Part shown: piece after piece, positions 1 through 64,000 of the stretch
Numbering within the stretch: the first letter of the stretch is position 1
How the letters are laid out: every line of letters starts with the position of its first letter
NCBI RefSeq assembly: GCF_000143415.4
Contig: NW_003314293.1
Span: 767,497 to 831,496, forward strand
Length of the DNA: 64,000 nt
Origin: Selaginella moellendorffii
Taxonomy: Eukaryota > Plantae > Lycopodiophyta
Direction of reading: 5' to 3'
Program-made: the position numbers and the translations under genes
Notes under the pieces: model-generated
Database searches by the model: none
Told to the model about the DNA's origin: nothing
What the model saw: the letters and a program-made list of their open reading frames with translations, nothing else

Positions 1-2
1 AT

Positions 3-430
3 GGGAAGCATCTTGCAGTCAAGGGGCATCTCGTCCACAGGAGTGAAGACAACAGGCTTGCAGTCGTCGCTGTCATGTACACAATTGGATCGATCAGGTA
101 AACAGAGATCTGGGTTTTCTTTGTGATTTCTGAGAATTGTTTCACTGTCTTTTTGGTAAGGTTGAGCATTTTCTACCTGAGCTGAGTGGCTAGCAAGATG
201 TTTAAGTGGTGGATCCCTCGCTGCTCAATGTTGGAGGGAAGTGATTCTTCAGATATGTTGGATCACTGACATCACTGCCCTGCACCGAGCAAGTGACATG
301 GAGCGTGTTGAGAAGAGTAAACAAAATTATTTCCTTAATCTTTTGTTTCTTTTCCGCTGACCATGGTTCTGATGTTGCAGTCACGAACGATCTCGAAAAC
401 CCCATACTGGCTTTTGATGAATGCCCTCAA
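3..430 (+). pseudogene. Alpha-carbonic anhydrase, 3' exons; probable pseudogene (5' part lies outside the window)
   Basis: Translates to GKHLAVKGHLVHRSEDNRLAVVAVMYTIG and, in the next exon, GGK*FFRYVGSLTSLPCTEQVTWSVL, matching the alpha-CA motifs ELHxVH and YxGSLTTPPCxExVxW. In-frame TGA at 242-244. Confidence 0.75.
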
Positions 431-1329
431 TATAAGAATTAATTCACGCGCTAATAAAGCTTCTAACATTCTGTACAGGGTGATAACAACAGATCGATAC
501 AAGGCTTGTTTGGAAAATATTATAAATAGAAGATTCGTTTTGCCCGGGAGCCCTAAAATTTGCCGTATTAGGGCACGCGGTTTTTTAACCTACTATGTGG
601 AAGTCTATATTTCTCTTGCTTGTAGTAGATGCAGACCAGCTCAAAATACATCCAGATTACCATCTCAAAGTGTTCCAGATTCCAGAACCCGAGAATATTA
701 CGCTCTATGTGGAATTGCTCGATATGCTTCCTGGCCCAGTGCGTCCTGTCTACTTGGATCCCGTCCATTCCTTTTATGCTTTGATGATGGAAAGACAAGC
801 AAGCATCTTGAGGAGTAAGTCTTAAAGTTGTTTTTTTTTTGTTTCTTTTTAATACCTTATCGTTTTTTCAAGCGAGGGCAAACGTTTCTGTGATTCTTAG
901 AAGTGAATATGCTGTGCTGCTCTAAATTTTGCAAGATTAACTAGGATTCAACCTATCAATATGAAATCTATGTTTGTTTTTGCTTGAAGCAAACTACAAA
1001 TCTTTTGAGGACGCCTTATGTCCCAGCCAAGGGCTTTTGGAGAACGTCGTCATTTATTTGATTATCTCATAGGTTAACAATAAATTTATGTCCCTATAAT
1101 TCTCTTTCTCTTCTTTTTGAAGCCAGAGGAAACGTTTCAGTAATTCTTGTAGCTGTGTTGAAACATGTAAAATTGATCAAGCCGTCAATTGATTATTCAT
1201 TGAACTGTACAATGGAAGTTACCACCACCCAGAATGATCGACTTCCAAGTTTCATGGGGTTAGGTGCGGAGGAGGAGGGGAGCTTGGCTCGGAAGGACAG
1301 CTACTGCTGCTACTGCTGCTGTTGTGTGG

Positions 1330-1595
1330 CGACACTTTCTTCCCGAGGGGCGCCGGATCTCATAACGCCATGTACTGGATCTCCGACGGGGTCTCGGGGT
1401 TGAATCGCGCCTCGTGTGGGAGTTCCTTGAACGGGACCTCCACGGTGCCGATGGACTTGTCGTGGATGTGGCCGCGGGGAAGATCGATGGTGAATTTGCC
1501 CGCAGCGCTGATGACAAGCTTCTGGTTCCAGACGGGGTTCTTGGCCCCCTCTTGGTCGACGTGGGTGTAGACCTTTTTGGAGGGATGGACACGAA
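1330..1595 (-). pseudogene. C2-domain (SRC2/BAP-like) gene fragment, frameshifted
   Basis: Minus-strand pieces in different frames: HPSKKVYTHVDQEGAKNPVWNQKLVI, HDKSIGTVEVPFKEL and YEIRRPSGRK, resembling SRC2-type C2 domains. Confidence 0.6.
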
Positions 1596-3612
1596 TATGT
1601 CAGAGTTTAATCCGCTCATCACAGCTCCAGCGTGGTGCAGGGTGAGAGCTTGACAAGCCTTCCTCAAGCGCTTTGATCGCTGCCAGATAAGTCACTCAAT
1701 TCGGAGCAAGGCCCTCGACGTCCTTGGGAGAGACCACTTCACAGTCTCCATTCTCCACATAATGGTGGAATTGTTTGCTTAAGTTGCACTTACAGGTGTA
1801 GTGCATTCCGTGGCACCATTCTGTTTTGGATCTCCGCCTACATTCATCTGGCAACTAGCTAGATAGCGCCCGGAGGCTTCAAATCTCCAGGTCAGAGAAA
1901 CATCCAGGGAAATAGGCCGGCTGCATTTAATGTAGTTTGCGATTTGCGATCAAGAACAAAAAGGAGTGATCTCGATTCACAGATGAAAACATTACAACGA
2001 GTGGCGAGTTGACAGAGAAAGAAAGTCTCTTTCTTTTCCAGATGAGCTATGGCTACCACCACGTAAATGATGGGAAGCTCTACTTCGCAGCGAGAACATG
2101 ACTTTCACATACTCCAGTATAAACTATCTTCGTAAGTTACTGAATCCTCAGAAGTTCTTCTGGTACATGCGGGGCTTTGCTGGGATTCCTTTGTCTTGAA
2201 TGCATGACGTTGAGCTTCTGAGGGATCCAGCAGGTTCGTACCAAATTTGACCGGCCTTATTATGGAGGATGAAACGTCTGGAAAGGGGAGTCATCTTTGA
2301 TGATTAAATCTGAGATGTCTTCGTCCCCGGCCGATCACAAAGTAGGATTAAACTTTTTAGTTTGTCCGGGCAACGTATACGTCCGGTACAGGGAGAGGCG
2401 ATGGACTGGGGCCTTCGAGCTCAAGAGCTTCGCTGGACTACTCTCGACGGGGAAGATCAAAATTCAATACGTCAACAATTACCAGGCCAGATCTGGAGGT
2501 GTTATGCACATCCTGGGTATAATGTTTGCATCCCCTTCGTTGTCAAAACTTCATAAATAAAAATTCTACTACAGAAGCGACCCAAATAGCCTCTGGTCGG
2601 TGACAGTAATGTCATGGAGAGAGAAAGTGATGGATGTAGTTACTATCCTCTGCCCTTCCTCTAGGTCGAAAGACATATAGCGTAATGCGTCCACGTTAAG
2701 CTCAGGAGGAATGTCATGTTTTAAGAAGTGATATAACAGGTAATCCTTGGGTAAAGGTGCCTCTTAGTCAAGTTTCAAGTGGCTTTCAAAAAGTAGGGTC
2801 TTTGATTTATTAAAAAGGAAAGATATTGATTCATCTGTGACTGTGTTAGAGATTTCCATTCGAGGGAGCATAATGTTCTGCGCCTAGCTTTTGCTCACGG
2901 AATTCAGGGAGGTAAGCTTTTGTTGGAGACATAAGTTCAAGCTTCTAAGATTTTTAGTATTCTTCCAGTTTCATCTTAAGTTCATCTAGCACCAACTTGT
3001 TATTTCTTGCCAAGCCACTCTATATGACTTCGTCTCCAACAAGTTCACCAAGTTCACCAAGTACTAAGTACAAGTAGTATGGAGCTCACCAAGTTCCATA
3101 TCTTATTTTCGCAGGTACTTAGCTTTCGATTGATTCTCTTTGCGTTTTTCTCGAAGTGCCTCGTATACTTCTCCTCTTGATAAATTCTTGGTGTGGTTCT
3201 TTATCTTAGTAAATTTACATATTGTCTTCATCCACTCATTGCAGGCTTGATACAAGTTCTTTCATGCAATTGGCAAATGCATTTTACCCCAGAGCTGCCA
3301 ACTCGAGCACTCTACCTCACTCTCAGCAATCTTAGCTTCGGGATTAGTGTGGCAAGTCGAGTGGGAGCTCCACCAGGGAGCTGAAAATGCTCATTTTGTG
3401 TCTGGGAGCTAACGATAGGGCAGCATCTCGAGCCTCCAGTCTGCTGGCCAAAACCATAACCATTTTCTCGTTCCTCAGAAAAAAAATCGGGGGTTGCATT
3501 GTAGGGGATCGCTGCCAAGGTTGAGAATGACAAGGATCAGCCAGGAAATGCAAAAGCATGACATAATAGGCTGTCACACAGATGACAAAGCCCACTCTGT
3601 CCAAGTTTGAAT

Positions 3613-3672
3613 GGAGTTTGATAGTATACTACGAGCCACTAATTAGTAGCTCCCATTATACTATCAAACTCC
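3613..3672. repeat. 60-nt near-perfect hairpin (16-bp perfect inverted repeat plus inner stem)
   Basis: GGAGTTTGATAGTATA (3613-3628) is the exact reverse complement of TATACTATCAAACTCC (3657-3672). The inner GAGCcACTAATTAGTaGCTC also pairs. Confidence 0.85.
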
Positions 3673-4726
3673 TCATCATTCTACCTCAGCCTCTCCAAGG
3701 CTGGCTCACCTTGGGCTTCTTTTAACTAATGCAACCTCTTCAATTTATGAAGTTGGCCACAAGCATCTAAATCGTTCTAATTTGTTAAATGCTTCTTGAT
3801 ATTTTCATTTTGCATGGTTTTTTTTTCCAAAATATTTTAAATTCCCAAAGCAAACCAAGAATTTTTATAGCACAGTAAATTATTTAATGGTCCAGAAATT
3901 CGTTTAAAGGTGTTTTAGTAGTTATGGTGTTATTGATTTTCTTTGAGATCTGGCCAAAAAATTTGCTTTAAAAAGTGTGAGTGCTGTATTGGGATTAGAT
4001 CCCTCCTTGTGTGTGTTTGAGGTGCATTGCTGGGTTTTGCAGTTAAGACATCATAACTTATTTGACGCTAAATAATTCATTAAGCTATGTACTTTTTGAA
4101 ATTATTATCCACCAGAAATTAGCCTTAAGATAGCTTTTTTACTATTGAAAAACACATTAACTTCGAAATGGACCAAGGACAAACCGCTGAGCTCTAGTAA
4201 TTTTCGTTGGTGTAAAACCAACAGCTGCGATATGTTACCTTTGGACGGCTCGAGACGCGTTCAAGTAGACGGTTGCGATAAGCCATGCAACCAACGGCTG
4301 CGATAATTGCACCCCTCTATTCCTTTTGTCGCTTCCAAGTTAGGTCACCCTAATGCCCAGAGGGATTGATTGGAGGGAGCGGTGCGGAGCGAGCGAAGAT
4401 CTTGTCGCCGCCTGTTGGGAATGATCCATGCCCGGGTAGGCGCCGCTGGCCAGTGTGATGAGATCGTATGGACGAGGCAAAGGAATCGCAGCGGTCACTG
4501 AGCCGCTGGATTGATGACGGGACTTGTCCATGGAAATTGTGGGGTTTAGGTGCAATGGCTGGAGCGATGCCCCGATCTGTCAAAATTCTCGGCGATTGCT
4601 GTGCTGCTGCGGCTCATTCCTTAGACAATCCGATTATGGAGCCCATTTTTCCTCAGATTTTACGGCGGTGTATACCACGGAGTGACTTGATGCTAGCTCT
4701 TTTGGGGTGAAAGGAAGAAGAACGCA

Positions 4727-6703
4727 ATGCAGAGGTATATCACAAAACTTTCTCACTCTCAGAGTTTTTTTCTTCCTTTTTTCTCCTTTAAAAGGTACCA
4801 AGTCATCAAACAAGTTGGAGATGGAACGTATGGCAGTGTGTGGAAGGCAATTGATCGATGTACGAATGAATTTGTAAGTCGAGCGCTTTTTTCTGGTCCA
4901 GTTTTACTTAATCTTGTACGTTTTGCGTTTCAGGTTGCAATCAAGAAAATGAAAACCAAGTTTCACGGATGGGAAGAATGCATGAATTTGCGTGAAGTGA
5001 AGGTCAGTTTCCTTGCTTTTTGTTTTGCATCGTGAATCTTATGCGGAAGTTTTGGCTTCAGTGTCTTCAACGCTTAGATCATCCCAATATTGTCCAGCTA
5101 AAGGAGGTGATCTGGGAACATGGAGAGCTGTTTCTTGTCTTCGAGTATATGGTAAAACAAACCTATTGATGGTTTCGTGACACGAACTTGTTTTTCCAAT
5201 TTGTTTTTCCTTTTTTTTTTTTCCAATTTGTAGGAATGCAACTTGTATCAAGTCATGAAGGACCGATCCAAGATGCTGTCGGAAGAGCGAATTAGGATCT
5301 GGAGTTTCCAGGTGCTTCGAGCATTGGACTACATGCACCAACATGGAATATTTCACAGAGATCTCAAACCAGGTTTGGTATTTTCATCTTTAGGCTCTCA
5401 TGAGTTTGTAATGTATTCCGTTCCAACAGAAAACCTTTTAGTTTCCGATGAGGCTATCAAAGTGGCTGATTTTGGACTCGCTCGAGAAGTATACTCAGTG
5501 GCACCATATACTGATTACGTTGCTACGAGATGGTAGTCCGTTTTTTTATAAGTCACTTCTAGATTAACGTTATCTTTTCAGGTATCGGGCGCCAGAGGTG
5601 CTTCTTCAGGCACCTTCTTACAGTTACGCAATTGGTATGTCCGCTATAAAGCTTGAGTTCCGTTATTCACCGTTATTGTTTGGCAGACATATGGGCAATG
5701 GGAGCCATTATGGCCGAGCTTTTCAATTTGCAACCTTTGTTCCCAGGAGCCAGGTGTGTAACTTGTGAAGCTTAGTCTGAGATTCTTAAAGTCCTGCTTT
5801 TGCAGTGAAGCAGACGAGATTTACAAAATATGTTCTGTTCTTGGCTCTCCGAACTATCACACTTGGCCGGATGGGATGCAACTCGCTGTTCGTAAAGGCT
5901 TTCGATTTCCTCAGGTGATGTTCAGCTCTTTCACGATTAGTTTTTGACGATTCCTTCGGCAGTTTGCGCCGGCGGGGCTGCAAAGTTTAATACCTTCGGC
6001 TAGCCCAGCTGCGGTGGACATGATATCTGTAAGTTTGTTTGAAGATAGATCCACCAGAGCTAATGTAAATTGCTTTCCTTGCAGGCTATGCTGTGCTGGG
6101 ATCCAAACAGGCGACCGACGGCGTATCAACTGCGACAGCATCCTTTCTTTTACCAGTTTGGCTTATGCATTCCTCCTCCGATTGAAAGGCCATACGTCAT
6201 CACCATCGACCCAGACGAGCAAGGTAAAATTTTTTGAAACCAAACTCAAAACTCACGACGAGCTCTGGCAGCTGATTATAACTACTACCGCCGAGGGCAG
6301 ATTCACAATACAGGCTACAGCCAACCACTGCAAGAGCTAAGCTTATTCCCTTCTGGCAAGCTGAGAAACCAGCAGCATTCGAGTCTGGCTTCCAAAGGTA
6401 AGTTTGCGCTTTTGGTTTTTTGGCTTGGAACTTAGCTAAAGTGACAACTTTGCAGCTTTCTCGTATGGTTTTCCTGATGTCATACCTTGCATCAAGCGGC
6501 CTGTGGCTGGACTTGGCATCAGCAGCAAGTAAGCAGAACTATGGATAAAATATCAAAAGGATGCTTGACGTGTTTGCTTCAGGCATGTTTGCTCGGGTGA
6601 GGATCTAAGCTTGAGCACGGCAAGTGGTGGAGGTAGGAATCCAATGCTACAATTTGGGGAGAATGACTACTTGGCTCTTCAAGTATACCAGGGATACCCG
6701 TGA
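4727..6703 (+). CDS. MAK/ICK-family (MHK / CDKF;4-like) Ser/Thr protein kinase, multi-exon
   Basis: Exons give [45 protein letters not shown] and the TDY activation loop ([15 protein letters not shown]). Introns are GT-AG. The last exon is open to TGA at 6701-6703, but the 3' exon structure is less certain. Confidence 0.9.
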
Positions 6704-6786
6704 TGATCTTCTCAGCTTCTAGCAAAGGTTTCAGAGATATTAATGTTATTCCTAACAGATGACACAGAAAGAAGACTATAGTATCT

Positions 6787-8484
6787 ATGGATCAAACAGA
6801 ATGCCTTCGTCTAATCAATTCTTGTGGCAATCTTTCACGAGTTCGTGAAGTTCACTCGATCTTGAAACGCTCCCATGGAAACGCTCTTTTTGGAGATTCT
6901 TTTGTTTGTAACAAGCTCATCGAGATATATGGCAAGTGTGGGAGCCCTGGCGATGCCAAGTCCGTGTTTGACGAGATGGGCTTCTCGAATTCCATCTCCT
7001 GGGGCGTGCTTCTCCTGGCATACACTCGAAATGGCCTCCTGCGCGATGCCAAACTCCTCTTCGACTCCATGCCTCGCAAGAACATCGTCTGCGCCACGAC
7101 GATCCTCACTGCGTTTGCGCAATCTGGAGACGTTGCCAGAGCCAAGGAGGCCTTTGATTCCATGCCTTTGCACAATTTGGTGGCTTGGAATGCGATTCTA
7201 AGTGCCTTTGCCAGACATAGGCATTTGGAAATCGCGAAGGCGGTGTTTGATTCTATGCCGGAGCACGATCTCATATCGTGGACTACACTACTCACAGCTT
7301 ATACACAAGATTCCTTTCTTCTTCACGCAGTGAAAACGTTTGAAACAATGCCAGAACGAGATATAGTTTCGTGGACGGCAATGTTAACTGCATATGCCAT
7401 ATCCGGGCATCTTGAATCTGCGCATGATACTTTTCAAAACATGCCGGAGCGGAATCTCGTCTCGTGGAACGCCATGTTGGCGGCATATTCGCAAAGCGGG
7501 AATCTTAAAGAAGCTAGGAATCTTTTTAGGGATGTCCCCGAGACGGATCTTGTGACCTGGAATCTCTTGCTCACTCTAGATGCTCAAAGCGGGAATCTGT
7601 CAGTGGTAAAAGAAACTTTTGACGTGAAAATGCCCCAGCACAATCTGGTCTCCTGGAACGTAATACTGTCGTCATACTGTCAAGCTACGCGTATCGAAGA
7701 CGCCAAATGTATTTTTGATTCTATACCATCACTCAACCTCATTTCTTGGAACACAATGTTGGCAGCATATACTAGAGCAGGGCATCTTGATGATGCTAAG
7801 TTCTTGTTTGAGAGAATGCCGCAGAAAGACATTCTATCCTGGACATCTATTCTGACTTCTGTTTCTCAAGAAGGTGATTTAGAATGCTTTGAGTCTGTTT
7901 TCTATCGCATGCCAGCCAGAGATTCCTTCGCCTGGGCCACCATGGTTATGGCGTACACCCAAAACGGGCATCTTCGCAAAGCAAAATCTTGCTTTGATCG
8001 AATTCCAGAGTGGGATATCATCTCCTGGACTTCTGTTCTTGCGAGTTTTACTCACAAAAGAAACCCCGCAGAGTCTCTACACCTCTTTGGATCGATGGAG
8101 ATGCTGGATCCTCCAGACCAAGCTTGCTTCACGTCAGTTTTGATCTCTTGCAGCCACGGAGGCAAGGTTGAGTCGGGAAGATCCTGTTTCCTTTCCATGA
8201 GAATGAACTATGGGATCCAACCCACAAGGCAGCATTTTTGCTGCATGGTGGATCTTCTAGCCAGAGCTGGGCATCTGGTGGAAGCCCAAGAACTCATCAC
8301 AAACATGCCCTTTGTTCCTGATGCTTTCGACTGGACTTGCTTGCTCTCGAGCTGTAGAAGCTACAGAGACTTTGATCAAGGTGGCGAGGCTGCGAAACAA
8401 GCGATCTCCATGTTTCCAACCGGAGAAGCTGCATATGTTCTGCTGGCAGCGAATAATACCATTCAAGCTCTTCATCCCGGATGA
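6787..8484 (+). CDS. PLS-class PPR protein (run of 31-aa S/SS repeats ending in an E domain)
   Basis: 565-aa single-exon ORF with repeated MPERDxVSWxAMLxAY...G.L..A...F motifs and a C-terminal CMVDLLARAG...MPFVPD...W..LL..C E-type block. No DYW domain. Confidence 0.93.
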   Translation: MDQTECLRLINSCGNLSRVREVHSILKRSHGNALFGDSFVCNKLIEIYGKCGSPGDAKSVFDEMGFSNSISWGVLLLAYTRNGLLRDAKLLFDSMPRKNIVCATTILTAFAQSGDVARAKEAFDSMPLHNLVAWNAILSAFARHRHLEIAKAVFDSMPEHDLISWTTLLTAYTQDSFLLHAVKTFETMPERDIVSWTAMLTAYAISGHLESAHDTFQNMPERNLVSWNAMLAAYSQSGNLKEARNLFRDVPETDLVTWNLLLTLDAQSGNLSVVKETFDVKMPQHNLVSWNVILSSYCQATRIEDAKCIFDSIPSLNLISWNTMLAAYTRAGHLDDAKFLFERMPQKDILSWTSILTSVSQEGDLECFESVFYRMPARDSFAWATMVMAYTQNGHLRKAKSCFDRIPEWDIISWTSVLASFTHKRNPAESLHLFGSMEMLDPPDQACFTSVLISCSHGGKVESGRSCFLSMRMNYGIQPTRQHFCCMVDLLARAGHLVEAQELITNMPFVPDAFDWTCLLSSCRSYRDFDQGGEAAKQAISMFPTGEAAYVLLAANNTIQALHPG

Positions 8485-8510
8485 ATCACTTTGGCAAGAG
8501 TGTGAAATTT

Positions 8511-10792
8511 CTACCAGTACTCACCACAGGAGCAAGTTCCATCCCTGTAAACATGGAGCCTGCTTGCGTCCCGGCAGACGATGCTCCGCCCCTCCACCCT
8601 CGAGATAAACCCAAGAACTTCATGACACTCGTCGCAAACTCTCAGATTCTTACTGATCCGGATCGTCGTGCCAGGAGCCGTGTTGACGAGCGCGCAAGCC
8701 ACAGCGATCCTCTCGCAGTGCCCGCACAGCGACGCCATCTTCTCGCCACCGCCACCCTCGAAACCCCGAAGAACATCCCGCAACTTCGCCGCGATCTCCA
8801 GACTTTGGGGATGGTTCTCGAGATCCCCGGCCATGAAGCAGTGAACTATACCAGATCTGTCGCTCCACCAGCATCGCCCAGCTTGTTTCCAGTCGCCGCA
8901 ATCCCTCCGGAGCCACTCCACTCGAAGCTGCTCGCTCCACATCCCTGTGCCCGCGTACAAGCTCGACATCAAGAGATAGACCGCCGTGTCTCGCCGATCC
9001 AACCGAATCAAGCTCTCAAACGCGATCCTTCCCACGGCCACATTTTTCCACTTCTTACACGCCGCCAGGAGCGTCCTCCAAGTCACCGTGCTTGGCTCGA
9101 AAGGCATGGCTTGGATCAAAGCGAGAGCGTCGTCCAGCCGGTTTGCTCTGCCGCGGATATCAACCATGCAGTGGTAGTGCTCGATGCTTGGAGTGACCGC
9201 AAACTTGGAGCTCATCGATCCAAACCAAGCCTCGCCAGTCTCCACTAAACCAGCGTGGCTGCAAGCGCTGAGTATGCACAGCAGCGTGATCCCGTCAACT
9301 TCCAACCCCTCGTCCACCATTCCATGGAAGAGATCAAACACTCCTTTGGTATCGCCCTGGCGGCCATAGCCAAAGAGAAGCGCCGTCCAAGTTACCGAGT
9401 CTCGGGACGAGAGTGACTCAAAGATCCGGTGTGATTCATCCATGCTTCCACAGCGAGAGTGGAAATCAAGCACGCAGCTCGCGAGCCCTGCCTCGTTTTC
9501 CAAACCAGTCCGGCAAACTTCCGCGTATATCTTCTTCCCCGCGTCGAGAGCTACGAGGATCTCGCAAGCTTTGAGCCCCGCGGCGAAAGTTCTTGCGTCT
9601 GGAGCGTATCCTTCGAGCTTCATGCGCGAGAAGAGCTCAAGGGCGGCATCGCCATGGCCGTTCTCGGCGTAGCCGAGGATGAGAGCGTTCCATGAGACCA
9701 AACTTCTCGAAGCCATCCTCTCGAAGACACCCCGAGCATCGATCACGCTCCCACACTTGCAGTACATATCCACCACCGTGTTGGAGACGAAGGTGGTCAT
9801 CTCCCTGCCGAGGATCATCTCGGCCTTGCGGTGGACCTCTCTTCCTCTATCGAGGCTCAAAACTTTCACGACTCTCCCGTCGATCTGCTCGCCGGTTTCC
9901 TTCTCGGCCAGATTCGTGCAAGCCTTGAGCGCCGCCAGGAAAGTTCTAGCGTTTGAAACGCAGCCTCTTTGTTCCAATCCTTTCAGCAAATCCATAGCCG
10001 CGACTTCTTCTCCATTTTCGGCAAGCACCAGCATCAAAGCGTTGCAAGAGACCAGATCGTGCTGAGGCATGCTCGCGAAAACTCTCCGAGCGTCGCCCAA
10101 GCTCCCACACTTGGAGTAGAAGGTGACGAGAGCGCTCGCCAAGAACAAGCTCGAGCATCCATCCTTCACAGCCCCGTCATGGACCTCCATCCCCTTCTCC
10201 AGAGCTCTAACTTTCACGATCCTTCCATCGGCCAGCTTCTTCCCAGGCTCTCTAGCAGCCAGGCTCGAGCAAGCTCTCAATCCAGCCAGGTAGCTCGCGG
10301 CATCTAGACGAATCCCGGAAGAAGTCCTGAAACTCGAGAAGAGCTTGATCGCGAGCTCTGGCTCATCGTTGTCTACGTAGCCATTGATGAGCGCTGTCCA
10401 GGCGATCACGTCGTGGCTCTCCATCTCGTCGAATGCTCGCTGCGCTTCCACCATGCTGCCACACTTGGCGTACATATCGATCATCGTGTTCGCGACCACC
10501 GAGCATTTCTTCGCTGAATCACCAATCCCGGAAGCCTCCATCTCCGCGTGTGCTCTCCTCGCCCTTTGCAAGTCCCTGGACATGGCGCAGCCCTTGAGCG
10601 TGGCGATGAGCATGGAGATCTTGGTCCTCTCCTTTCGAATCGCGGCGGCCTGGTCACTTGCAAGGAGATGGAGGTGAGAGATCGAGGATTTCTTGTAGAT
10701 AGCACTTACATTGTGGATTGGAGGCCATCGCCAGGGAGAGACGCAGCCTCATGGATCCATCGCAAGCGAATGGGCTGTGCCCATCGACGCAT
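8511..10792 (-). CDS. PLS-DYW PPR protein (putative organellar C-to-U editing factor)
   Basis: 700-aa ORF with PLS repeats, E1/E2 and a DYW-type domain (HCERIAVA, NLRVCDECH, ending CSCGEYW). Probable short first exon MRRWAQPIRLRW... from 10792 with a GTAAGT donor. Confidence 0.92.
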
Positions 10793-11681
10793 TCTATAAA
10801 CCCTAAACCTAAGTCCATGCCACGTAGGTGCCAAGTGTGCTATTTGACCGTAATTGACCGTTGATCGTTGACTTTCTTTGAAACGACGAATATGCCACAC
10901 GTGTCTCAAGGAAGCCCATGAATATAGGGCTTGCAGTTTTGCCTCGCTAGTGATCTAGGAGAATAATCGTCGTGCGTGGCGCATTCCAGTGTCGGGGCTC
11001 GCGATTTCTACGCGCCGATCATTCCACCGGCGCCACAAAGGTTATTTGGATCTACTCGGCATTCCTGCTCCTCTTCTTGCTAGTGATCGGATTCCAGCTA
11101 CAGTCGCTCGCGATTGCGAGGGTTCTTGCGAAATATTTGCTGTCGAGTGTCGAATTCGTCATTCCGGAGCTCGGCCGATCCGCCGCTGGCGAGATTTCTT
11201 GAAAGCTCCTCTTCCTAGTCTCGGATTCTTCATTCTCGTTCCTATCTCGGATTCACGGTACCGACGTTTGTGAGGTTTTCTTGCTCCCTAGAGTCGAATT
11301 CGTTCCCCTTGCTCGCAATTTTTGTGGGACTTCTTTGACTTTGTGGTCGAATTTCGCATTCTTTCTCTCCTCTTCTAGCGATCGCTGTCGAGATTTCTTG
11401 AGCTGGGAGAGTGATCAGCGGCATTTCCCATGGAAGATTTCTTGCAAGATAGAGTGTCAGCAAATTTGTACTGGTCTTTATCCGAGACTTAACTCTTTTA
11501 TCGTTTTCTTCTCGCAGGGTAAAGTTACTCAAACTCAAAGATAAGCTGGCGCGGCGACTAGATTTTTTCTTTTAGATTGCGTTCCGTGAATCACGCAATC
11601 TCGGCCACCGATCACAGGCCGAGAATCAAGTTTTGAGGATCTCCATCGATCGCTTTCCGGGGGGCCACACCACACGTATGG

Positions 11682-13195
11682 ATGGCGCTACAAAATGGAT
11701 CCCTCCTTTCGTCAGACCGGAAATGTGTGAGGAGCCCGCGCATGAAGAACCACAAGCTCATCGTCTCCCAGTCCTTGATCCGCTCCTACCGCGCCAGTAT
11801 CCAGGATGAGCTCCAGAAGCACGCCTACAACTTCGTCCTCTGCGACCCAGGCCTTCCGGACCATCCCATTGTCTACGCCAGCGATGGTTTTCTCGAGATG
11901 ACGGGGTATAGCAGGGACGAGGTCCTGGGAAGGAACTGCCGGTTTTTGCAAGGGCGGGACACGGACAAGCGGGCTATCGTCGAGATACGAGAGGCGATTC
12001 GTGAAGAACGGGACTGTCAGATCAAGATCCTGAACTACACAAAGGCTGGCAAGCCGTTTTGGAACCTGTTCCATTTGGCGCCCGTCTTCTCGCAGCAGGA
12101 TGGCCGGGTGGTGCATTTCGTGGGAGTTCAACTTCCCATATCTTCGAAGGTTGCGGCTCGCAAGGACGGGCATTTGACGGGGCTGGAACTTTCGTTTGAC
12201 GAGCTCGAGTTTGAAGAACATTTTGGTAAGGTTTTTGTTCTTTCTTTTGCTTGAACGACGAATCTGTTCACTCGCAGATAACCCCTCGTGCAAGAATTAT
12301 CACTTGAGCGAGGAAGACAAACAAAGAGCTTTCGCGGCAGTCAAGGCTGTGCTACAGGAGCTGGCCAACTCGAGCTGCAAGGGAGTCAGTTCTATGAGAA
12401 GTAAGTCATTCTCCGAGGGTGTGATCCCTCCAGGATTCGTGGCCACCTCGTTGTTGTTGGCTTTAACTAGAATCCCACACAGTTTCGTCCTGTAAGTTCA
12501 GTAGCTCTCTCTTTCGCTTTCGTTTTTGTCTTGAGGCTTGATATAGTTTGTTTTTGCAGAACAGATCCTCATCTTCCTGATATGCCGATCGTACACGCGA
12601 GCCTCGAGTTTCTGGAGCTAACAGGTTTTGTTCTACTTTAAATGTAGAATTCTAATGCATGGCCATGAAACCGTGCAGGATACACGCGAGAAGAGGTCAT
12701 TGGTCGGAACTGTAGATTCTTGCAAGGACCTGACACTGATCTAGCGCCAATCGAGGAGGTAAAACTTTGTTGAAGTTACAAGTTTCCTGCTTCATCCTCA
12801 TCTTTCGTCAGCTACGATCGAGTATATCTGAGGGGCAAACTTGCACTATCCGCATTCTAAACTACAGGTAACATTCTCCTCTCGGCCTGTTAATAAACGA
12901 CTTGATAATCCTTGCTACCAGGAAGAACAAGGAACCCTTCTGGAACTCCTTACACATTTCTCCAGTGCGAAACTCAAGTGGAAAGGTTGTAAGTCTATTT
13001 CTTACGCACTCCTTGAAATGTTGTCCTTTTCAGGTAGCATACTACGCAGGAATTCAAGTAGCTGTATCTCATTCTAGCGAAGAGGACGAAGGGAGAGCTC
13101 GTATGCAGCAGCTGGGCACTTTGGGAGCTATAAAGGTGGCAGTGAGAAGCATACAGACTGGGCCGGTACTGCGAAAATCGAAAACCATAAGCTGA
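11682..13195 (+). CDS. LLP: LOV/LOV (PAS/LOV, twin-LOV) putative blue-light photoreceptor
   Basis: LOV1: FVLCDPGLPDHPIVYASDGFLEMTGYSRDEVLGRNCRFLQG. LOV2 is spread over short exons (DPHLPDMPIVHAS...IGRNCRFLQG...PFWNSLHISPVRN). No kinase follows. Confidence 0.9.
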
Positions 13196-13945
13196 AAACA
13201 TATCAACGCGATTTGTGAAAATGCGATCAAAGGTTTGTAATGTTTTGGATTTGAGATCAGGCAACCTTTCGTTGCTCTTTTGAAGTAAAATTTTCTCTAT
13301 AACAAGGAAAAATACAAAAATAAACTGTAAATACATGTGTGTGTGTGTATTTATTTATTTTTATATCCCCTAAGGTGTTCTTAATTTTTATTATTAATAG
13401 TAAAATATATACATTAGAGGGAAGAAAAGTGTGGTGGTTATTATCTTATAAATATGGTTACTGATTAGCTAATTGATATTAGCTTAAACTTGTTATACTT
13501 TACAACTTTACCAAGAATAAAAAAAAACTTTATTAGAAATGTTTTAATCTCGTTGCACTTCCCATTATTAGAAAAAATGCTATTACAAACTATATGTTTA
13601 GCATCATAAACGTATTCTTTCTACAAATATAATAGCCTAAATTATTAAAAGATGTAAATTGAAAAACTATAGAATAGTCAAAGAATTAATTATGTAAACA
13701 TTTAAACTCATGCAATCCTGTTAGTGATTTCATATATCCTAATACTTTCAAGATAACTTCATGCCCATGTACGGTTGTCCCCAGGCTAAATGTAAACAAT
13801 TAAATTTCCTCAGTTCTTTTATCAACATGAAAATGCTAAAATGTGGTAACTGCTAAGATTTTTGCTAAAATTACGGGGTGGAATTTGATACATGGCACAG
13901 ATCAAGCACTGCTGCTGCTTGGAGTAGCCTGCATTGTTCGTTCTT

Positions 13946-14389
13946 TCACGATTCATACTCTAGAACAAGGAAGAGTACGTAGAAAAGTTGTGTTCCTCCC
14001 GCTACAATCGCAAAGGCCTCGAGAGTTTTCTGCAAGCATCCAAGAAATCGAGTTTGGGAGAAAGAAAAGAAGGGAGAAGATTTCACTTACTAGTCTATCC
14101 TGTTTGACAGAACCCAGGATGATGTGCTTGGCAGAAAAGCTGTCAAAAAAGAAGTGGTTTGTAGGTAAATCTTCTTAGAACTATACCCGGTGGCAAGAAG
14201 TAAGAGGACGAGGGCGATGACTCCCACGCACACTGCTCCCACCATAGTTTCATGCTTATGATGCCTGGCATGTAACAGTCCTATCATGGCCGATGCCACT
14301 CCCACTGCGGCGGCTGTGAGGGAGAATCTCACCAAGTCGAAGATGGCGTTGTTGTCTACACACATTTTCCATGGAGGATTCATGAGAGT

Positions 14390-14435
<46 letters not shown>

Positions 14436-14580
14436 GTTTCTTACCTGCTAGCGCGGAGAGGTCATTGAGTTGATGGTTTACTTCAAAGCTTGCCAGGCCC
14501 AAGAGCGTGAGATCAGCGAGCAGAGCTAGAACCAGCAAAGCCAGCAGAGGAGATGAGCTTCTTCCTCGCTTCATTGCCAT
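13946..14580 (-). CDS. AWPM-19-like plasma membrane protein (4 exons)
   Basis: Spliced product includes NAIFDLVRFSLTAAAVGVASAMIGLLHAR...LLLLATGFSAKHI...RLKTLEAFAIVAGGTQLFY, matching the AWPM-19 pattern (FALxAGVVGxAS, LLAxGxAxKEI, RLxTxEAF..TQL.Y). Confidence 0.8.
14388..14436. repeat. Compound (GT)n(GA)n microsatellite in the first intron of the AWPM-19-like gene
   Basis: Directly visible in the sequence. Confidence 0.95.
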
Positions 14581-14799
14581 ATTCCTACTTCTCTCTTTGA
14601 ATCGATCTTCTAGCCGCAAATTCTATATGATTTCCAACAAATTTATCACAAACACCACCTATTTCTTTCTTTTCTTTCACTCCCTCTTGCAAGCCCCCAA
14701 ACACTTCTTTTATACCGAAGCTCGACGATCAGAGTTTTGGAACTTACTGTCCTCGCCCCTCGTATACATCGTGTAGCTATGCATTTCTGCGTGTGAGAG

Positions 14800-15235
14800 G
14801 AACAGTGCGAGGAGAGGAAAGTGGTGGCTGACAGTGAGTTCCAGAAGATGGAGCTGGTTGACAAGAAGGCCGACGAAGATATCTTAATCAAACTGGTAAA
14901 GTCCTTCGATTGTTATGTTATGCGAGAAAGAGAGACTGACTGAGTTTCATACTCGACAGGGAGCGGACAAGGCCAAGAAGAAAGAAGGGGAGAAGGATGA
15001 TAAGACCAAGAAGGTAAGTGGATGGGCTTGTTTGTGGCTTTCTTTTAACGATGAGCGTGTTTTCGTTTCTTCAGTCGGTGCCGATCGAGTTCCGGAAATC
15101 CGAGGCCGAGAATCAGTATGGCGGACGTGGTGGCAATCGCGGCCGCGGCCGCGGGAGAGGCCTCAACAACAACACGCGGCTTCGGCTCCCGAGATTGCTG
15201 ATTTCCAGCAGTTCCCGTCTCTGGGAGGGAAATGA
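14800..15235 (+). pseudogene. RGG-repeat RNA-binding protein (HABP4/Stm1/RGGA family), 3' fragment with frameshift
   Basis: ERKVVADSEFQKM...ILIKL|GADKAKKKE...KK|SV, then GGRGGNRGRGRGR in one frame and the terminal APEIADFQQFPSLGGK in another. No 5' exons recognised. Confidence 0.65.
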
Positions 15236-15524
15236 GATCTCAGCACTCGATTTCTTCTTAACTCTCTCGTTTCCTCTCGTGCTCTTCTTTTTTGCTTGTG
15301 TGTGTGATCTGTTGGCTGGCACTTCTCTCGCTCTCCCCCTTTTTTCTTAACACTTGAGAAACTTGGAAAACATCTATGCATCTTTGTGATGCATGTCATG
15401 AAATGAAGCTTTTGTTTGACATCACACAGTTCCTTCGCTCATTTCTTTCGTTCTTGTTCTGGAGATTTACATTGACCTGATCTGGATTGTGATAATTTCA
15501 CTCTTATTTACTCCTGATTTTTGC

Positions 15525-16392
15525 TCAAGCTTTGGTGGCCAGCATTGCTGTTGCAACTCCAGCGATTCCAACGGTGAGAGCAATGCTTCCTCCATACTTG
15601 GCTCCAAACTCAGCAAAGTTGACGCAGGAATCCATGGCGGCATAGCCCTCTGCGTAGATTTCCTTGCTGACGATGTTGTAGATGGCGCGAAGTGGAGCGA
15701 GCACGGCCTGGTATGCGTATGGGAGGTACTCAGTTGCACCAATGGCATCAAAGAGGGAGTCCAGGAACCACTCGCTGTGAGAGGAAGCCTCCACGTTGTT
15801 AACCATGATGTTGCCGGAGAGAGTGAATGGGTTGTAGAGACCCAGCTTCTCCACCTTGGCAAGTTCTATAATTGTCAAAAGTAAGAGCAAAGTCTCAAAA
15901 GAAGTATGATGTTACCAGTGATTTGAGATGATCCCCAGAGAGTTTCTCCAACCTGGAGATCCTTGGCTCGCTTGTACACAAGCTTTCCCTTGGCGTCGAC
16001 TGGGATGAAGTGGCCCTCGCTAAGCTCGATCATGTCTGAGGCGGTGTGGACCTGGATGAACTCGGAGATCACATCGGCGTCCTTGTGGCCGAATGCGTAG
16101 ACATCCGAGAACACGTTTTTGCTCACTGCAACCTTTAGATCTGGCACTTTTATGGGCTTTCGAGAAACTTAAGAGCAATATAATACCTTGTCTCCAACTT
16201 TGAGATCTCTCATGAGTTTGAGGTCGCCGTTATACATTTGGACGGTGGCATCGCCTTTGCAAACATAAAGCCTGTGATTGGCTGTAAAATCGCTTGCAGA
16301 TTCTTACCTGGGAAACATGAGGTGTTGGTCGCTAGAACAACGCTAGCAAGAACAGCGAAGAGAGAAGTAGCAAAGAAAAAAGTGTGAGCCAT
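15525..16392 (-). CDS. Secreted Hedgehog-related Hint (Hog) domain protein, 236 aa; exons 16392-16308, 16254-16187, 16132-15916, 15865-15525
   Basis: Signal peptide, then TNTS-CFPGDATVQMYNGDLKLMRDLKVGDKV...FSDVYAFGHKD...FIQVHT..IELSEGHFI...RAKDLQVGE...GLYNPFTLSGNIMVNNVEAS. All Hedgehog-type Hint blocks are present. Three GT-AG introns (53, 54, 50 nt) keep the frame. Confidence 0.9.
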
Positions 16393-16779
16393 AGAGAACT
16401 CTACACTATGAAAGCCTAGAAAGATAGGAAAAGAAGCTCTAGAAGCGATGTTAAATCCTAGAGACGAGTGTTGGTGATCCTAAAACTTTGATAGCAAGAA
16501 TTATTTAATTCTAAGTACATATTTGAGATGCCGCATCATTGACAAGAAAGCTCTCCATAGCAATTTACTTAAATAATGACTACGAAAGAAATTAAATGTT
16601 CATTAAGAAAAATAAAACGAGTTATGGAGTTTCAAGGAATATTCTAAGAACCTTGCCCTAAAAGTGTCTAGGGTGGTGTGAGCGCAGCAGCTATCGAATA
16701 AAGCTAAACTCGCGGATAAAGCTATCAGTGGATCTGCCCAGCACACTCGCGGATAAACTCTTACTCCTGGTTGGGCGGC

Positions 16780-17575
16780 ATGTTCTGGCGGCGGCTTTTT
16801 GGAGGTGAGTGAGTAGAAGAGCGCAAGAGCCCAGCTAACATTTAGCTGCCCGCGGATGCAGCACGCTCGCGGAAACTATAGCTCGGGCTCGAGCTCGTGC
16901 TCCTGCTCCTCCTCTCAAGCTCGCCTTGTTCCTCTTCTGCGATATCTGCTACAACCGGCAGTTGACTGCATGCGACACGACGTTGCTTGATCACCCGAGC
17001 TATGCTCATGGAAACATCTGCCCCAAGCAGCGTCGTACACATGCAAATGCCCTTTACTGGGGGGCGCCTTGGAGCATTCCAGCCTACTTGTACGACAACG
17101 AAATGGAGCCTTCAATGACGCCGCTGGAGCCCTGCCACGTCAGGAGCATCGAAGCCGTGGGCTGCATTTCCACGTTCGAGCTCGGCCTGCTGTGTCGGGG
17201 TCCTCCGGCGGAATTCGTGATCGATGGAACTTTAGGAGAGCTTGATGCTAAAGAAGTCCTCGTCTATAAGGAATCCATCTGGCAGAATCGGGTCTCCACT
17301 GGCTACATCCTTCTAAGGCATTGCAGTATGGCTCTCTGGACTGGGTTGTCAACTACGACGACTTCCGGGGCATGCCCATGGCACTGTCGGCCAGGAAGTT
17401 CGTCCAGGCGTCTCATGACCGCGGAGAGGATCCTGTCAAGGAGCTGAACGCTGTGGACGCGATCGGGATCAGAAAGTGCGTCGTGGTGGATCTCCGCGGT
17501 ATTGGCATCAATAGAAAGATGGGCCTCTTTTTCGCCGAAGATGCTCTACGCGACGTGCTGCCGTGTGTGTTTTGA
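16780..17575 (+). CDS. Hypothetical protein with an Arg-rich, transit-peptide-like N-terminus
   Basis: MFWRRLFG|AARGCSTLAETIARARARAP... splices into the 16926 frame and probably continues in the 17321-17575 frame through a weak donor or a frameshift. No family recognised. Confidence 0.4.
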
Positions 17576-17732
17576 ATGTTTAGTGAATATGCCCTTCAAC
17601 GGTCAACACTAGCATTATCTCCTAGTCAACGCAAAATAAACGTGGGACATTTGCAAAATCTAGGCATGGCGCTTCTCTTCTCTTTCCCCACTGATTTCTC
17701 CAAAACCGGAAAAAGTAAGGAATTGGATCGAG

Positions 17733-19097
17733 ATGGCGACTGGCGGTGGCACTGATCGGCGAATCGTGCACGGTGTGCTCATGTTCACCCAGATCACATT
17801 CGGCATCAGTTACGTTCTCAACAAGGTTGCTCTCAACAATGGCGTCAACAAGATCGTCTTCTCGGTCTACCGGGATATCGTGGCCATCTTGTTCTTGGCG
17901 CCTCTTGCTTACTTCACCGAAAGGTATGAAATCTATAGCTTCAATGTCTTGCGATAGTTTCAACCCACTCAAACATCAGGAATGAGAGAACCCAGCTCAA
18001 TGCCAAACTTTTCAGCACCGTGTTTCTTCTGGGATTCATCGGGTAATTTATGAGTTCTCCAGCGGTGAAAGTTCACGTTTCATTCTTCTTCGTTTTTACC
18101 TTTCTATTTTCACAGGGTCTATGGTGCACAGCTTCTAGTGCTTACTGGACTCTCATTGACATCGTCTGGCTTTGTATCTATCATGCAAAGTGTAACTCCA
18201 GTGTGTGCTTTTCTCATTGCCATGGTTTTCAGGTACGTTACTTTTGTATGATCTTCTCAAAAAGCTTTCGATCTTGCCTACAGGCTGGAACACATTCGAT
18301 TCAAAAGGATAGACGGCCAGGCTAAACTCTTGGGAGTGATACTGTCGATCGCAGGAACTTTCATAGCCTCGGTCTTTAAAGGCCACGCAGTTGTTGGAGC
18401 AAGCAATGGTTTCACTTTAGATCTCTCGCCTTGGAACCTCGGTGCACTTGTCCTTGCTGCAAACAGCTTGTGCATTGGAGCTTACATAAATCTACAGGTT
18501 TCGTAGTTCTTCCAAAGTTTGCGATCACTGGTATCGATTGTTTTCTTCTTTTCGATAGGCGCCAATTCTCAAGCACTATCCAGCACCATTTTCATTGACA
18601 GCACTCTCGTACGTTTGTGGAATGGTCTGCCTAGCGGCCACAGGAGCGTTTACAGTAAATCTGTCGGTTTGGAGGATCACCAAGCTTGTAGATGTGATTG
18701 CTTTCACTTATGCGGTACGTAAGATCAGCTTTCTTCATTGTTTGCCAGTTCGTGAATTTATCATCTCTTCTTTCTTGTTCAGGGAATCGTTTCTTCGGGC
18801 TTAAACTTCGCATTGCAGACGTGGTGCGTCCACAAAGTCGGGCCTTTCTTAGTTATCGCGTATTTTCCCCTCCAGGCCATTGTTGCAAGCTTCCTAGCAT
18901 TCATATTCTTGAAAGACTCCCTCTTCCTTGGAAGGTAAAAGAGACCACTTTGGAGGTTCTTCTTACTTTTGCTTCTTTTCCCCAGCATTGTTGGCGGACT
19001 ATTTATCGTATCAGGACTCTATTTTGTGACATGGGGACAAGTCAAGCAAAAAAAGCTAGACGCTCAAGAAGAACCCACAGAACCTTTGATCGCCTAG
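17733..19097 (+). CDS. WAT1-related / MtN21 (UMAMIT, EamA-like) transporter
   Basis: VLNKVALNNGVNKIVFSVYRDIVAILFLAPLAYFTER, GQAKLLGVILSIAG, LQTWCVHKVGPFLVIAYFPLQ, LFLGSIVGG. Multi-exon, GT-AG introns. Confidence 0.92.
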
Positions 19098-19262
19098 ATT
19101 TATATGACCATTACCTCTGAAAGGATCCTGACGATTCAGAACACCCGTTCTTTCATGCCTGTGAATGAAAGACACGAACATTCAAGAAACAACATTCGTC
19201 ACCTGGAAATCAATCTAGAGGTCTAGAGAGCACGAAAGAACTCTGAAACCAGTTCTTCTTTG

Positions 19263-20658
19263 TCATCTCTGGTTGAATCCCAAAGCAGCAGCGGCACCAA
19301 ATCCCGATAGCTGTGCTCGGTGGCTCGACTTTGGGCTCTTGCTTCGCCTCAAGCCCTCTGGCACTGGCGACTTCGCTGATCCCAGCCGCAAAGAATCATA
19401 TACGTCGCTGCTAGACTTCAGCTTGCCACGGTCCATCAGCCCCGTGCTTGACAAATCCTGGCTTGGAAACTCCACTCCTTTCCAGGCCACCGATCTCGCC
19501 GGCTTCAACAGTGGTTTCTTCATGCCGGTCATCCAGTCGTAATGGTTGTCCATGCCTTGGAGCTCGGAGAACACCTGTGTCACCGAAGGAACGACTTTAA
19601 CTTCGTCCTCTTGCAACACCGTGACCTTGTCGTCACTCGAGCTCTCGGTGTATTTGGCAGAGACCGGAAGTGGAGCTGGCTCGATGTCTATGTCTGGCTC
19701 TGGTTCTGGTGTCTTGTTTGCGCGGCGGCCGTGATATATCTCCTTGGCTCTTGGAGAATCGAGTAAGGCCACTGCGCAGGACTTCTGGTTGCCTCGGATG
19801 CAATCGCAAACTCGGCTCTGGACCCTCATGTCATCCGGACATGAACTGTCAAAGTATGCGTTGTAGATCACAAACTGATTAGCCTGCGAGAGAAAAAAAA
19901 ACTCTGACACAGGAAATATGAAAGCAGCAAACCTGAGGATAAAATCTTTTCAGGTTGTAATGCTTAGCGAGGAACGAGAGAAGTTTTTGTGATGGTCGAT
20001 CGTATCTGAAACCGCAAAGTTACATATCAGCTGCGGTTTAAACAAGGAAAGAAGCAAAATTTACCCGATCTGGTACGCAAGTTTCTTCGTATGAACAAGC
20101 ATGGCGTCGAAAAGCTGCCGACCAAGACCGATTCTGTTCTATGACCTTGTCAAAATTAGAAGAACAACTTAATCTCTGAACTGAGCCGAGAGAAAGAAAA
20201 AAGAAACGACGAGAGAAAGAGGAGAATACCTTTGGCACGAAACGTGGACATAGAAATCCAGCACGCACAATGGATTGATCTCCACGAGAGCACCGCACTC
20301 CTTCCGGATGAACAAGTTCTTCTGCCCAACTTTGAGCAGCCCCTTGACGAGGATCACGTCTTTGCTCGGCCCGTTGCTCGTGAGGAGGTATAGAGCCTGC
20401 GAACCCAGACGAATGCGCTCGTAGTCTGTGATGGGAACTTTCAACTTCTGTGCCTGCGCTGACAGCCTTCCCATATCGTCGATCACTCTTCTCATATCTT
20501 CCTTCTCGGCAGGATTCAAGCGACCTGGACGAAGAGAGAAAACTGTTAAAAGTTGCCAAAGCGCTCTTCAAGTTACCAAGCTTTTGGCCGTCCCAAATCG
20601 TGACTCTAGCTCCTTGCGGTCCACTCTTTAAACAAGCGATGCAGTTCTGCGCCTCCAT
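19263..20658 (-). CDS. ATAT1: Alpha-tubulin N-acetyltransferase (ATAT1/MEC-17 family)
   Basis: VIDDMGRLSAQAQKLKVPITD, GLLKVGQKNLFI, PLCVLDFYVHVSCQR|IGLGRQLFDAML, G|YDRPSQKLLSFLAKHYNL, PQ|ANQFVIY: the diagnostic MEC-17 motifs, followed by a disordered tail. Confidence 0.92.
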
Positions 20659-21073
20659 GCCAGGATCACCTCTTAAGTTCCAGTTTGTTCCATGATAGCA
20701 GGGACGAAACACGTCGCGTGGAGAGCCCTAGAAGCTCTCATCGTCATCCCAAACAACTGAAAAAACAAAACAAAACCGTTAAAGTTAGTTACCTCCGCGT
20801 CCGAACTAAACAATCCACCAACAAAAAAGCATTCAGAAATTTAACAATTAAATTTAACAATTTAGAAAATCCGTTAGAAGAATTAGGCTACTCTACAGAG
20901 GTTCATGGTACCTCGCGCGTGAAAAAGAAAGGACAGGAGCTCGCAACAGCTTACATTTCTTTCTCTCATGGGGGCGATGCCATTGTGCGATATCTGATAG
21001 AAATCTTCTGCCCTAAAATGTGATCACAAAAAATATGTTGAAGATTTAAGCGATTAGTTTTTAACATGATCAG

Positions 21074-21145
21074 ATCATAGTGGTGCAGCAGAAGCGTGGT
21101 GGGCCCATAACCCATAGGTCGGAGGATCGAAACCTCTCTCTGATA
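21074..21145 (+). tRNA. Initiator tRNA-Met (CAT), probably degenerate
   Basis: ATCATAGTGGTGCAGCAGAAGCGTGGTGGGCCCATAACCCATAGGTCGGAGGATCGAAACCTCTCTCTGATA matches plant tRNA-iMet (A1:U72, ATCGAAA T-loop) but has an acceptor-stem mismatch and transition changes. Confidence 0.75.
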
Positions 21146-21257
21146 AACCGATCTAGGTTTGATAGTGTCTACCAACCTTTTGAGATGGGTTTGTGTGGTT
21201 GATGTAACTACCTAGATTGTCGTGAGAGTCTACCAATCTTCTGAGAATCGATTGGAG

Positions 21258-21879
21258 ATGGGTTTGTCGACAGGAGCTTGCTTGGCCCTTTGCTGCTTCT
21301 TACTGTGCTGCCAAGCCTCAGGTATCATCATCCCATTCCTCGCAGAGTTTCATACTCGCCGTCAATGCAGGATCGCAGGGGCCGATGAGGAGACTCTTCC
21401 AAGTTAAAGCTCGTAAGTTCTTCTTCTCCTGTCTTGGTTTCTTGCTTCGATCCCTTCGATGGCTTTCCACTTTACTTGGAGGACCTTCCTGTCGAATGGT
21501 CATGCATGGTGATGGGCAGGGGATAACGTTCTTTTGACTTCATTCGATCTGTGCTTCCATTCTCGTTGCTTTCACCGACCGTGCTGCTGAAACTTTCTTT
21601 GCAGCTTGCCCATTTGATTTCGGGACCGTCAACTATACCAGTATCACGAGCGTATGCAAGTCGCCATACCCGCGAAAGCCCTGCTGCGACTCTTTCATCG
21701 CACTCACCTGTAGGTACATCACTTACTTCAATGATCTAAACACCACTTGCGCGGACGAGATGTTTGCGTACCTCAACAATGCCGGGGCTTACCCGGGTGG
21801 CCTCTTTGCCAATATCTGCGTTGCCGGGCCCGAGGGCCTGCCTTGTCCCGCCGCACCAGCTCCTCTCCCAGTTCCATAA
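21258..21879 (+). CDS. LLG: LORELEI-like (LLG) Cys-rich protein, apparently without a GPI signal; 3 exons
   Basis: Signal peptide MGLSTGACLALCCFLLCCQAS, then RRLFQVKAPCPFDFGTVNYTSITSVCKSPYPRKPCCDSFIALTC...NDLNTTCADEMFAYLNNAGAYPGGLFANICVAGPEGLPCP: the 8-Cys LRE/LLG pattern. Confidence 0.88.
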
Positions 21880-22271
21880 TAACTTTCTCGGTTTAACTGA
21901 GCCGTTCGGGGTTAAGGCTTAACTAAACCCGTTATGTAGAAGAGAGACGCTATATTTTTCAAGTGATCAACCCTGGGAAGACTGGCCAGCCCAGGGACCT
22001 GAGGGATAGTCTGAGCCGATCCCGGGTTCGAACCCACCCGAAGAAGAGGGACCCTCAAATAAAACAAACTGATCACTCCTTTTATTTTCCCAAGCATGTC
22101 GGGGCACGGATTCGAACACATCACTCTTTCGTACTTGGCCGAATTTGGCGCCTCGCACCCAACCACTGAAGACACTGGCCTTCTCCGCTGCTCGGAATTC
22201 TGCCAAACCCTCCTCGTCGTCACCAACAATGAAACGCGAATCAAGCTTGGCAATTTCCTCTATCGTCTGGC

Positions 22272-22939
22272 TCACATAATGAATCTTCTCAATTCACAAT
22301 CAGCGGGATACAACCTCCAGATTATGGTGTTTGCAGGTTTCTTTCGGCTGCTTTACCAGACATCTTCTGCCAGCAGCCGAGGTTGTGGTCAGCAGACAAC
22401 CTTCAACTGGTGTGTAGTACCGGAATGACGAGCTATCTCGCTGATGAGATGGGAACAGCAAAGGTCCTCAACCCAGAATTTCTAGCAGGTCCAGATCTGG
22501 TGATCCACTGAAGACGAAGACAACAAGGAGTTGATCCTCTTTGCACAGTTCAAGCTCGTGAACTTTCTTGACAAGAAGAAGTTCGGGCAAGGTGTGTCGA
22601 TGACGAGTCCCGAGTTCATATTCAGGTCTTCCGCGAAACTGAGGGCAGAGTCCCAGAAGGAGGTTGGTAACCGCTGGCATTATCATGTTGATGGTAGTGT
22701 ATCCAGCAGTCTTCAAGAAGGAGCCTATGCCTCCTGCTGTTGAGGTGATTCCTGCTGCAGGCGGTGTTGGTCCCCAGCTCAAGATCACCATTCATGCTGG
22801 CAACGCAAAGCAATTGTTTTCTCAGGAGTAAATGGTCTTCATCTGTGTGCTGTGATCATTGCTAACTTGTTTTGACAGTTTGGTAAACTTTCTAGACGTG
22901 TACAAGGGATTCAAAGTTGGAGAGCCCGAGTCCTTGGCA
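22272..22939 (+). pseudogene. Decayed partial duplicate of the 3' part of the Crinkler-like gene (34159-34894), including its last intron
   Basis: Direct nucleotide match, e.g. ATAATGAATCTTCTCAATTCACAATC and GAAGACAACAAGGAG...GCACAGTTC, with several deletions. Confidence 0.9.
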
Positions 22940-23310
22940 AGGAAAAGGATAGAACTAGGCGAGATGGAGCTCGGACCGGGGGGCGAGGAAGAAGAGCCCA
23001 TTGAGTGTGCCTAGAGTCTACACTTTACACAGAAAAAACATGGGAATAACATACTGGGGAAGAGAATGAGATGGAGAGAGCGATCGAACCGACCAGAGAA
23101 AGGAAGGAAAGAAAACAAAAACACTCTTCTTGACAACAAGAAAAGAGCAAGCCTCCAAATTGTTGCCGACGAGGATCTCTCAAGCTTGCGATGGTGGCGC
23201 GCTTCGCACTTCAAATCACTCTGCAAACTTTAATACCTCAGAGAGAAACTGGACACTTGTTCTAGCCTTGGCGGATTCTGTGTAGGGAGACGAACATGTT
23301 CCATGTTTTC

Positions 23311-24112
23311 AAGGATGGGAGGTGCTGCTGCGGCTGTTCTATCCAGGAGATCATGCAAGTCGCTCTGTGACATTCTCAGTTTCTGCACGATTTATCCCCG
23401 ATGTAGTGTTGATAACAGCACAGGTGATGGCGAGCCTCTCGCTATGCCCGCACAGGACATCCTCCTTGTCCTCGTCCCTTTTCTTAATACTCCTTTTCCA
23501 TGGACAAAGTTTTCACTGACAGATATATCAACACGCTTTCTCTTCTTCTTCCGCTTCGAACCTGCATCAGACTGCGCTCCCGCCATTCTTTATACCGTTT
23601 CTTTCTAAAGCACGGAAAGGTTATGCGTCAGATAGTCTACAGAACTTAGAAGATTCTTTACCTGTCTCGAGCTCCTCCTTTGCAATCTCTTCGGGTGTCT
23701 TTAGCCTATCCGAAGTCTTTGCGTGTATTTCAAATGCCATCTCCATCAGCTTGTCGAGTCAACGTTAGCACAAATATATAAAAGCAAAGTATTGCAGGGA
23801 AGTCTGCCAAGTACCTACTCAGTATCTTGCGAGTGGATCGAGCTTTGGGGAGAGACGCGACCTTTACAAGTCTTCCATCCGCTTTCTTCTTTCCCGGCCA
23901 AGCGAATGCAAGCTTTGAGAGCAGCGATGTGGCTTCCGTTTGGAGCACCGTCCGTGAGGCTCCGGTACATGATCTCAATCACATTTATTCACCAAGTCCT
24001 GCAAAACACCGAAGTAAGCATCACACAGAGATGATACAAAGATTACCTTAACGTTTGCTGGACAGGAATTTTCCCAGAATGTAGTAGCTTTGGTAAGATC
24101 CTCTGCCTCTGC
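23311..24112 (-). pseudogene. Chimeric remnant: PPR-DYW fragments joined to an inverted fragment of the RSA1/CCAR1 3' end
   Basis: 23330-23475 ~ 24900-25060; 23845-23950 ~ 26890-27015; the reverse complement of 23950-24112 ~ 31921-32112. Confidence 0.8.
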
Positions 24113-24822
24113 CATAAGCTTTAAGAGCGGGGCGACAAAAAGAAGAGGGAGATGACACAAGCTATGGTAAAAATCCACCAGGGTGCTCGCAATGGAAATT
24201 TGAGAAAATTGGCCTGGAGCGATGCTATTCCCAGTTTCGATCAGCGGGCACAAACAAAATCCCGGCGATCTCATGTCGAATTGAGCTGAAGATCATTGAG
24301 CCCGAAATTCATTTGATCACGGTCGGAGGATTCTGATTGGAAAATAGCATTAAATATAAATATATTCATTGGACATTAATTTATACAAATCAATGTAGCA
24401 CACTAGTGATTTTGGTTGTTTAATCCTGAAGAGCTTCGTGGACTCTATTCTTGAGTTCGTAGTCGATGCCGATCTGATAGATCAGCTCAGTGCTGAGCGT
24501 TTGCAGCTTGATGGGATTCCATTGTCAAGGCCGAAGAGAAACATCGCTCGGGATTTCAACGACGGAGCTTTTCCCTCTCGTCGATCATAACCCTGATTAT
24601 AGTCTAGCCTAAAAGGTAATTTAAACGACGTCCAAGTGACAACTTTCCACCAAGTCCTCCAAAACACCAAAGTATATACAAAGACTTCCTCTGCCTGGAA
24701 TAACGTAAGCTTAAACAAAGACAACGAGGAAACTTACCAAGCCTCCAAACAGTCGTCGACGAAGGGGGTGGCGCGTTTCGCATTTCCAATCACTCCTCGA
24801 AACAGCAACACCGGCGCTTCTT

Positions 24823-27488
24823 CTACCAGTAGCCTCCACAGCAGCACCTCCCATCCTCGAAAACATGGAACCTGTTCGTCTCCCTGCACAGAATCCGCCG
24901 CTCTTCTATCCGGGAGATCATGCAAGTCGCCCTGTGGCAGTCGTCGCAAGTTCTCAGGTTCTTCACGATCCGGACTGTCGCCCCCGGCGCAGTGTTGATA
25001 AGAGCACAGGCGATGGCGAGCCTCTCGCTATGCCCGCACAGGACATCCTCCTTGTCCTCGTCGGACGTGCTTCGCAGCACACTCCCCACGTCCGCGACGT
25101 ACCCTTGCTCTTTCATGGCCACCAGGAGATCGTCCAGCTTCGCCCGGATCTCGTCAATCTGTGCGTGGCTAGAATCACCAGCCGAGAACTTATGCACCAC
25201 TCCCGCGCTGTCCGTCCACCAGCTGCGACCCTGTCCGGGCTTTCTCCAAGCTCCAGCACTGATCCTCATTGTCTCGATCCTGGCGTGCTCCTCCCACATT
25301 CCCAGGCTCCAGTATATCTGTTCCATCAGGATATAGACTCCAAACTCGGAGTCGTCCAGCTTCAGTAGATTCGCGAAAGCGAGCTCGCCAAGCACCACAT
25401 TCTTCCACTTCCGGCAAGCACCCAGGACCGTCCTCCATGTCACCGCAGTCGGCTCGAAAGGCATCGATCGTATGAGTTGCACGGCAGCATCCAGCTGGTT
25501 GGCACGGCAAAGTATGTCGAGCATGCAGTGGTGGTGCTCGAAGCCGGGAGAGACGCCATATCTGGAAGCCATCGAGCTGAAGAGACCCCGGCCTTTGTCC
25601 ACGAGGCCGGCATAGCTGCAAACCGCGAGCACGCACAGCAAAGTCACGCTGTCCGCCTTGAAGCCTTCGTCCAGTATCTCGTGAAAGAGATGAAACACCT
25701 GGCTTGCCTCGCCTTGGCGGCTGTATCCTGCTATAAGCGTCGTCCATAGCACGATGTCCTTGGCGATGGAAACGTCGAAGACTCGTTGTGCAGCGTCCAG
25801 ACTCCCGCATCTCGCCAATGCGTCGACCATGGTGTTGGATAGAATCACGTCATTCTCGTAGCCACCTCTACAGACTTCACCACAGATGGCCTTCGCGTTC
25901 TCGAGTGCCAAAACGCTGCCGCATGCTTTCAGCACGGCCGCGAAGGTCCGAGCGTCGGGCTCGCATCCTCGAGGTCTCATACGCCGGAAGAGCTCCAAAG
26001 CCATCTCGCCTTCACCGTTCTCGGCGTATCCCAGCAGTAGCGTTGTCCACGAGACTGATGTCTGGGAGGGAATGCTGTCGAAGACACGGTGAGCATCGGC
26101 CAAACTCCCACACTTCGCGTACAAGTCCACCAGTGTGTTGATGAAGAAGTAGTCTGCGCAGCCGCTTCCCTCGGCCTGCGAGTGAATCCGCATCCCCTTC
26201 TTCAGGCACTCGAGCTTCACAAGCTTCCCGTCGACTAGCTCGCCTTGCTCTTTCGCAGCCAGCTCGTTGATAGCCTTTAGCGCCGCAACGAAAGTCCTGG
26301 CGTCTGGTGCGCAAGCTTCCGGCCTCATGCTCGAGTAAACCGCTAGAGCCATTTCAGCATCGCCATTCTCGACGTATCCCAGTATCAGCGACGTCCAGGA
26401 AACCACGCTGTGGCACGGCATCCAGGAAAACACGCGGTGAGCGTCGGCCATGCTTCCACACTTGGAGTACATGTCCACAAGTGAGTTTGAGACGAACGTG
26501 TGTGTGTCACAGCCGAGCTTGGACGCTTCGCGGTGCACGGCCATTCCCTTTCCAAGTGATTCCAGCTTCACCACCTTTCCAGTGACCAGCCTCCCTTGTT
26601 CTTTCGCTGCCAGCGTCATGCAAGCCTTGAGCGCCGCGACGCAAGTGAGAGCGTTTGGCTGGCAGCACTGCGCGATCATCCGGAAGAAATGCTCGAGAGC
26701 TACATCTCCTTCCCCGTTCTCAGCGTAGCCCAGTATCAAAGTCGTCCAGGACACCACGTCGTGGTGAGACATCCTGGAGAAGATCCTGCTAGCTTCTGTC
26801 ATGTGGCCACACTTCGCGTAGAAATCCACGAGCGTGCTCGCGACGAAGATATCCGACTCCCAGCCGGCCTTGGAAGCCTGCGTGTGGATCGCGATCCCTT
26901 TGCCGAGAGACGCGATCTTCACAAGTCTTCCATCTGCTTGAGCGGTCCCTTCCTCTTTCCCGGCCAAGCGGATGCAAGCTTTGAGAGCAGCGATGTAGCT
27001 TCCACCGTTTGGAGAGCAGCCGCTAGACTCCATCCTCGAGAAGAGCTTGAGAGCAGCGTCTTCTTCTCCCTGTGACGCATAGCCCAGTAGCAGGGAGTTC
27101 CAGGAGATCACGTCTCGCGACTGGATCCTATCGAACACCCGGCGAGCCTCCACCAAGCTCCCACACTTGGCGTACATGTTTACCAGGCTGTTTGCCACGA
27201 AAACGTTGGAATCGTAGCCCCTTTCCATGGCCTGCGCGTGAACTCTCTTCCCCCTCTCCAGATTCTTGGCGCTCGCGCACGATCGCAATGCCGCCAGCAC
27301 CGAGAAGACGCTGCTCGCTTCCGCCTCGTCTTGCCGAGAGCCAACCACGATTTCACATACCGCGGCATTCTGCAAGAAAAATCGCTCGGATCGAATCTCG
27401 GACCGGAAATCCTCACACTTACATGATAGAATCGCAATGCGATCCAGCGCCAGCTCCTGCGCGATGAGCGCCTGGAGAGATAGCGCAT
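24823..27488 (-). CDS. PLS-DYW PPR protein (putative organellar C-to-U editing factor)
   Basis: 850-aa ORF with PLS triplets, E domains and a DYW domain (HSERLAIA, NLRTCDDCH, ending CCCGGYW). Probable first exon MRYLSRRSSRRSWRWIALRFYH|GTAAGT (transit-peptide-like). Confidence 0.93.
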
Positions 27489-27653
27489 TTCACGCGAGAA
27501 AGAAACGAATTAAACGTTTCCTCCATAGCCACGAAGAACCCTAGATTTGGTGCGAATATCCTCTAGCTATCCAACGGCGCGGATGGGGTCCATATAATCT
27601 TCTTTCTCCCTGCATGGTTAGGGCTAGGTTTAGGGTTTGCTGAGAGGGATCCG
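27489..27653. promoter_or_regulatory. Short bidirectional promoter with a telo-box between the PPR-DYW and RSA1-like genes
   Basis: 165 bp between the two predicted divergent start codons; TAGGGTTT (reverse telo-box) at ~27631. Confidence 0.5.
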
Positions 27654-30600
27654 ATGGATCAGTGGAATTTGCGCACGGCCGCGGCTCACTTCGGCCACTT
27701 GACGCAACAGGTTCGTGTTCTCGCGATTCTCAGCTGGAATTTCCCATATTTCTCTCTCGAATCCTATAGAACGCGCAGAGTGGCTCGGCGCAATACTCGT
27801 ACACCTCGGGCGCTTATGCGGGGCAGCAGCAGCCACAGCAACAGCAGCAGCAGCAGCAAGCGCCATCGTCTGGTAGCGCTGCTTACAATCAAGCGTACCT
27901 CCAGCAGGTAAATTCCCCCAAAATCTCGCCAAATTCGCTTGGTTTTTTCTTGGCCTTCCTTGTTCTTGGCTTTTAGTGTTCGTTGTTCGTTTATAGCCTT
28001 TTCTTTCCTTCTTCTCGGCTCTTAATGGCTTGGTTTTCCAGGTAGCACAAGCCGGCTATAACACTTCCTCCTACGGAGGCCAGCAATTGTGGTCGACGAG
28101 ACAAGCCCAAGGCCAGCAAGCGGACCAGCAATCGCAAGCCGCCTATGGAAGTCGCGTCGGAGGCGTCGCCCAAGTCCCCTCAAGCGGCACCGCGTCGGCA
28201 AATCAGTACGCTGGTCAATACTATGGAGTGTCGCAGCAACAGGTAACTCCATCCTTGACGCTCCATGCATGGTCTTGTCTGTGGCTTGGCATCACTGCAC
28301 GGTGTTCTTCCGGAATACTACATGCTTTGGTAGTCAAGCTCACAACTTTGCGTCCTTTGTGTTGGAAGTTTGGCGTTAAACATTGTAAACCGATTCTCAG
28401 CCGCATCCCGTTGCCTTTGCTTCCCACCGTTTTGGTTTCTTTTCTGCTCGTTTGTCCTTGCTTTTTCTATTTTTTCGTCTTCGTGTTGCTGATCAAGAGA
28501 CTTGGTGGCCTCTGTGGGGGCAGCTTCTGGGAGTAGCTTCCAAGGCGTCGGACTACCAGGCCTCGGGAGGAGCGGCTTCCAGGACGTCAAGTGCTTACGG
28601 CAATGGCGGTCAAGATAGGCCTGTTAGTGGAACCTCTTATGTTGGCGGCGGCGGAGGTGGCGGTGGCGGCGTCTCGTCAGTGAGCGTCTCGGGAGTCTAT
28701 GGCGGCGCCGCTGACTCCGCCAAGTATCTCTCGGGTGGCGGCGGTGGCGGCGGTGGTGGTGGCGGATATGGGACAGCAGCAGGTAACCAGTACGGTGGCC
28801 AGAAATCTTCGAGCGATCAGTACGCTACGACCGCCGCGGCGTATCAGGGCGTCAAGTCGTCCGACTATGCGAGCCAGTTCTACGAGCAGTTCCAACAAGG
28901 TGATTCAAACAAGGATCAACTTGAAAGTTTTTTTCTCCGGTTTACGTGTGGTTCCTACTCGTTTTCTTCTATTTCTTCTCCTTTTTTTTCTTTCTTGAGA
29001 CTTGAGACCTCTAACTTGGTAGTGCAGTTGCTCGAGCGGCGGCTGCCACTGGAGGATATGGAAGCAGCGGGACCGGTGATGCGTCGGGTCTGCTCGCCAG
29101 CTTAGGTGGTGCTGTGGCGGCGATGCCGGGAGGGAACTTATCGGGCCAGCAAGCCAGTAGCGCGTATGGTTCTCTGTCCGGGAGCCGAGGACTCAACACC
29201 CCGCAAGTATACCCGGCCAGCCCGACTATCGGCTATGGAGGTGTGAGCTTACCACCCGGCAGAGACTATGGAACTGGCAGAATCTCGACAGGGGGCTCCA
29301 TGTTCCAACGTGAAGGAAGCTACGGTCGGTCCGAGAGGCCGAGCATTGGGAGCAGTAGATTCGACGATCGGTCGCGGGACCATGAGAGAGACGTGGAGCG
29401 CGAGCGGGAACGAGAAAGGGAACGAGAACGCGATCGCGAGCGTGAAAGGGAGCAGCGGGAGCGAGAACGGAGGGAGAGGGAGCGGGAAAGGGAGCGGAGG
29501 GAGGAAGAGAGGCGAAGAGAACGAGCGAGTCCACCGCCTCCGCGAGCGAGGAGGGAGTCATCGCCATCGAGGAGGGACGACAAGAGTAGAAGAGAGTCTC
29601 CTCGTCGAGAGTCGGGTTCTCATAGGTACTACTACTGCTGGCTTGCTTTGCATGGCTCATTGTCCTTGTTCTACTCACAAGTTTGCTTTTTCTTCTTTGG
29701 TTTTGCTAATGTTTTTTCCAGGCATTCTTCTCCGTCCAAGGACAAGAGACGGGAGTACCTGTGTAGAGTAAGTTGGTTGATTGATTTATGACTTTGGGAT
29801 CTAAGATTGTTCCTTTCCAGATCGACAGCAACAACGTGCTTGAAGCTGAGCGAGACTATAACTCGATCACTAAGCGCTACACGAGGCTGTCCGTCGTGCC
29901 AGAGTTTTCTAAGGTTTGTTTCTATCTTTCTTCTAGTTTTTGATGTTGTTTTTAGCTAGTTCTGTCTTGGATGGGGAAGGAGGACAAGATTCTCATCGAG
30001 AGGTCTATCAGGTGTGTCTTGCTTGTGCTTTACGTGGAGTAACTTTCTATGTTTTGACAGCTTTGAGCACGATTGTATTGATGTGGAAGAGGCTGAGACG
30101 AAAGAAACCACGAAATCTAGCGATAAGATTCAAAAAGGATCCACCGTGTGGAATGTGAAGGTGATACATGAATACTTTTTATTTTTTGTCCTCCACGCCT
30201 AATGGTTCTTTTGTTCCTACAACACAGGTGATGCTCATGAGTGGTTTAACAGAAGAATATGTCGCAGACCTCCTTTCGGACAAGCCTAGTGACAAGCCTA
30301 CAAGCTTCCAAAAGATGCTGAAGTTTGTGGCCTTGCGGAAAGATCGAAATGCGATTATGGCCGCTGGTACGCGGTGGGATAAGTCTCTCGATGGTGGCGA
30401 TCCAACTGTGGATGATAGCGGTCTAATTAGAGCTGCCGTGAGAAGTTTGAAAGAACTGATCCAGCTCGACTTGTCCGAGTGCAAAGATTGGTTTCGCTTT
30501 GCTGAGGTACGCACGAGTTATTTTCTTTTTTACTTCTCTTTCTTGAGTATGTTCCTTCTTCAGGTACATTATGAAAGAGTGGACGAAGATGGCTTTCCAA

Positions 30601-32128
30601 GTCACAGAGAGATCAGTGTCATTTTCTTCCCTGATATTTCCTCGTGCGTTCCATCTTTTGAGAATTGGTGCTTGCAATGGAATCAGAGAAAGCAGGCTAA
30701 GCTTGAGAGAGAAGGACAAAGCAAGAAGGTATTAATTTCTATGCTGATAATGTCACTTATTCTTTTTTCTTTTTTCTTGTGTGTGTAGGAGGTCAAGCCG
30801 AGCGAAAAGAAAGACGCAGCTGAGAAAGAAAGTAAGTTTATTTCAACATGCTTTTAAAGCTGGCGTATGTGAGCAGGCATAAGCGAGGGGACCCCAGAGA
30901 CGGACGTGAACAATGGCGAGCCTGTTGCTGCTAAAGAGGAAGAAAAGAAAGAGAAGGAAGAGAAAAATGAGAAAGATCCGCCCAAAGATAGCGAGGTTAA
31001 GAAGGATGAAGCTCCAGAGCACCCAGGATTCTTATTAATGACGAAGCGCACTAAAGCCAGCAAGGTTTCTTCGTTTTTCCTACTCATTTTGTGCGCTTAC
31101 AAGGTTTATTATACAGTTACGTTCCATGACAATTTCTCTGGATGGGCTTCTTGACTACGACGAGAATGACAAGGACGAATGCACATTTGAGGTATGCTGT
31201 TTGTGCTTCATTGCTACAGGCTACAATTGTTGTTGCAGCTGTCGCTATTCGCTGAGGCGTTTGCGGAGATGATCCAGTTTAGAAAAGGAAGCCAGATTCT
31301 AGCCAGCTTGGAAGTAAGAGTCCTAGAAACTTTCCCTAAATTTTTTTTGAGCTTTGTTGGTCTCTTTCAGAACTTGCGTAGGACTAGCCATACTCGTAGA
31401 AAGGAAGAGAAGAAGCGTAGCCGGCAAACAGAATCTGGAAACGACGGGAAACGGGTCAAGATGGAGCAAGCAAAGGCTGCAGAAGAAACTTCCAAAACAG
31501 AGGAAGAGAAGCAACCCCTGGCCGACGCTATGGAGGAAACTCTCAAACCGGAAAAGGAGAACGAAGACACTGAAAGCGAGGCAAGGGCCGTCACTCCTCC
31601 AACCTCTGAAGCCAAAGAAGCCAAGGAGACGAAAGAAGTAAATGAAGGAGAACAAGACGAGAAGAAAGAGAAGAACGGCAGCGGTAAGAAGGACAAGGAC
31701 AAGGATCCCAGCAGCAAAAAGGAGAAGAAAGTGGTGGTGGACAAAGAGTTACTCAAGGTGAGCGCTTTGCTTCCTCGTCAAAGATTTCACATTCCCGACC
31801 CGTGTCTTGTTCACAGGCTTACAGATACTTCGACCGGAACAAAGTTGGCTATCTAAAGGTATGCTTCCTCTCTCGCTCTCTTCTCTTGTTTTGTTCCAGT
31901 CTTGAGCTCGCGTTATTCCAGGCAGAGGATCTTAGAAAGCTGCTACATTCACTGGGGAAATTCCTGTCGCAGAGAAACGTTAAGGTAGTCTCTGTATTAT
32001 CGCAGCGTCTGTGTGATGTTTACTTTGGTGTTTTGCAGGACTTGGTGAATGGAGCTGTGCTAGAAAGTGGTAAAGCAAGAGATGAGAAAGTCATGTACCG
32101 GAGCCTTACGGACAAAGATCTGTTATAG
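27654..32128 (+). CDS. RSA1/EMB1579-like (CCAR1/DBC1 family) nuclear protein, multi-exon
   Basis: Q/G/Y-rich N-terminus, RE/RS-rich region, DBC1 domain (VMLMSGL...LKFVALRKD...WDKSLDGGDP), SLDGLLDYDEND..CTFELSLFAE and an EF-hand-like AYRYFDRNKVGYLK. Confidence 0.88.
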
Positions 32129-32270
32129 GGTGGTCGATTGCCACTTGGACGGCCCAGATTATCCTTCCGATCTTGTTTTTAATTTAAATAACATTTTATA
32201 AAACTATTTGATATACAAAATTTAATAGTAGACCCGCACCCTAACCCTAACGTAAGAGTTTCTTGCGGCT

Positions 32271-35036
32271 ATGGATGGGCTTCAGGAGCTTGAGCGTTCC
32301 ATCCGGGCTGTGGGCACTGAAATTGAAGAGCTAGGAGAGCAACTGAAGAGCGAGAAAGATCCTGAAGAGCAAAGGCATCTGTGGGAGGAGAAGTGGCAAC
32401 TGCGGGCGGAGGAGGAGCGGCTGCGGAAGAAGGAGCAGCTGCTGCGGGAGAAGGAGGAGCTGCTGCGGAAGAAGGAGCTTATCCTGCTCAAATCTAATGG
32501 TAAGTCTTTTTCGATACATGCTATGCGAGAAATTTGATGCACATTCCTAGCCTTGCCCTGCAAAAGCCCCAATCAGCTGCTTTTCAGATCTGCCCCAAAT
32601 GTCGAGCTTTGTTTTTGTTGCATTGTCCGGTTATTTTGCATACAGGCAAAAGCGTTGCAATCGCTCATTTTAAACTCGAGCAGTCCTTGTTTGTGTTCTT
32701 TGTTTCTGATTTTCCCCATCCAAAGCCTCCATGCATGTTCATTTTTTTTTCTGTCGTGTTTTTTTCCGTAAGCTTGTGCGTTGACTTGTGCAGCTCAAAA
32801 AGTTCCGACTGCTGGTGAAGTATTAATCGAGGCTCTCCCCCTCGTAGATGCTTTTATCCAAGAGGCCCGGGAGTCTATTAAGCAGCTTGGAGCTGTGCCC
32901 ACAGTGAAGGGGAAGCCCAGCCTACTTTTAGCGGGCTTGGGAACAAGCTTTCTGACGCAGTCTGGTGATCTGGGCAAGATGCTAGACAGTAAAGGTCCGG
33001 TGGTTTCTGTGGTGGGCACATCGGGTTCAGGGAAAACAAGGACGTTGCTGGAGCTTCTCTGTTCGAGAATTGGGCTTTACTTCGTAGCTGACGCGCAGGG
33101 TAACTTTGGGTTTGAGGACTTGAGATTATTGCGCAGCTTGGTTCTGGAAGGCGTGGCATATGACGTTCGAGCTGCTCTAGCTCAGTCGGTAGTACGAGCT
33201 TCAGTTTTGGCTCGGTTATTTCTACTAAAGCGTTGTCTTGAGGTGAAGTTCTCGGCACGGGAATGGTTGCTACTCCAGCTTCTGGGAAGTGAGTTTGTGC
33301 AGGTGGATATTTGCAGGGATTTAACGGGTTCTTTGCTCGTCAAGTTGAAACCTCTAGGTGTAATGAGAAGGCAGGAAACCTTACAGGAAGAGATCAATGA
33401 GCAGTGGCAGCAGGTTATAGGGATGGCTACTGATGTAGTCGTTGTGTTGGATGAAGCGCAGGCGCTCTTCGAGTTGCACAGAGATCAGTTTAAGCCTTTT
33501 GTCAGAGGAACTGGGATGAGGAGTTCCTTCCATCAAGTATATAAGGCTCTTAGCAGGCCTTCCCCACGTGTTACTGCGAAGTTGTTAATTTCAGCTACTG
33601 GGTTGGCTGTACAAAAAGAAACAGAGGGTTCCTCAACGCCAATTGCAAAACAGATGCGCTGTGGTCCTGCTTTCTGTTCCTTCGGCAAGTTTCGAGACAT
33701 GGGCGACATGTACAAGTACATGAAGAATTTTGTCGCTGTCGACAACACTGTTGATGAAGAGTTGCTCCAGAGGTTCGTAGGGAGATACAGACCACTGGCT
33801 CTGGTTCTTGAGGATTTTCTGGAAAAGCAACGCTCTCTCAATGAGTCGCTTAAGAGTGTCCGATCGATGCTCACGAAGGAGGACTTGGAAGGATCTTATA
33901 TCCGGGTTTTGAAGCGCATCCAGGTCCAGCCGCGGATTCACAACGTGGAGCTGATTGGCGTGTGCCGGATGATATGTCTGACAAGCCAATATGTTGGAAA
34001 GTACCACTGCACCAGGAAAGCTGAAGTCGAGCTGATTCACCATGGGCTAGCTTACTTGGATGCTGTTGCTGTGGGAGAGTTCGGGTTGGAAGGAACGGTC
34101 GAGGAACCACTTGTGCTGGAAGCACTTCAGAATTACTTCCGTGAGGACAACTCCCTTCTTCATATAATGAATCTTCTCAATTCACAATCGGCGGGATTCA
34201 CTCTCGAGGCTGCTGCAGCAGATGCTGTTTGCAGGTTTCTTTCGGCTGGCAAGTTCAGTAATCATCCTATCTTTGAGGGCGCAGCTGCTTTACCAGACAT
34301 CTTCTGCCAGCAGCTGAGGTTGTGGTCAGCAGACAGCCTTCAAATGGTGTGCGCTACCGGAATGACGAGCTATCTCGCTGGTGGGATGGGAACAGCGAAG
34401 GTTCTCAACCCGGAATTTCTAGCAGGACCAGATCTGGTGATCCCAGTGAAGACGGAAGACAACAAGGAGCTGATCCTCTTTGCACAGTTCAGGCTCGTGA
34501 ACTTTCTTGACAAGAAGAAATTCGAGCAGGGTGTGTCGACCACGAATCCCGAGTTCATATTCAGGTCTCGCAAGGCAGCAAGACTGAGGGCAGAGTTCAA
34601 GAAGGAGGTTGGTAACCGCTGGTGGAAGAATGGCATTATCAGGTTGATGGTAGTGTATCCAGCAGTCTTCAAGAAGGAGCGTATGCCTCCTGCTGTTGAG
34701 GTGATTCCTGCTGCAGGCGGTGTTGGTCCCCAGCTCAAGATCATCATTCATGCTGGCAACGCAAAACAATTGTTTTCTCAGGAGTAAGTGGTCTTCATCT
34801 GTGTACTGTGATTGTTGCTAACTTGTTTTGACAGTTTGGTAGACTTTCTGGACGTGTACAAGGGATTCAAAGTTGGAGAGCCGGAGTCCTTGGCACGTTC
34901 AGTTGATAAAGCGCTGGCATTGGACTTGCATAGCTCGTTCAAGGACAGGCCTAGGAGGAAAAGAGATTTCGATGTAGCCTTTACTGAACCGGAAGACTAC
35001 TGGGGTGATGAGGAAGGAATGGAGTTGGATGTATAA
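32271..35036 (+). CDS. Crinkler/RHS (CR)-like protein: coiled-coil header, P-loop NTPase and PD-(D/E)xK-like nuclease
   Basis: Exon 1 is an E/K/L/R coiled coil. The large exon has Walker A VVGTSGSGKTRTL, Walker B VVVVLDEAQ, a GRYR motif and C-terminal AGPDLV...LILFAQFR. Last exon 34834-35036. Confidence 0.7.
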
Positions 35037-38000
35037 ACTGGCAACTGTAAACTGGTAATCTGACGGAACTAACGAGCAACTCTTAAGCCTCGGAGGGGCA
35101 GTGTCTTTAAATGCTGTACCACAAAGTGGTTAAACATTTATAGTAACCAACCGAGCAAATTTAATAAAGATTTTTCCAAATCTAGAGCAATTTCTAATGG
35201 ATTCTATCACTGGCGAAGAAAATTAGTTCCTTTTTTGCTGAGAAGACCTCCTCCTAAATACACTCGATAGTTCTTGTTTCCTTGTTCCTTTCTAGGTCTT
35301 AGCATGGAAAGGATTTCAAAATCTGCTCTCAAGCACGCATATCAAGCTTGCCAACAAAATAAAGGAGTTCAATCAAGAGATAAACTTGCTAACTTAGCTG
35401 CCTTTGTTGGGCAAAACAGAGTTAATGACTTCGCATCCTCAACATCAACCGGTGCCACTTTGCAGGAGCAAGGCAGAGGAGGGCACAGCTCGGAAGAAGT
35501 ATCGGACATGACCGTATTAAGGAAATTGTCGTTGCATTCTGGACTGAGCTCACGCAAGTCTCCCTGAATTCCAAGGATGTGAAGTCTTACAGAATCAAGA
35601 GCTTGGAATATGAATAACATGCAACTCATTACTTGGATTGCACTCAGGTATCCTCTTTCCTTTTGTTTTGATTCTATTTTAGCAGGTTTTTGGTGAAGTT
35701 CTAATTGATCAAAGTCCATTCTGGGAATTTAGAATGGTCGTGGCAAACGGCACGGTACCATGGGCCACGCTGGATTCCTCCACCCTTGAAAACCAAGACT
35801 CTGAAAGATCATTGTATTCAATTGTGGTTTTGTGCCAGATTGTTTGAAGCTAATTACAAAGAAAATCCCATGGGACGCATAAATCAAAATCACGCTCCGA
35901 TTCATATCGAGGATTTCTTCTGCGTGATAGTCCCTCAACATGTTGATGCAAAATAGCCATTGTAATCTAGAGCCGTCCAAAAGTCTCGGATTTCAAGTAG
36001 CATTTGGCAGACGATCTCGCGAAACGACGATCTTGCTCTAGAACTTGTAAAATGGTTGGGATAATGAATACAGTTTTCCTCCCAGCTCCTAATGTTCTTG
36101 AGTGACGAGCGAAAGTCGAGCAAGCACTGCATTATGTTATTCATGCATAACTTCTCTCCTGTGTGCTCCAAAGAAAGGAAACATCTACACACACAAGGAC
36201 AGGAAGGCATGAACGTCTTGCTTTTCTTCGGTGCTTACTGATGGACTGCATTGGCCAAGTACTTGTGGTGAACTACCTCCAAGTCCTGCATGTCCTTGAT
36301 CTGCATAATATGTCTGCATTAGAACAAAAAACTTGCAGCACGTTTATTCTGTTTACCTCGTGTTTAATAGCACGAAGAAAATCGCCCCAGAAGCTGCGAA
36401 TGTACGTGACATTGAAAAACTGTGACAAAATGCCCAATTTGATGCCTAGAAAAAGAAAAACAAAGCCTCAATGAATTTGTTAGAAAGCACCTAAAAAGTT
36501 GAAGAGCTCGGAGTTTATCCGTCTGCTGCTCCAAAGAGCTCGAAGAACTCGACGCATGGAGCGCTCCGCTGCCTGAAATTATTTTTAAAAATAATGAAAC
36601 GTTAAAGATGAGATACTTAATGCTCGATCGGTCGAGAAACCCGATTCAGGAGGAACCTCGTTTGAAAAAAGACTGTCCTGCGGTTGAAGCAACCTCACAA
36701 CTGGCAGTTTACTTCTCGGAGCTAGCACCGGTATCACTGTCGTGATTGTCATTGCTGTCCTCACCAAGTCGCGGAGAGTAGAAAAGATTTCAAATGCACA
36801 TTTTACTGATAAAAACAAAAAAGACTCACATTGTTTCTGGCTCTGACTCCAAGTCCTCTGAAGCCGTTTATAGAGGAGGAAGAATCAAGAATAACTTAAC
36901 ATTAGAATAAAGAGAAAACTATAGACAATTACCGTGTCTGCCAATGCATGCACGAGCATGGCTGCCAGGGAAGTGTTGCGGGATACTTCAAACAGGCTGA
37001 TGACAATGATCAGAAGCAGCCGGTTTGTGAGGATATTGAGACTGGACGTACGAAGCCGAAAAATATATCCATCTTCAGGCTTGCGCCTTGAGCTCTGCGT
37101 TTCAAGGCTCCATGCCGAGTGACGAGACAGACGTGGAAGGGCAGGTCTCTTGTTTCTTATCTGTGAGGAAATCTTCGAAGAGAGGGATTGCGAGAGGGAT
37201 ATCTCCGAGAAGATTGCTCTTGGATTGCCTTTGACAAGAAAGGCCTCAGGCGAGTTTTCAGGCAGAGGCAGCATCGAGTGGAGACGATTGCAGAGAACTA
37301 CTGGGAAGTCTTTCGGTGACAAGAATCCCATAAAACTGGTAAAGCGTCTTTAGTTTTCCAAACTTCTCTTGTTTCATACAGGAGGAAAAATGGACAACAG
37401 CTTCAGAGGACTCGAAAGCAGAGCCAGAAACAACGTGAGTCTTTGTGGTTTTATATCAGTAAACTGTGTATTGAGAACTACTGATGAAACGGCCACTTCT
37501 GCTGAACTGGACTCTCTGAGACTTTGCGAGGACATACTGGTGCTAGCTTTGAGCAGGGAACTGCAAGTTGTGATGAGAGCTTTTTACAACCACACAAGGA
37601 GGACTGTTTTTTGGCAAACGAAGTTTTCCTGAATCGGGTCCCTCAACCGATCGAGCATCAAGCATCTCATCCTTGTTTACGGCACAAGATGCTGGACTGC
37701 CAGGAAATCCATTTTATGCTTGCGGCGAAGGGAATATCACCGAGTACATCTCCATGCTCTTTACGAATACCCCTGATGGCTGGGATATAAGAGCTATCAA
37801 TCAATCGATCATTGTTTCAACGGTTGAAACAATGGCACAGAGTTATTCACGTAAGCTCAAAATGAGAGAACATTCTTATAATAATTTGCTCTCAACGTGA
37901 TTTGATGTAAATTTTTTTTAATATATAATCAACTTTCTCTCTTTGTTTTTGATGTTCTGAAGAAATGGTTTTCACTTAGATGTCTCCTCCAGCCCTTGGA

Positions 38001-38784
38001 CACTGATGGCAGAGTGGACGGAGATTGAGCACGCCTGGCATAGTTTTGTCGTAATGAAACAAGAGAATTATGTTGATCATGATGTATGAAAGTATGTGAA
38101 ATGTTTTGCTACGTTTGTTTTGTGGTCAAAGAGCTGCCTGATCGAGCGAGAATCGTCATGAGCAGTGAAGACGAATTTCAGAAACTACAAATGCTCACCT
38201 GGTTTTGTCCTTTTTTTGTTCTACCAGGACGCAGAACTCATGACAGTCATCCTCGAATGCTGCCTCCAAGAGAAAGTTTTCAACAAGACTTCTACTGTGC
38301 CACCATGACGTGATCCACAGATTCAACTTACAGGGGTCCGCAACTAAGTGGACCACCAATGACTAAAGGTCTTTACAGTCTTAACTTGACAGCACCCAAA
38401 GTAGTGGATTCCATGACTGACAATGGTTGATGATTCATGTCTCCTCAGTAGACAAGATTGAGCACATCTTTGTGGTGACAAAACAAGAGAGCGTCCCCAG
38501 AGTTTTGTATGCTTGAGCAAGCCAAAGCCATCAAAGTAAGTTTGCTTGCGTTTGTTTTTGTTAGATGTTTAAAGATGGATAAATGGGATTGGACAGATTT
38601 ATGAGAAGCTGGGGAATAACTTCTTCAAAAAGAAGAAACTAAGAAGAATGAGCTTCTTTTTTTCCTTAAATTGCTAAAGTTAGGTTTTTCATGGGTAATT
38701 TTGTTTATGGGGCTCCTTGCATACCTTTTACAGTACTATAAGGTTGCTTCTCGCCACTCTTTTACGTGTGATAAAGAAATGGAT

Positions 38785-40560
38785 GACTCTTAACCCCAGG
38801 TATCCCAAAACCTTTAATCGATTGGAAAAAGAATTACACTTTTGTTCATGGGCCCTTCCCCTCTATATTTGAACTCTTATGGATCATTCCCTTTAGTTGC
38901 TTATAATCCACTACACTTCCCTACAAGTTCATGCTCTTGTGAACGGAAGTTGAGAGCCGCAACTCTCCCAAGAGCCCTTTCCCGAGAGCCCTACTGTTTT
39001 GACACCTTACCCCTCAAGTCGAGCCTAGCTGAGAGCAAACTAGACCTACAAGATGTCAATCAATACTGTCTTGACACCTTACCCCTCAAATCGAGCCCAT
39101 CTGGGAGCAAATTGGACCTTGTCAATCAACATGTGGTATGATTCCCCTAGCCAACTAATAGAGTTAGACCCAAGACCCCTCTATGATATCAAATATAAAC
39201 TCTTGAATTTAAGCCTCCCAGGAAGTCATCCAGGCCAGTACTATTCAAACCTAAGAATGCTTAACCTCAAGTATCCCAAAACCTTTAACCATTTAAACCT
39301 AAGGACGTTTAACCCCAAATATCCCAAGACCATCATCTCTCAAGTTGTTCCCTTTGGTTTCTTACACTCACACCCATTTGGACATGCCGACGATTGTGAT
39401 GATACCTTCCAATAATTGCATTGTCTTCGTCAAGGGCCATTAGAGTTGGTGATGCAATTTAGCTTTCATTTCCAAAGCCTTTTGCTTCGTGTGGAGCCAA
39501 ATATATTGGAGTGGATCAAGTTGGGAATGTTATGGCTAGCATTTTGTCAAGATTTTAGAAGACTTATGCATGCACTTACTCCATCCTTCAACTCCACTTC
39601 CTATGGGAAATGGTCTTGTTTCAATGGAGGTTGATGCTAATGCTGCTCGAGTTCAAGGACAAGGGCAAAGACGTGGTCATGGCCGTGATGCTCACTATTG
39701 GGCTTGTGATGAAATTAGTCACACTTATCAGCGTTGTTGGTGTTTTCTAGATTGGCAGCCTCCATTTCCTGCAGGGAGACCTTGGCGTCAACAACGTCAT
39801 ATTGGTGCTGCTATAGTGGAAGGTCTGAACACTGAGATGTATCTGGGAAATGAGGAGTCACGTAGTAACAGAGGGACTTTGCACAAATAAGTCAATGATC
39901 CCTCCATCTTTCTTTTGGGAGTATCATCAAGGGGTTCACTCGGAACCAATTCATCTAATGTTTACTTTCCAAACTTGTTTTTATAACAAGAGGTCTTATT
40001 ATTCTTTTCATGTTGGTTGATACAAGTTTGAATTAATCTTTTATTGCTCAACCTATTGCCACATGTTGCTATCTACATTTGCGTCATGTGGCAGAGCTAG
40101 TTTTTATTCTTTATGGCAATGTTTGCACATGCATGTGCACGAGAGATGAGGCTGATGTAGTTGTGCATGTGGGTGATTTTGAGCTTGGATTGCAGTTGTT
40201 ACGGGTGCAACAAGACCCCAAGTATCCCAAGACCCTTAACCGATTGGAAAAGAAGGTGCACTTTTGTTCATGGGCCCTTTTCCTCTATATTTGAACCACT
40301 ATGGATCGTCTCTCAAGTCGTTTTTTTTATTGCTTACAATCCACCATGCTTCTCTGAACCAACAGAGTCGAACCTAAAACCCCTCTCTGATATCAAATAT
40401 AAGCGGCTGAATTTGAACTTCCCAAGAGGTCATCTAGCTCAGTACTATTCAAACCCAAGGACGCTTAACCCCAAGTATCTTAAGACCCTTAACTGATTGA
40501 AAAAGGGGGTGCACTCTTGTTCATGGGCCCTTTCCCTTTATATTTGAACCTCTATAGATT
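38785..40560 (+). mobile_element. Decayed retroelement remnant with dispersed direct repeats and a degenerate Gag zinc knuckle
   Basis: AACCCCAAGTATCCCAAGACCCTTAACC-like motif recurs at ~38791, 39262, 39310, 40215 and 40467. The 39570-39890 ORF holds YWACDEISHTYQRC (CX2CX4HX4C with the first C lost). Confidence 0.5.
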
Positions 40561-40566
40561 GACTAG

Positions 40567-41220
40567 TGTGAGACACAAATCCCAAAGCCCCAGAAGTGGA
40601 GCCAAAAAGGTGCCACGTGCAAAGTAAAAGTCAAACGAGCATAACATGTTTAGACTAAAAGCTCCAACATAAAAAGTTGAAAGCGAGAGTGGAACTGTCA
40701 ATAAAGTGCTTAAGGAACAAGCACAAAGCAAGCAATAAGTGAGTCTCTAGAAAAGGGATATAAGAGGAATAACACATGATACATGGAAGTGTCAAGATGA
40801 ACTTAAGATGGAATCCAAAATAGAGTCTAAGATAGAGTCTGAGATGGACCAAAGATGGAGTCTAAGATGGACCCGAGATGGAGTCCAAGATGGAGTCCGA
40901 AAAAGACCCAAGATGGAGTCTGAGATGGAACCGAGATGGAGTCCGAGATAGAGTCTGAGATGGACCTGAGATGGAATCCAAGATGGACACAAGATGGAGT
41001 TTGAGATAGAGTCCGAGATGGAGTCTAAGATGGACTTAAGATGGAGTCCGAGATGAAGTTTAAGATGGACCTAAGATGGAGTCTAAAATGGACTCGAGAT
41101 GGAGTCCGAGATGGAACCAAGACCGAGACCAAGTCTGAGTCTAAGCCCGAGCCTGAGTCCGAGTCTGAGTCAGAATACTAATATAGGCTGTTGGGTGAAA
41201 GCCCAAAGAGATCATCCCCC
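40567..41220 (+). mobile_element. Truncated LTR fragment (same family as the LTRs at 49691 and 62946)
   Basis: Starts TGTGAGA, is colinear with 49691-50330, and carries the GAGATGGA(GT/C)CC tandem array and the GGGTGAAAGCCC motif. Confidence 0.8.
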
Positions 41221-43469
41221 ATTTAAAAATAGTACAGATTTAAATTTTTACTCATAATTTTTTTTTAATTTATAAATATTCTATATCAATCAGATAATAC
41301 TCTCAATCATTTGAATTAATACAATCATTCTGTTCATTTAGTCTTATACTATTAAAATAATCTCAGGACAGTATTAATATCAGTCAAAATTTATTTTGTT
41401 TTATATTTAGATATTTTGGGAATCTAATGAATATTCTTAAGCAAGGATTATTACTTTATTATTGAAACCTTTTGTTGATCAATTTTATTGTCTGTAGATT
41501 TTTTTAAGAGTACCAGATCATTAATTTAGAAATGATTTTTTTAGATTTCAAAAGTATTGTCATTCATTGCTTAAAGTTATTAGAAATTTTTTGTATCTTC
41601 ATATAAATTTTATTTTCATATTTTTATTGTTCCTATTCTTACATCACTATTTTTCTATTTTTTTAATCAATTCCTTTATTAATTTCTTTATGTTTGTTTC
41701 TGATTTTTAGCATATTTCCTAAAATGTTTTTTACGACTATTTTGTCATATAAGAAATAAGAACACAATTCTAAATATTAAGCAAAACACTTGAAATGCTT
41801 TGCCCTCCATAAAAAAATTGTAATGCTTGTCATCTCTATAAATATGAGTGTCTAGGATATAGGAATAAGTATAGTAATTGCAATTTAGACCCTTGGTACT
41901 ATATTAGACATAAATATCAATAATAATTCAGGAAAAACTCATAATAAAGAATTTTTTAAAAATATTTATTCTATTTAGATCTAGATTTATATTAGCGTTT
42001 TGCTAGATCTATAATTATACCTATTAAATATATTCTTCACTTTTAATCTCAATAACATTCTCTTCTTCTGCCATGCCATATTGTTGTATATCAAACAATG
42101 TGTCATTTGAGGTTGCAAGTGATGCATTGTTGTTTTCACTTGACAACATTGTTTCTATGGTTGGATGCTTTTCAAATTGACCTTTTAGTGTTGTGCAACA
42201 TGATTTTATTGGTGTTACAACAATCCTTGGTGTTTTTCCATCTCTAACTTTCATGGGACATAATAACATGATTTCTTTTGTTCTCAATGATTATGATTGC
42301 CCTTCCTATAATAGGAATATATTCTTTGAATTTCTACTGGCCAGTTCATCAAGCAAGAAGAGGGGCATGGAGATGTATCTTGATCCATATAATTGGTGCA
42401 GGGTAAAGTTATAAGAAGAGCTAAAATTTGGAAGAGGCAAGAACTCTAAAACCTCACCTTTAGAAACATGATTAGTTGGCAGTACAAATGATCTTTGATT
42501 CTAGCAAGAAACACATCTTAGGAAAGTTTGATATGCCACTCTAGATCCACTTTACCACACTTAAAATTATTTAATAGATCTTAAGATCTAGGCTCCTAAA
42601 TTTAATGGTGTTGAACAAGAAGTTGCAACACAAAAAAATGATTACATCTCCCCACTCCTTACTCCAATTTGAGTGAGCCTACACTCTTAAGAAAGCCCTG
42701 AACTTAAGGAAGAGAATGCAAGTAGAACCACTCTGAAATTTCTTTCTTACTACTGGTGGCATGATTCCAAACAAGACAAAATCAAGAAATCTCCTCTATA
42801 GCATAAAAAAAGAAGGAAATCTCCATCTTTTCTCTCTAGATTTACAGGTTAGGCATGTTTAGAAGACACTTAAACCCTGTTTAGCATGCAAAAATGTGAA
42901 CTCTCTTCAAGTGCTGTCACTACATCATTACAAACCCTAGAATATCCTTCTATATATACATTGAATATACTAATGTGCATATCCTACACAACAGGCCATG
43001 CACTATCTCAATCAGCCCCCCACTGAAGAGATATACTAGTAAAGTAGAGGCCAGATTATGGAGAATTCTCATCTAAAGAAGACTGATGAAGAGTAGTAAT
43101 GCACAATTAATATTAAGAGTATCAGTGACAGAAAATTGGATGATTGCAAAACTAGCATATTGGATTAATACCACATGTTGCCATCTTTTGTCAAAAAGGA
43201 GCACTCATCCTTGATTTCTCTAGGCTAGTGGTTTCACCAGGAACTTACAAGCAAGCTCACAGTAGTGACCAAGCCAAGTGAAGGGCAAAACATGATTGAT
43301 TGAGCATTTGCTTGTTTTCTTTTACATATACTTTAGAGTTCTAACCTTGGTCTTCATGCATACACAACTTGCAACTTGCCATATTGAGACTTGCATCAAT
43401 GTATGTGACTTTGACAATCCTTGGTTGAAGTATAAAAAGGCACTATGAGGAGTGCACACCAAAGATCCT

Positions 43470-45801
43470 AGGTTCGCACGTTTGGAATGAATATGCAACA
43501 CATTTCACAGCGCTATAGGCTGTTCTCCATGGGAGATGCTGCAAAGGAATGCTCGTGGGGTTCCTCAACAGATCATTGTACTGAAACCAATGACCGAAGT
43601 GTTGGTCCCAGCCGTTGAAACTTATGCGGAGCAGCTCCGCCAAGGTTGGTCTAAAGCTACCGAGGCGATGGGCAAAGCTCAGGATAGGTATCGACGTGAT
43701 AAGGATCAGCATCGTCGGAATGTATCCTATCAAGTGGGAGATCAGGTGTGGCTATCTTACCGAAACTTGAACATTAAGGGTTCTTTGTCTCGGAAGCTCT
43801 TGCCGAGATATGTTGGACCCTATCGGGTGCTAAAACGCATTGGTGATGTATCCTATCAGTTGGATCTGCCTGTGGAGATGTCCAATGTTCATAATGTATT
43901 TCATGCCAATCTATTGGCTCCTTACACCATGGATGTTGCACGTCAACGGGAGATTCGTCCACTGCCAGATGTTGTGGATGGTGAACCTGAATATGAAGTC
44001 GAAGCTATTTTGGATTCACGCTGGCTTAAACGTGCCAAACGTCAGGTCCCGGAGTATCTAGTTAAGTGGAAAGGTTACCCAACTTGTGAATCAACTTGGG
44101 AGCCTCTTAGTAATCTTAGCCATGCTCGTGAGCTTGTCACGGAGTATGAGAATAGTAATAAAGCTTAGCTTTTATAAATCTTGTAATAAATCTTGCAAAT
44201 TAATAAAGTAATATCTATTTCTGTAAATCAAAGTGTCATTTCTCTCGTTCGTCAGTACTTGGGTCAGTTTTGGCAGGCTGACTTCGGCACTTCGGTGCAT
44301 GGGTCCAATCCATAACCATGGGGATAACTATTATAGACTGATCACAAGTCCCCGCCTCTCTCTCGATGACTCACTTTTGATAAAGGGGCGTGGTCGTGTA
44401 AACAACTTAATCTGCCAGTTTATAATAGTTGTCTAAATCTTCCCGATGGGGTTGATTTCTTGCTCAGGGGACGTTGGGCCTCTGGCCTTCTCCCTATGTC
44501 CCTGCGGGCAGGGATGTATCATTCCTTTGTAAGCCGAGTGGTACTTGGAGCAGCAAGGGTGGTTAACTCTGTTAGTCATTTCCTTGTCGGTGACGGCCGG
44601 AGGGTGTTTGAGTCTTAGCGTCTTTGGACGTAGAGGAGAGGTTGTTCCATCACTCATTTAAGTTGGTGTGTTTCCCACATAGTGTGCTTTCTGTTAACTT
44701 TTGGAGTTGTTTCCTTGACGGTTTGCTAGACTCGGGTATGCATCGACGAGGACGTCGATCTTCCCCAAGGGGGGGAGAGTGTCGCGAATGTGACTTTGGG
44801 TATCGAAAGATACTTGTCGACCAGTCCTTACGGGCACTCTTTCCTTACTGCTATGAAGGCAGGAGGTCGGTACTGCTGGTTCCCTTTATTGGCCCCTCTT
44901 GTCCAAGTGTTAGTAAACTAGACTTAGCATCTGTATTTGGCCGGATGAGCATAAGGACGGAATTCCTAAGTGTCTATTTGGCCAAGCATACTTGGCCCGG
45001 CTTTTTAGTTCTCTTTTGCTCTGTCTTGCACTGGCTTGGCAAGAACCCTCACGTATTGAGACTAGTCCCTCAATATCACCGGATGATAGCTTACTGTGTC
45101 TGCCAAACACCCTCGCTATCACTCCCTTTGTGTTGGTCTCATTTCGGTCCCAAATGCTATTTATGGAAAGTGTCTAGATTAGCTCATTTGGCATATCTAC
45201 GGAATGTAGAGGTCGGCCTGAACCCAATGGTGTTCGTCCCGTGTCCAAATTTGCAATCTAAGGACATTCCATATTTAGTAAGTTTCGGACTTGTCCCAGA
45301 GACTAACTCCTGGCACTAAGGGAGGCTTGGGGTGAAAGCCCAAAGCGTGTGTCCCTCAAGGGGGGGGGGGGGGGGGGGGCTATAGGGGGTTCCAAATGTA
45401 TAGTAGGGATAGTGGTTGGAATGCATGTCCGACCACCTGAGACATTAGTTTGGCTCCTGCTGGGCTGTGTCGCTCCTTGTTCTGCGTCCGGCTTGGGTCT
45501 AAGCCCAAGCTCCACGCTGCTCTAGTCGGTGGAGTACCCTCCTTCTTGCGTTAGGCCACCGGTATGCCAAAATCGTGCCAGACTCCGTCTGACACCATTT
45601 TGCGTGCAAGTGCTGGATACGGGGAGCTGGTGCTCGTGGGATTGTACCGGACCCTTGTTTCATAGAGCAATGGGCTTGGAGTTCGGCTCCAAATTCAGGT
45701 GCGCTACAGTCTAGCAATATTGACTTCCTGCCATTGTGGCAAAATATTCGAAAGGACTTGCTGACAGATAACTTTCGATACCCAAAATCACATTCATGAC
45801 A
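43470..45801 (+). mobile_element. 5'-truncated Ty3/gypsy chromovirus: integrase C-terminus, chromodomain, PPT and 3' LTR (44780-45801)
   Basis: ORF 43536-44168 contains SRKLLPRYVGPYRV...VHNVFH...[11 protein letters not shown]...EYLVKWKGYPTCESTWEP. PPT AAGGGGGGGAGAG at 44767-44779 is followed by TG...CA. Confidence 0.85.
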
Positions 45802-47130
45802 ATGATAGAGCATATGTATACACGATAATCTAGAATTCTTGAAGCTCTTATATTTATAAGTAAGCTATAATTATAAAGCCTCATTTTTGAGATTAACATT
45901 TTAAGAATCAGAGTATTGTCAGTGTCATAATAAATAAACCTCATTCCCAAGAATAAAACTTAATATATAAGCTATTGTAGTTTTTTTGTTTTCCTTAAGC
46001 TCCTTTGAAGTTTGTATAGAAATGGCTCAAAGGAAAGTCATTGCTACTCATATTTGGCCCCCCAACATTTTATATCAATCTCCATCTTCATCCCCAAGTT
46101 TTATTAACATTCCACCTTCACCTCCATATAACAATCCTCTTTCTACTAAGGGCTTTAGTGAAGCTGAACTAGAGCTCTTTGTATATGTCTAGATCTTGCT
46201 ATTGAGAGGGATTGCCTTTAGCACTTTAAGAGCAATGCCACATGTTTTTGCAAGATCTCACTTCTGACATGGCGGGATTATTTGAAAGCACAAAACATTA
46301 TTCTATTTGGTGTTCAATATGTTATTCTTTTTGGACAAGACAAATGACTTTATGGGTTTACAAACTTTTCTTGAGCACTATAGCAATTGCCTAATGGCAG
46401 GTCTAGAAAATGTGCATATATGAATGTATAATAGATTCAAGAATGAGTTACAGACACATACCCACTATTGTTTCATGATAAGGAACAACATCACCTTGGG
46501 ATACACTGCATCCCATAGCTCAATAAATATAAGGTGAATCTTCCCCACAATACCAATATAGAAGGCATAAAAGGAATCAATATGTTGATAATGAGGCAAA
46601 AAATAGTTCATTTTATCCTTACATGAAATGAAAAGCTTATTATATGTCAGATGTCTGTGAAAATGTCAGATGTTAATAACAGTGTCAATCTCAGATATCA
46701 TAATTGCAAATTATCATTCTCACCTATCACTATCACTTTGAAGCACTTATGTGTTGCCATCTCCTCCTTCAACATCTTGTAAACAATTATATGTGATATG
46801 ATACACCATATAGAACAAAGTATGTTATCTATAACTAATATCATTTCATTATAGATTTTTTTTCTTTTAAAAAAGATAATACTATAGTATAGTAAAGTAA
46901 TTCTAGATCTTACATTCCACTATAGAGTGGCCTAAAAACCCTATATTTTACCATCGACTAGAGCAGCATAGAGCTTGGGCTTAGACCCAAGCCAAATGCA
47001 GAACAAGGCTTTTGCATAGTCGGGGAGACTTCTAAAGCCTCTAATTCTAGAAACTCCAGGTGACTGTGATCTATAAAACGGAATTAAACATGTATTGAAA
47101 TCTTAATAAACATAATTTACCTCTTTGAGG

Positions 47131-47850
47131 TTGGAGGCAACTCACAAAATCCTCTAAGCCAGCATTTGAAGAAATGATGTTCTTCAATAACAAACATTGA
47201 CCTACCAAAGTCACGTGCTGCCTCCACCATAGAATTGCTACCTATTGTGTAATCAATTATAACACATTTGGTGGGCAATAAAGCTCAAGCAAGATTTGTA
47301 TCACCAATGGAGTTCGAAATTAGTACCCTAGAATGTGTTGCGGATTTGCTCATCCACAAGGTTGGGTATGATATCAGTGGAACTATCATATCTAGGTAAA
47401 ACACGTGTTGCACACTCGCTATCACAAAACCTATTATATGTGTCTCTGCAAAAGGCATAATAAGTCCACATCATAATCTGGAAACTAAGAAAGATTAAAA
47501 ATTAGATAAAAAATATAAAATACATACTCACCTTTTCAAGCTTCACTTGGATGCCTTTAGTATTGACGCCAATAGGATTTATAATGCACCCAAAAGAGAA
47601 TGACTTGAAACAAATTTCTATTACACATATTATAAACTCATACATCTAGTTGGGGTCATTTGGTAGGGTGAAGACGACATAACCAACTTTGAGCATAAGT
47701 GCTTTTGACAAGAAGAATGAATTACGCATGTGGTTGGGTGTGAGAAAGTTCTAATCCTCAACTTTCCCATCAATATCTAAAAAACCATCTGGAAATTCAA
47801 AGAGAATAAAGTTTGCAACTAGGAGCAAAGGCCTTTGTATCTTCCAACAC
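47131..47850 (-). pseudogene. Decayed, intron-containing DNA amino-methyltransferase-like (beta-class N4C/N6A fold) gene in the TE cluster
   Basis: Exons read VANFILFEFPDG...ED*N...SKALMLKVGYVVF | IMMWTYYAFCR | ...PLVIQILLELYCPPN(fs)VIIDYTIGSNSMVEAARDFGRSMFVIEEH, resembling motif IV followed by motifs X-I-II. Contains stops and a frameshift. Confidence 0.5.
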
Positions 47851-48637
47851 CAACAGTTGAATTAGCATCATATGTCCATGTTTATATCATCTTCCGTGAA
47901 AGATGTTAACAATCTACTATAGGAGCTAATGCAAACACCCATAATGCCTCGTTGTGTTATTGGAGAAACATGATAGACCTATAAAAGAGCTAAGTGAATG
48001 AAAAAAGCAATGAATAATATGCTACCGTTATATGGTGTGTTGTCAATGAGAGTTCCTCCAAGTCCTTTTCATGAGCATCTTATTGAGTTAGAATGAATTT
48101 ACTACTAATAGTCATTATTGGAAAAATTGTATATTATCACCTTTGATTTGTAAAATTCACTTTTGCTTACCTCAAGGTCGATGTGATACTTTGTGAACCA
48201 CTTGATCATCATGGAATCTGATCCAAATCTTGGATGTTTGATGGTTGAACTGAAGCTTGATATTGGTTGTCTGGTGGTGGAATGTGAACTTGATCTGGAG
48301 CTTCCTCATCCTCCTCTCTATCATCACTTGCATCGCCAATATTGCCAGCATTGACAACTTCCTCTTGATCTAGTGTAAGGGTTTCCTTCCTTAGGAGCTC
48401 CAACTCCCTATTCTATCTTCTGTCTTTGGAACTCTCATAAACATTATTGGGTACATTCTTCCATCCTTTACAGCCTTTGCAACAAGTCAAGTTCAAACTG
48501 GTGCCTTAACTGACATATACCTATAAACAATATATATTTAAGAAAAATCTTAGAAATCATATTATACTTGTAAATTGCATATTGCATGAAATAAGGCTAA
48601 CTATGTTAACAATCATAAGTTATTGTTCTTGTTCTCT

Positions 48638-49325
48638 GGCCTTGGGCCACCAAGAGGCCCAAGGTAGAGCTTGGGTCGGCCACCTAGCCACCTAGGGGGC
48701 CGAGGTTATTCAAATAACCAAAGGGCCAAGGTTATTTGAATAACTTCAGCCCTTCGAGCCACTAAAGTGCCCAAGGTTGAGTTCAAGCTAGCCACCTCAG
48801 GCACTTTGGCCACTTGGGGGGCTAAGGTTATTCAAATAACCAATAGAGAAAAAGTTATTTAAATAATTTTGGCCCCTCGGGCTACCAAAGTGCCCAAGGT
48901 TAAACTTGGGCTGGCCACCTCAAGCACTTTGGCTACTAGGGGGGCCTGAAGTTATTCAAATAACCAAGAGGCTGGGGCTATTTGAATAACCTTAGCCCCT
49001 TGGGCTACCAAAGTGCCTAAGGTGGAACTTAAGCCGACCATCTCAAGTACTTTGGCTACCTAGGGGGCCAAGGTTATTCAAATAACCTTGGCCCCTTAGG
49101 CCATCAAATTGCCCAAAGTCAAGTTTGGGCCAACCACCTCAAGCACTTTGGCCACTATGGGGGCCAAGGTTATTCAAATAACCTTGGCCTCTCGGGCCAC
49201 CAAAGTGCTTGAGGTCGAGCTCAAGCCAGCCACCTCAGGCACTTTGGCCACCCAGAGGGCTAAGGTTATCCAAATAACCTTGGTCCCTTGGGCCACCAAA
49301 GTGCCTAAGGTCAAGTTTAGGCCCT
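48638..49325. repeat. Tandem array of ~90-bp palindromic units
   Basis: The near-palindromic core GGCCAAGGTTATTCAAATAACCTTGGCC is flanked by GCACTTTGG...CCAAAGTGC arms and repeated about 6-8 times. Confidence 0.85.
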
Positions 49326-50334
49326 TATTATCTTTATTTAGTTTGACCAATAAAGTTTTATTCTTGTAGAAAAGAAAATTAGTACTACCTAAAAATGTTG
49401 TTTGAAGAATATAAGACGACATGAAATTTTACAAACAATTTCCAGGAATAGATAATTAAACATTTTGTTGAAAGCTAAGCTTTAACTCAAGTGTGTCCCC
49501 TGTGATAAAGATACTACAATTGACATATTTATTAGCACATCAACAAAGATGCAATTGCTTAGAGATCCATCGCCCCCTCTACCCTTCCCCTTCCCGCCTC
49601 CCACCCCCCCTCCCCCTCTTAATAAATATAATTTAAACAAATTAAACAAATATTAAAGAATACAGACTTTGTTTCAAATCAAGATCAGTTTGTGAGATAA
49701 AATCCCTAGGCCCCAAGGTGGAGTTGAAAGGGTGCCACGTGGTAGTGGCCGAAGCGAAAGCCAAATGAGCATAACATGTTTGGACTAAAAGCTCCGACTT
49801 GAAAAGTCAAGAGCGGGAGTGGAACTCACAATGAAGTGCTTGAGGAACAAGTATAAAGCAAGCAATAAGTGAGTCTCTAGAAAAGGGACACAAGAGGACC
49901 AACATATGACACATGGAAGTGTTCGAGATGGAGTCCGAGATGAACCCGAGATGGAGTCCGGGATGGACCTAAGATGGAGTCCGAGATGGACCCGAGATGG
50001 AGTCCGAGATGGACCCGAGATGGAGTCCTAGATGGACCCGAGATGGAGTCCAAGATGGAGTTCGAGATGGATTTGAGATGGAGTCCCAGATGGACCCGAG
50101 ATGAAGTCCAAGATGGACCTGAGATGGAGTCTGAGATGGACCCGAGATAGAGCCCAAGATGGACTCGAGATGGAGCTCGAGATGGAACCGAGACTGAGAC
50201 CGAGACTGAGACTGAGACTGAGACCGAGACTGAGTCCGAGTCCGAGACTGAGACTGAGACCAAGACCGAGTCTGAGTCTAAATCCGAGTTTGAATACTAA
50301 TACAGGCAGTTGGGTGAAAGCCCAAAGGGAAGGG

Positions 50335-50365
<31 letters not shown>

Positions 50366-50666
50366 CGGGGGTGCCTTGGGTTTCCAAAAGCGTCTCGGGC
50401 ATTGGGCTGGGTTGTGCACCCCTTGGAATGTCTTCGCTGTCAAAGGCCGTATTGGAGCCAAGAAAAGCTGCCCTTGGATTTGGAGTTCCAGGATACCCCG
50501 GCATTGCTGCCTGGCATATGGGATGGGAGGAACTAGCGGACTACGATGGACTCGTCGATCCTACGGCCGCTGTTGAGCCCCTGACAACGTCCGCTATAGC
50601 TGCTCCTCCTTTGCGGCCTGTCTGTCTCGCCGGCTCGAGAAACGCTCGGGTTTACCTCTGGAAGGC

Positions 50667-50766
50667 NNNNNNNNNNNNNNNNNNNNNNNNNNNNNNNNNN
50701 NNNNNNNNNNNNNNNNNNNNNNNNNNNNNNNNNNNNNNNNNNNNNNNNNNNNNNNNNNNNNNNNNN
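50667..50766. other. Assembly gap (100 N, true size unknown)
   Basis: Run of N. Confidence 1.
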
Positions 50767-51531
50767 TCCGGGTATCGTTTCCTTAGGGGGGAGGGGGTGC
50801 AGGGGATTCCAAAAGTATAGTAGGGAAAGTGTGGGGATTGGAGCCCAGAGGAGTTTGTTTGGCCAGGAAAGGCTAGTTTGGCCCAAGAAGGTTGTACCTA
50901 AGTGTTGGGTGATGAGCTGACCACTAGGAAGTCTAAGAATAGAGTGAATACGGACAGACAAGTGGGGTAGCTTGGTGAAGTGTTCAAAAGCTGGCTCTAG
51001 TTCCCCCAAGAGATCGAATGGTCGATGCTCTCAGTCCAAGCGTGGGTGGCACTACCTACTTAGATACCTGGCGTGGCTCAACGGAACCTCGCTCTAAACC
51101 CGTGGCTAGAGCACCCAAAGGCGAAAGGCAGGGAGAGTACCCACAAGGCTCACGTAGGGCCATAGTGTTCCAAATAGTTTTCCCAAAGTCCCAGACTGTA
51201 GAAAGGAAGAGGAGTAGTCCTTTGGTGTAGTGACCAAGGATACGGTCATGTGGTGAGGAAGCCCCAGAAGACCATGAGACTTAGTGGTCAGGCCTATGGG
51301 CCTTGATCCAGTGGCAGTGTTAGCGAACACGGCCATGGACAAAAAGGGACTGGTTGGGGATTGGAAAAGGGATATTGGGGAAGGCTATTCCCCATGTCTA
51401 CGAGCATCCTAAGGATGCAAAGGAGTGGATCTAGGATGATCACTCATTGATGGATGGCCTAGTCTTTGAGAGACGGGACTGTGATGCAGGTGGTGTTAGA
51501 CCACCGGTGTGACCAAGATGAAGGGGGTATG

Positions 51532-52681
51532 TGTAAGCCACAAATTTTTCCTTTCCAATTTGCCAGCTTACCTCATCTATCCGTCCAACACTGCCTTGGC
51601 TTTTGCTAAGTCCCTTTGCCAAGGTTCTCGCCTATGGTACCAACTCCTACTTGGTTTCAGCTACTCACTGCACGAGCAACGGAGTGTTAGCCATCCTTCC
51701 ACGGATTCCCAAATCACTCCCAATCCCCCTCCCCGGGTTGGACTGGACTTAAGGTTCGGCTACACTCCCCGCAAGCACAAGCAGCCAAGCACACCAAGCT
51801 TCCAGGTTCCTAACATCCCTTGGTACCACAAGACTTGATCATGGGACCCTCTAAATCCCAAGTCTTGAGTGCAACACTTGCTTCGGGACGCCGGGGCGAA
51901 ACACCGTGGCCTAACGGCCCGGTATGGGTACCTCTCGCCCCCCACTTCCGTCCCGAAGGAAGGCCCAAGCCCCTAGGAAGGGCGAGGACCAATGAGCCGC
52001 ATGGTACTCAAGTGGGGCACCACTCCACATGAGCCGGGAGCACCGCAATCGGTTTCCCTTTCGGGAGTGGGAGCTGCTCTTGAGCACTTCCTTGGATGGC
52101 CCCTCCGGCACCAACCAAGTCCATGCTCACTCCCACCCAAGGCCCCTCGGTCCCAGTCCCAACCTCAAGTCAGTTTGGGAGCCCCACTGGAGAGTCCCTT
52201 CTAAACTGGTTCCTGGACCTCACTATCCCTACTATACTTTTGGAACCCCCTGCAGCCCCCCCCCCCCCTGGGGGACGCACGCTTTGGGCTTTCACCCCTT
52301 GACCCGTATTAGTATTTGGACTTAGTCTCTGGCTCGATCTCGGATCCGATTTCGGATCCGACTTCGGATTCGGTCTCGGACTCGATCGCGGACTCGATCT
52401 CGGACCCGATCTCGGGCCCGACCTCGGACTCGACTTCGGACTCGGTCTCGGACCCGATTTCGGATCTCGGACTCCGTCTCGAACTCGGTCTCGAACTCGG
52501 ACTCGAACTCGGTCCCCGAGTCGGTCTTGGACTCGATTCCGGACTCTATCTCGAACTCGGTCCTAGAGTCGGTCTTGGACTCGATCTTTGACTTGGTCCC
52601 ATCCGATGAACTCCTTGTCATTTTGGTCATGCTTTCGGGGTTCCCTTAGCCTACGACACCTCGGCGAGTTGGTTCCTTACA
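51532..52681 (-). repeat. 3' LTR of the young chromovirus (1150 bp)
   Basis: Matches 57920-59068; by eye only one substitution and a 1-nt difference in a C-run. Confidence 0.95.
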
Positions 52682-53087
52682 ACTCCACCACCCATAGAAG
52701 AAGTTCGATGCCCACATCGAACGTCTCTTTTTTATCCTACGACTTGTTGACCATGTCTCCGGGGGCATCCCCCCACTTAGCGGTGTGCCTAAGTTAGCCT
52801 CCCCGGCCAAGAGCTCATGACAACGGAATATAGGTGTCCCTATACTCCACCCCTCACCACGCCCTAGTATGGGGTCGGGACTTGAACCCAGCCTTGCTTT
52901 ACTAGGGGGTTGGGACTCAAACCCAACCTCCGTAGAATACGTCTACGGATTCGACATCCCCGCAGGGAGTCGGGCGTAGCTCCCTACGCCTGGTCGACCT
53001 AGCTAACCCATGCTAATTAGCTCACCTTCGGCGCGCCTTCGGGTCCCAACATATGCCACTTGCTCAACTTTGCAAATTGATATATTT

Positions 53088-56000
53088 TTAATTGAACTTT
53101 GCATAAGTACATAGAGTTCTGCCTTGCAGAAATTCCTCCACTAGATCTCGCGCGTTCGCTAGGTTCTCCTCCGGTTCCCATGTTGCTTCGCAGTGTGGAA
53201 ATCCTTTCCACTTCACATGGAACTCTCTCACCTCGCGTCCTTGTCGCTTGCTCTTGCGCGCATTGAGGATGGCCTCGACTTCGTATTCCTCTTCCCCTTG
53301 GATAACCTCAGGTAAAGGTCTTACTTGGTCCTTGCGAAGCGGATCCTCAAAGTACGGCTTGAGTAAGTTCACATGGAACACTGGGTGCATCTTCCCCATC
53401 TCTCGAGGAAGTCGGAGTCGGTAAGCCACTTTACCGATTCGTGCCTCAATCTCGTAAGGCCCCGCGAACCTGCTTAAGGAACTCAAGATCAATTCATTTA
53501 CAGGAATACATGCATTTTTACCTTTGGGTCAACTTTCGGCTGATCCCACTTGGTAGCCTAAGGTTCTTGGTGTTCAGCCACACCTTCTCCCCAGCTTGGA
53601 ACTCTACGTCCCGGCGCTTTAAGTTCGCGTACTTGGTTTGCCTTTGTTGAGCCCGTTCCAAGGAATCCCTCACTAGATTCCAAATGTTGAGTCTTTCCGC
53701 CGTGAATGCCTCCACTGCGGGTAACTCTCCATGATACTCGGCCACGCCGAGTTCCACAGGACCTTCAATAGCTCGCCCATTGATGACTTCCCATGGACTC
53801 ACCCCGATACTCGAATGTGGTGAGTTGTTATAACACATTTCCGCAAGTCCCAAATGACTTACCCAATCGGTCTGGTCTCCCGAGACATAGCATCGCAAAT
53901 AATCCTCCAGCTGCCTATTCACCCTTTCCGTTTGTCTGTCTGTCAAGAAGTGTTAGGACCACCAAACTTGACTTAATACCCCATACCTGTCTGTGGGTGA
54001 TAGGCTGTGCTGAATTTCAACTTGGTGCGATACTGTTCCAGGAGGGTCCTCCAGAACCTACTAGTGAAGATCTTATCTCGATCTGAGATAATCTCCTCTG
54101 GCCTTCCCCGCACTCGAACCACTTGTTCGAAGAACAGTTTCGCCACACCTTCCGCATCCACCTCCGTTGTGGTGGGTATGAAATGTGCCATCTTCGAAAA
54201 TCGGTCCACCACCACGAATATCGCATCGAACCCCTCGCTTGGGGGTAGTCCCGTGATGAAGTCCATCGTGAGACATTTCCACGGACGATCTGGAATTGGG
54301 ATGCTTTGCAACAAGCCCCCACTAGCCTTAGTCACGGCTTTGACCTGCTGACATGTTGGACATGTCTTTACATAGTCTTGGACGTCCTTAGCCATATCTG
54401 GCCAATGGTACTTCCTCTTGAGTAAGCCCATCGTCTTGGGCACTCCGCCGTGTCCTGCAAGAGGTCCGTCATGACACTCTTCTAAGGCTACCTTCCTTAG
54501 TCCACCTTCTGGAACATACACCCTCGTTTGCTTGTAATAAATGAGTCCATTGCGTTCCGCATAGCCCGTTTTCTCTTCCGTTGGCGGCTCACCTCTCTGG
54601 TGAGCTTCCCGTGCCTCCAGATTCCTCAACAACACTTCTTGTGCTAGACCATCGTTCTCATATGCTGTCCGCACATCGTCCCAGAATGTTGCTGTTGCGC
54701 TGGAGATCGCCAACCTCAAGCTCGCTTTTCGACTTAGCGCATCTGCCACGATGTTGCTCTTCCCAGGCTTGTACAGAATCTCGCAATCAAACTCGGCCAA
54801 GGCATTGGCCCACCGACCTTGTTTCCCTCTCAGGTCGGGTTGTGACAAGAAGTGTTTCGTTGCCACATTGTCCGTGTAAACCTTGAAGTGTCTCCCAAGG
54901 TAGTGTCGCCACTCCTTGAGCGCCTTGACCACCGCAAACAATTCCTTCTCGTGGGCAGGCCACTTCCGTTGAGCCTTGTCCAGCTTCTTCGAGAAGAACG
55001 CTACTGGATGGTTGTCTTGCTTCAAAACTGCGCCTAACGCAAAGTCCGAAGCATCCGTGTCTACCTCAAAGTCCTTACCAAAGTCCGGTAATGCCAACAC
55101 CGGAGCCTTCCTCAACTTCCCTTTGAGGTGGACGAATGCCGCCTCGCATTCCGCTGTCCATACCATCTTCCCTTTTCCCGTTTGATCCATTAAGGGCAGG
55201 GCTACTCTCGAATAGTGTCTGATAAACTTTCGATAGTAGTTGCATAGCCCCAAGAACGCCCTCAACTCATGTACATTCGATGGTCGCTCCCATTCCTGGA
55301 TCGCTTGGACCTTCTCCGGATCCACCTTGAGCCCGTCCTGGCCCACCACATGCCCGAGAAACTTTACCTCTTGCTGAGCAAAGTCACATTTGCTCTCTTT
55401 AGCATACAGTTTATGTTTCCTTAGTTTCTCAAACACCTTCGCCAAGTGTTCGGCATGTTCCTCTAGCGTCTCGCTATAGATCAGGATGTCGTCAATATAG
55501 ACGACCACAAAGTGATCCAGATAGGGTACAAAGATGTGGTTCATCAACGCCGAAAACGTTGCCGGCGCATTGCACAGCCCAAAGGGCATCACCAAAAACT
55601 CAAAGCTCCCATACCTCGTTCGACAGGTTGTCTTCTCGACATCTTCCTCGGCTACCCTGATCTGGTAGTATCCTGACCTTAGGTCAATCCTCGAGAAGTA
55701 TTTTGCCTTTCCCAACCTATCGAACAGGTCCTCAATCCTTGGCAACGGGTACTTGTTCTTCTTGGTATACTTGTTGAGCAACCGGTAATCTATGCACATG
55801 CGCATAGATCCATCTTTCTTTTTCACAAATAATACCGGCGCCCCATACGGCGACTTGCTCAACCTAACATACCCTTTGCCCACCAACTCCTCTAGTTGGC
55901 ACTTGAGCTCCTTGAGTTCTTTTTCGTTCAAACGATAGGGGGGACGAACCACCGCCTCAGCGCCCTCGACAAGCTCAATCTTATGTTCTATCGGTCGTGC

Positions 56001-57860
56001 GGGGGGCAACCCCACCGGTAGCTCCTCCGGCATGGTATCCTGGAATTGGTCCAACACTCGCTGGATTACTAAAGGCACTTCTTCCGTTCTTGTCTTTTTG
56101 TCACTCTTCACCGAGAGTAAGCACAAAAAGGCTGCCTTAGTTCCTTTAGTGAGTTGTCCTCTCGTGGACACCAGGTTCAAGCATGACTCTTTGGCCTTGC
56201 TTTGCCCTACCTTTAGATCCTGGGCCTCCACCCTAGATCTTCTTCCTTGGGCATTCGCCAATACCACAAGGTTCCTACCTTGTCCATGCAGGGCTACCAC
56301 GAACCGATTAAACCAATCCATTCCGAAGATCACGTCAAATCCCGCCATATCCAAGACGGTGAAATCCATGTCCACTTTCCATGTCCCCACTTCGACTCTC
56401 GCTTGTCGAAGTACCTCATCGGTGCTTTGGCTACCCTGAACAAACTCTATAGTCCTTGGTTCGCCTAGCCGCTGCACCGTTAGTCCGGCTTGCCGGACTA
56501 TGTCTGCAGCCACAAAATTATCCGAAGCACCCGTGTCAATAAGGATCTTAACAAAGCTACCTCCGAGCTTCCCTCGGAGGGCTAGTAGATGTCGCGAACG
56601 ACTCTCTACCAAAGTTGCTCGTGTAATGAGTAACTTTGAGTTAGGGACTGGATCACATACCTCAATTTGGACTTCACCCGACTTGATGGCCATATTGGCT
56701 CTGGCCTTCTTCGGGTAGGGACATTCCCTCGAGAAGTGTCCCGCTTCGCCGCAGTTGTAGCATACGTTGTTTCCCACGCTGCTATACGACTTGACCTTCT
56801 TATCCGTGGGTTTGTCCTTTTTCGCTTGACTCCCCCACGTACTCGCTCGCTGGCCACCGGATTTGCCTTTCCGGAACCCCGAGGACTCATTCTTAGAGAA
56901 ACTCCTTTTGAATTTCCCCTTGCTATACGTTCCCCTTGGTTTGGCCCCTTTGCTAAATGTGGATCCCGACCCCGTCGTGTTCCCCTTTCGCAGGTTATCG
57001 TTGAAATGCACCTTGATGGCCGCATCCAACGCTTCCTTGTAGTTGGTCGGGTTCCACCTCATCACCTCGCCGCGAGCCCAGGTTTGCAAACCTGATATGA
57101 AGGCATGGAACGCATCCATATCCCCCATGTCCGTGACAAGTATCCTCTTTGCCATGAACCCATTCACATATTCCTGGATGGTTCCTGTCTGTTTCAGCCT
57201 ACTCAGTTCATCCCTCAGATGCAGAGTGGCATTCGGAGGAACATATGTTGCGCGGATCCTCACCTTCATCATGTCCCAAGTGACCACCGGTCCTTCGTTG
57301 GCCTCCGTTGTTCTCCACCAAGACTTGGCATTATCTGCCAAGTATGGTTTTGCACATGGGACCTTCTCCGAGCTTGGTAACCGCAACGCTCGGAAGTAGT
57401 CCTCCATATCGTAAAACCAATCCTCCACAACCTTATAGTCGTTCACTCCCTTGAACACCGGTGGGGGCTTTGGTTTGTACTTGGGAACTGCCTGAGGGAC
57501 TGATTCCACTTCGGTCTGTTCGACCTTGTCTGGTTTTGCCTCAGTCCCTGCCGAAGGGTCCGCACCTTCTGCGCTGCCAGCATCCGCAGTCTTTCGCTTT
57601 TTCTTCCGCTTCTCGTCACGCTTTAACTTGCGTACGAGAGTCTCTAGCAGGGCATTGGTCTGTGCCAACTGTCCTTCTAGCACGTCCAATCGAGCCTTGG
57701 ACGACCGAACCTCGCCACCGGACTCCTGTTTGGAAGTTTCCTCACTGGAGTCCTCCTCATGCAAGGATTCCTCATCCATAGCCTCTTGTTCAACCGGAGG
57801 CTCCAGCTCCGGCGGAGGTTCCGTCTCCGCCTGGGTTCGCTTACGCCCTGCCCTTGCCAT
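53088..57860 (-). CDS. Gag-Pol polyprotein (Gag-ZnK-PR-RT-RH-IN-chromodomain); predicted exons 57860-53987, 53939-53522, 53469-53088 (1557 aa if spliced)
   Basis: [14 protein letters not shown] knuckle, LIDTGAS protease, YIDD RT, DASD RNase H, H-H-CPTC, D,D(35)E, GPY and a chromodomain (EYEVEAIL...VKWKGF...TWEPEENL). Two GT-AG interruptions. Confidence 0.93.
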
Positions 57861-57903
57861 CTCCCAGCAATCCGCCTCTATCCTTCGCTAGAACTGAGAT
57901 AAA

Positions 57904-57916
57904 GGCTCCGATACCA
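57904..57916 (-). promoter_or_regulatory. Primer-binding site (tRNA-iMet)
   Basis: TGGTATCGGAGCC versus the canonical TGGTATCAGAGCC (one G:U pair). Confidence 0.9.
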
Positions 57917-57919
57917 AAT

Positions 57920-59068
57920 TGTAAGCCACAAATTTTTCCTTTCCAATTTGCCAGCTTACCTCGTCTATCCGTCCAACACTGCCTTGGCTTTTGCTAAGTC
58001 CCTTTGCCAAGGTTCTCGCCTATGGTACCAACTCCTACTTGGTTTCAGCTACTCACTGCACGAGCAACGGAGTGTTAGCCATCCTTCCACGGATTCCCAA
58101 ATCACTCCCAATCCCCCTCCCCGGGTTGGACTGGACTTAAGGTTCGGCTACACTCCCCGCAAGCACAAGCAGCCAAGCACACCAAGCTTCCAGGTTCCTA
58201 ACATCCCTTGGTACCACAAGACTTGATCATGGGACCCTCTAAATCCCAAGTCTTGAGTGCAACACTTGCTTCGGGACGCCGGGGCGAAACACCGTGGCCT
58301 AACGGCCCGGTATGGGTACCTCTCGCCCCCCACTTCCGTCCCGAAGGAAGGCCCAAGCCCCTAGGAAGGGCGAGGACCAATGAGCCGCATGGTACTCAAG
58401 TGGGGCACCACTCCACATGAGCCGGGAGCACCGCAATCGGTTTCCCTTTCGGGAGTGGGAGCTGCTCTTGAGCACTTCCTTGGATGGCCCCTCCGGCACC
58501 AACCAAGTCCATGCTCACTCCCACCCAAGGCCCCTCGGTCCCAGTCCCAACCTCAAGTCAGTTTGGGAGCCCCACTGGAGAGTCCCTTCTAAACTGGTTC
58601 CTGGACCTCACTATCCCTACTATACTTTTGGAACCCCCTGCAGCCCCCCCCCCCCTGGGGGACGCACGCTTTGGGCTTTCACCCCTTGACCCGTATTAGT
58701 ATTTGGACTTAGTCTCTGGCTCGATCTCGGATCCGATTTCGGATCCGACTTCGGATTCGGTCTCGGACTCGATCGCGGACTCGATCTCGGACCCGATCTC
58801 GGGCCCGACCTCGGACTCGACTTCGGACTCGGTCTCGGACCCGATTTCGGATCTCGGACTCCGTCTCGAACTCGGTCTCGAACTCGGACTCGAACTCGGT
58901 CCCCGAGTCGGTCTTGGACTCGATTCCGGACTCTATCTCGAACTCGGTCCTAGAGTCGGTCTTGGACTCGATCTTTGACTTGGTCCCATCCGATGAACTC
59001 CTTGTCATTTTGGTCATGCTTTCGGGGTTCCCTTAGCCTACGACACCTCGGCGAGTTGGTTCCTTACA
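57920..59068 (-). repeat. 5' LTR of the young chromovirus (1149 bp)
   Basis: Matches 51532-52681 and is followed on the minus strand by ATT and the PBS. Confidence 0.95.
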
Positions 59069-61419
59069 GTATGGCCTTAGTGTAATGGGCTGATATGTCG
59101 GTGGTACCTTAGGGTGTCGGTCATGGGATCGGACACGTGGAGCACTTGGACCAAGTGCAAAGGTTGAGTGGCATGGATGTCATTCTTAGGGATAGCAAGC
59201 CCCAAGTCCGGAATAGGACTTACGGAGGTTATGAGTGAGACTCCTTCAAGTGGTCGGAGGTGTGGTTAAGTGACTAAAATAGAATGGAAAAATTAGTCAC
59301 TTACAATTTGGTATCAAAGCTATTCCTTAGTCTGACTACTATTGGTGCTCAAGTATATCACCATTGGTGTTGGCATCGGAAGGTCCTAGGAGTGGGCCTA
59401 TCCTTGAGGAGTAGTAGGTCAGGAAGACATACCTCTCCACTATAGTTCATGTGGGAATTTATAGGCAAGATGGTGGATAGAAAAGGGGTAATAAAGGAAC
59501 GACTTTGGGATCTTGGGAACAGTATAAGGTTTTCCTTAGAGAGTTGAGTATGTGATCCAAATGAACGTTTGACCCAGCAAACTGGCTAATGTAATTGTGG
59601 TAAACAACTATAGTTGGGATCACGGGAAGATAAAGACTCCAAAACAATAAAGGGGTCACAAGATTATCCTTATATAGTTGAGATTGGTGCTCATGAACTT
59701 AAGACTAGAATTAATGACCGTAGGAGGTCAAATACAGAAGAGGACACAAATCCTTGAAATGGTAGCCAGGGTTACCCTTAATAAATGCTAAAACAACCCA
59801 AGGGATTTGGGGTGTGCTCAGAGGATGAGTCAGTATTCTCATCATATGGACGGATAGTCCTAAGGGGCAAAAGCAGCCCACAAGGAATGGAAAATAATCG
59901 AGTGTCGAAGTAACACTTGCATGAATGGTCTTTATAAGTGGGACATGAATACAAGAAGTTGTATTCTAACGAGCTAGCATCTCAAAATGGGACCTTATAG
60001 GTCGTCGATTAGTGAAGTCCAAAAAACTAGATGATTCGAGTCAAGAAATGGTCCTAAAGAACTGGTGGAAGCATTTGGACTGAGGTGTGTTGTACCCCAC
60101 GAAGGATGGGGAGGATCATAATATCCAAGTATGAGAACAATGGGTATCTCATTGATGGTAGAATGAGCCATACTAAAGTTGTGGGAAAGAGGTTCCCAGA
60201 GGAAAGCAATTTTGACATAAAGTTGTGTGTAAACTATATGGTGTAATATGAACGAACAGTTGGTATGAGAAACGACTATATTGGTCTTGGCAAAAACCTA
60301 GACACAAGTAAGAAGTGTTATAAAGGTAGGCTCGTGAAGCTGATGGTGTGGAAACACCGAATATGCCAAAGCATGATGCCTTGAGGTCCAGTTGGTGGGT
60401 TCACGAGAACTCCTTCCCAAAGGAATCTTAATGGAATGAGAATGGCATAGCCTAAGCTGGAAGGCATATAGTTGGAGTGTGGTGACCCAGATAATGATGG
60501 AGGTGTGAAAGCATCAGCAATGAGTTGTAGGACTTGACTACTATGAGGCAACTAAACAAAAGGTGTAAAATAATTAGTTAAACTAGTAGAAGGTAGCTAC
60601 CTAAGACTTCTTAATGGCATAAATAAGTTAAATATACCCTTATAGGGGATAGAATTGTTTATGTTGCGATATAGTAAGTTAATGTCGTAAAAGGGAATGC
60701 TCATTGTCAAAGAGGCCATCATTGGGACACCCAAACACTCTAAAACACCAGAAGGTGGTGTTTGGTGTCGCAAGGGCAATAGATAAGGCCCAAGGGATTA
60801 AGTCCCTAGCGAATAATGGATAGAAGATGCTATCTAAATGTCCAAAGTTGCGGAGATGAGAGAAGACTATCTACCCGAATTGGACAAAGCCAAAAATGAA
60901 ATTTTGGCAAAGCTAGTGATAAGCATATAAAGGCCCATAAATAGCAACGTTAATCCCAGTGTGTGGAATTATAAGATGACCATACCCGGATTGAGGAACC
61001 ACTCCTTAAGCTATCGGATAGGTTCATCTCTATGAATATTTGCTAAGGCATGGTAGAAAATGCAAAGTTATCCTCCTAGTCTGGAGGCGAATAACCGAAG
61101 GAAATGTGTAAGGCCGAAAACAAGTAATAAGGGGATAGAACCAAACCATAAGAATCGAAGAGCATAACCAAGAGTGGTTATGTCAATTGAGAGTGGAAAA
61201 TCAAATGGGCGCTCAAGCATGTTATTACTAGCAACTGTGGTGCCATGGAGAGTCTAAAGCATGGAATTGTCCATGTTAGACCATATGGCAATTAGAAAAC
61301 TTGCAAAAGGAGAGGCCTTAACAAGCTAAGGGATAGAGTTCTTTCAAGGTTCCCAAAGACAATTTTAGGTAGCTTAATACCTAAAAAGCCAAATGTATAT
61401 GGTTTATAGAACGTGTGAA

Positions 61420-61446
61420 ATCAGAGTGGTGCAGCAGAAGTGTGGT
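61420..61446 (+). pseudogene. 5' fragment of initiator tRNA-Met inside the old LTR element
   Basis: ATCAGAGTGGTGCAGCAGAAGTGTGGT matches the first 27 nt of tRNA-iMet. Confidence 0.65.
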
Positions 61447-63062
61447 CTTGAAGTTTGTCATAAGGCAATGCTATCAAGGTTGGGGAAGTAATTCCCAAGT
61501 GTTCAAAGGGATGGCTTTAAACGAAAGTCGATGGTCAAGGACTTTCACGCTTATGTATGAAACCATGTTACGTTGGTCAAATGACTTACTAAGCAAGATT
61601 GGCAAGTCAAGGGAACAAATCCCCTAGTTGAAGGTGCTAATTTCAAAAAGGGTGGCCCATGGGGCCAAGCATGGAGGAGTCCATGCATGATCACAAACTT
61701 GTTAAGTGAGAGGACTTGGTAATGTGGAGGAACTAGGTTCTTAAGCTGTGATTTGTAGCATGCTTTAAGTATAAGTTGGTGCATCAGCATAGGGAGACAC
61801 GCTAGGCATCCTGTGTGATACCATCTGTAGATGTATATACGGAGGTTGGGTTCGAGTCCCAACTCACTAGGGCGAGGTGATGGTTTGGAATATGAGGACA
61901 CTCATTTTTTGGTGGTCATGGACTCTTAGTAAGTAGACTAGCTTGGGCACACCGCCAAGCAAGGGATGCCCCAGAGTCATGATGTACGGTTAGATTGCTT
62001 AGTGTGAAAAATCAATATATTTAAATTGAACACTTTGGTGCAAATGGCACCAAGGATGTGGTGAATGAGATGGGGACACCCAGTCTTAGTTGCTATGGAC
62101 CCTTGGCCAGAAGGGCTGACTTGGGTGCACCGTCGAGTATGGGGGATGCCTCTGGGGTTATGGTAAACAATTTAAAGGTTTAGAAGACTTAATATCTATT
62201 AGCAAACCTATTAAGGTGCCAAGGTTTGATCACTAGGTGATCTTATGGCTAAAACAAAGATAAGGTTCTTATGAAGTTAAAGGATAAGGTTCCTAATTCA
62301 AAGTGTTGATTTGAACTATTGATGATGATGTGGCTTGGTTAAAGTGACCAAATGGGAAGGACACCTAAGGGAAATGAGTTATGTCAATGCGATGGCATAG
62401 TGAGTTTGAAGAAAGTAGTCTTTATAAGAGACCCATGGGAGGGTCACAAAGTTGGGCCGTGGATAGAACCCACAATAGAAGATGTTAAAAAGACATACTA
62501 GGGGTGAACACCCTCTAGACTTGGCAAAACAAAGTCTTTACTATAAAACTGAAAGGACATCTTGAGAATGGAAGTAATGATCCTTTATTGCTAGGTGCAA
62601 TAATCAAGGATAGGAGCAAAAAACTAGTGGCTAAGAAAAGAGCCATGGGAATCATGGGATAGAACCCAAATGGCACAGTTAGGCCAGGAACACTAATGTG
62701 TTGAATGCTAATAAATTGTGGGAAAGACAATGTGTTTCCAAGGATGGATTCCCAATTGCTCTAATTTAGCAAAAGTGGAAGCTCCAAGAGAGGGAGCAGT
62801 AAGGTAGCCAAATGATAGGGCCATGAATTGCCCTAGCACAAATTATAATAACTGGAACTTAGTGCCAAATGTGGCACAAAATAGAAAAGAGGACAATGGT
62901 GCCCTCAAGTAAAGAACTTCCTAGGATGGAGAAGTGGAGAAAAAAAGTCAAGAGCGGGAATGAAACTCCCAACGAAGTGCTTGAGGAATAAGCACGAAGC
63001 AAACAATAAGTGAATCTCTAGAAAAGGGACACAAGAGGACTAGCATATGACATGTGGAAGTA

Positions 63063-63410
63063 TCCGAGATGGAGTCCAAGGAGTCCAAGATGGACCCGAG
63101 ATGGAGTTCGAGATGGACCCGAGATGGAGTCCGACATGGACCCGAGATGAAGTCCGACATGGACCCGAGATGGAGTCTGAGATGGACCCGAGATGGAGTT
63201 CGAGATGGACCTAAGATGGAGTCCAAGATGGACCCGAGATGGAGTCCGAGATGGACCCAAGATGGAGTCCGAGATGGAGTCTGAGATGGAACCAAGACTG
63301 AGACCGAGACCGAGACCGAGACTAAGTCCAAGTCCAAGTCCGAGACCGAGACCAAGACTGAGTCCGAGTCTGAGTCTGAGGCTGAGTCCAAGTCCGAGTC
63401 TGAGTCCGAA
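63063..63410 (+). repeat. 11/12-bp (GAGATGGACCC / GAGATGGAGTCC) then 6-bp (GAGACC / GAGTCC) tandem array within the LTR; equivalents at 40793-41172 and 49924-50292, related arrays at 52325-52590 and 58712-58977
   Basis: Directly visible periodicity. Confidence 0.9.
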
Positions 63411-64000
63411 TACTAATACAAACTGTTGGGTAAAAGCCCAAAGCAATCGTCCCCCATGGGGGGGGGGGGGGCGGGGGGCAGGTGCAAGGGGTTCCAAAAG
63501 TATAGTAGGGAGAGTCTAGGGGTTGGAGCCCAGTGGAGCCAATTTGGCTAGGAAAGGCCAGTTTGGCCCAGGAAGGCTGTACCCAGGTGTTGGGTGATGA
63601 GCTGACCACTGGGAAGTCCAACACTAGAGTGAATACGGACCGACAAGCAGGGTAGCTTGGTGAAGTGTTCAAGAGCCAGCTTTACTTCCCCCGGGAGATC
63701 AAATGGTTGATGAGTCCAAGTGTGGGTGGCACTACCTACTCAGATACTTGGCATGGCTCAACAGAACCTCGCTTTAAACCCGTGGCTAGAGCACCCAAAG
63801 GCAAAAGGCAGGGAGAGTACCTAGGTGGCTCGCGTAAGGCCACGGTGTTCCAAAATGTTGCCCCAAAGTCCCAGACTGTGGGAAGGAAGAGGAGCAGACC
63901 TCTGGCATAGTGACTAAGGACATAGTCACATTGTGAGGAAGTCTCAGAGGACCATGGGACTTAGTGGTCAGGCATGTGGGCTTTGATCTAGTGGCAGTGT

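Follow-up and report, generated by a model that had tools for sequence, protein, structure and literature searches.

A spikemoss Hog gene with a predicted four-residue passenger stub, a Hedgehog-type Hint domain and a predicted membrane anchor

What does a Hog domain do when almost nothing stands ahead of it? Hedgehog autoprocessing is understood almost exclusively from animals, where the Hog domain is seen as a disposable lipidation tool for a signalling domain. The question is raised here by a gene of the lycophyte Selaginella moellendorffii, which lies in a window of 64,000 nucleotides (GCF_000143415.4, NW_003314293.1 positions 767,497-831,496, forward strand); all coordinates below are relative to this window, and the gene and all of its features lie on its minus strand. 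The explanation that we consider best, and probably correct with real room for doubt, is that the gene encodes a type I membrane-anchored plant Hog protein whose passenger has been cut down to a stub of four residues and which would work by the mechanism proposed further below.

The gene model, rebuilt both manually and by script, spans 16392-15525 and comprises four exons (16392-16308, 16254-16187, 16132-15916 and 15865-15525, the last including the stop codon), with a coding sequence of 711 nt and a product of 236 residues. Its three introns are short, namely 53 nt (16255-16307, just past CFP-G), 54 nt (16133-16186) and 50 nt (15866-15915); all run from GT to AG, and they lie in phases 1, 0 and 1. 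To this model were added the contigs of four RNA-type runs from four studies, placed on positions 14500-18500, which as assembled contigs speak to splicing and not to the level of expression. Taking the four runs together, spliced contigs span each of the three introns, with joints whose plus-strand ends CT..AC correspond to GT..AG in the gene; the joint of intron 1, at 16253/16307 (cut +1), was present in X5 and X14, and those of introns 2 and 3 in all four runs. The preliminary description of this DNA had proposed an intact four-exon gene, and both the rebuilt model and the splice joints bear it out. Because the X5 contigs differ from the window copy at only 0-2 positions per 91-215 nt, including a part of exon 4 that is rich in differences among the paralogs, expression can be assigned to the window copy itself.

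Upstream of the ATG at 16392, the reading frame is closed by a TAG at 16482-16480 and has no other ATG in between, which fixes the start codon. The 5'-most RNA contig extends to 16406, and a search of the RNA contigs for an upstream 5' exon found none, there being no contig or joint between 16407 and 17690. This lack of coverage and the in-frame stop rule out an extra 5' exon or an upstream start, so that the cDNA check suggested at the outset gave no sign of an additional N-terminal exon in the contigs of the four runs. A second Hog copy was also looked for across the 64-kb window, and none was found.

Residues 1-21 (MAHTFFFATSLFAVLASVVLA; 16330-16392) form a predicted signal peptide, as judged from hydropathy and from the -3/-1 rule, by which the best signal-peptidase site lies between VLA and TN, after Ala21; a cut site of the form (V/F/T)-x-A is found at the same place in the cargo-bearing paralogs. 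Cleavage there would leave TNTS (residues 22-25; 16318-16329), which contains the sequon Asn23-Thr-Ser, before Cys26, and a cut immediately before Cys26 is disfavoured because Asn would then occupy position -3. The translation and the rule-based site thus agree with the original reading of about four residues, including an N-x-S sequon, ahead of the catalytic cysteine. No folded signalling passenger (Hedge domain) is present, as TNTS alone stands between the predicted cut and the cysteine and the RNA contains no upstream exon. Among the approximately 68 family proteins with a recognisable catalytic cysteine, fewer than 46 residues upstream of it were found only in the Selaginella stub copies.

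What follows the stub belongs to the Hedgehog-type Hint domains. The pieces encoded by exons 2, 3 and 4 match the Pfam Hint profile PF01079 collinearly (profile positions 17-38, 47-91 and 134-163; 15, 17.2 and 27.3 bits), and the paralog P0151, which is 94.5% identical to the window protein, scores 83.1 bits over its full length against a cut-off of 29.7. The fold was addressed through an AlphaFold model of this same paralog, rather than of the window protein, built on a 48-protein family alignment; it has a mean pLDDT of 87.6 and a pTM of 0.81, with the Hint core at 95-98, followed by four to five helices. Its best fold match in the PDB is 6tyy, the structure of the engineered Hedgehog mutant D46H (E 4e-12, TM 0.80), and the next is wild-type 1at0 (TM scores by target); by sequence, too, P0151 matches 6tyy best. 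Judged by the model of its paralog, the window protein has a Hedgehog-type Hint fold. Both the PF01079 matches and the alignment to Hedgehog support the initial identification of a Hedgehog-type Hog protein in a land plant, here a lycophyte.

Residues were assigned by aligning P0151 to Drosophila and human Hedgehog chains. Cys26 (16315-16317), in the motif CFPGDATV, aligns to the catalytic Cys1 of Drosophila Hedgehog (6tyy/1at0). Four differences from Hedgehog had been pointed out beforehand, and the alignment recovers each of them: the scissile bond is Ser25-Cys26 instead of Gly-Cys; block B reads S89-E-G-H92 (16010-16021), against T-P-A-H in Drosophila Hedgehog and T-A-G-H in paralogs, TxxH being the form of Hedgehog and most paralogs; the general base Asp46 is replaced by His67 (16085-16087; motif FGHKD), which aligns to His46 of 6tyy; and Cys143 is replaced by Ser152 (15780-15782). 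The last lies within the invariant A-S-x-H-S-(E/D)-W, and here motif J, A-S-S-H-S-E-W followed by ...VLAPLRA, aligns to ASCYAV...LAPART of human SHH. The differences are real, but those at positions 46 and 143 are not peculiar to this gene. In the 48-protein family alignment, conservation reaches at least 90% for each of Cys1, His46, the block B His and A-S-x-H-S-(E/D)-W, the first three are intact in all five intact stub copies, and the residue at the Cys143 position varies across the fetched family (S 40, A 36, V 26, C 11, T 10). A nearly invariant His46 and a missing Cys143 are therefore traits of the whole plant and algal family. Gly-Cys is present at the scissile bond of the paralogs P0153 and P0003.

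Beyond the Hint core, residues 155-216 (15588-15773; EWFLD...YLPYAYQAVLAPLRAIY...KYGG) form a helical region that resembles and aligns to the sterol-recognition region (SRR) of human SHH and is modelled as four helices in P0151; a search of a 1.84-billion-protein library with the exon 4 piece returned 432 relatives at E <=0.001, most of which also align through this region. The protein then closes with a hydrophobic stretch, residues 217-233 (15537-15587; mean Kyte-Doolittle hydropathy approximately 1.5), and the three residues TKA. The stretch is predicted to be a transmembrane helix, its counterpart in the P0151 AlphaFold model is the helix 209-237, and the window protein lacks a polar spacer between YGG-S and the hydrophobic residues. 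A GPI anchor was considered and set aside, since the hydrophobic C-terminal stretches of the relatives end in Lys/Arg-rich tails such as SKRKH, SRKS and LKRRK. Hydropathy and these basic family tails support the earlier suggestion of a membrane-anchored protein with a hydrophobic C-terminal tail, and the evidence favours reading the tail as a stop-transfer helix with a short cytosolic stub, that is, as a putative type I anchor.

The closest proteins all come from S. moellendorffii itself, where they carry the RefSeq or GenBank names 'warthog protein 6 isoform X2', 'warthog protein 4' and 'Hint domain-containing protein', and the closest paralog genes are located on scaffolds of GCA_000143415.2. 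The next relatives belong to the liverwort Riccia fluitans, the moss Ceratodon purpureus and the clubmoss Diphasiastrum complanatum, and in the phylogeny, another of the checks suggested for this gene, the window gene groups with these liverwort, moss and clubmoss proteins. The label 'warthog' derives from best hits in nematodes, and the Wart domain is absent here; the animal contamination or recent nematode transfer that the name might call to mind is ruled out by Selaginella-type introns of 50 nt, by paralog scaffolds of 0.46-2.5 Mb and by the grouping with plants. P0151 and P0152 ('warthog protein 6 isoform X2'/SELMODRAFT_429979) are 92-94.5% identical to the window protein over the full length, and P0153 (SELMODRAFT_448268) is 74% identical, likewise over the full length; all three share the four-exon structure and the stub type (TNTNNS, TNTTG) of the window gene. 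From its warthog-named paralogs the window copy differs in being a separate locus, with approximately 92% DNA identity, and in having the shortest intact stub, TNTS.

Hog proteins have been described from S. moellendorffii, S. lepidophylla and Physcomitrella patens (Bürglin 2008, PMC2362128), and the accessible part of that paper agrees with the premise that Hog genes occur outside animals. The plant Hogs presented there are of the same family and include the same species; their signal peptide leads into a Hog domain that has motifs J and K, and their motif J cysteine is replaced by Ser, Thr or Asp, as it is by Ser in the window gene. They also possess a conserved upstream region, that is, a passenger, whereas the window gene has TNTS only. 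The Hog family itself has thus been known since 2008, and its paralogs are annotated in RefSeq; what is new is a tandemly amplified stub subfamily and an architecture of signal peptide, four-residue stub, Hog domain and predicted membrane anchor. No mention of a C-terminal membrane anchor or of the stub subfamily was found in the accessible part of PMC2362128.

A Hog domain behind a four-residue stub stands as described at the outset. The gene is not alone in this, being one of at least nine stub-type copies: the window copy and eight in the public assembly, where they form tandem arrays on two scaffolds. Five of the nine are intact, with the stubs TNTS (the window copy), TNTNNS (two copies), TNTNTS and TNTTG (one each); across the subfamily the stub measures 4-6 residues of Asn, Thr and Ser, with the TNTTG copy ending in Gly. 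A further variant, TNNNNS, was seen in an X16 contig and comes from a close allele or copy. The remaining four copies are decayed, each in its own way. One lacks exon 1, has lost a donor site and carries a TAG in frame; another has deletions of 10 nt and 4 nt in exon 4; in a third, a deletion in exon 1 has removed the Cys codon; and in the fourth (L006) the stub is wholly gone, which places the signal peptide directly before CFPG, and the SRR and the anchor are lost as well. The zero-stub copy was considered as proof that cleavage is dispensable and was rejected as such, because L006 is decayed and lacks both the SRR and the anchor.

In a maximum-likelihood tree of the Hog parts, these Selaginella proteins form one clade (99/99). 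Within it, the stub forms and the Pro-rich (AGP/extensin-like) forms make up a subclade whose sister (87/81) consists of the forms with a small 4-Cys peptide. The Pro-rich forms are nested among the stub forms, where they join the TNTTG copy (90/83), and a single clade of all stub forms is not rejected (AU p 0.21). The Pro-rich passenger may thus have grown out of a stub, or the stub may have arisen twice. Wherever the passengers differ, they do so within exon 1, before the shared intron position, and the first two mature residues, Thr-Asn, are common to the stubs and one 4-Cys form, which fits an internal deletion of the passenger. Most likely, to judge from these sequences, the stub is what remained when a deletion in exon 1 took away the small 4-Cys peptide that older paralogs carry. 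The stub may in turn serve as a seed from which new passengers, such as those of the nested Pro-rich paralogs, form through repeat expansion.

The decay of four of nine stub copies indicates weak constraint on individual copies, and it is also what would be expected of a recently crippled family heading to loss, in which transcription continues from functionless copies left over after deletion of the passenger; the lesions listed above are of the disabling kind that such a history would leave. We hold it to be very improbable. By the Nei-Gojobori method, dN/dS between the two stub lineages is approximately 0.2 over dS 0.7-1.0, with 0.12-0.13 in the Hint part (for the window copy against the TNTTG copy, 0.21 at dS 0.70 and 0.13 in the Hint part), and closer copies likewise give approximately 0.2. 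Ratios this low indicate that the Hog part has been under purifying selection through the divergence of the two stub lineages, which counts against a crippled family, as do the five intact copies and the transcription and correct splicing of the window copy in several studies.

If the module is maintained, the question becomes what chemistry it could carry out. Sonic hedgehog with the D46H substitution still autoprocesses and is active in cells, and its C143A and C143D variants lose processing, Cys143 having been proposed as the carrier of a branched thioester (PMC12054796). Hedgehog chemistry may therefore be kept with His67, and the animal route through a branched thioester at Cys143 cannot apply as such, since the position is occupied by Ser here and by Ala or Val in paralogs. 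For our preferred explanation we infer the following course of events. The signal peptide would be removed after Ala21 in the endoplasmic reticulum (ER), and the folded Hint domain would shift the Ser25-Cys26 peptide bond to a thioester by means of Cys26 and S-x-x-His92. His67 would then activate the nucleophile that resolves the thioester; this would most plausibly be a sterol of the membrane, brought in by the SRR helices, and otherwise water. TNTS would thereby be released, possibly N-glycosylated at Asn23 and possibly sterol-esterified, and the Hog module, now with an N-terminal cysteine, would remain anchored in the membrane. A literature search for autoprocessing or other functional evidence found none for any plant Hog.

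The same residues leave some room for a Hint protein that does not cleave at all, in which the Ser25-Cys26 bond is never broken. Its fold and SRR helices would then be kept for binding sterols or lipids at the membrane, or the protein would serve the cargo-bearing paralogs as partner or decoy. A serine in place of glycine at -1 would suit this reading, as would the fact that the equivalent of Cys143, essential in animal Hedgehog, is not conserved in the plant and algal family; a passenger of 4-6 variable residues is, moreover, hard to see as a selected product, and in C. elegans hog-1 is conserved even though it encodes a Hog domain alone, without a passenger (PMC1636047). Against this, strong purifying selection on the stub copies has left Cys1, His46 and the block B His unchanged, which is unexpected if the chemistry were irrelevant, and the sole copy without a stub is decayed, as is the copy without the cysteine. 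On balance we regard a non-cleaving protein as unlikely. The serine at -1, the replaced Cys143 and the decay of four of the nine stub copies also speak against our preferred explanation.

One could suppose, as the preliminary description did beside a Hint domain acting on another nucleophile, that the released stub is the useful product, a TNTS peptide that bears an N-glycan and an ester-linked plant sterol and acts as a small glycopeptide-lipid in the membrane or wall. Each of the intact variants TNTS, TNTNNS, TNTNTS, TNNNNS and TNTTG does keep at least one N-x-S/T sequon, yet this is weak evidence, because the stubs use almost only Asn, Thr and Ser and strings of these residues form sequons by chance. 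The length differences consist of whole AAC/ACC codons, and such variation by codon repeats looks like slippage rather than constraint. An asparagine two residues from a signal-peptidase site may be poorly glycosylated, and we know of no sterol adduct in any plant, which also counts against this idea. On its side are the alignment of the SRR-like region to the sterol-recognition region of SHH and the ability of His46 to support sterol transfer in Hedgehog (PMC12054796; PDB 6tyy). Taken together, we think a useful peptide product improbable. With a stub so short and so changeable in length ahead of a constrained Hog part, the selected function probably resides in the Hog module as such, or in the event that cleaves the bond or consumes the sterol, and not in a peptide signal. 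A more specific proposal, that the module has its own selected function independent of any passenger, either as a single-use membrane switch that consumes or senses sterol or as a maker of a glycosylated tetrapeptide-sterol, and does so with a natural His46 and no Cys143, is one that we put forward only tentatively and consider doubtful.

For a view of the Hog domain formed in animals, the significance lies in a plant subfamily that is nearly without a passenger, is expressed, and keeps its Hint core, SRR-like helices and predicted anchor under purifying selection. Such a near-empty and selected form suggests that the domain has a role beyond tagging a passenger, and the stub subfamily makes a function of the Hog module in its own right directly testable. 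The plant and algal family, with His46 throughout and no conserved Cys143, also amounts to a natural experiment on two residues whose part in the mechanism is debated. If plant Hogs cleave, the branched Cys143 intermediate is not universal, and if they transfer a phytosterol, this would be the first case outside animals of a protein or peptide being sterylated.

How the protein is to be classified follows from comparison with known systems. The window protein shows every feature examined for the Hog family in the sense of Pfam and Bürglin, and is a member of it. With the animal Hedgehog C-terminal domain (HhC; 1at0, 6tyy) it shares the Hint fold (TM 0.80, from the P0151 model), the Cys1-Phe start, the block B His, the A-S-x motif that closes the Hint domain, and the downstream helical region aligning with the SRR; it differs in Ser-Cys, in a His46 as in the engineered and active D46H, in a Ser at the variable 143 position, in a predicted membrane anchor and in the absence of a signalling passenger domain. 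As Gly-Cys, Asp46, Cys143 and a folded passenger are all missing, it is not to be filed as an animal-type, cholesterol-transferring HhC, a verdict that lowers the case for its being an HhC and not the case for its working like one.

The nearest precedents for a lost passenger come from nematodes. C. elegans HOG-1 (W06B11.4) has a Hog domain without a recognisable N-terminal domain and is thought not to be a pseudogene because it is conserved between species (PMC1636047 and the accessible part of PMC2362128). HOG-1 lacks a signal peptide (PMC1636047), whereas the window protein has an N-terminal hydrophobic signal, a four-residue stub and a predicted C-terminal membrane helix; the passenger losses in HOG-1 and in the spikemoss stub gene are independent. 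The other precedent is the set of nematode Hogs with short passengers, namely Xiphinema Shog1 (15 aa) and Shog2 (25 aa) and Trichinella Xhog3 (34 aa), which in the accessible part of PMC2362128 likewise have a signal peptide, a very short predicted N-terminal peptide and a Hog domain; the window stub, at four residues, is shorter than those passengers and belongs to a different kingdom and Hog lineage. An intein was considered as well and rejected, since the Hint domain ends in A-S-S-H-S-E-W, has neither a terminal His-Asn nor a downstream extein, and continues into the SRR helices; in the fold search with the P0151 model, inteins ranked below Hedgehog.

The 'warthog protein 4' type genes at L005:3001-4018 and L002:10001-10882, paralogs of the Hog gene, hold in exon 1 a Pro-rich passenger, that is, the peptide ahead of the catalytic Cys, in the form of a TPPP/APPP repeat that is AGP/extensin-like. 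On its 5' side this passenger is flanked by a signal-peptide sequence that hardly differs from the one in an intact paralog where only a TNTTG stub precedes the catalytic Cys, and on its 3' side by the same exon end as in that copy (GGA-TGC-TTC-CCA-G). The sole difference between the Pro-rich forms and the TNTTG stub copy in exon 1 is a repeat block of ~150 nt, which points to gain or loss of the whole passenger by a single indel. In the paralog P0157 (L004:3001-3969), the segment made up of the signal peptide and a passenger with four Cys residues weakly matches the Pfam late nodulin domain, at a sub-threshold 18.9 bits (cut-off 30.4), probably a mere resemblance among small Cys-rich secreted peptides.

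The stub itself varies in length, and one of the four RNA runs, X16, yielded a contig at window 16256-16323 representing a variant transcript that encodes TNNNNS as against TNTS in the window; its source is either a close allele or a copy outside the fetched loci, and the stub length is thus polymorphic through AAC/ACC codon repeats. In the paralog at L006:4001-4639 (GL377687.1), annotated as SELMODRAFT_429995, the CFPG motif directly follows the signal peptide, leaving no stub at all; with the A-S-x-H-S-E-W motif, the SRR, and the membrane anchor all gone from exon 4, this locus is a decayed copy.

Convergent with the Hog gene lies a neighbouring gene for an RGG-repeat protein, at window 14807-15551 (+) with introns at 14895-14958 and 15012-15072, whose product ends in ...EIADFQQFPSLGGK. 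All four RNA runs carry a 10-nt insertion, TAGCTCGAGC, behind window 15181, with which the RGG frame continues to the conserved C-terminus; the window copy, which lacks it, is out of frame for its final codons, and the missing 10 nt reflect an indel in the assembly or else a broken allele. Three of the four runs also show an extra nucleotide behind window 15248. Individual RNA contigs, such as the 1417-nt X16 record 6, span both this gene (+) and the Hog gene (-) across window 15236-15524, so that the two convergent transcripts overlap or abut at their 3' ends. Upstream of the Hog gene, at window 17691-18498 (+), lies another transcribed and spliced gene, with introns at 17922-17977, 18042-18114, and 18230-18280, and a tRNA was detected by Rfam at window 21074-21145 (+) with 41.5 bits, which is absent from the ARAGORN output.

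What the first reader, a model, noticed from the sequence alone, without database searches (positions are those of the whole stretch)
53470..53986. Recently transposed LTR retrotransposon whose integrase is split by two spliceosomal-type introns
Seen: the Gag-Pol ORF of the young chromovirus stops twice inside integrase, each time at a short GT...AG insert. Insert 1 (53986-53940, 47 nt) is CAGACAG|GTATGG...TCCTAACACTTCTTGACAG|AC, with a CTAAC branch-point match. Insert 2 (53521-53470, 52 nt) is CAAAG|GTAAAA...TTAAGCAG|GT. Both carry an in-frame stop and shift the frame. Exact removal gives [12 protein letters not shown], with exactly 35 residues between the second D and the catalytic E, and KLTQ-R-FAGPY, in one 1557-aa ORF. 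Sizes are close to host introns in this window (50-54 nt in the Hint gene). The related relic at 43536-44168 is uninterrupted at site 2 (RKLLPRYVGPY). Established: reverse transcription of spliced RNA erases introns; the retained introns I know of (Ogre PR/RT intron, copia gag splicing, Penelope) lie elsewhere. Inference: with near-identical LTRs, both introns probably passed through retrotransposition. The element would then package unspliced RNA, which encodes Gag-PR-RT-RH and a catalytically dead integrase, and make active integrase-chromodomain only from doubly spliced mRNA: a splicing-gated integration step.
Basis: partly seen in the sequence, partly recalled or inferred. Interest (0 to 1): 0.95.

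Follow-up and report, generated by a model that had tools for sequence, protein, structure and literature searches.

The report
Retrotransposon needing splicing to make integrase
A very recently inserted jumping gene of the spikemoss Selaginella (the published SM1-Galahad family) carries real host-type introns inside its integrase gene, plus two more upstream. They are cut out exactly in RNA-type data yet kept in the DNA copies, which is unusual for an element that copies itself through RNA.

Summary
The element at 51532-59068 (minus strand) is a complete Ty3/gypsy chromovirus. Its LTRs differ by one substitution and one indel, and it has a GTATG target-site duplication.

- **The two inserts:** the gag-pol frame stops at a 47-nt GT..AG insert (53940-53986, phase 1) and a 52-nt one (53470-53521, phase 2). 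The three coding pieces, aligned separately to nine or ten intact chromovirus polyproteins and to the Ty3 sequence of PDB 7q5b, abut with one split codon at each site. The catalytic Glu lies after insert 1.
- **RNA evidence:** contigs of two RNA-type runs from two studies skip both inserts exactly, once together in a single 2.5-kb contig.
- **Two further introns:** the same run skips a 66-nt leader intron that removes the LTR end and primer-binding site. It also skips a 157-nt intron over the protease active site, which leaves a Gag-only frame.
- **Selection:** family variants sit at third codon positions (29 of 34), and the register shifts at each intron.

The family is the published SM1-Galahad (2012), described as three ORFs with "no intact copy"; introns were not recognised. 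This scan has already found the same architecture on many other pieces of this genome.

Still inferred: the RNA label of the two runs is a guess, which splices occur together on one molecule is unknown, and the packaging and gating steps are untested.

The parts
57920..59068 (-). 5' LTR (1149 nt, TG..CA)
   Evidence: Offset comparison and self-BLAST give 99.8% identity to the 3' LTR. Ends read.
51532..52681 (-). 3' LTR (1150 nt)
59069..59073 (.). Target-site duplication GTATG; the other copy is at 51527-51531
57904..57916 (-). Primer-binding site TGGTATCGGAGCC (tRNA-Met type)
   Evidence: Sequence. The published SM1-Galahad has a 13-bp tRNA-Met PBS.
57894..57959 (-). Leader intron, 66 nt, GAG|GTAAGC...CTCAG|. 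It removes the last 40 nt of the 5' LTR and the PBS. The acceptor lies 33 nt before the gag ATG.
   Evidence: X17 contig 17 lies on 56965-57893 and 57960-58071. Sequence.
53987..57860 (-). Exon A: Gag (CCHC), protease, RT, RNase H, integrase zinc finger and core up to HPQT (both catalytic Asp)
   Evidence: Pfam scan; ORF list
56504..56660 (-). Gag/protease intron, 157 nt, phase 0 after codon 400, GAG|GTATGT...TGCAG|. It encodes the protease D-T-G motif when retained. When removed, the frame reads ACA TAG, giving a Gag-only product of 401 aa.
   Evidence: X17 contig 16 lies on 55741-56503 and 56661-56977. Sequence.
53940..53986 (-). Integrase intron 1, 47 nt, phase 1, CTAAC 13 nt before the acceptor
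   Evidence: X17 contig 15 and X15 contig 10 skip exactly 53940-53986.
53522..53939 (-). Exon B: the rest of the integrase core, with the catalytic Glu at 53926-53928
   Evidence: Pieces aligned separately to intact polyproteins and to Ty3 (7q5b)
53470..53521 (-). Integrase intron 2, 52 nt, phase 2
   Evidence: X17 contig 15 and X15 contig 9 join 53467 to 53520. This is the same product as removing 53470-53521, because of the AG/GT ambiguity.
53088..53469 (-). Exon C: SH3-like integrase C-terminal domain, chromodomain and stop codon
   Evidence: Pfam SH3_Tf2-1 and Chromo; alignment
52683..52693 (-). Polypurine tract GGGTGGTGGAG

Best explanation
This is a young, structurally complete copy of the Selaginella chromovirus family SM1-Galahad. 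Its transcript carries four U2-type GT-AG introns.

**Shown**
- All four segments are removed exactly in RNA-type assemblies.
- All four are present in this DNA copy, which inserted very recently.
- Unspliced RNA encodes Gag-PR-RT-RH plus an integrase that ends 4 codons into intron 1. That product lacks the catalytic Glu, the SH3-like domain and the chromodomain.
- Removing the two integrase introns puts the three coding pieces in one frame.
- Removing the 157-nt intron deletes the protease active site and ends the frame two codons later, leaving Gag only.
- Removing the leader intron deletes the primer-binding site.

**Inferred**
- The element sorts its RNA by splicing. Fully unspliced RNA, the only form with a PBS, is the template for reverse transcription, which is why the introns are inherited.
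- RNA spliced over the protease supplies extra Gag.
- RNA that keeps the protease segment but loses both integrase introns supplies the complete integrase-chromodomain.
For: - **Splicing (table 8):**
  - X17 contig 15 (2500 nt) lies on 53141-53467, 53520-53939 and 53987-55739.
  - X15 contigs 9 and 10 show each integrase skip separately, and come from a second study.
  - X17 contigs 16 and 17 skip 56504-56660 and 57894-57959.
- **Splice sites:** all four skipped segments have AG|GT donors and CAG| acceptors. The three short introns are T-richer (0.30-0.35 against 0.20) and lower in GC than the exons.
- **X17 and X15 are not genomic DNA libraries:** they give 4-6 pieces at depth 2-11. The DNA run X1 gives about 72,000 pieces of this high-copy family.
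- **Seamless junctions:** exactly one subject residue separates pieces A/B and B/C in intact homologues and in Ty3, PDB 7q5b (A ends at 1267, B residue 2 at 1270).
- **Selection:** 29 of 34 listed variants fall on third codon positions of each exon's own frame (binomial p = 6e-10). The register shifts at each intron.
- **Recent insertion:**
- **Family level:**
  - The published consensus has the same 1295-aa ORF plus two short ORFs.
  - No intact single-ORF copy was found among hundreds of copies.
  - The sister family SM2-Galahad has one 1577-aa ORF.
Against: - The RNA label of X17 and X15 is the tool's guess.
- The raw RNA-seq run X22 gave only 48 reads, too few to show a junction.
- Contigs are short, so which splices occur together on one molecule is unknown. 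In X17 the majority path is spliced at the protease intron, and that form cannot make integrase.
- The protease and leader splices each rest on one contig of one run.
- No census of intron presence across genomic copies could be made. In the DNA run 42 joints were not listed and some were not counted, so rare intronless DNA copies are not excluded.
- DNA depth in the two bins that hold the integrase introns is about 20-27% below their neighbours. This is within the bin-to-bin scatter, but it is also what partial intron absence would give.
Confidence: 0.8

Rival explanations
1. Intron-bearing copies are defective passengers. A few intronless master copies, or the sister family SM2-Galahad, supply integrase in trans. 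The intron-free contigs are transcripts or DNA of such masters.
For: - Rare intronless DNA forms cannot be excluded, where some joints were unlisted or uncounted.
- DNA depth is slightly lower in the bins that hold the integrase introns.
- SM2-Galahad has an uninterrupted integrase and is abundant.
Against: - The same run's contigs also lack the leader segment (LTR end plus PBS) and the protease active-site segment. A replicating DNA master could not lack either.
- No intronless junction is among the best-supported DNA joints.
- The 2012 study found no intact copy among hundreds.
- Exons B and C show third-position-biased variation in their own frames.
Confidence: 0.08
2. The inserts are private or family-level degenerative insertions in a dying family. 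The integrase C-terminus is no longer made.
For: - ORF1 ends in the insert, and the published description treated the family as lacking an intact copy.
Against: - The inserts are skipped exactly in RNA-type contigs of two studies.
- The junctions are seamless against intact homologues.
- The downstream exons are open and under codon-position constraint.
- This insertion is very recent.
Confidence: 0.04
3. The downstream integrase parts are reached by translational recoding (frameshift or stop read-through) on unspliced RNA, not by splicing.
For: Many LTR elements use frameshifting between gag and pol (general knowledge).
Against: - Each insert holds stops soon after the junction and would need two separate recoding events across 47 and 52 nt.
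- The insert residues have no counterpart in homologues.
- Spliced forms are observed.
Confidence: 0.02

Closest known systems
SM1-Galahad, chromovirus of Selaginella moellendorffii (Novikova et al. 2012, PMC3350952)
   Same: It is the same family. The published element is about 7.5 kb, with LTRs over 1 kb ending TG..CA, a tRNA-Met PBS, a 3885-bp ORF of 1295 aa, and two short downstream ORFs, the last of which carries a group I chromodomain. It has hundreds of copies.
   Different: The paper reports no intact copy and no TSD, and does not mention introns. This copy has a TSD, near-identical LTRs and RNA-type evidence that the ORF breaks are introns.
Ogre (Ty3/gypsy, legumes), with an intron between protease and RT shown to be spliced (Steinbauerova et al. 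2008, cited in PMC12786077)
   Same: Both are plant Ty3/gypsy elements that keep a spliceosomal intron in their DNA copies and need splicing to join pol coding parts.
   Different: Ogre has one intron, upstream of RT, in a different lineage (Tat/Ogre). Here two mini-introns lie inside the integrase of a chromovirus, and there are also leader and protease introns.
Ty1/copia Gag-only mRNA made by splicing around the protease (Drosophila copia, BARE, Arabidopsis EVADE shGAG; Oberlin et al. 2017, PMC5580714; Chang et al. 2013, PMC3735527)
   Same: The 157-nt intron spans the protease active site, and its removal leaves a Gag-only frame. The logic is the same as shGAG.
   Different: That strategy was reported as specific to Ty1/Copia, and no conserved pattern was found in Arabidopsis Ty3/Gypsy. 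Here it sits in a single-ORF Ty3/gypsy element and rests on one contig.
Retroviral leader splice donor (general knowledge)
   Same: A donor in the 5' leader separates spliced mRNAs from the genomic RNA that is packaged.
   Different: In retroviruses the major donor lies downstream of the PBS, and spliced RNAs lose the packaging signal. Here the donor lies in U5 and the intron removes the PBS itself.

Membership tests
Ty3/gypsy chromovirus, family SM1-Galahad | LTRs over 1 kb with TG..CA ends, a tRNA-Met PBS, a PPT, and a size of about 7.5 kb | tested here: met
   The element is 7537 bp with LTRs of 1149 and 1150 nt. PBS is TGGTATCGGAGCC and PPT is GGGTGGTGGAG. This matches the published description.
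Ty3/gypsy chromovirus, family SM1-Galahad | Domain order Gag-PR-RT-RH-IN with a C-terminal chromodomain | tested here: met
   Pfam hits: Retrotrans_gag, zf-CCHC, RVP_2, RVT_1, RT_RNaseH, Integrase_H2C2 and rve on exon A; SH3_Tf2-1 and Chromo on exon C.
Ty3/gypsy chromovirus, family SM1-Galahad | A 1295-aa first ORF followed by two short ORFs, the last with the chromodomain | tested here: met
   ORFs of 1295, 142 and 134 aa against the paper's 1295 aa plus two short ORFs. No direct sequence comparison with the published consensus was possible.
U2-type spliceosomal intron | GT..AG ends with consensus-like flanks | tested here: met
   Donors are CAG|GTATGG, AAG|GTAAAA, GAG|GTATGT and GAG|GTAAGC. 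All four acceptors are CAG|.
U2-type spliceosomal intron | Exact removal from RNA while present in DNA | tested here: met
   Contigs of X17 and X15 skip the segments. Listed DNA pieces of X1 span intron 1 (53906-54004). Caveat: the RNA label of X17 and X15 is a guess, and raw reads were too few.
U2-type spliceosomal intron | Removal keeps the coding frame and the homologous residues contiguous | tested here: met
   Frame arithmetic. One split codon at each junction against intact polyproteins and Ty3 7q5b.
U2-type spliceosomal intron | Branch-point motif and U-rich composition | tested here: inconclusive
   Intron 1 has CTAAC 13 nt from its acceptor. Intron 2 and the leader intron have no CTRAY. 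T content is 0.30-0.35 against 0.20 in the exons.
Splice-made Gag-only mRNA (shGAG type) | An intron around the protease whose removal ends the frame after Gag | tested here: met
   The donor follows codon 400, between the zinc knuckle (365-381) and the protease (430-532). The downstream exon reads ACA TAG. The skip is seen in one X17 contig.
Splice-made Gag-only mRNA (shGAG type) | The spliced RNA is translated into excess Gag, coupled to premature polyadenylation | not testable with these tools
   No translatome or 3'-end data were available.
Ogre-type intron-bearing LTR retrotransposon | A single intron between protease and RT in the Tat/Ogre lineage | tested here: not met
   The intron positions differ (integrase, leader, within the protease), and the element is a chromovirus.

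The most novel reading that the evidence does not exclude
SM1-Galahad runs a four-intron programme that assigns each RNA its role.

- The leader intron deletes the primer-binding site, so any RNA that has met the spliceosome cannot be reverse-transcribed. That is why introns inside pol are inherited.
- The protease intron yields a Gag-only message, as in Ty1/copia elements.
- A complete integrase-chromodomain comes only from RNA that is spliced in the integrase but not in the protease.

This would be a retrovirus-like division of labour that arose independently in a plant chromovirus. Integration competence would depend on host splicing.
Probability: 0.45. Interest if true: 0.85.

Novelty: new variant of a known kind. 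Interest (0 to 1): 0.78.

Why it matters
Loss of an intron on passage through RNA is the classic proof of retrotransposition, so an abundant, recently mobile LTR element that keeps introns inside its integrase is unexpected. A 2025 review names only Ogre and EVADE as intron-bearing plant LTR retrotransposons.

If the model holds, three things follow.
- **SM1-Galahad:** it explains why the family was described as having no intact copy.
- **TE annotation:** pipelines that demand one open pol frame will misclassify active families as dead.
- **RNA sorting:** it gives a simple system for asking how a retroelement separates its translated RNA from its copied RNA. That question is still open for single-ORF Ty3/gypsy elements. 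Here the PBS-removing intron would do the sorting.

Tried and rejected
- **Fungal host:** I first assumed a fungus because of the roughly 50-nt introns. Earlier scan notes and the match to the published family point to Selaginella moellendorffii.
- **Other copies inside the window:** there are none at the DNA level. The only relative is a relic of another family.
- **Other genomic or transcript copies through protein searches:**
  - ORF1's integrase region gave only intact elements from other plants, at most 54% identical.
  - ORF2 gave six distant fragments.
  - The protein collection apparently holds no SM1-Galahad, so no copy census was possible.
- **Raw RNA-seq run X22:** 48 reads were laid, too few for any junction. 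This says nothing either way.
- **Intron origin:** the introns have no significant similarity to anything else in the window.
- **Literature:** searches for integrase introns in LTR retrotransposons found no prior description. The library lacks most subscription journals.
- **Kept within the rules:** I did not build a joined or consensus sequence, and I sent no junction-spanning pattern to any search.

Full report
**Anatomy**

On the minus strand, 51532-59068 is a 7537-bp LTR retrotransposon.
- The LTRs (57920-59068 and 51532-52681) differ by one substitution and one single-base indel.
- They end TG..CA and are flanked by a 5-bp duplication, GTATG.
- A tRNA-Met-type primer-binding site, TGGTATCGGAGCC, starts 3 nt inside the 5' LTR. 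A polypurine tract precedes the 3' LTR.
- One substitution in 1149 nt puts the insertion at roughly tens of thousands of years, if angiosperm-like LTR substitution rates apply. No rate for Selaginella was available, so this is an inference.

**Coding pieces**

- The first ORF (53973-57860, 1295 aa) holds Gag with a CCHC knuckle, protease, RT, RNase H, the integrase zinc finger and the integrase core.
- A 142-aa ORF follows, with no Pfam match.
- A 134-aa ORF after that has the SH3-like integrase C-terminal domain and a chromodomain.

**The two inserts**

- I checked the frames by arithmetic and by translating each piece on its own, without joining them.
  - Exon A ends with one spare base. Exon B is open in frame 2, so the split codon is GAC (Asp).
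  - Exon B ends with two spare bases. Exon C is open in frame 1, so the split codon is AGG (Arg).
  - The sum is 1557 codons.
- Read-through from the upstream exon stops after 4 codons in insert 1 and immediately in insert 2.
- I aligned the three pieces separately to ten intact chromovirus polyproteins from other plants and metagenomes.
  - In all nine subjects where the pieces align in order, exactly one subject residue lies between the end of A and the start of B.
  - In the three subjects where the alignment reaches the ends, exactly one lies between B and C.
- Against the Ty3 polyprotein of the solved intasome (PDB 7q5b), piece A ends at residue 1267 (HPQT) and residue 2 of piece B aligns to 1270 (QSER).
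- The catalytic Glu of the D,D-35-E triad therefore lies in exon B, 35 residues after the second Asp. The product of unspliced RNA lacks it.

**RNA evidence**

I laid four runs on 52650-58560.
- Contigs of X17 and X15 come from different studies and are labelled "RNA?" by the tool.
- One 2500-nt X17 contig covers 53141-53467, 53520-53939 and 53987-55739, so both integrase inserts are gone in one molecule-like path.
- X15 shows each skip in a separate contig.
- The 2-nt offset at insert 2 is the AG/GT ambiguity and gives the same product.
- X17 also skips 56504-56660 and 57894-57959.
- On the element's sense strand, all four skipped segments begin GT after an exonic AG and end CAG.
- The three short ones are T-richer and GC-poorer than the exons.

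These two runs behave like transcriptomes, not genomic libraries. They hold 26-31 Mb of contigs and give only 4-6 pieces at depth 2-11 for this family. The DNA run X1 (210 Mb) gives about 72,000 short pieces at enormous summed depth. One of those pieces spans insert 1 in a copy about 6% diverged. No joint at any of the four intron sites is among the best-supported DNA joints, although 42 were not listed and some were not counted.

The one raw RNA-seq run gave 48 reads and is uninformative.

**The two extra introns**

- **Leader intron (66 nt).** Its donor lies in U5, 40 nt before the LTR end. Its acceptor lies just after the PBS and 33 nt before the gag ATG. Spliced RNA therefore lacks the PBS.
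- **Gag/protease intron (157 nt).** It starts right after codon 400, between the zinc knuckle (365-381) and the protease domain (from about 430), and contains the D-T-G motif. Once it is removed, the next codons are ACA TAG, so the RNA encodes a 401-aa Gag only.

Each of these rests on a single X17 contig. Their splice-site quality and their position relative to the domains make a chance genomic deletion unlikely.

**Selection**

Of the 34 variants between the X17 contig and this copy that one search lists, 29 fall on third codon positions of the respective exon's own frame: 17 of 19 in A, 10 of 13 in B and 2 of 2 in C (p = 6e-10).
- Most of these variants are also common among DNA copies.
- The register moves from position mod 3 = 0 to 1 and back to 0 across the two introns.
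- In the continuous unspliced register, the exon B and C variants would fall mostly on second positions.
- Exons B and C have therefore been translated, each in its own frame, while the family diversified.
- The list is incomplete, since 195 differences were not shown.

**Identity and literature**

Earlier scan notes name the genome as Selaginella moellendorffii. The element matches the published SM1-Galahad in five respects:
- a length of about 7.5 kb;
- LTRs over 1 kb with poly-G tracts;
- a 13-bp tRNA-Met PBS;
- an ORF of 3885 bp and 1295 aa;
- two short downstream ORFs, the last with a group I chromodomain.

[quoted passage not shown] The sister family SM2-Galahad has one 1577-aa ORF that includes integrase and chromodomain. 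The relic of another family in this window is also continuous at site 2. The integrase introns therefore look like gains in the SM1 lineage.

- A December 2025 review names only Ogre and EVADE as intron-bearing plant LTR retrotransposons.
- Oberlin et al. 2017 found protease-centred splicing to be a Ty1/Copia feature and saw no conserved pattern in Ty3/Gypsy.
- My searches found no description of integrase introns in an LTR element, within the limits of the library.

**Earlier findings of this scan**

The same architecture has been reported on many other pieces of this genome, often with the identical 517-nt span. Those notes include RNA-type evidence, the PBS-removing leader intron and the protease splice. 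I treated them as leads. Every point used here was re-tested on this copy.

**Mechanism**

- **Shown:** the four segments are spliced out in RNA-type data. They persist in a copy that has just passed through reverse transcription. Their positions have the coding consequences described above.
- **Inferred:**
  - Only unspliced RNA, the one form with a PBS, is reverse-transcribed, which makes the introns heritable.
  - RNA spliced over the protease gives extra Gag.
  - RNA spliced in the integrase but unspliced in the protease gives the complete integrase-chromodomain.
- **Unknown:** which splices go together on single molecules. In X17 the majority path is spliced at the protease intron, and that form cannot yield integrase.

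**Limits**

- Read laying could be called only once, so neither a host-gene control nor a per-base DNA depth across the introns could be obtained.
- No other genomic copies could be fetched.

Noticed in passing
window 49802-51320 and 62943-64000: A direct repeat pair, 85-88% identical, flanks the young element. It has 23-nt tandem arrays (49924-50240, 63080-63290) and a 40-nt poly-G run (50332-50371). An LTR-end plus PBS-like match lies at 59276-59315. This looks like a nested insertion into the LTR of an older, plus-strand Galahad-like element.
   Followed up: partly
window 52333-52587 and 58720-58974: The SM1-Galahad LTR carries a 12-nt tandem array of about 22 copies (CTCGATCTCGGA). It resembles the reverse complement of the 23-nt arrays in the older flanking repeat.
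   Followed up: no
window 53935-53991 and 53466-53526: Both integrase introns are flanked by short direct repeats: GACAG before the donor and at the intron end, and AGGT at both ends of intron 2. The splice consensus partly forces this. It is a weak hint that the introns arose by insertion and not by conversion of coding sequence.
   Followed up: partly
window 58095-58451: Raw RNA reads of X22 (depth about 6, one direction only) and an X17 contig cover this LTR part. They share the same unlike sequence before 58095. The expressed LTR is therefore a variant or lies at another locus (tables 2, 3, 7).
   Followed up: no
window 43497-44147 (+): A relic of a different chromovirus family, 35-57% identical in protein. 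Its integrase C-terminal and chromodomain parts are continuous in one frame at the position of intron 2.
   Followed up: partly
window 15840-16260 (-): A host Hog/Hint-like gene with predicted GT..AG introns of about 46-61 and 50 nt, the same size class as the element's integrase introns. This is from sequence only.
   Followed up: partly
window 48687-49323: Tandem arrays of 123-nt and 96-nt units lie just upstream of the older repeat. Their nature is unknown.
   Followed up: no
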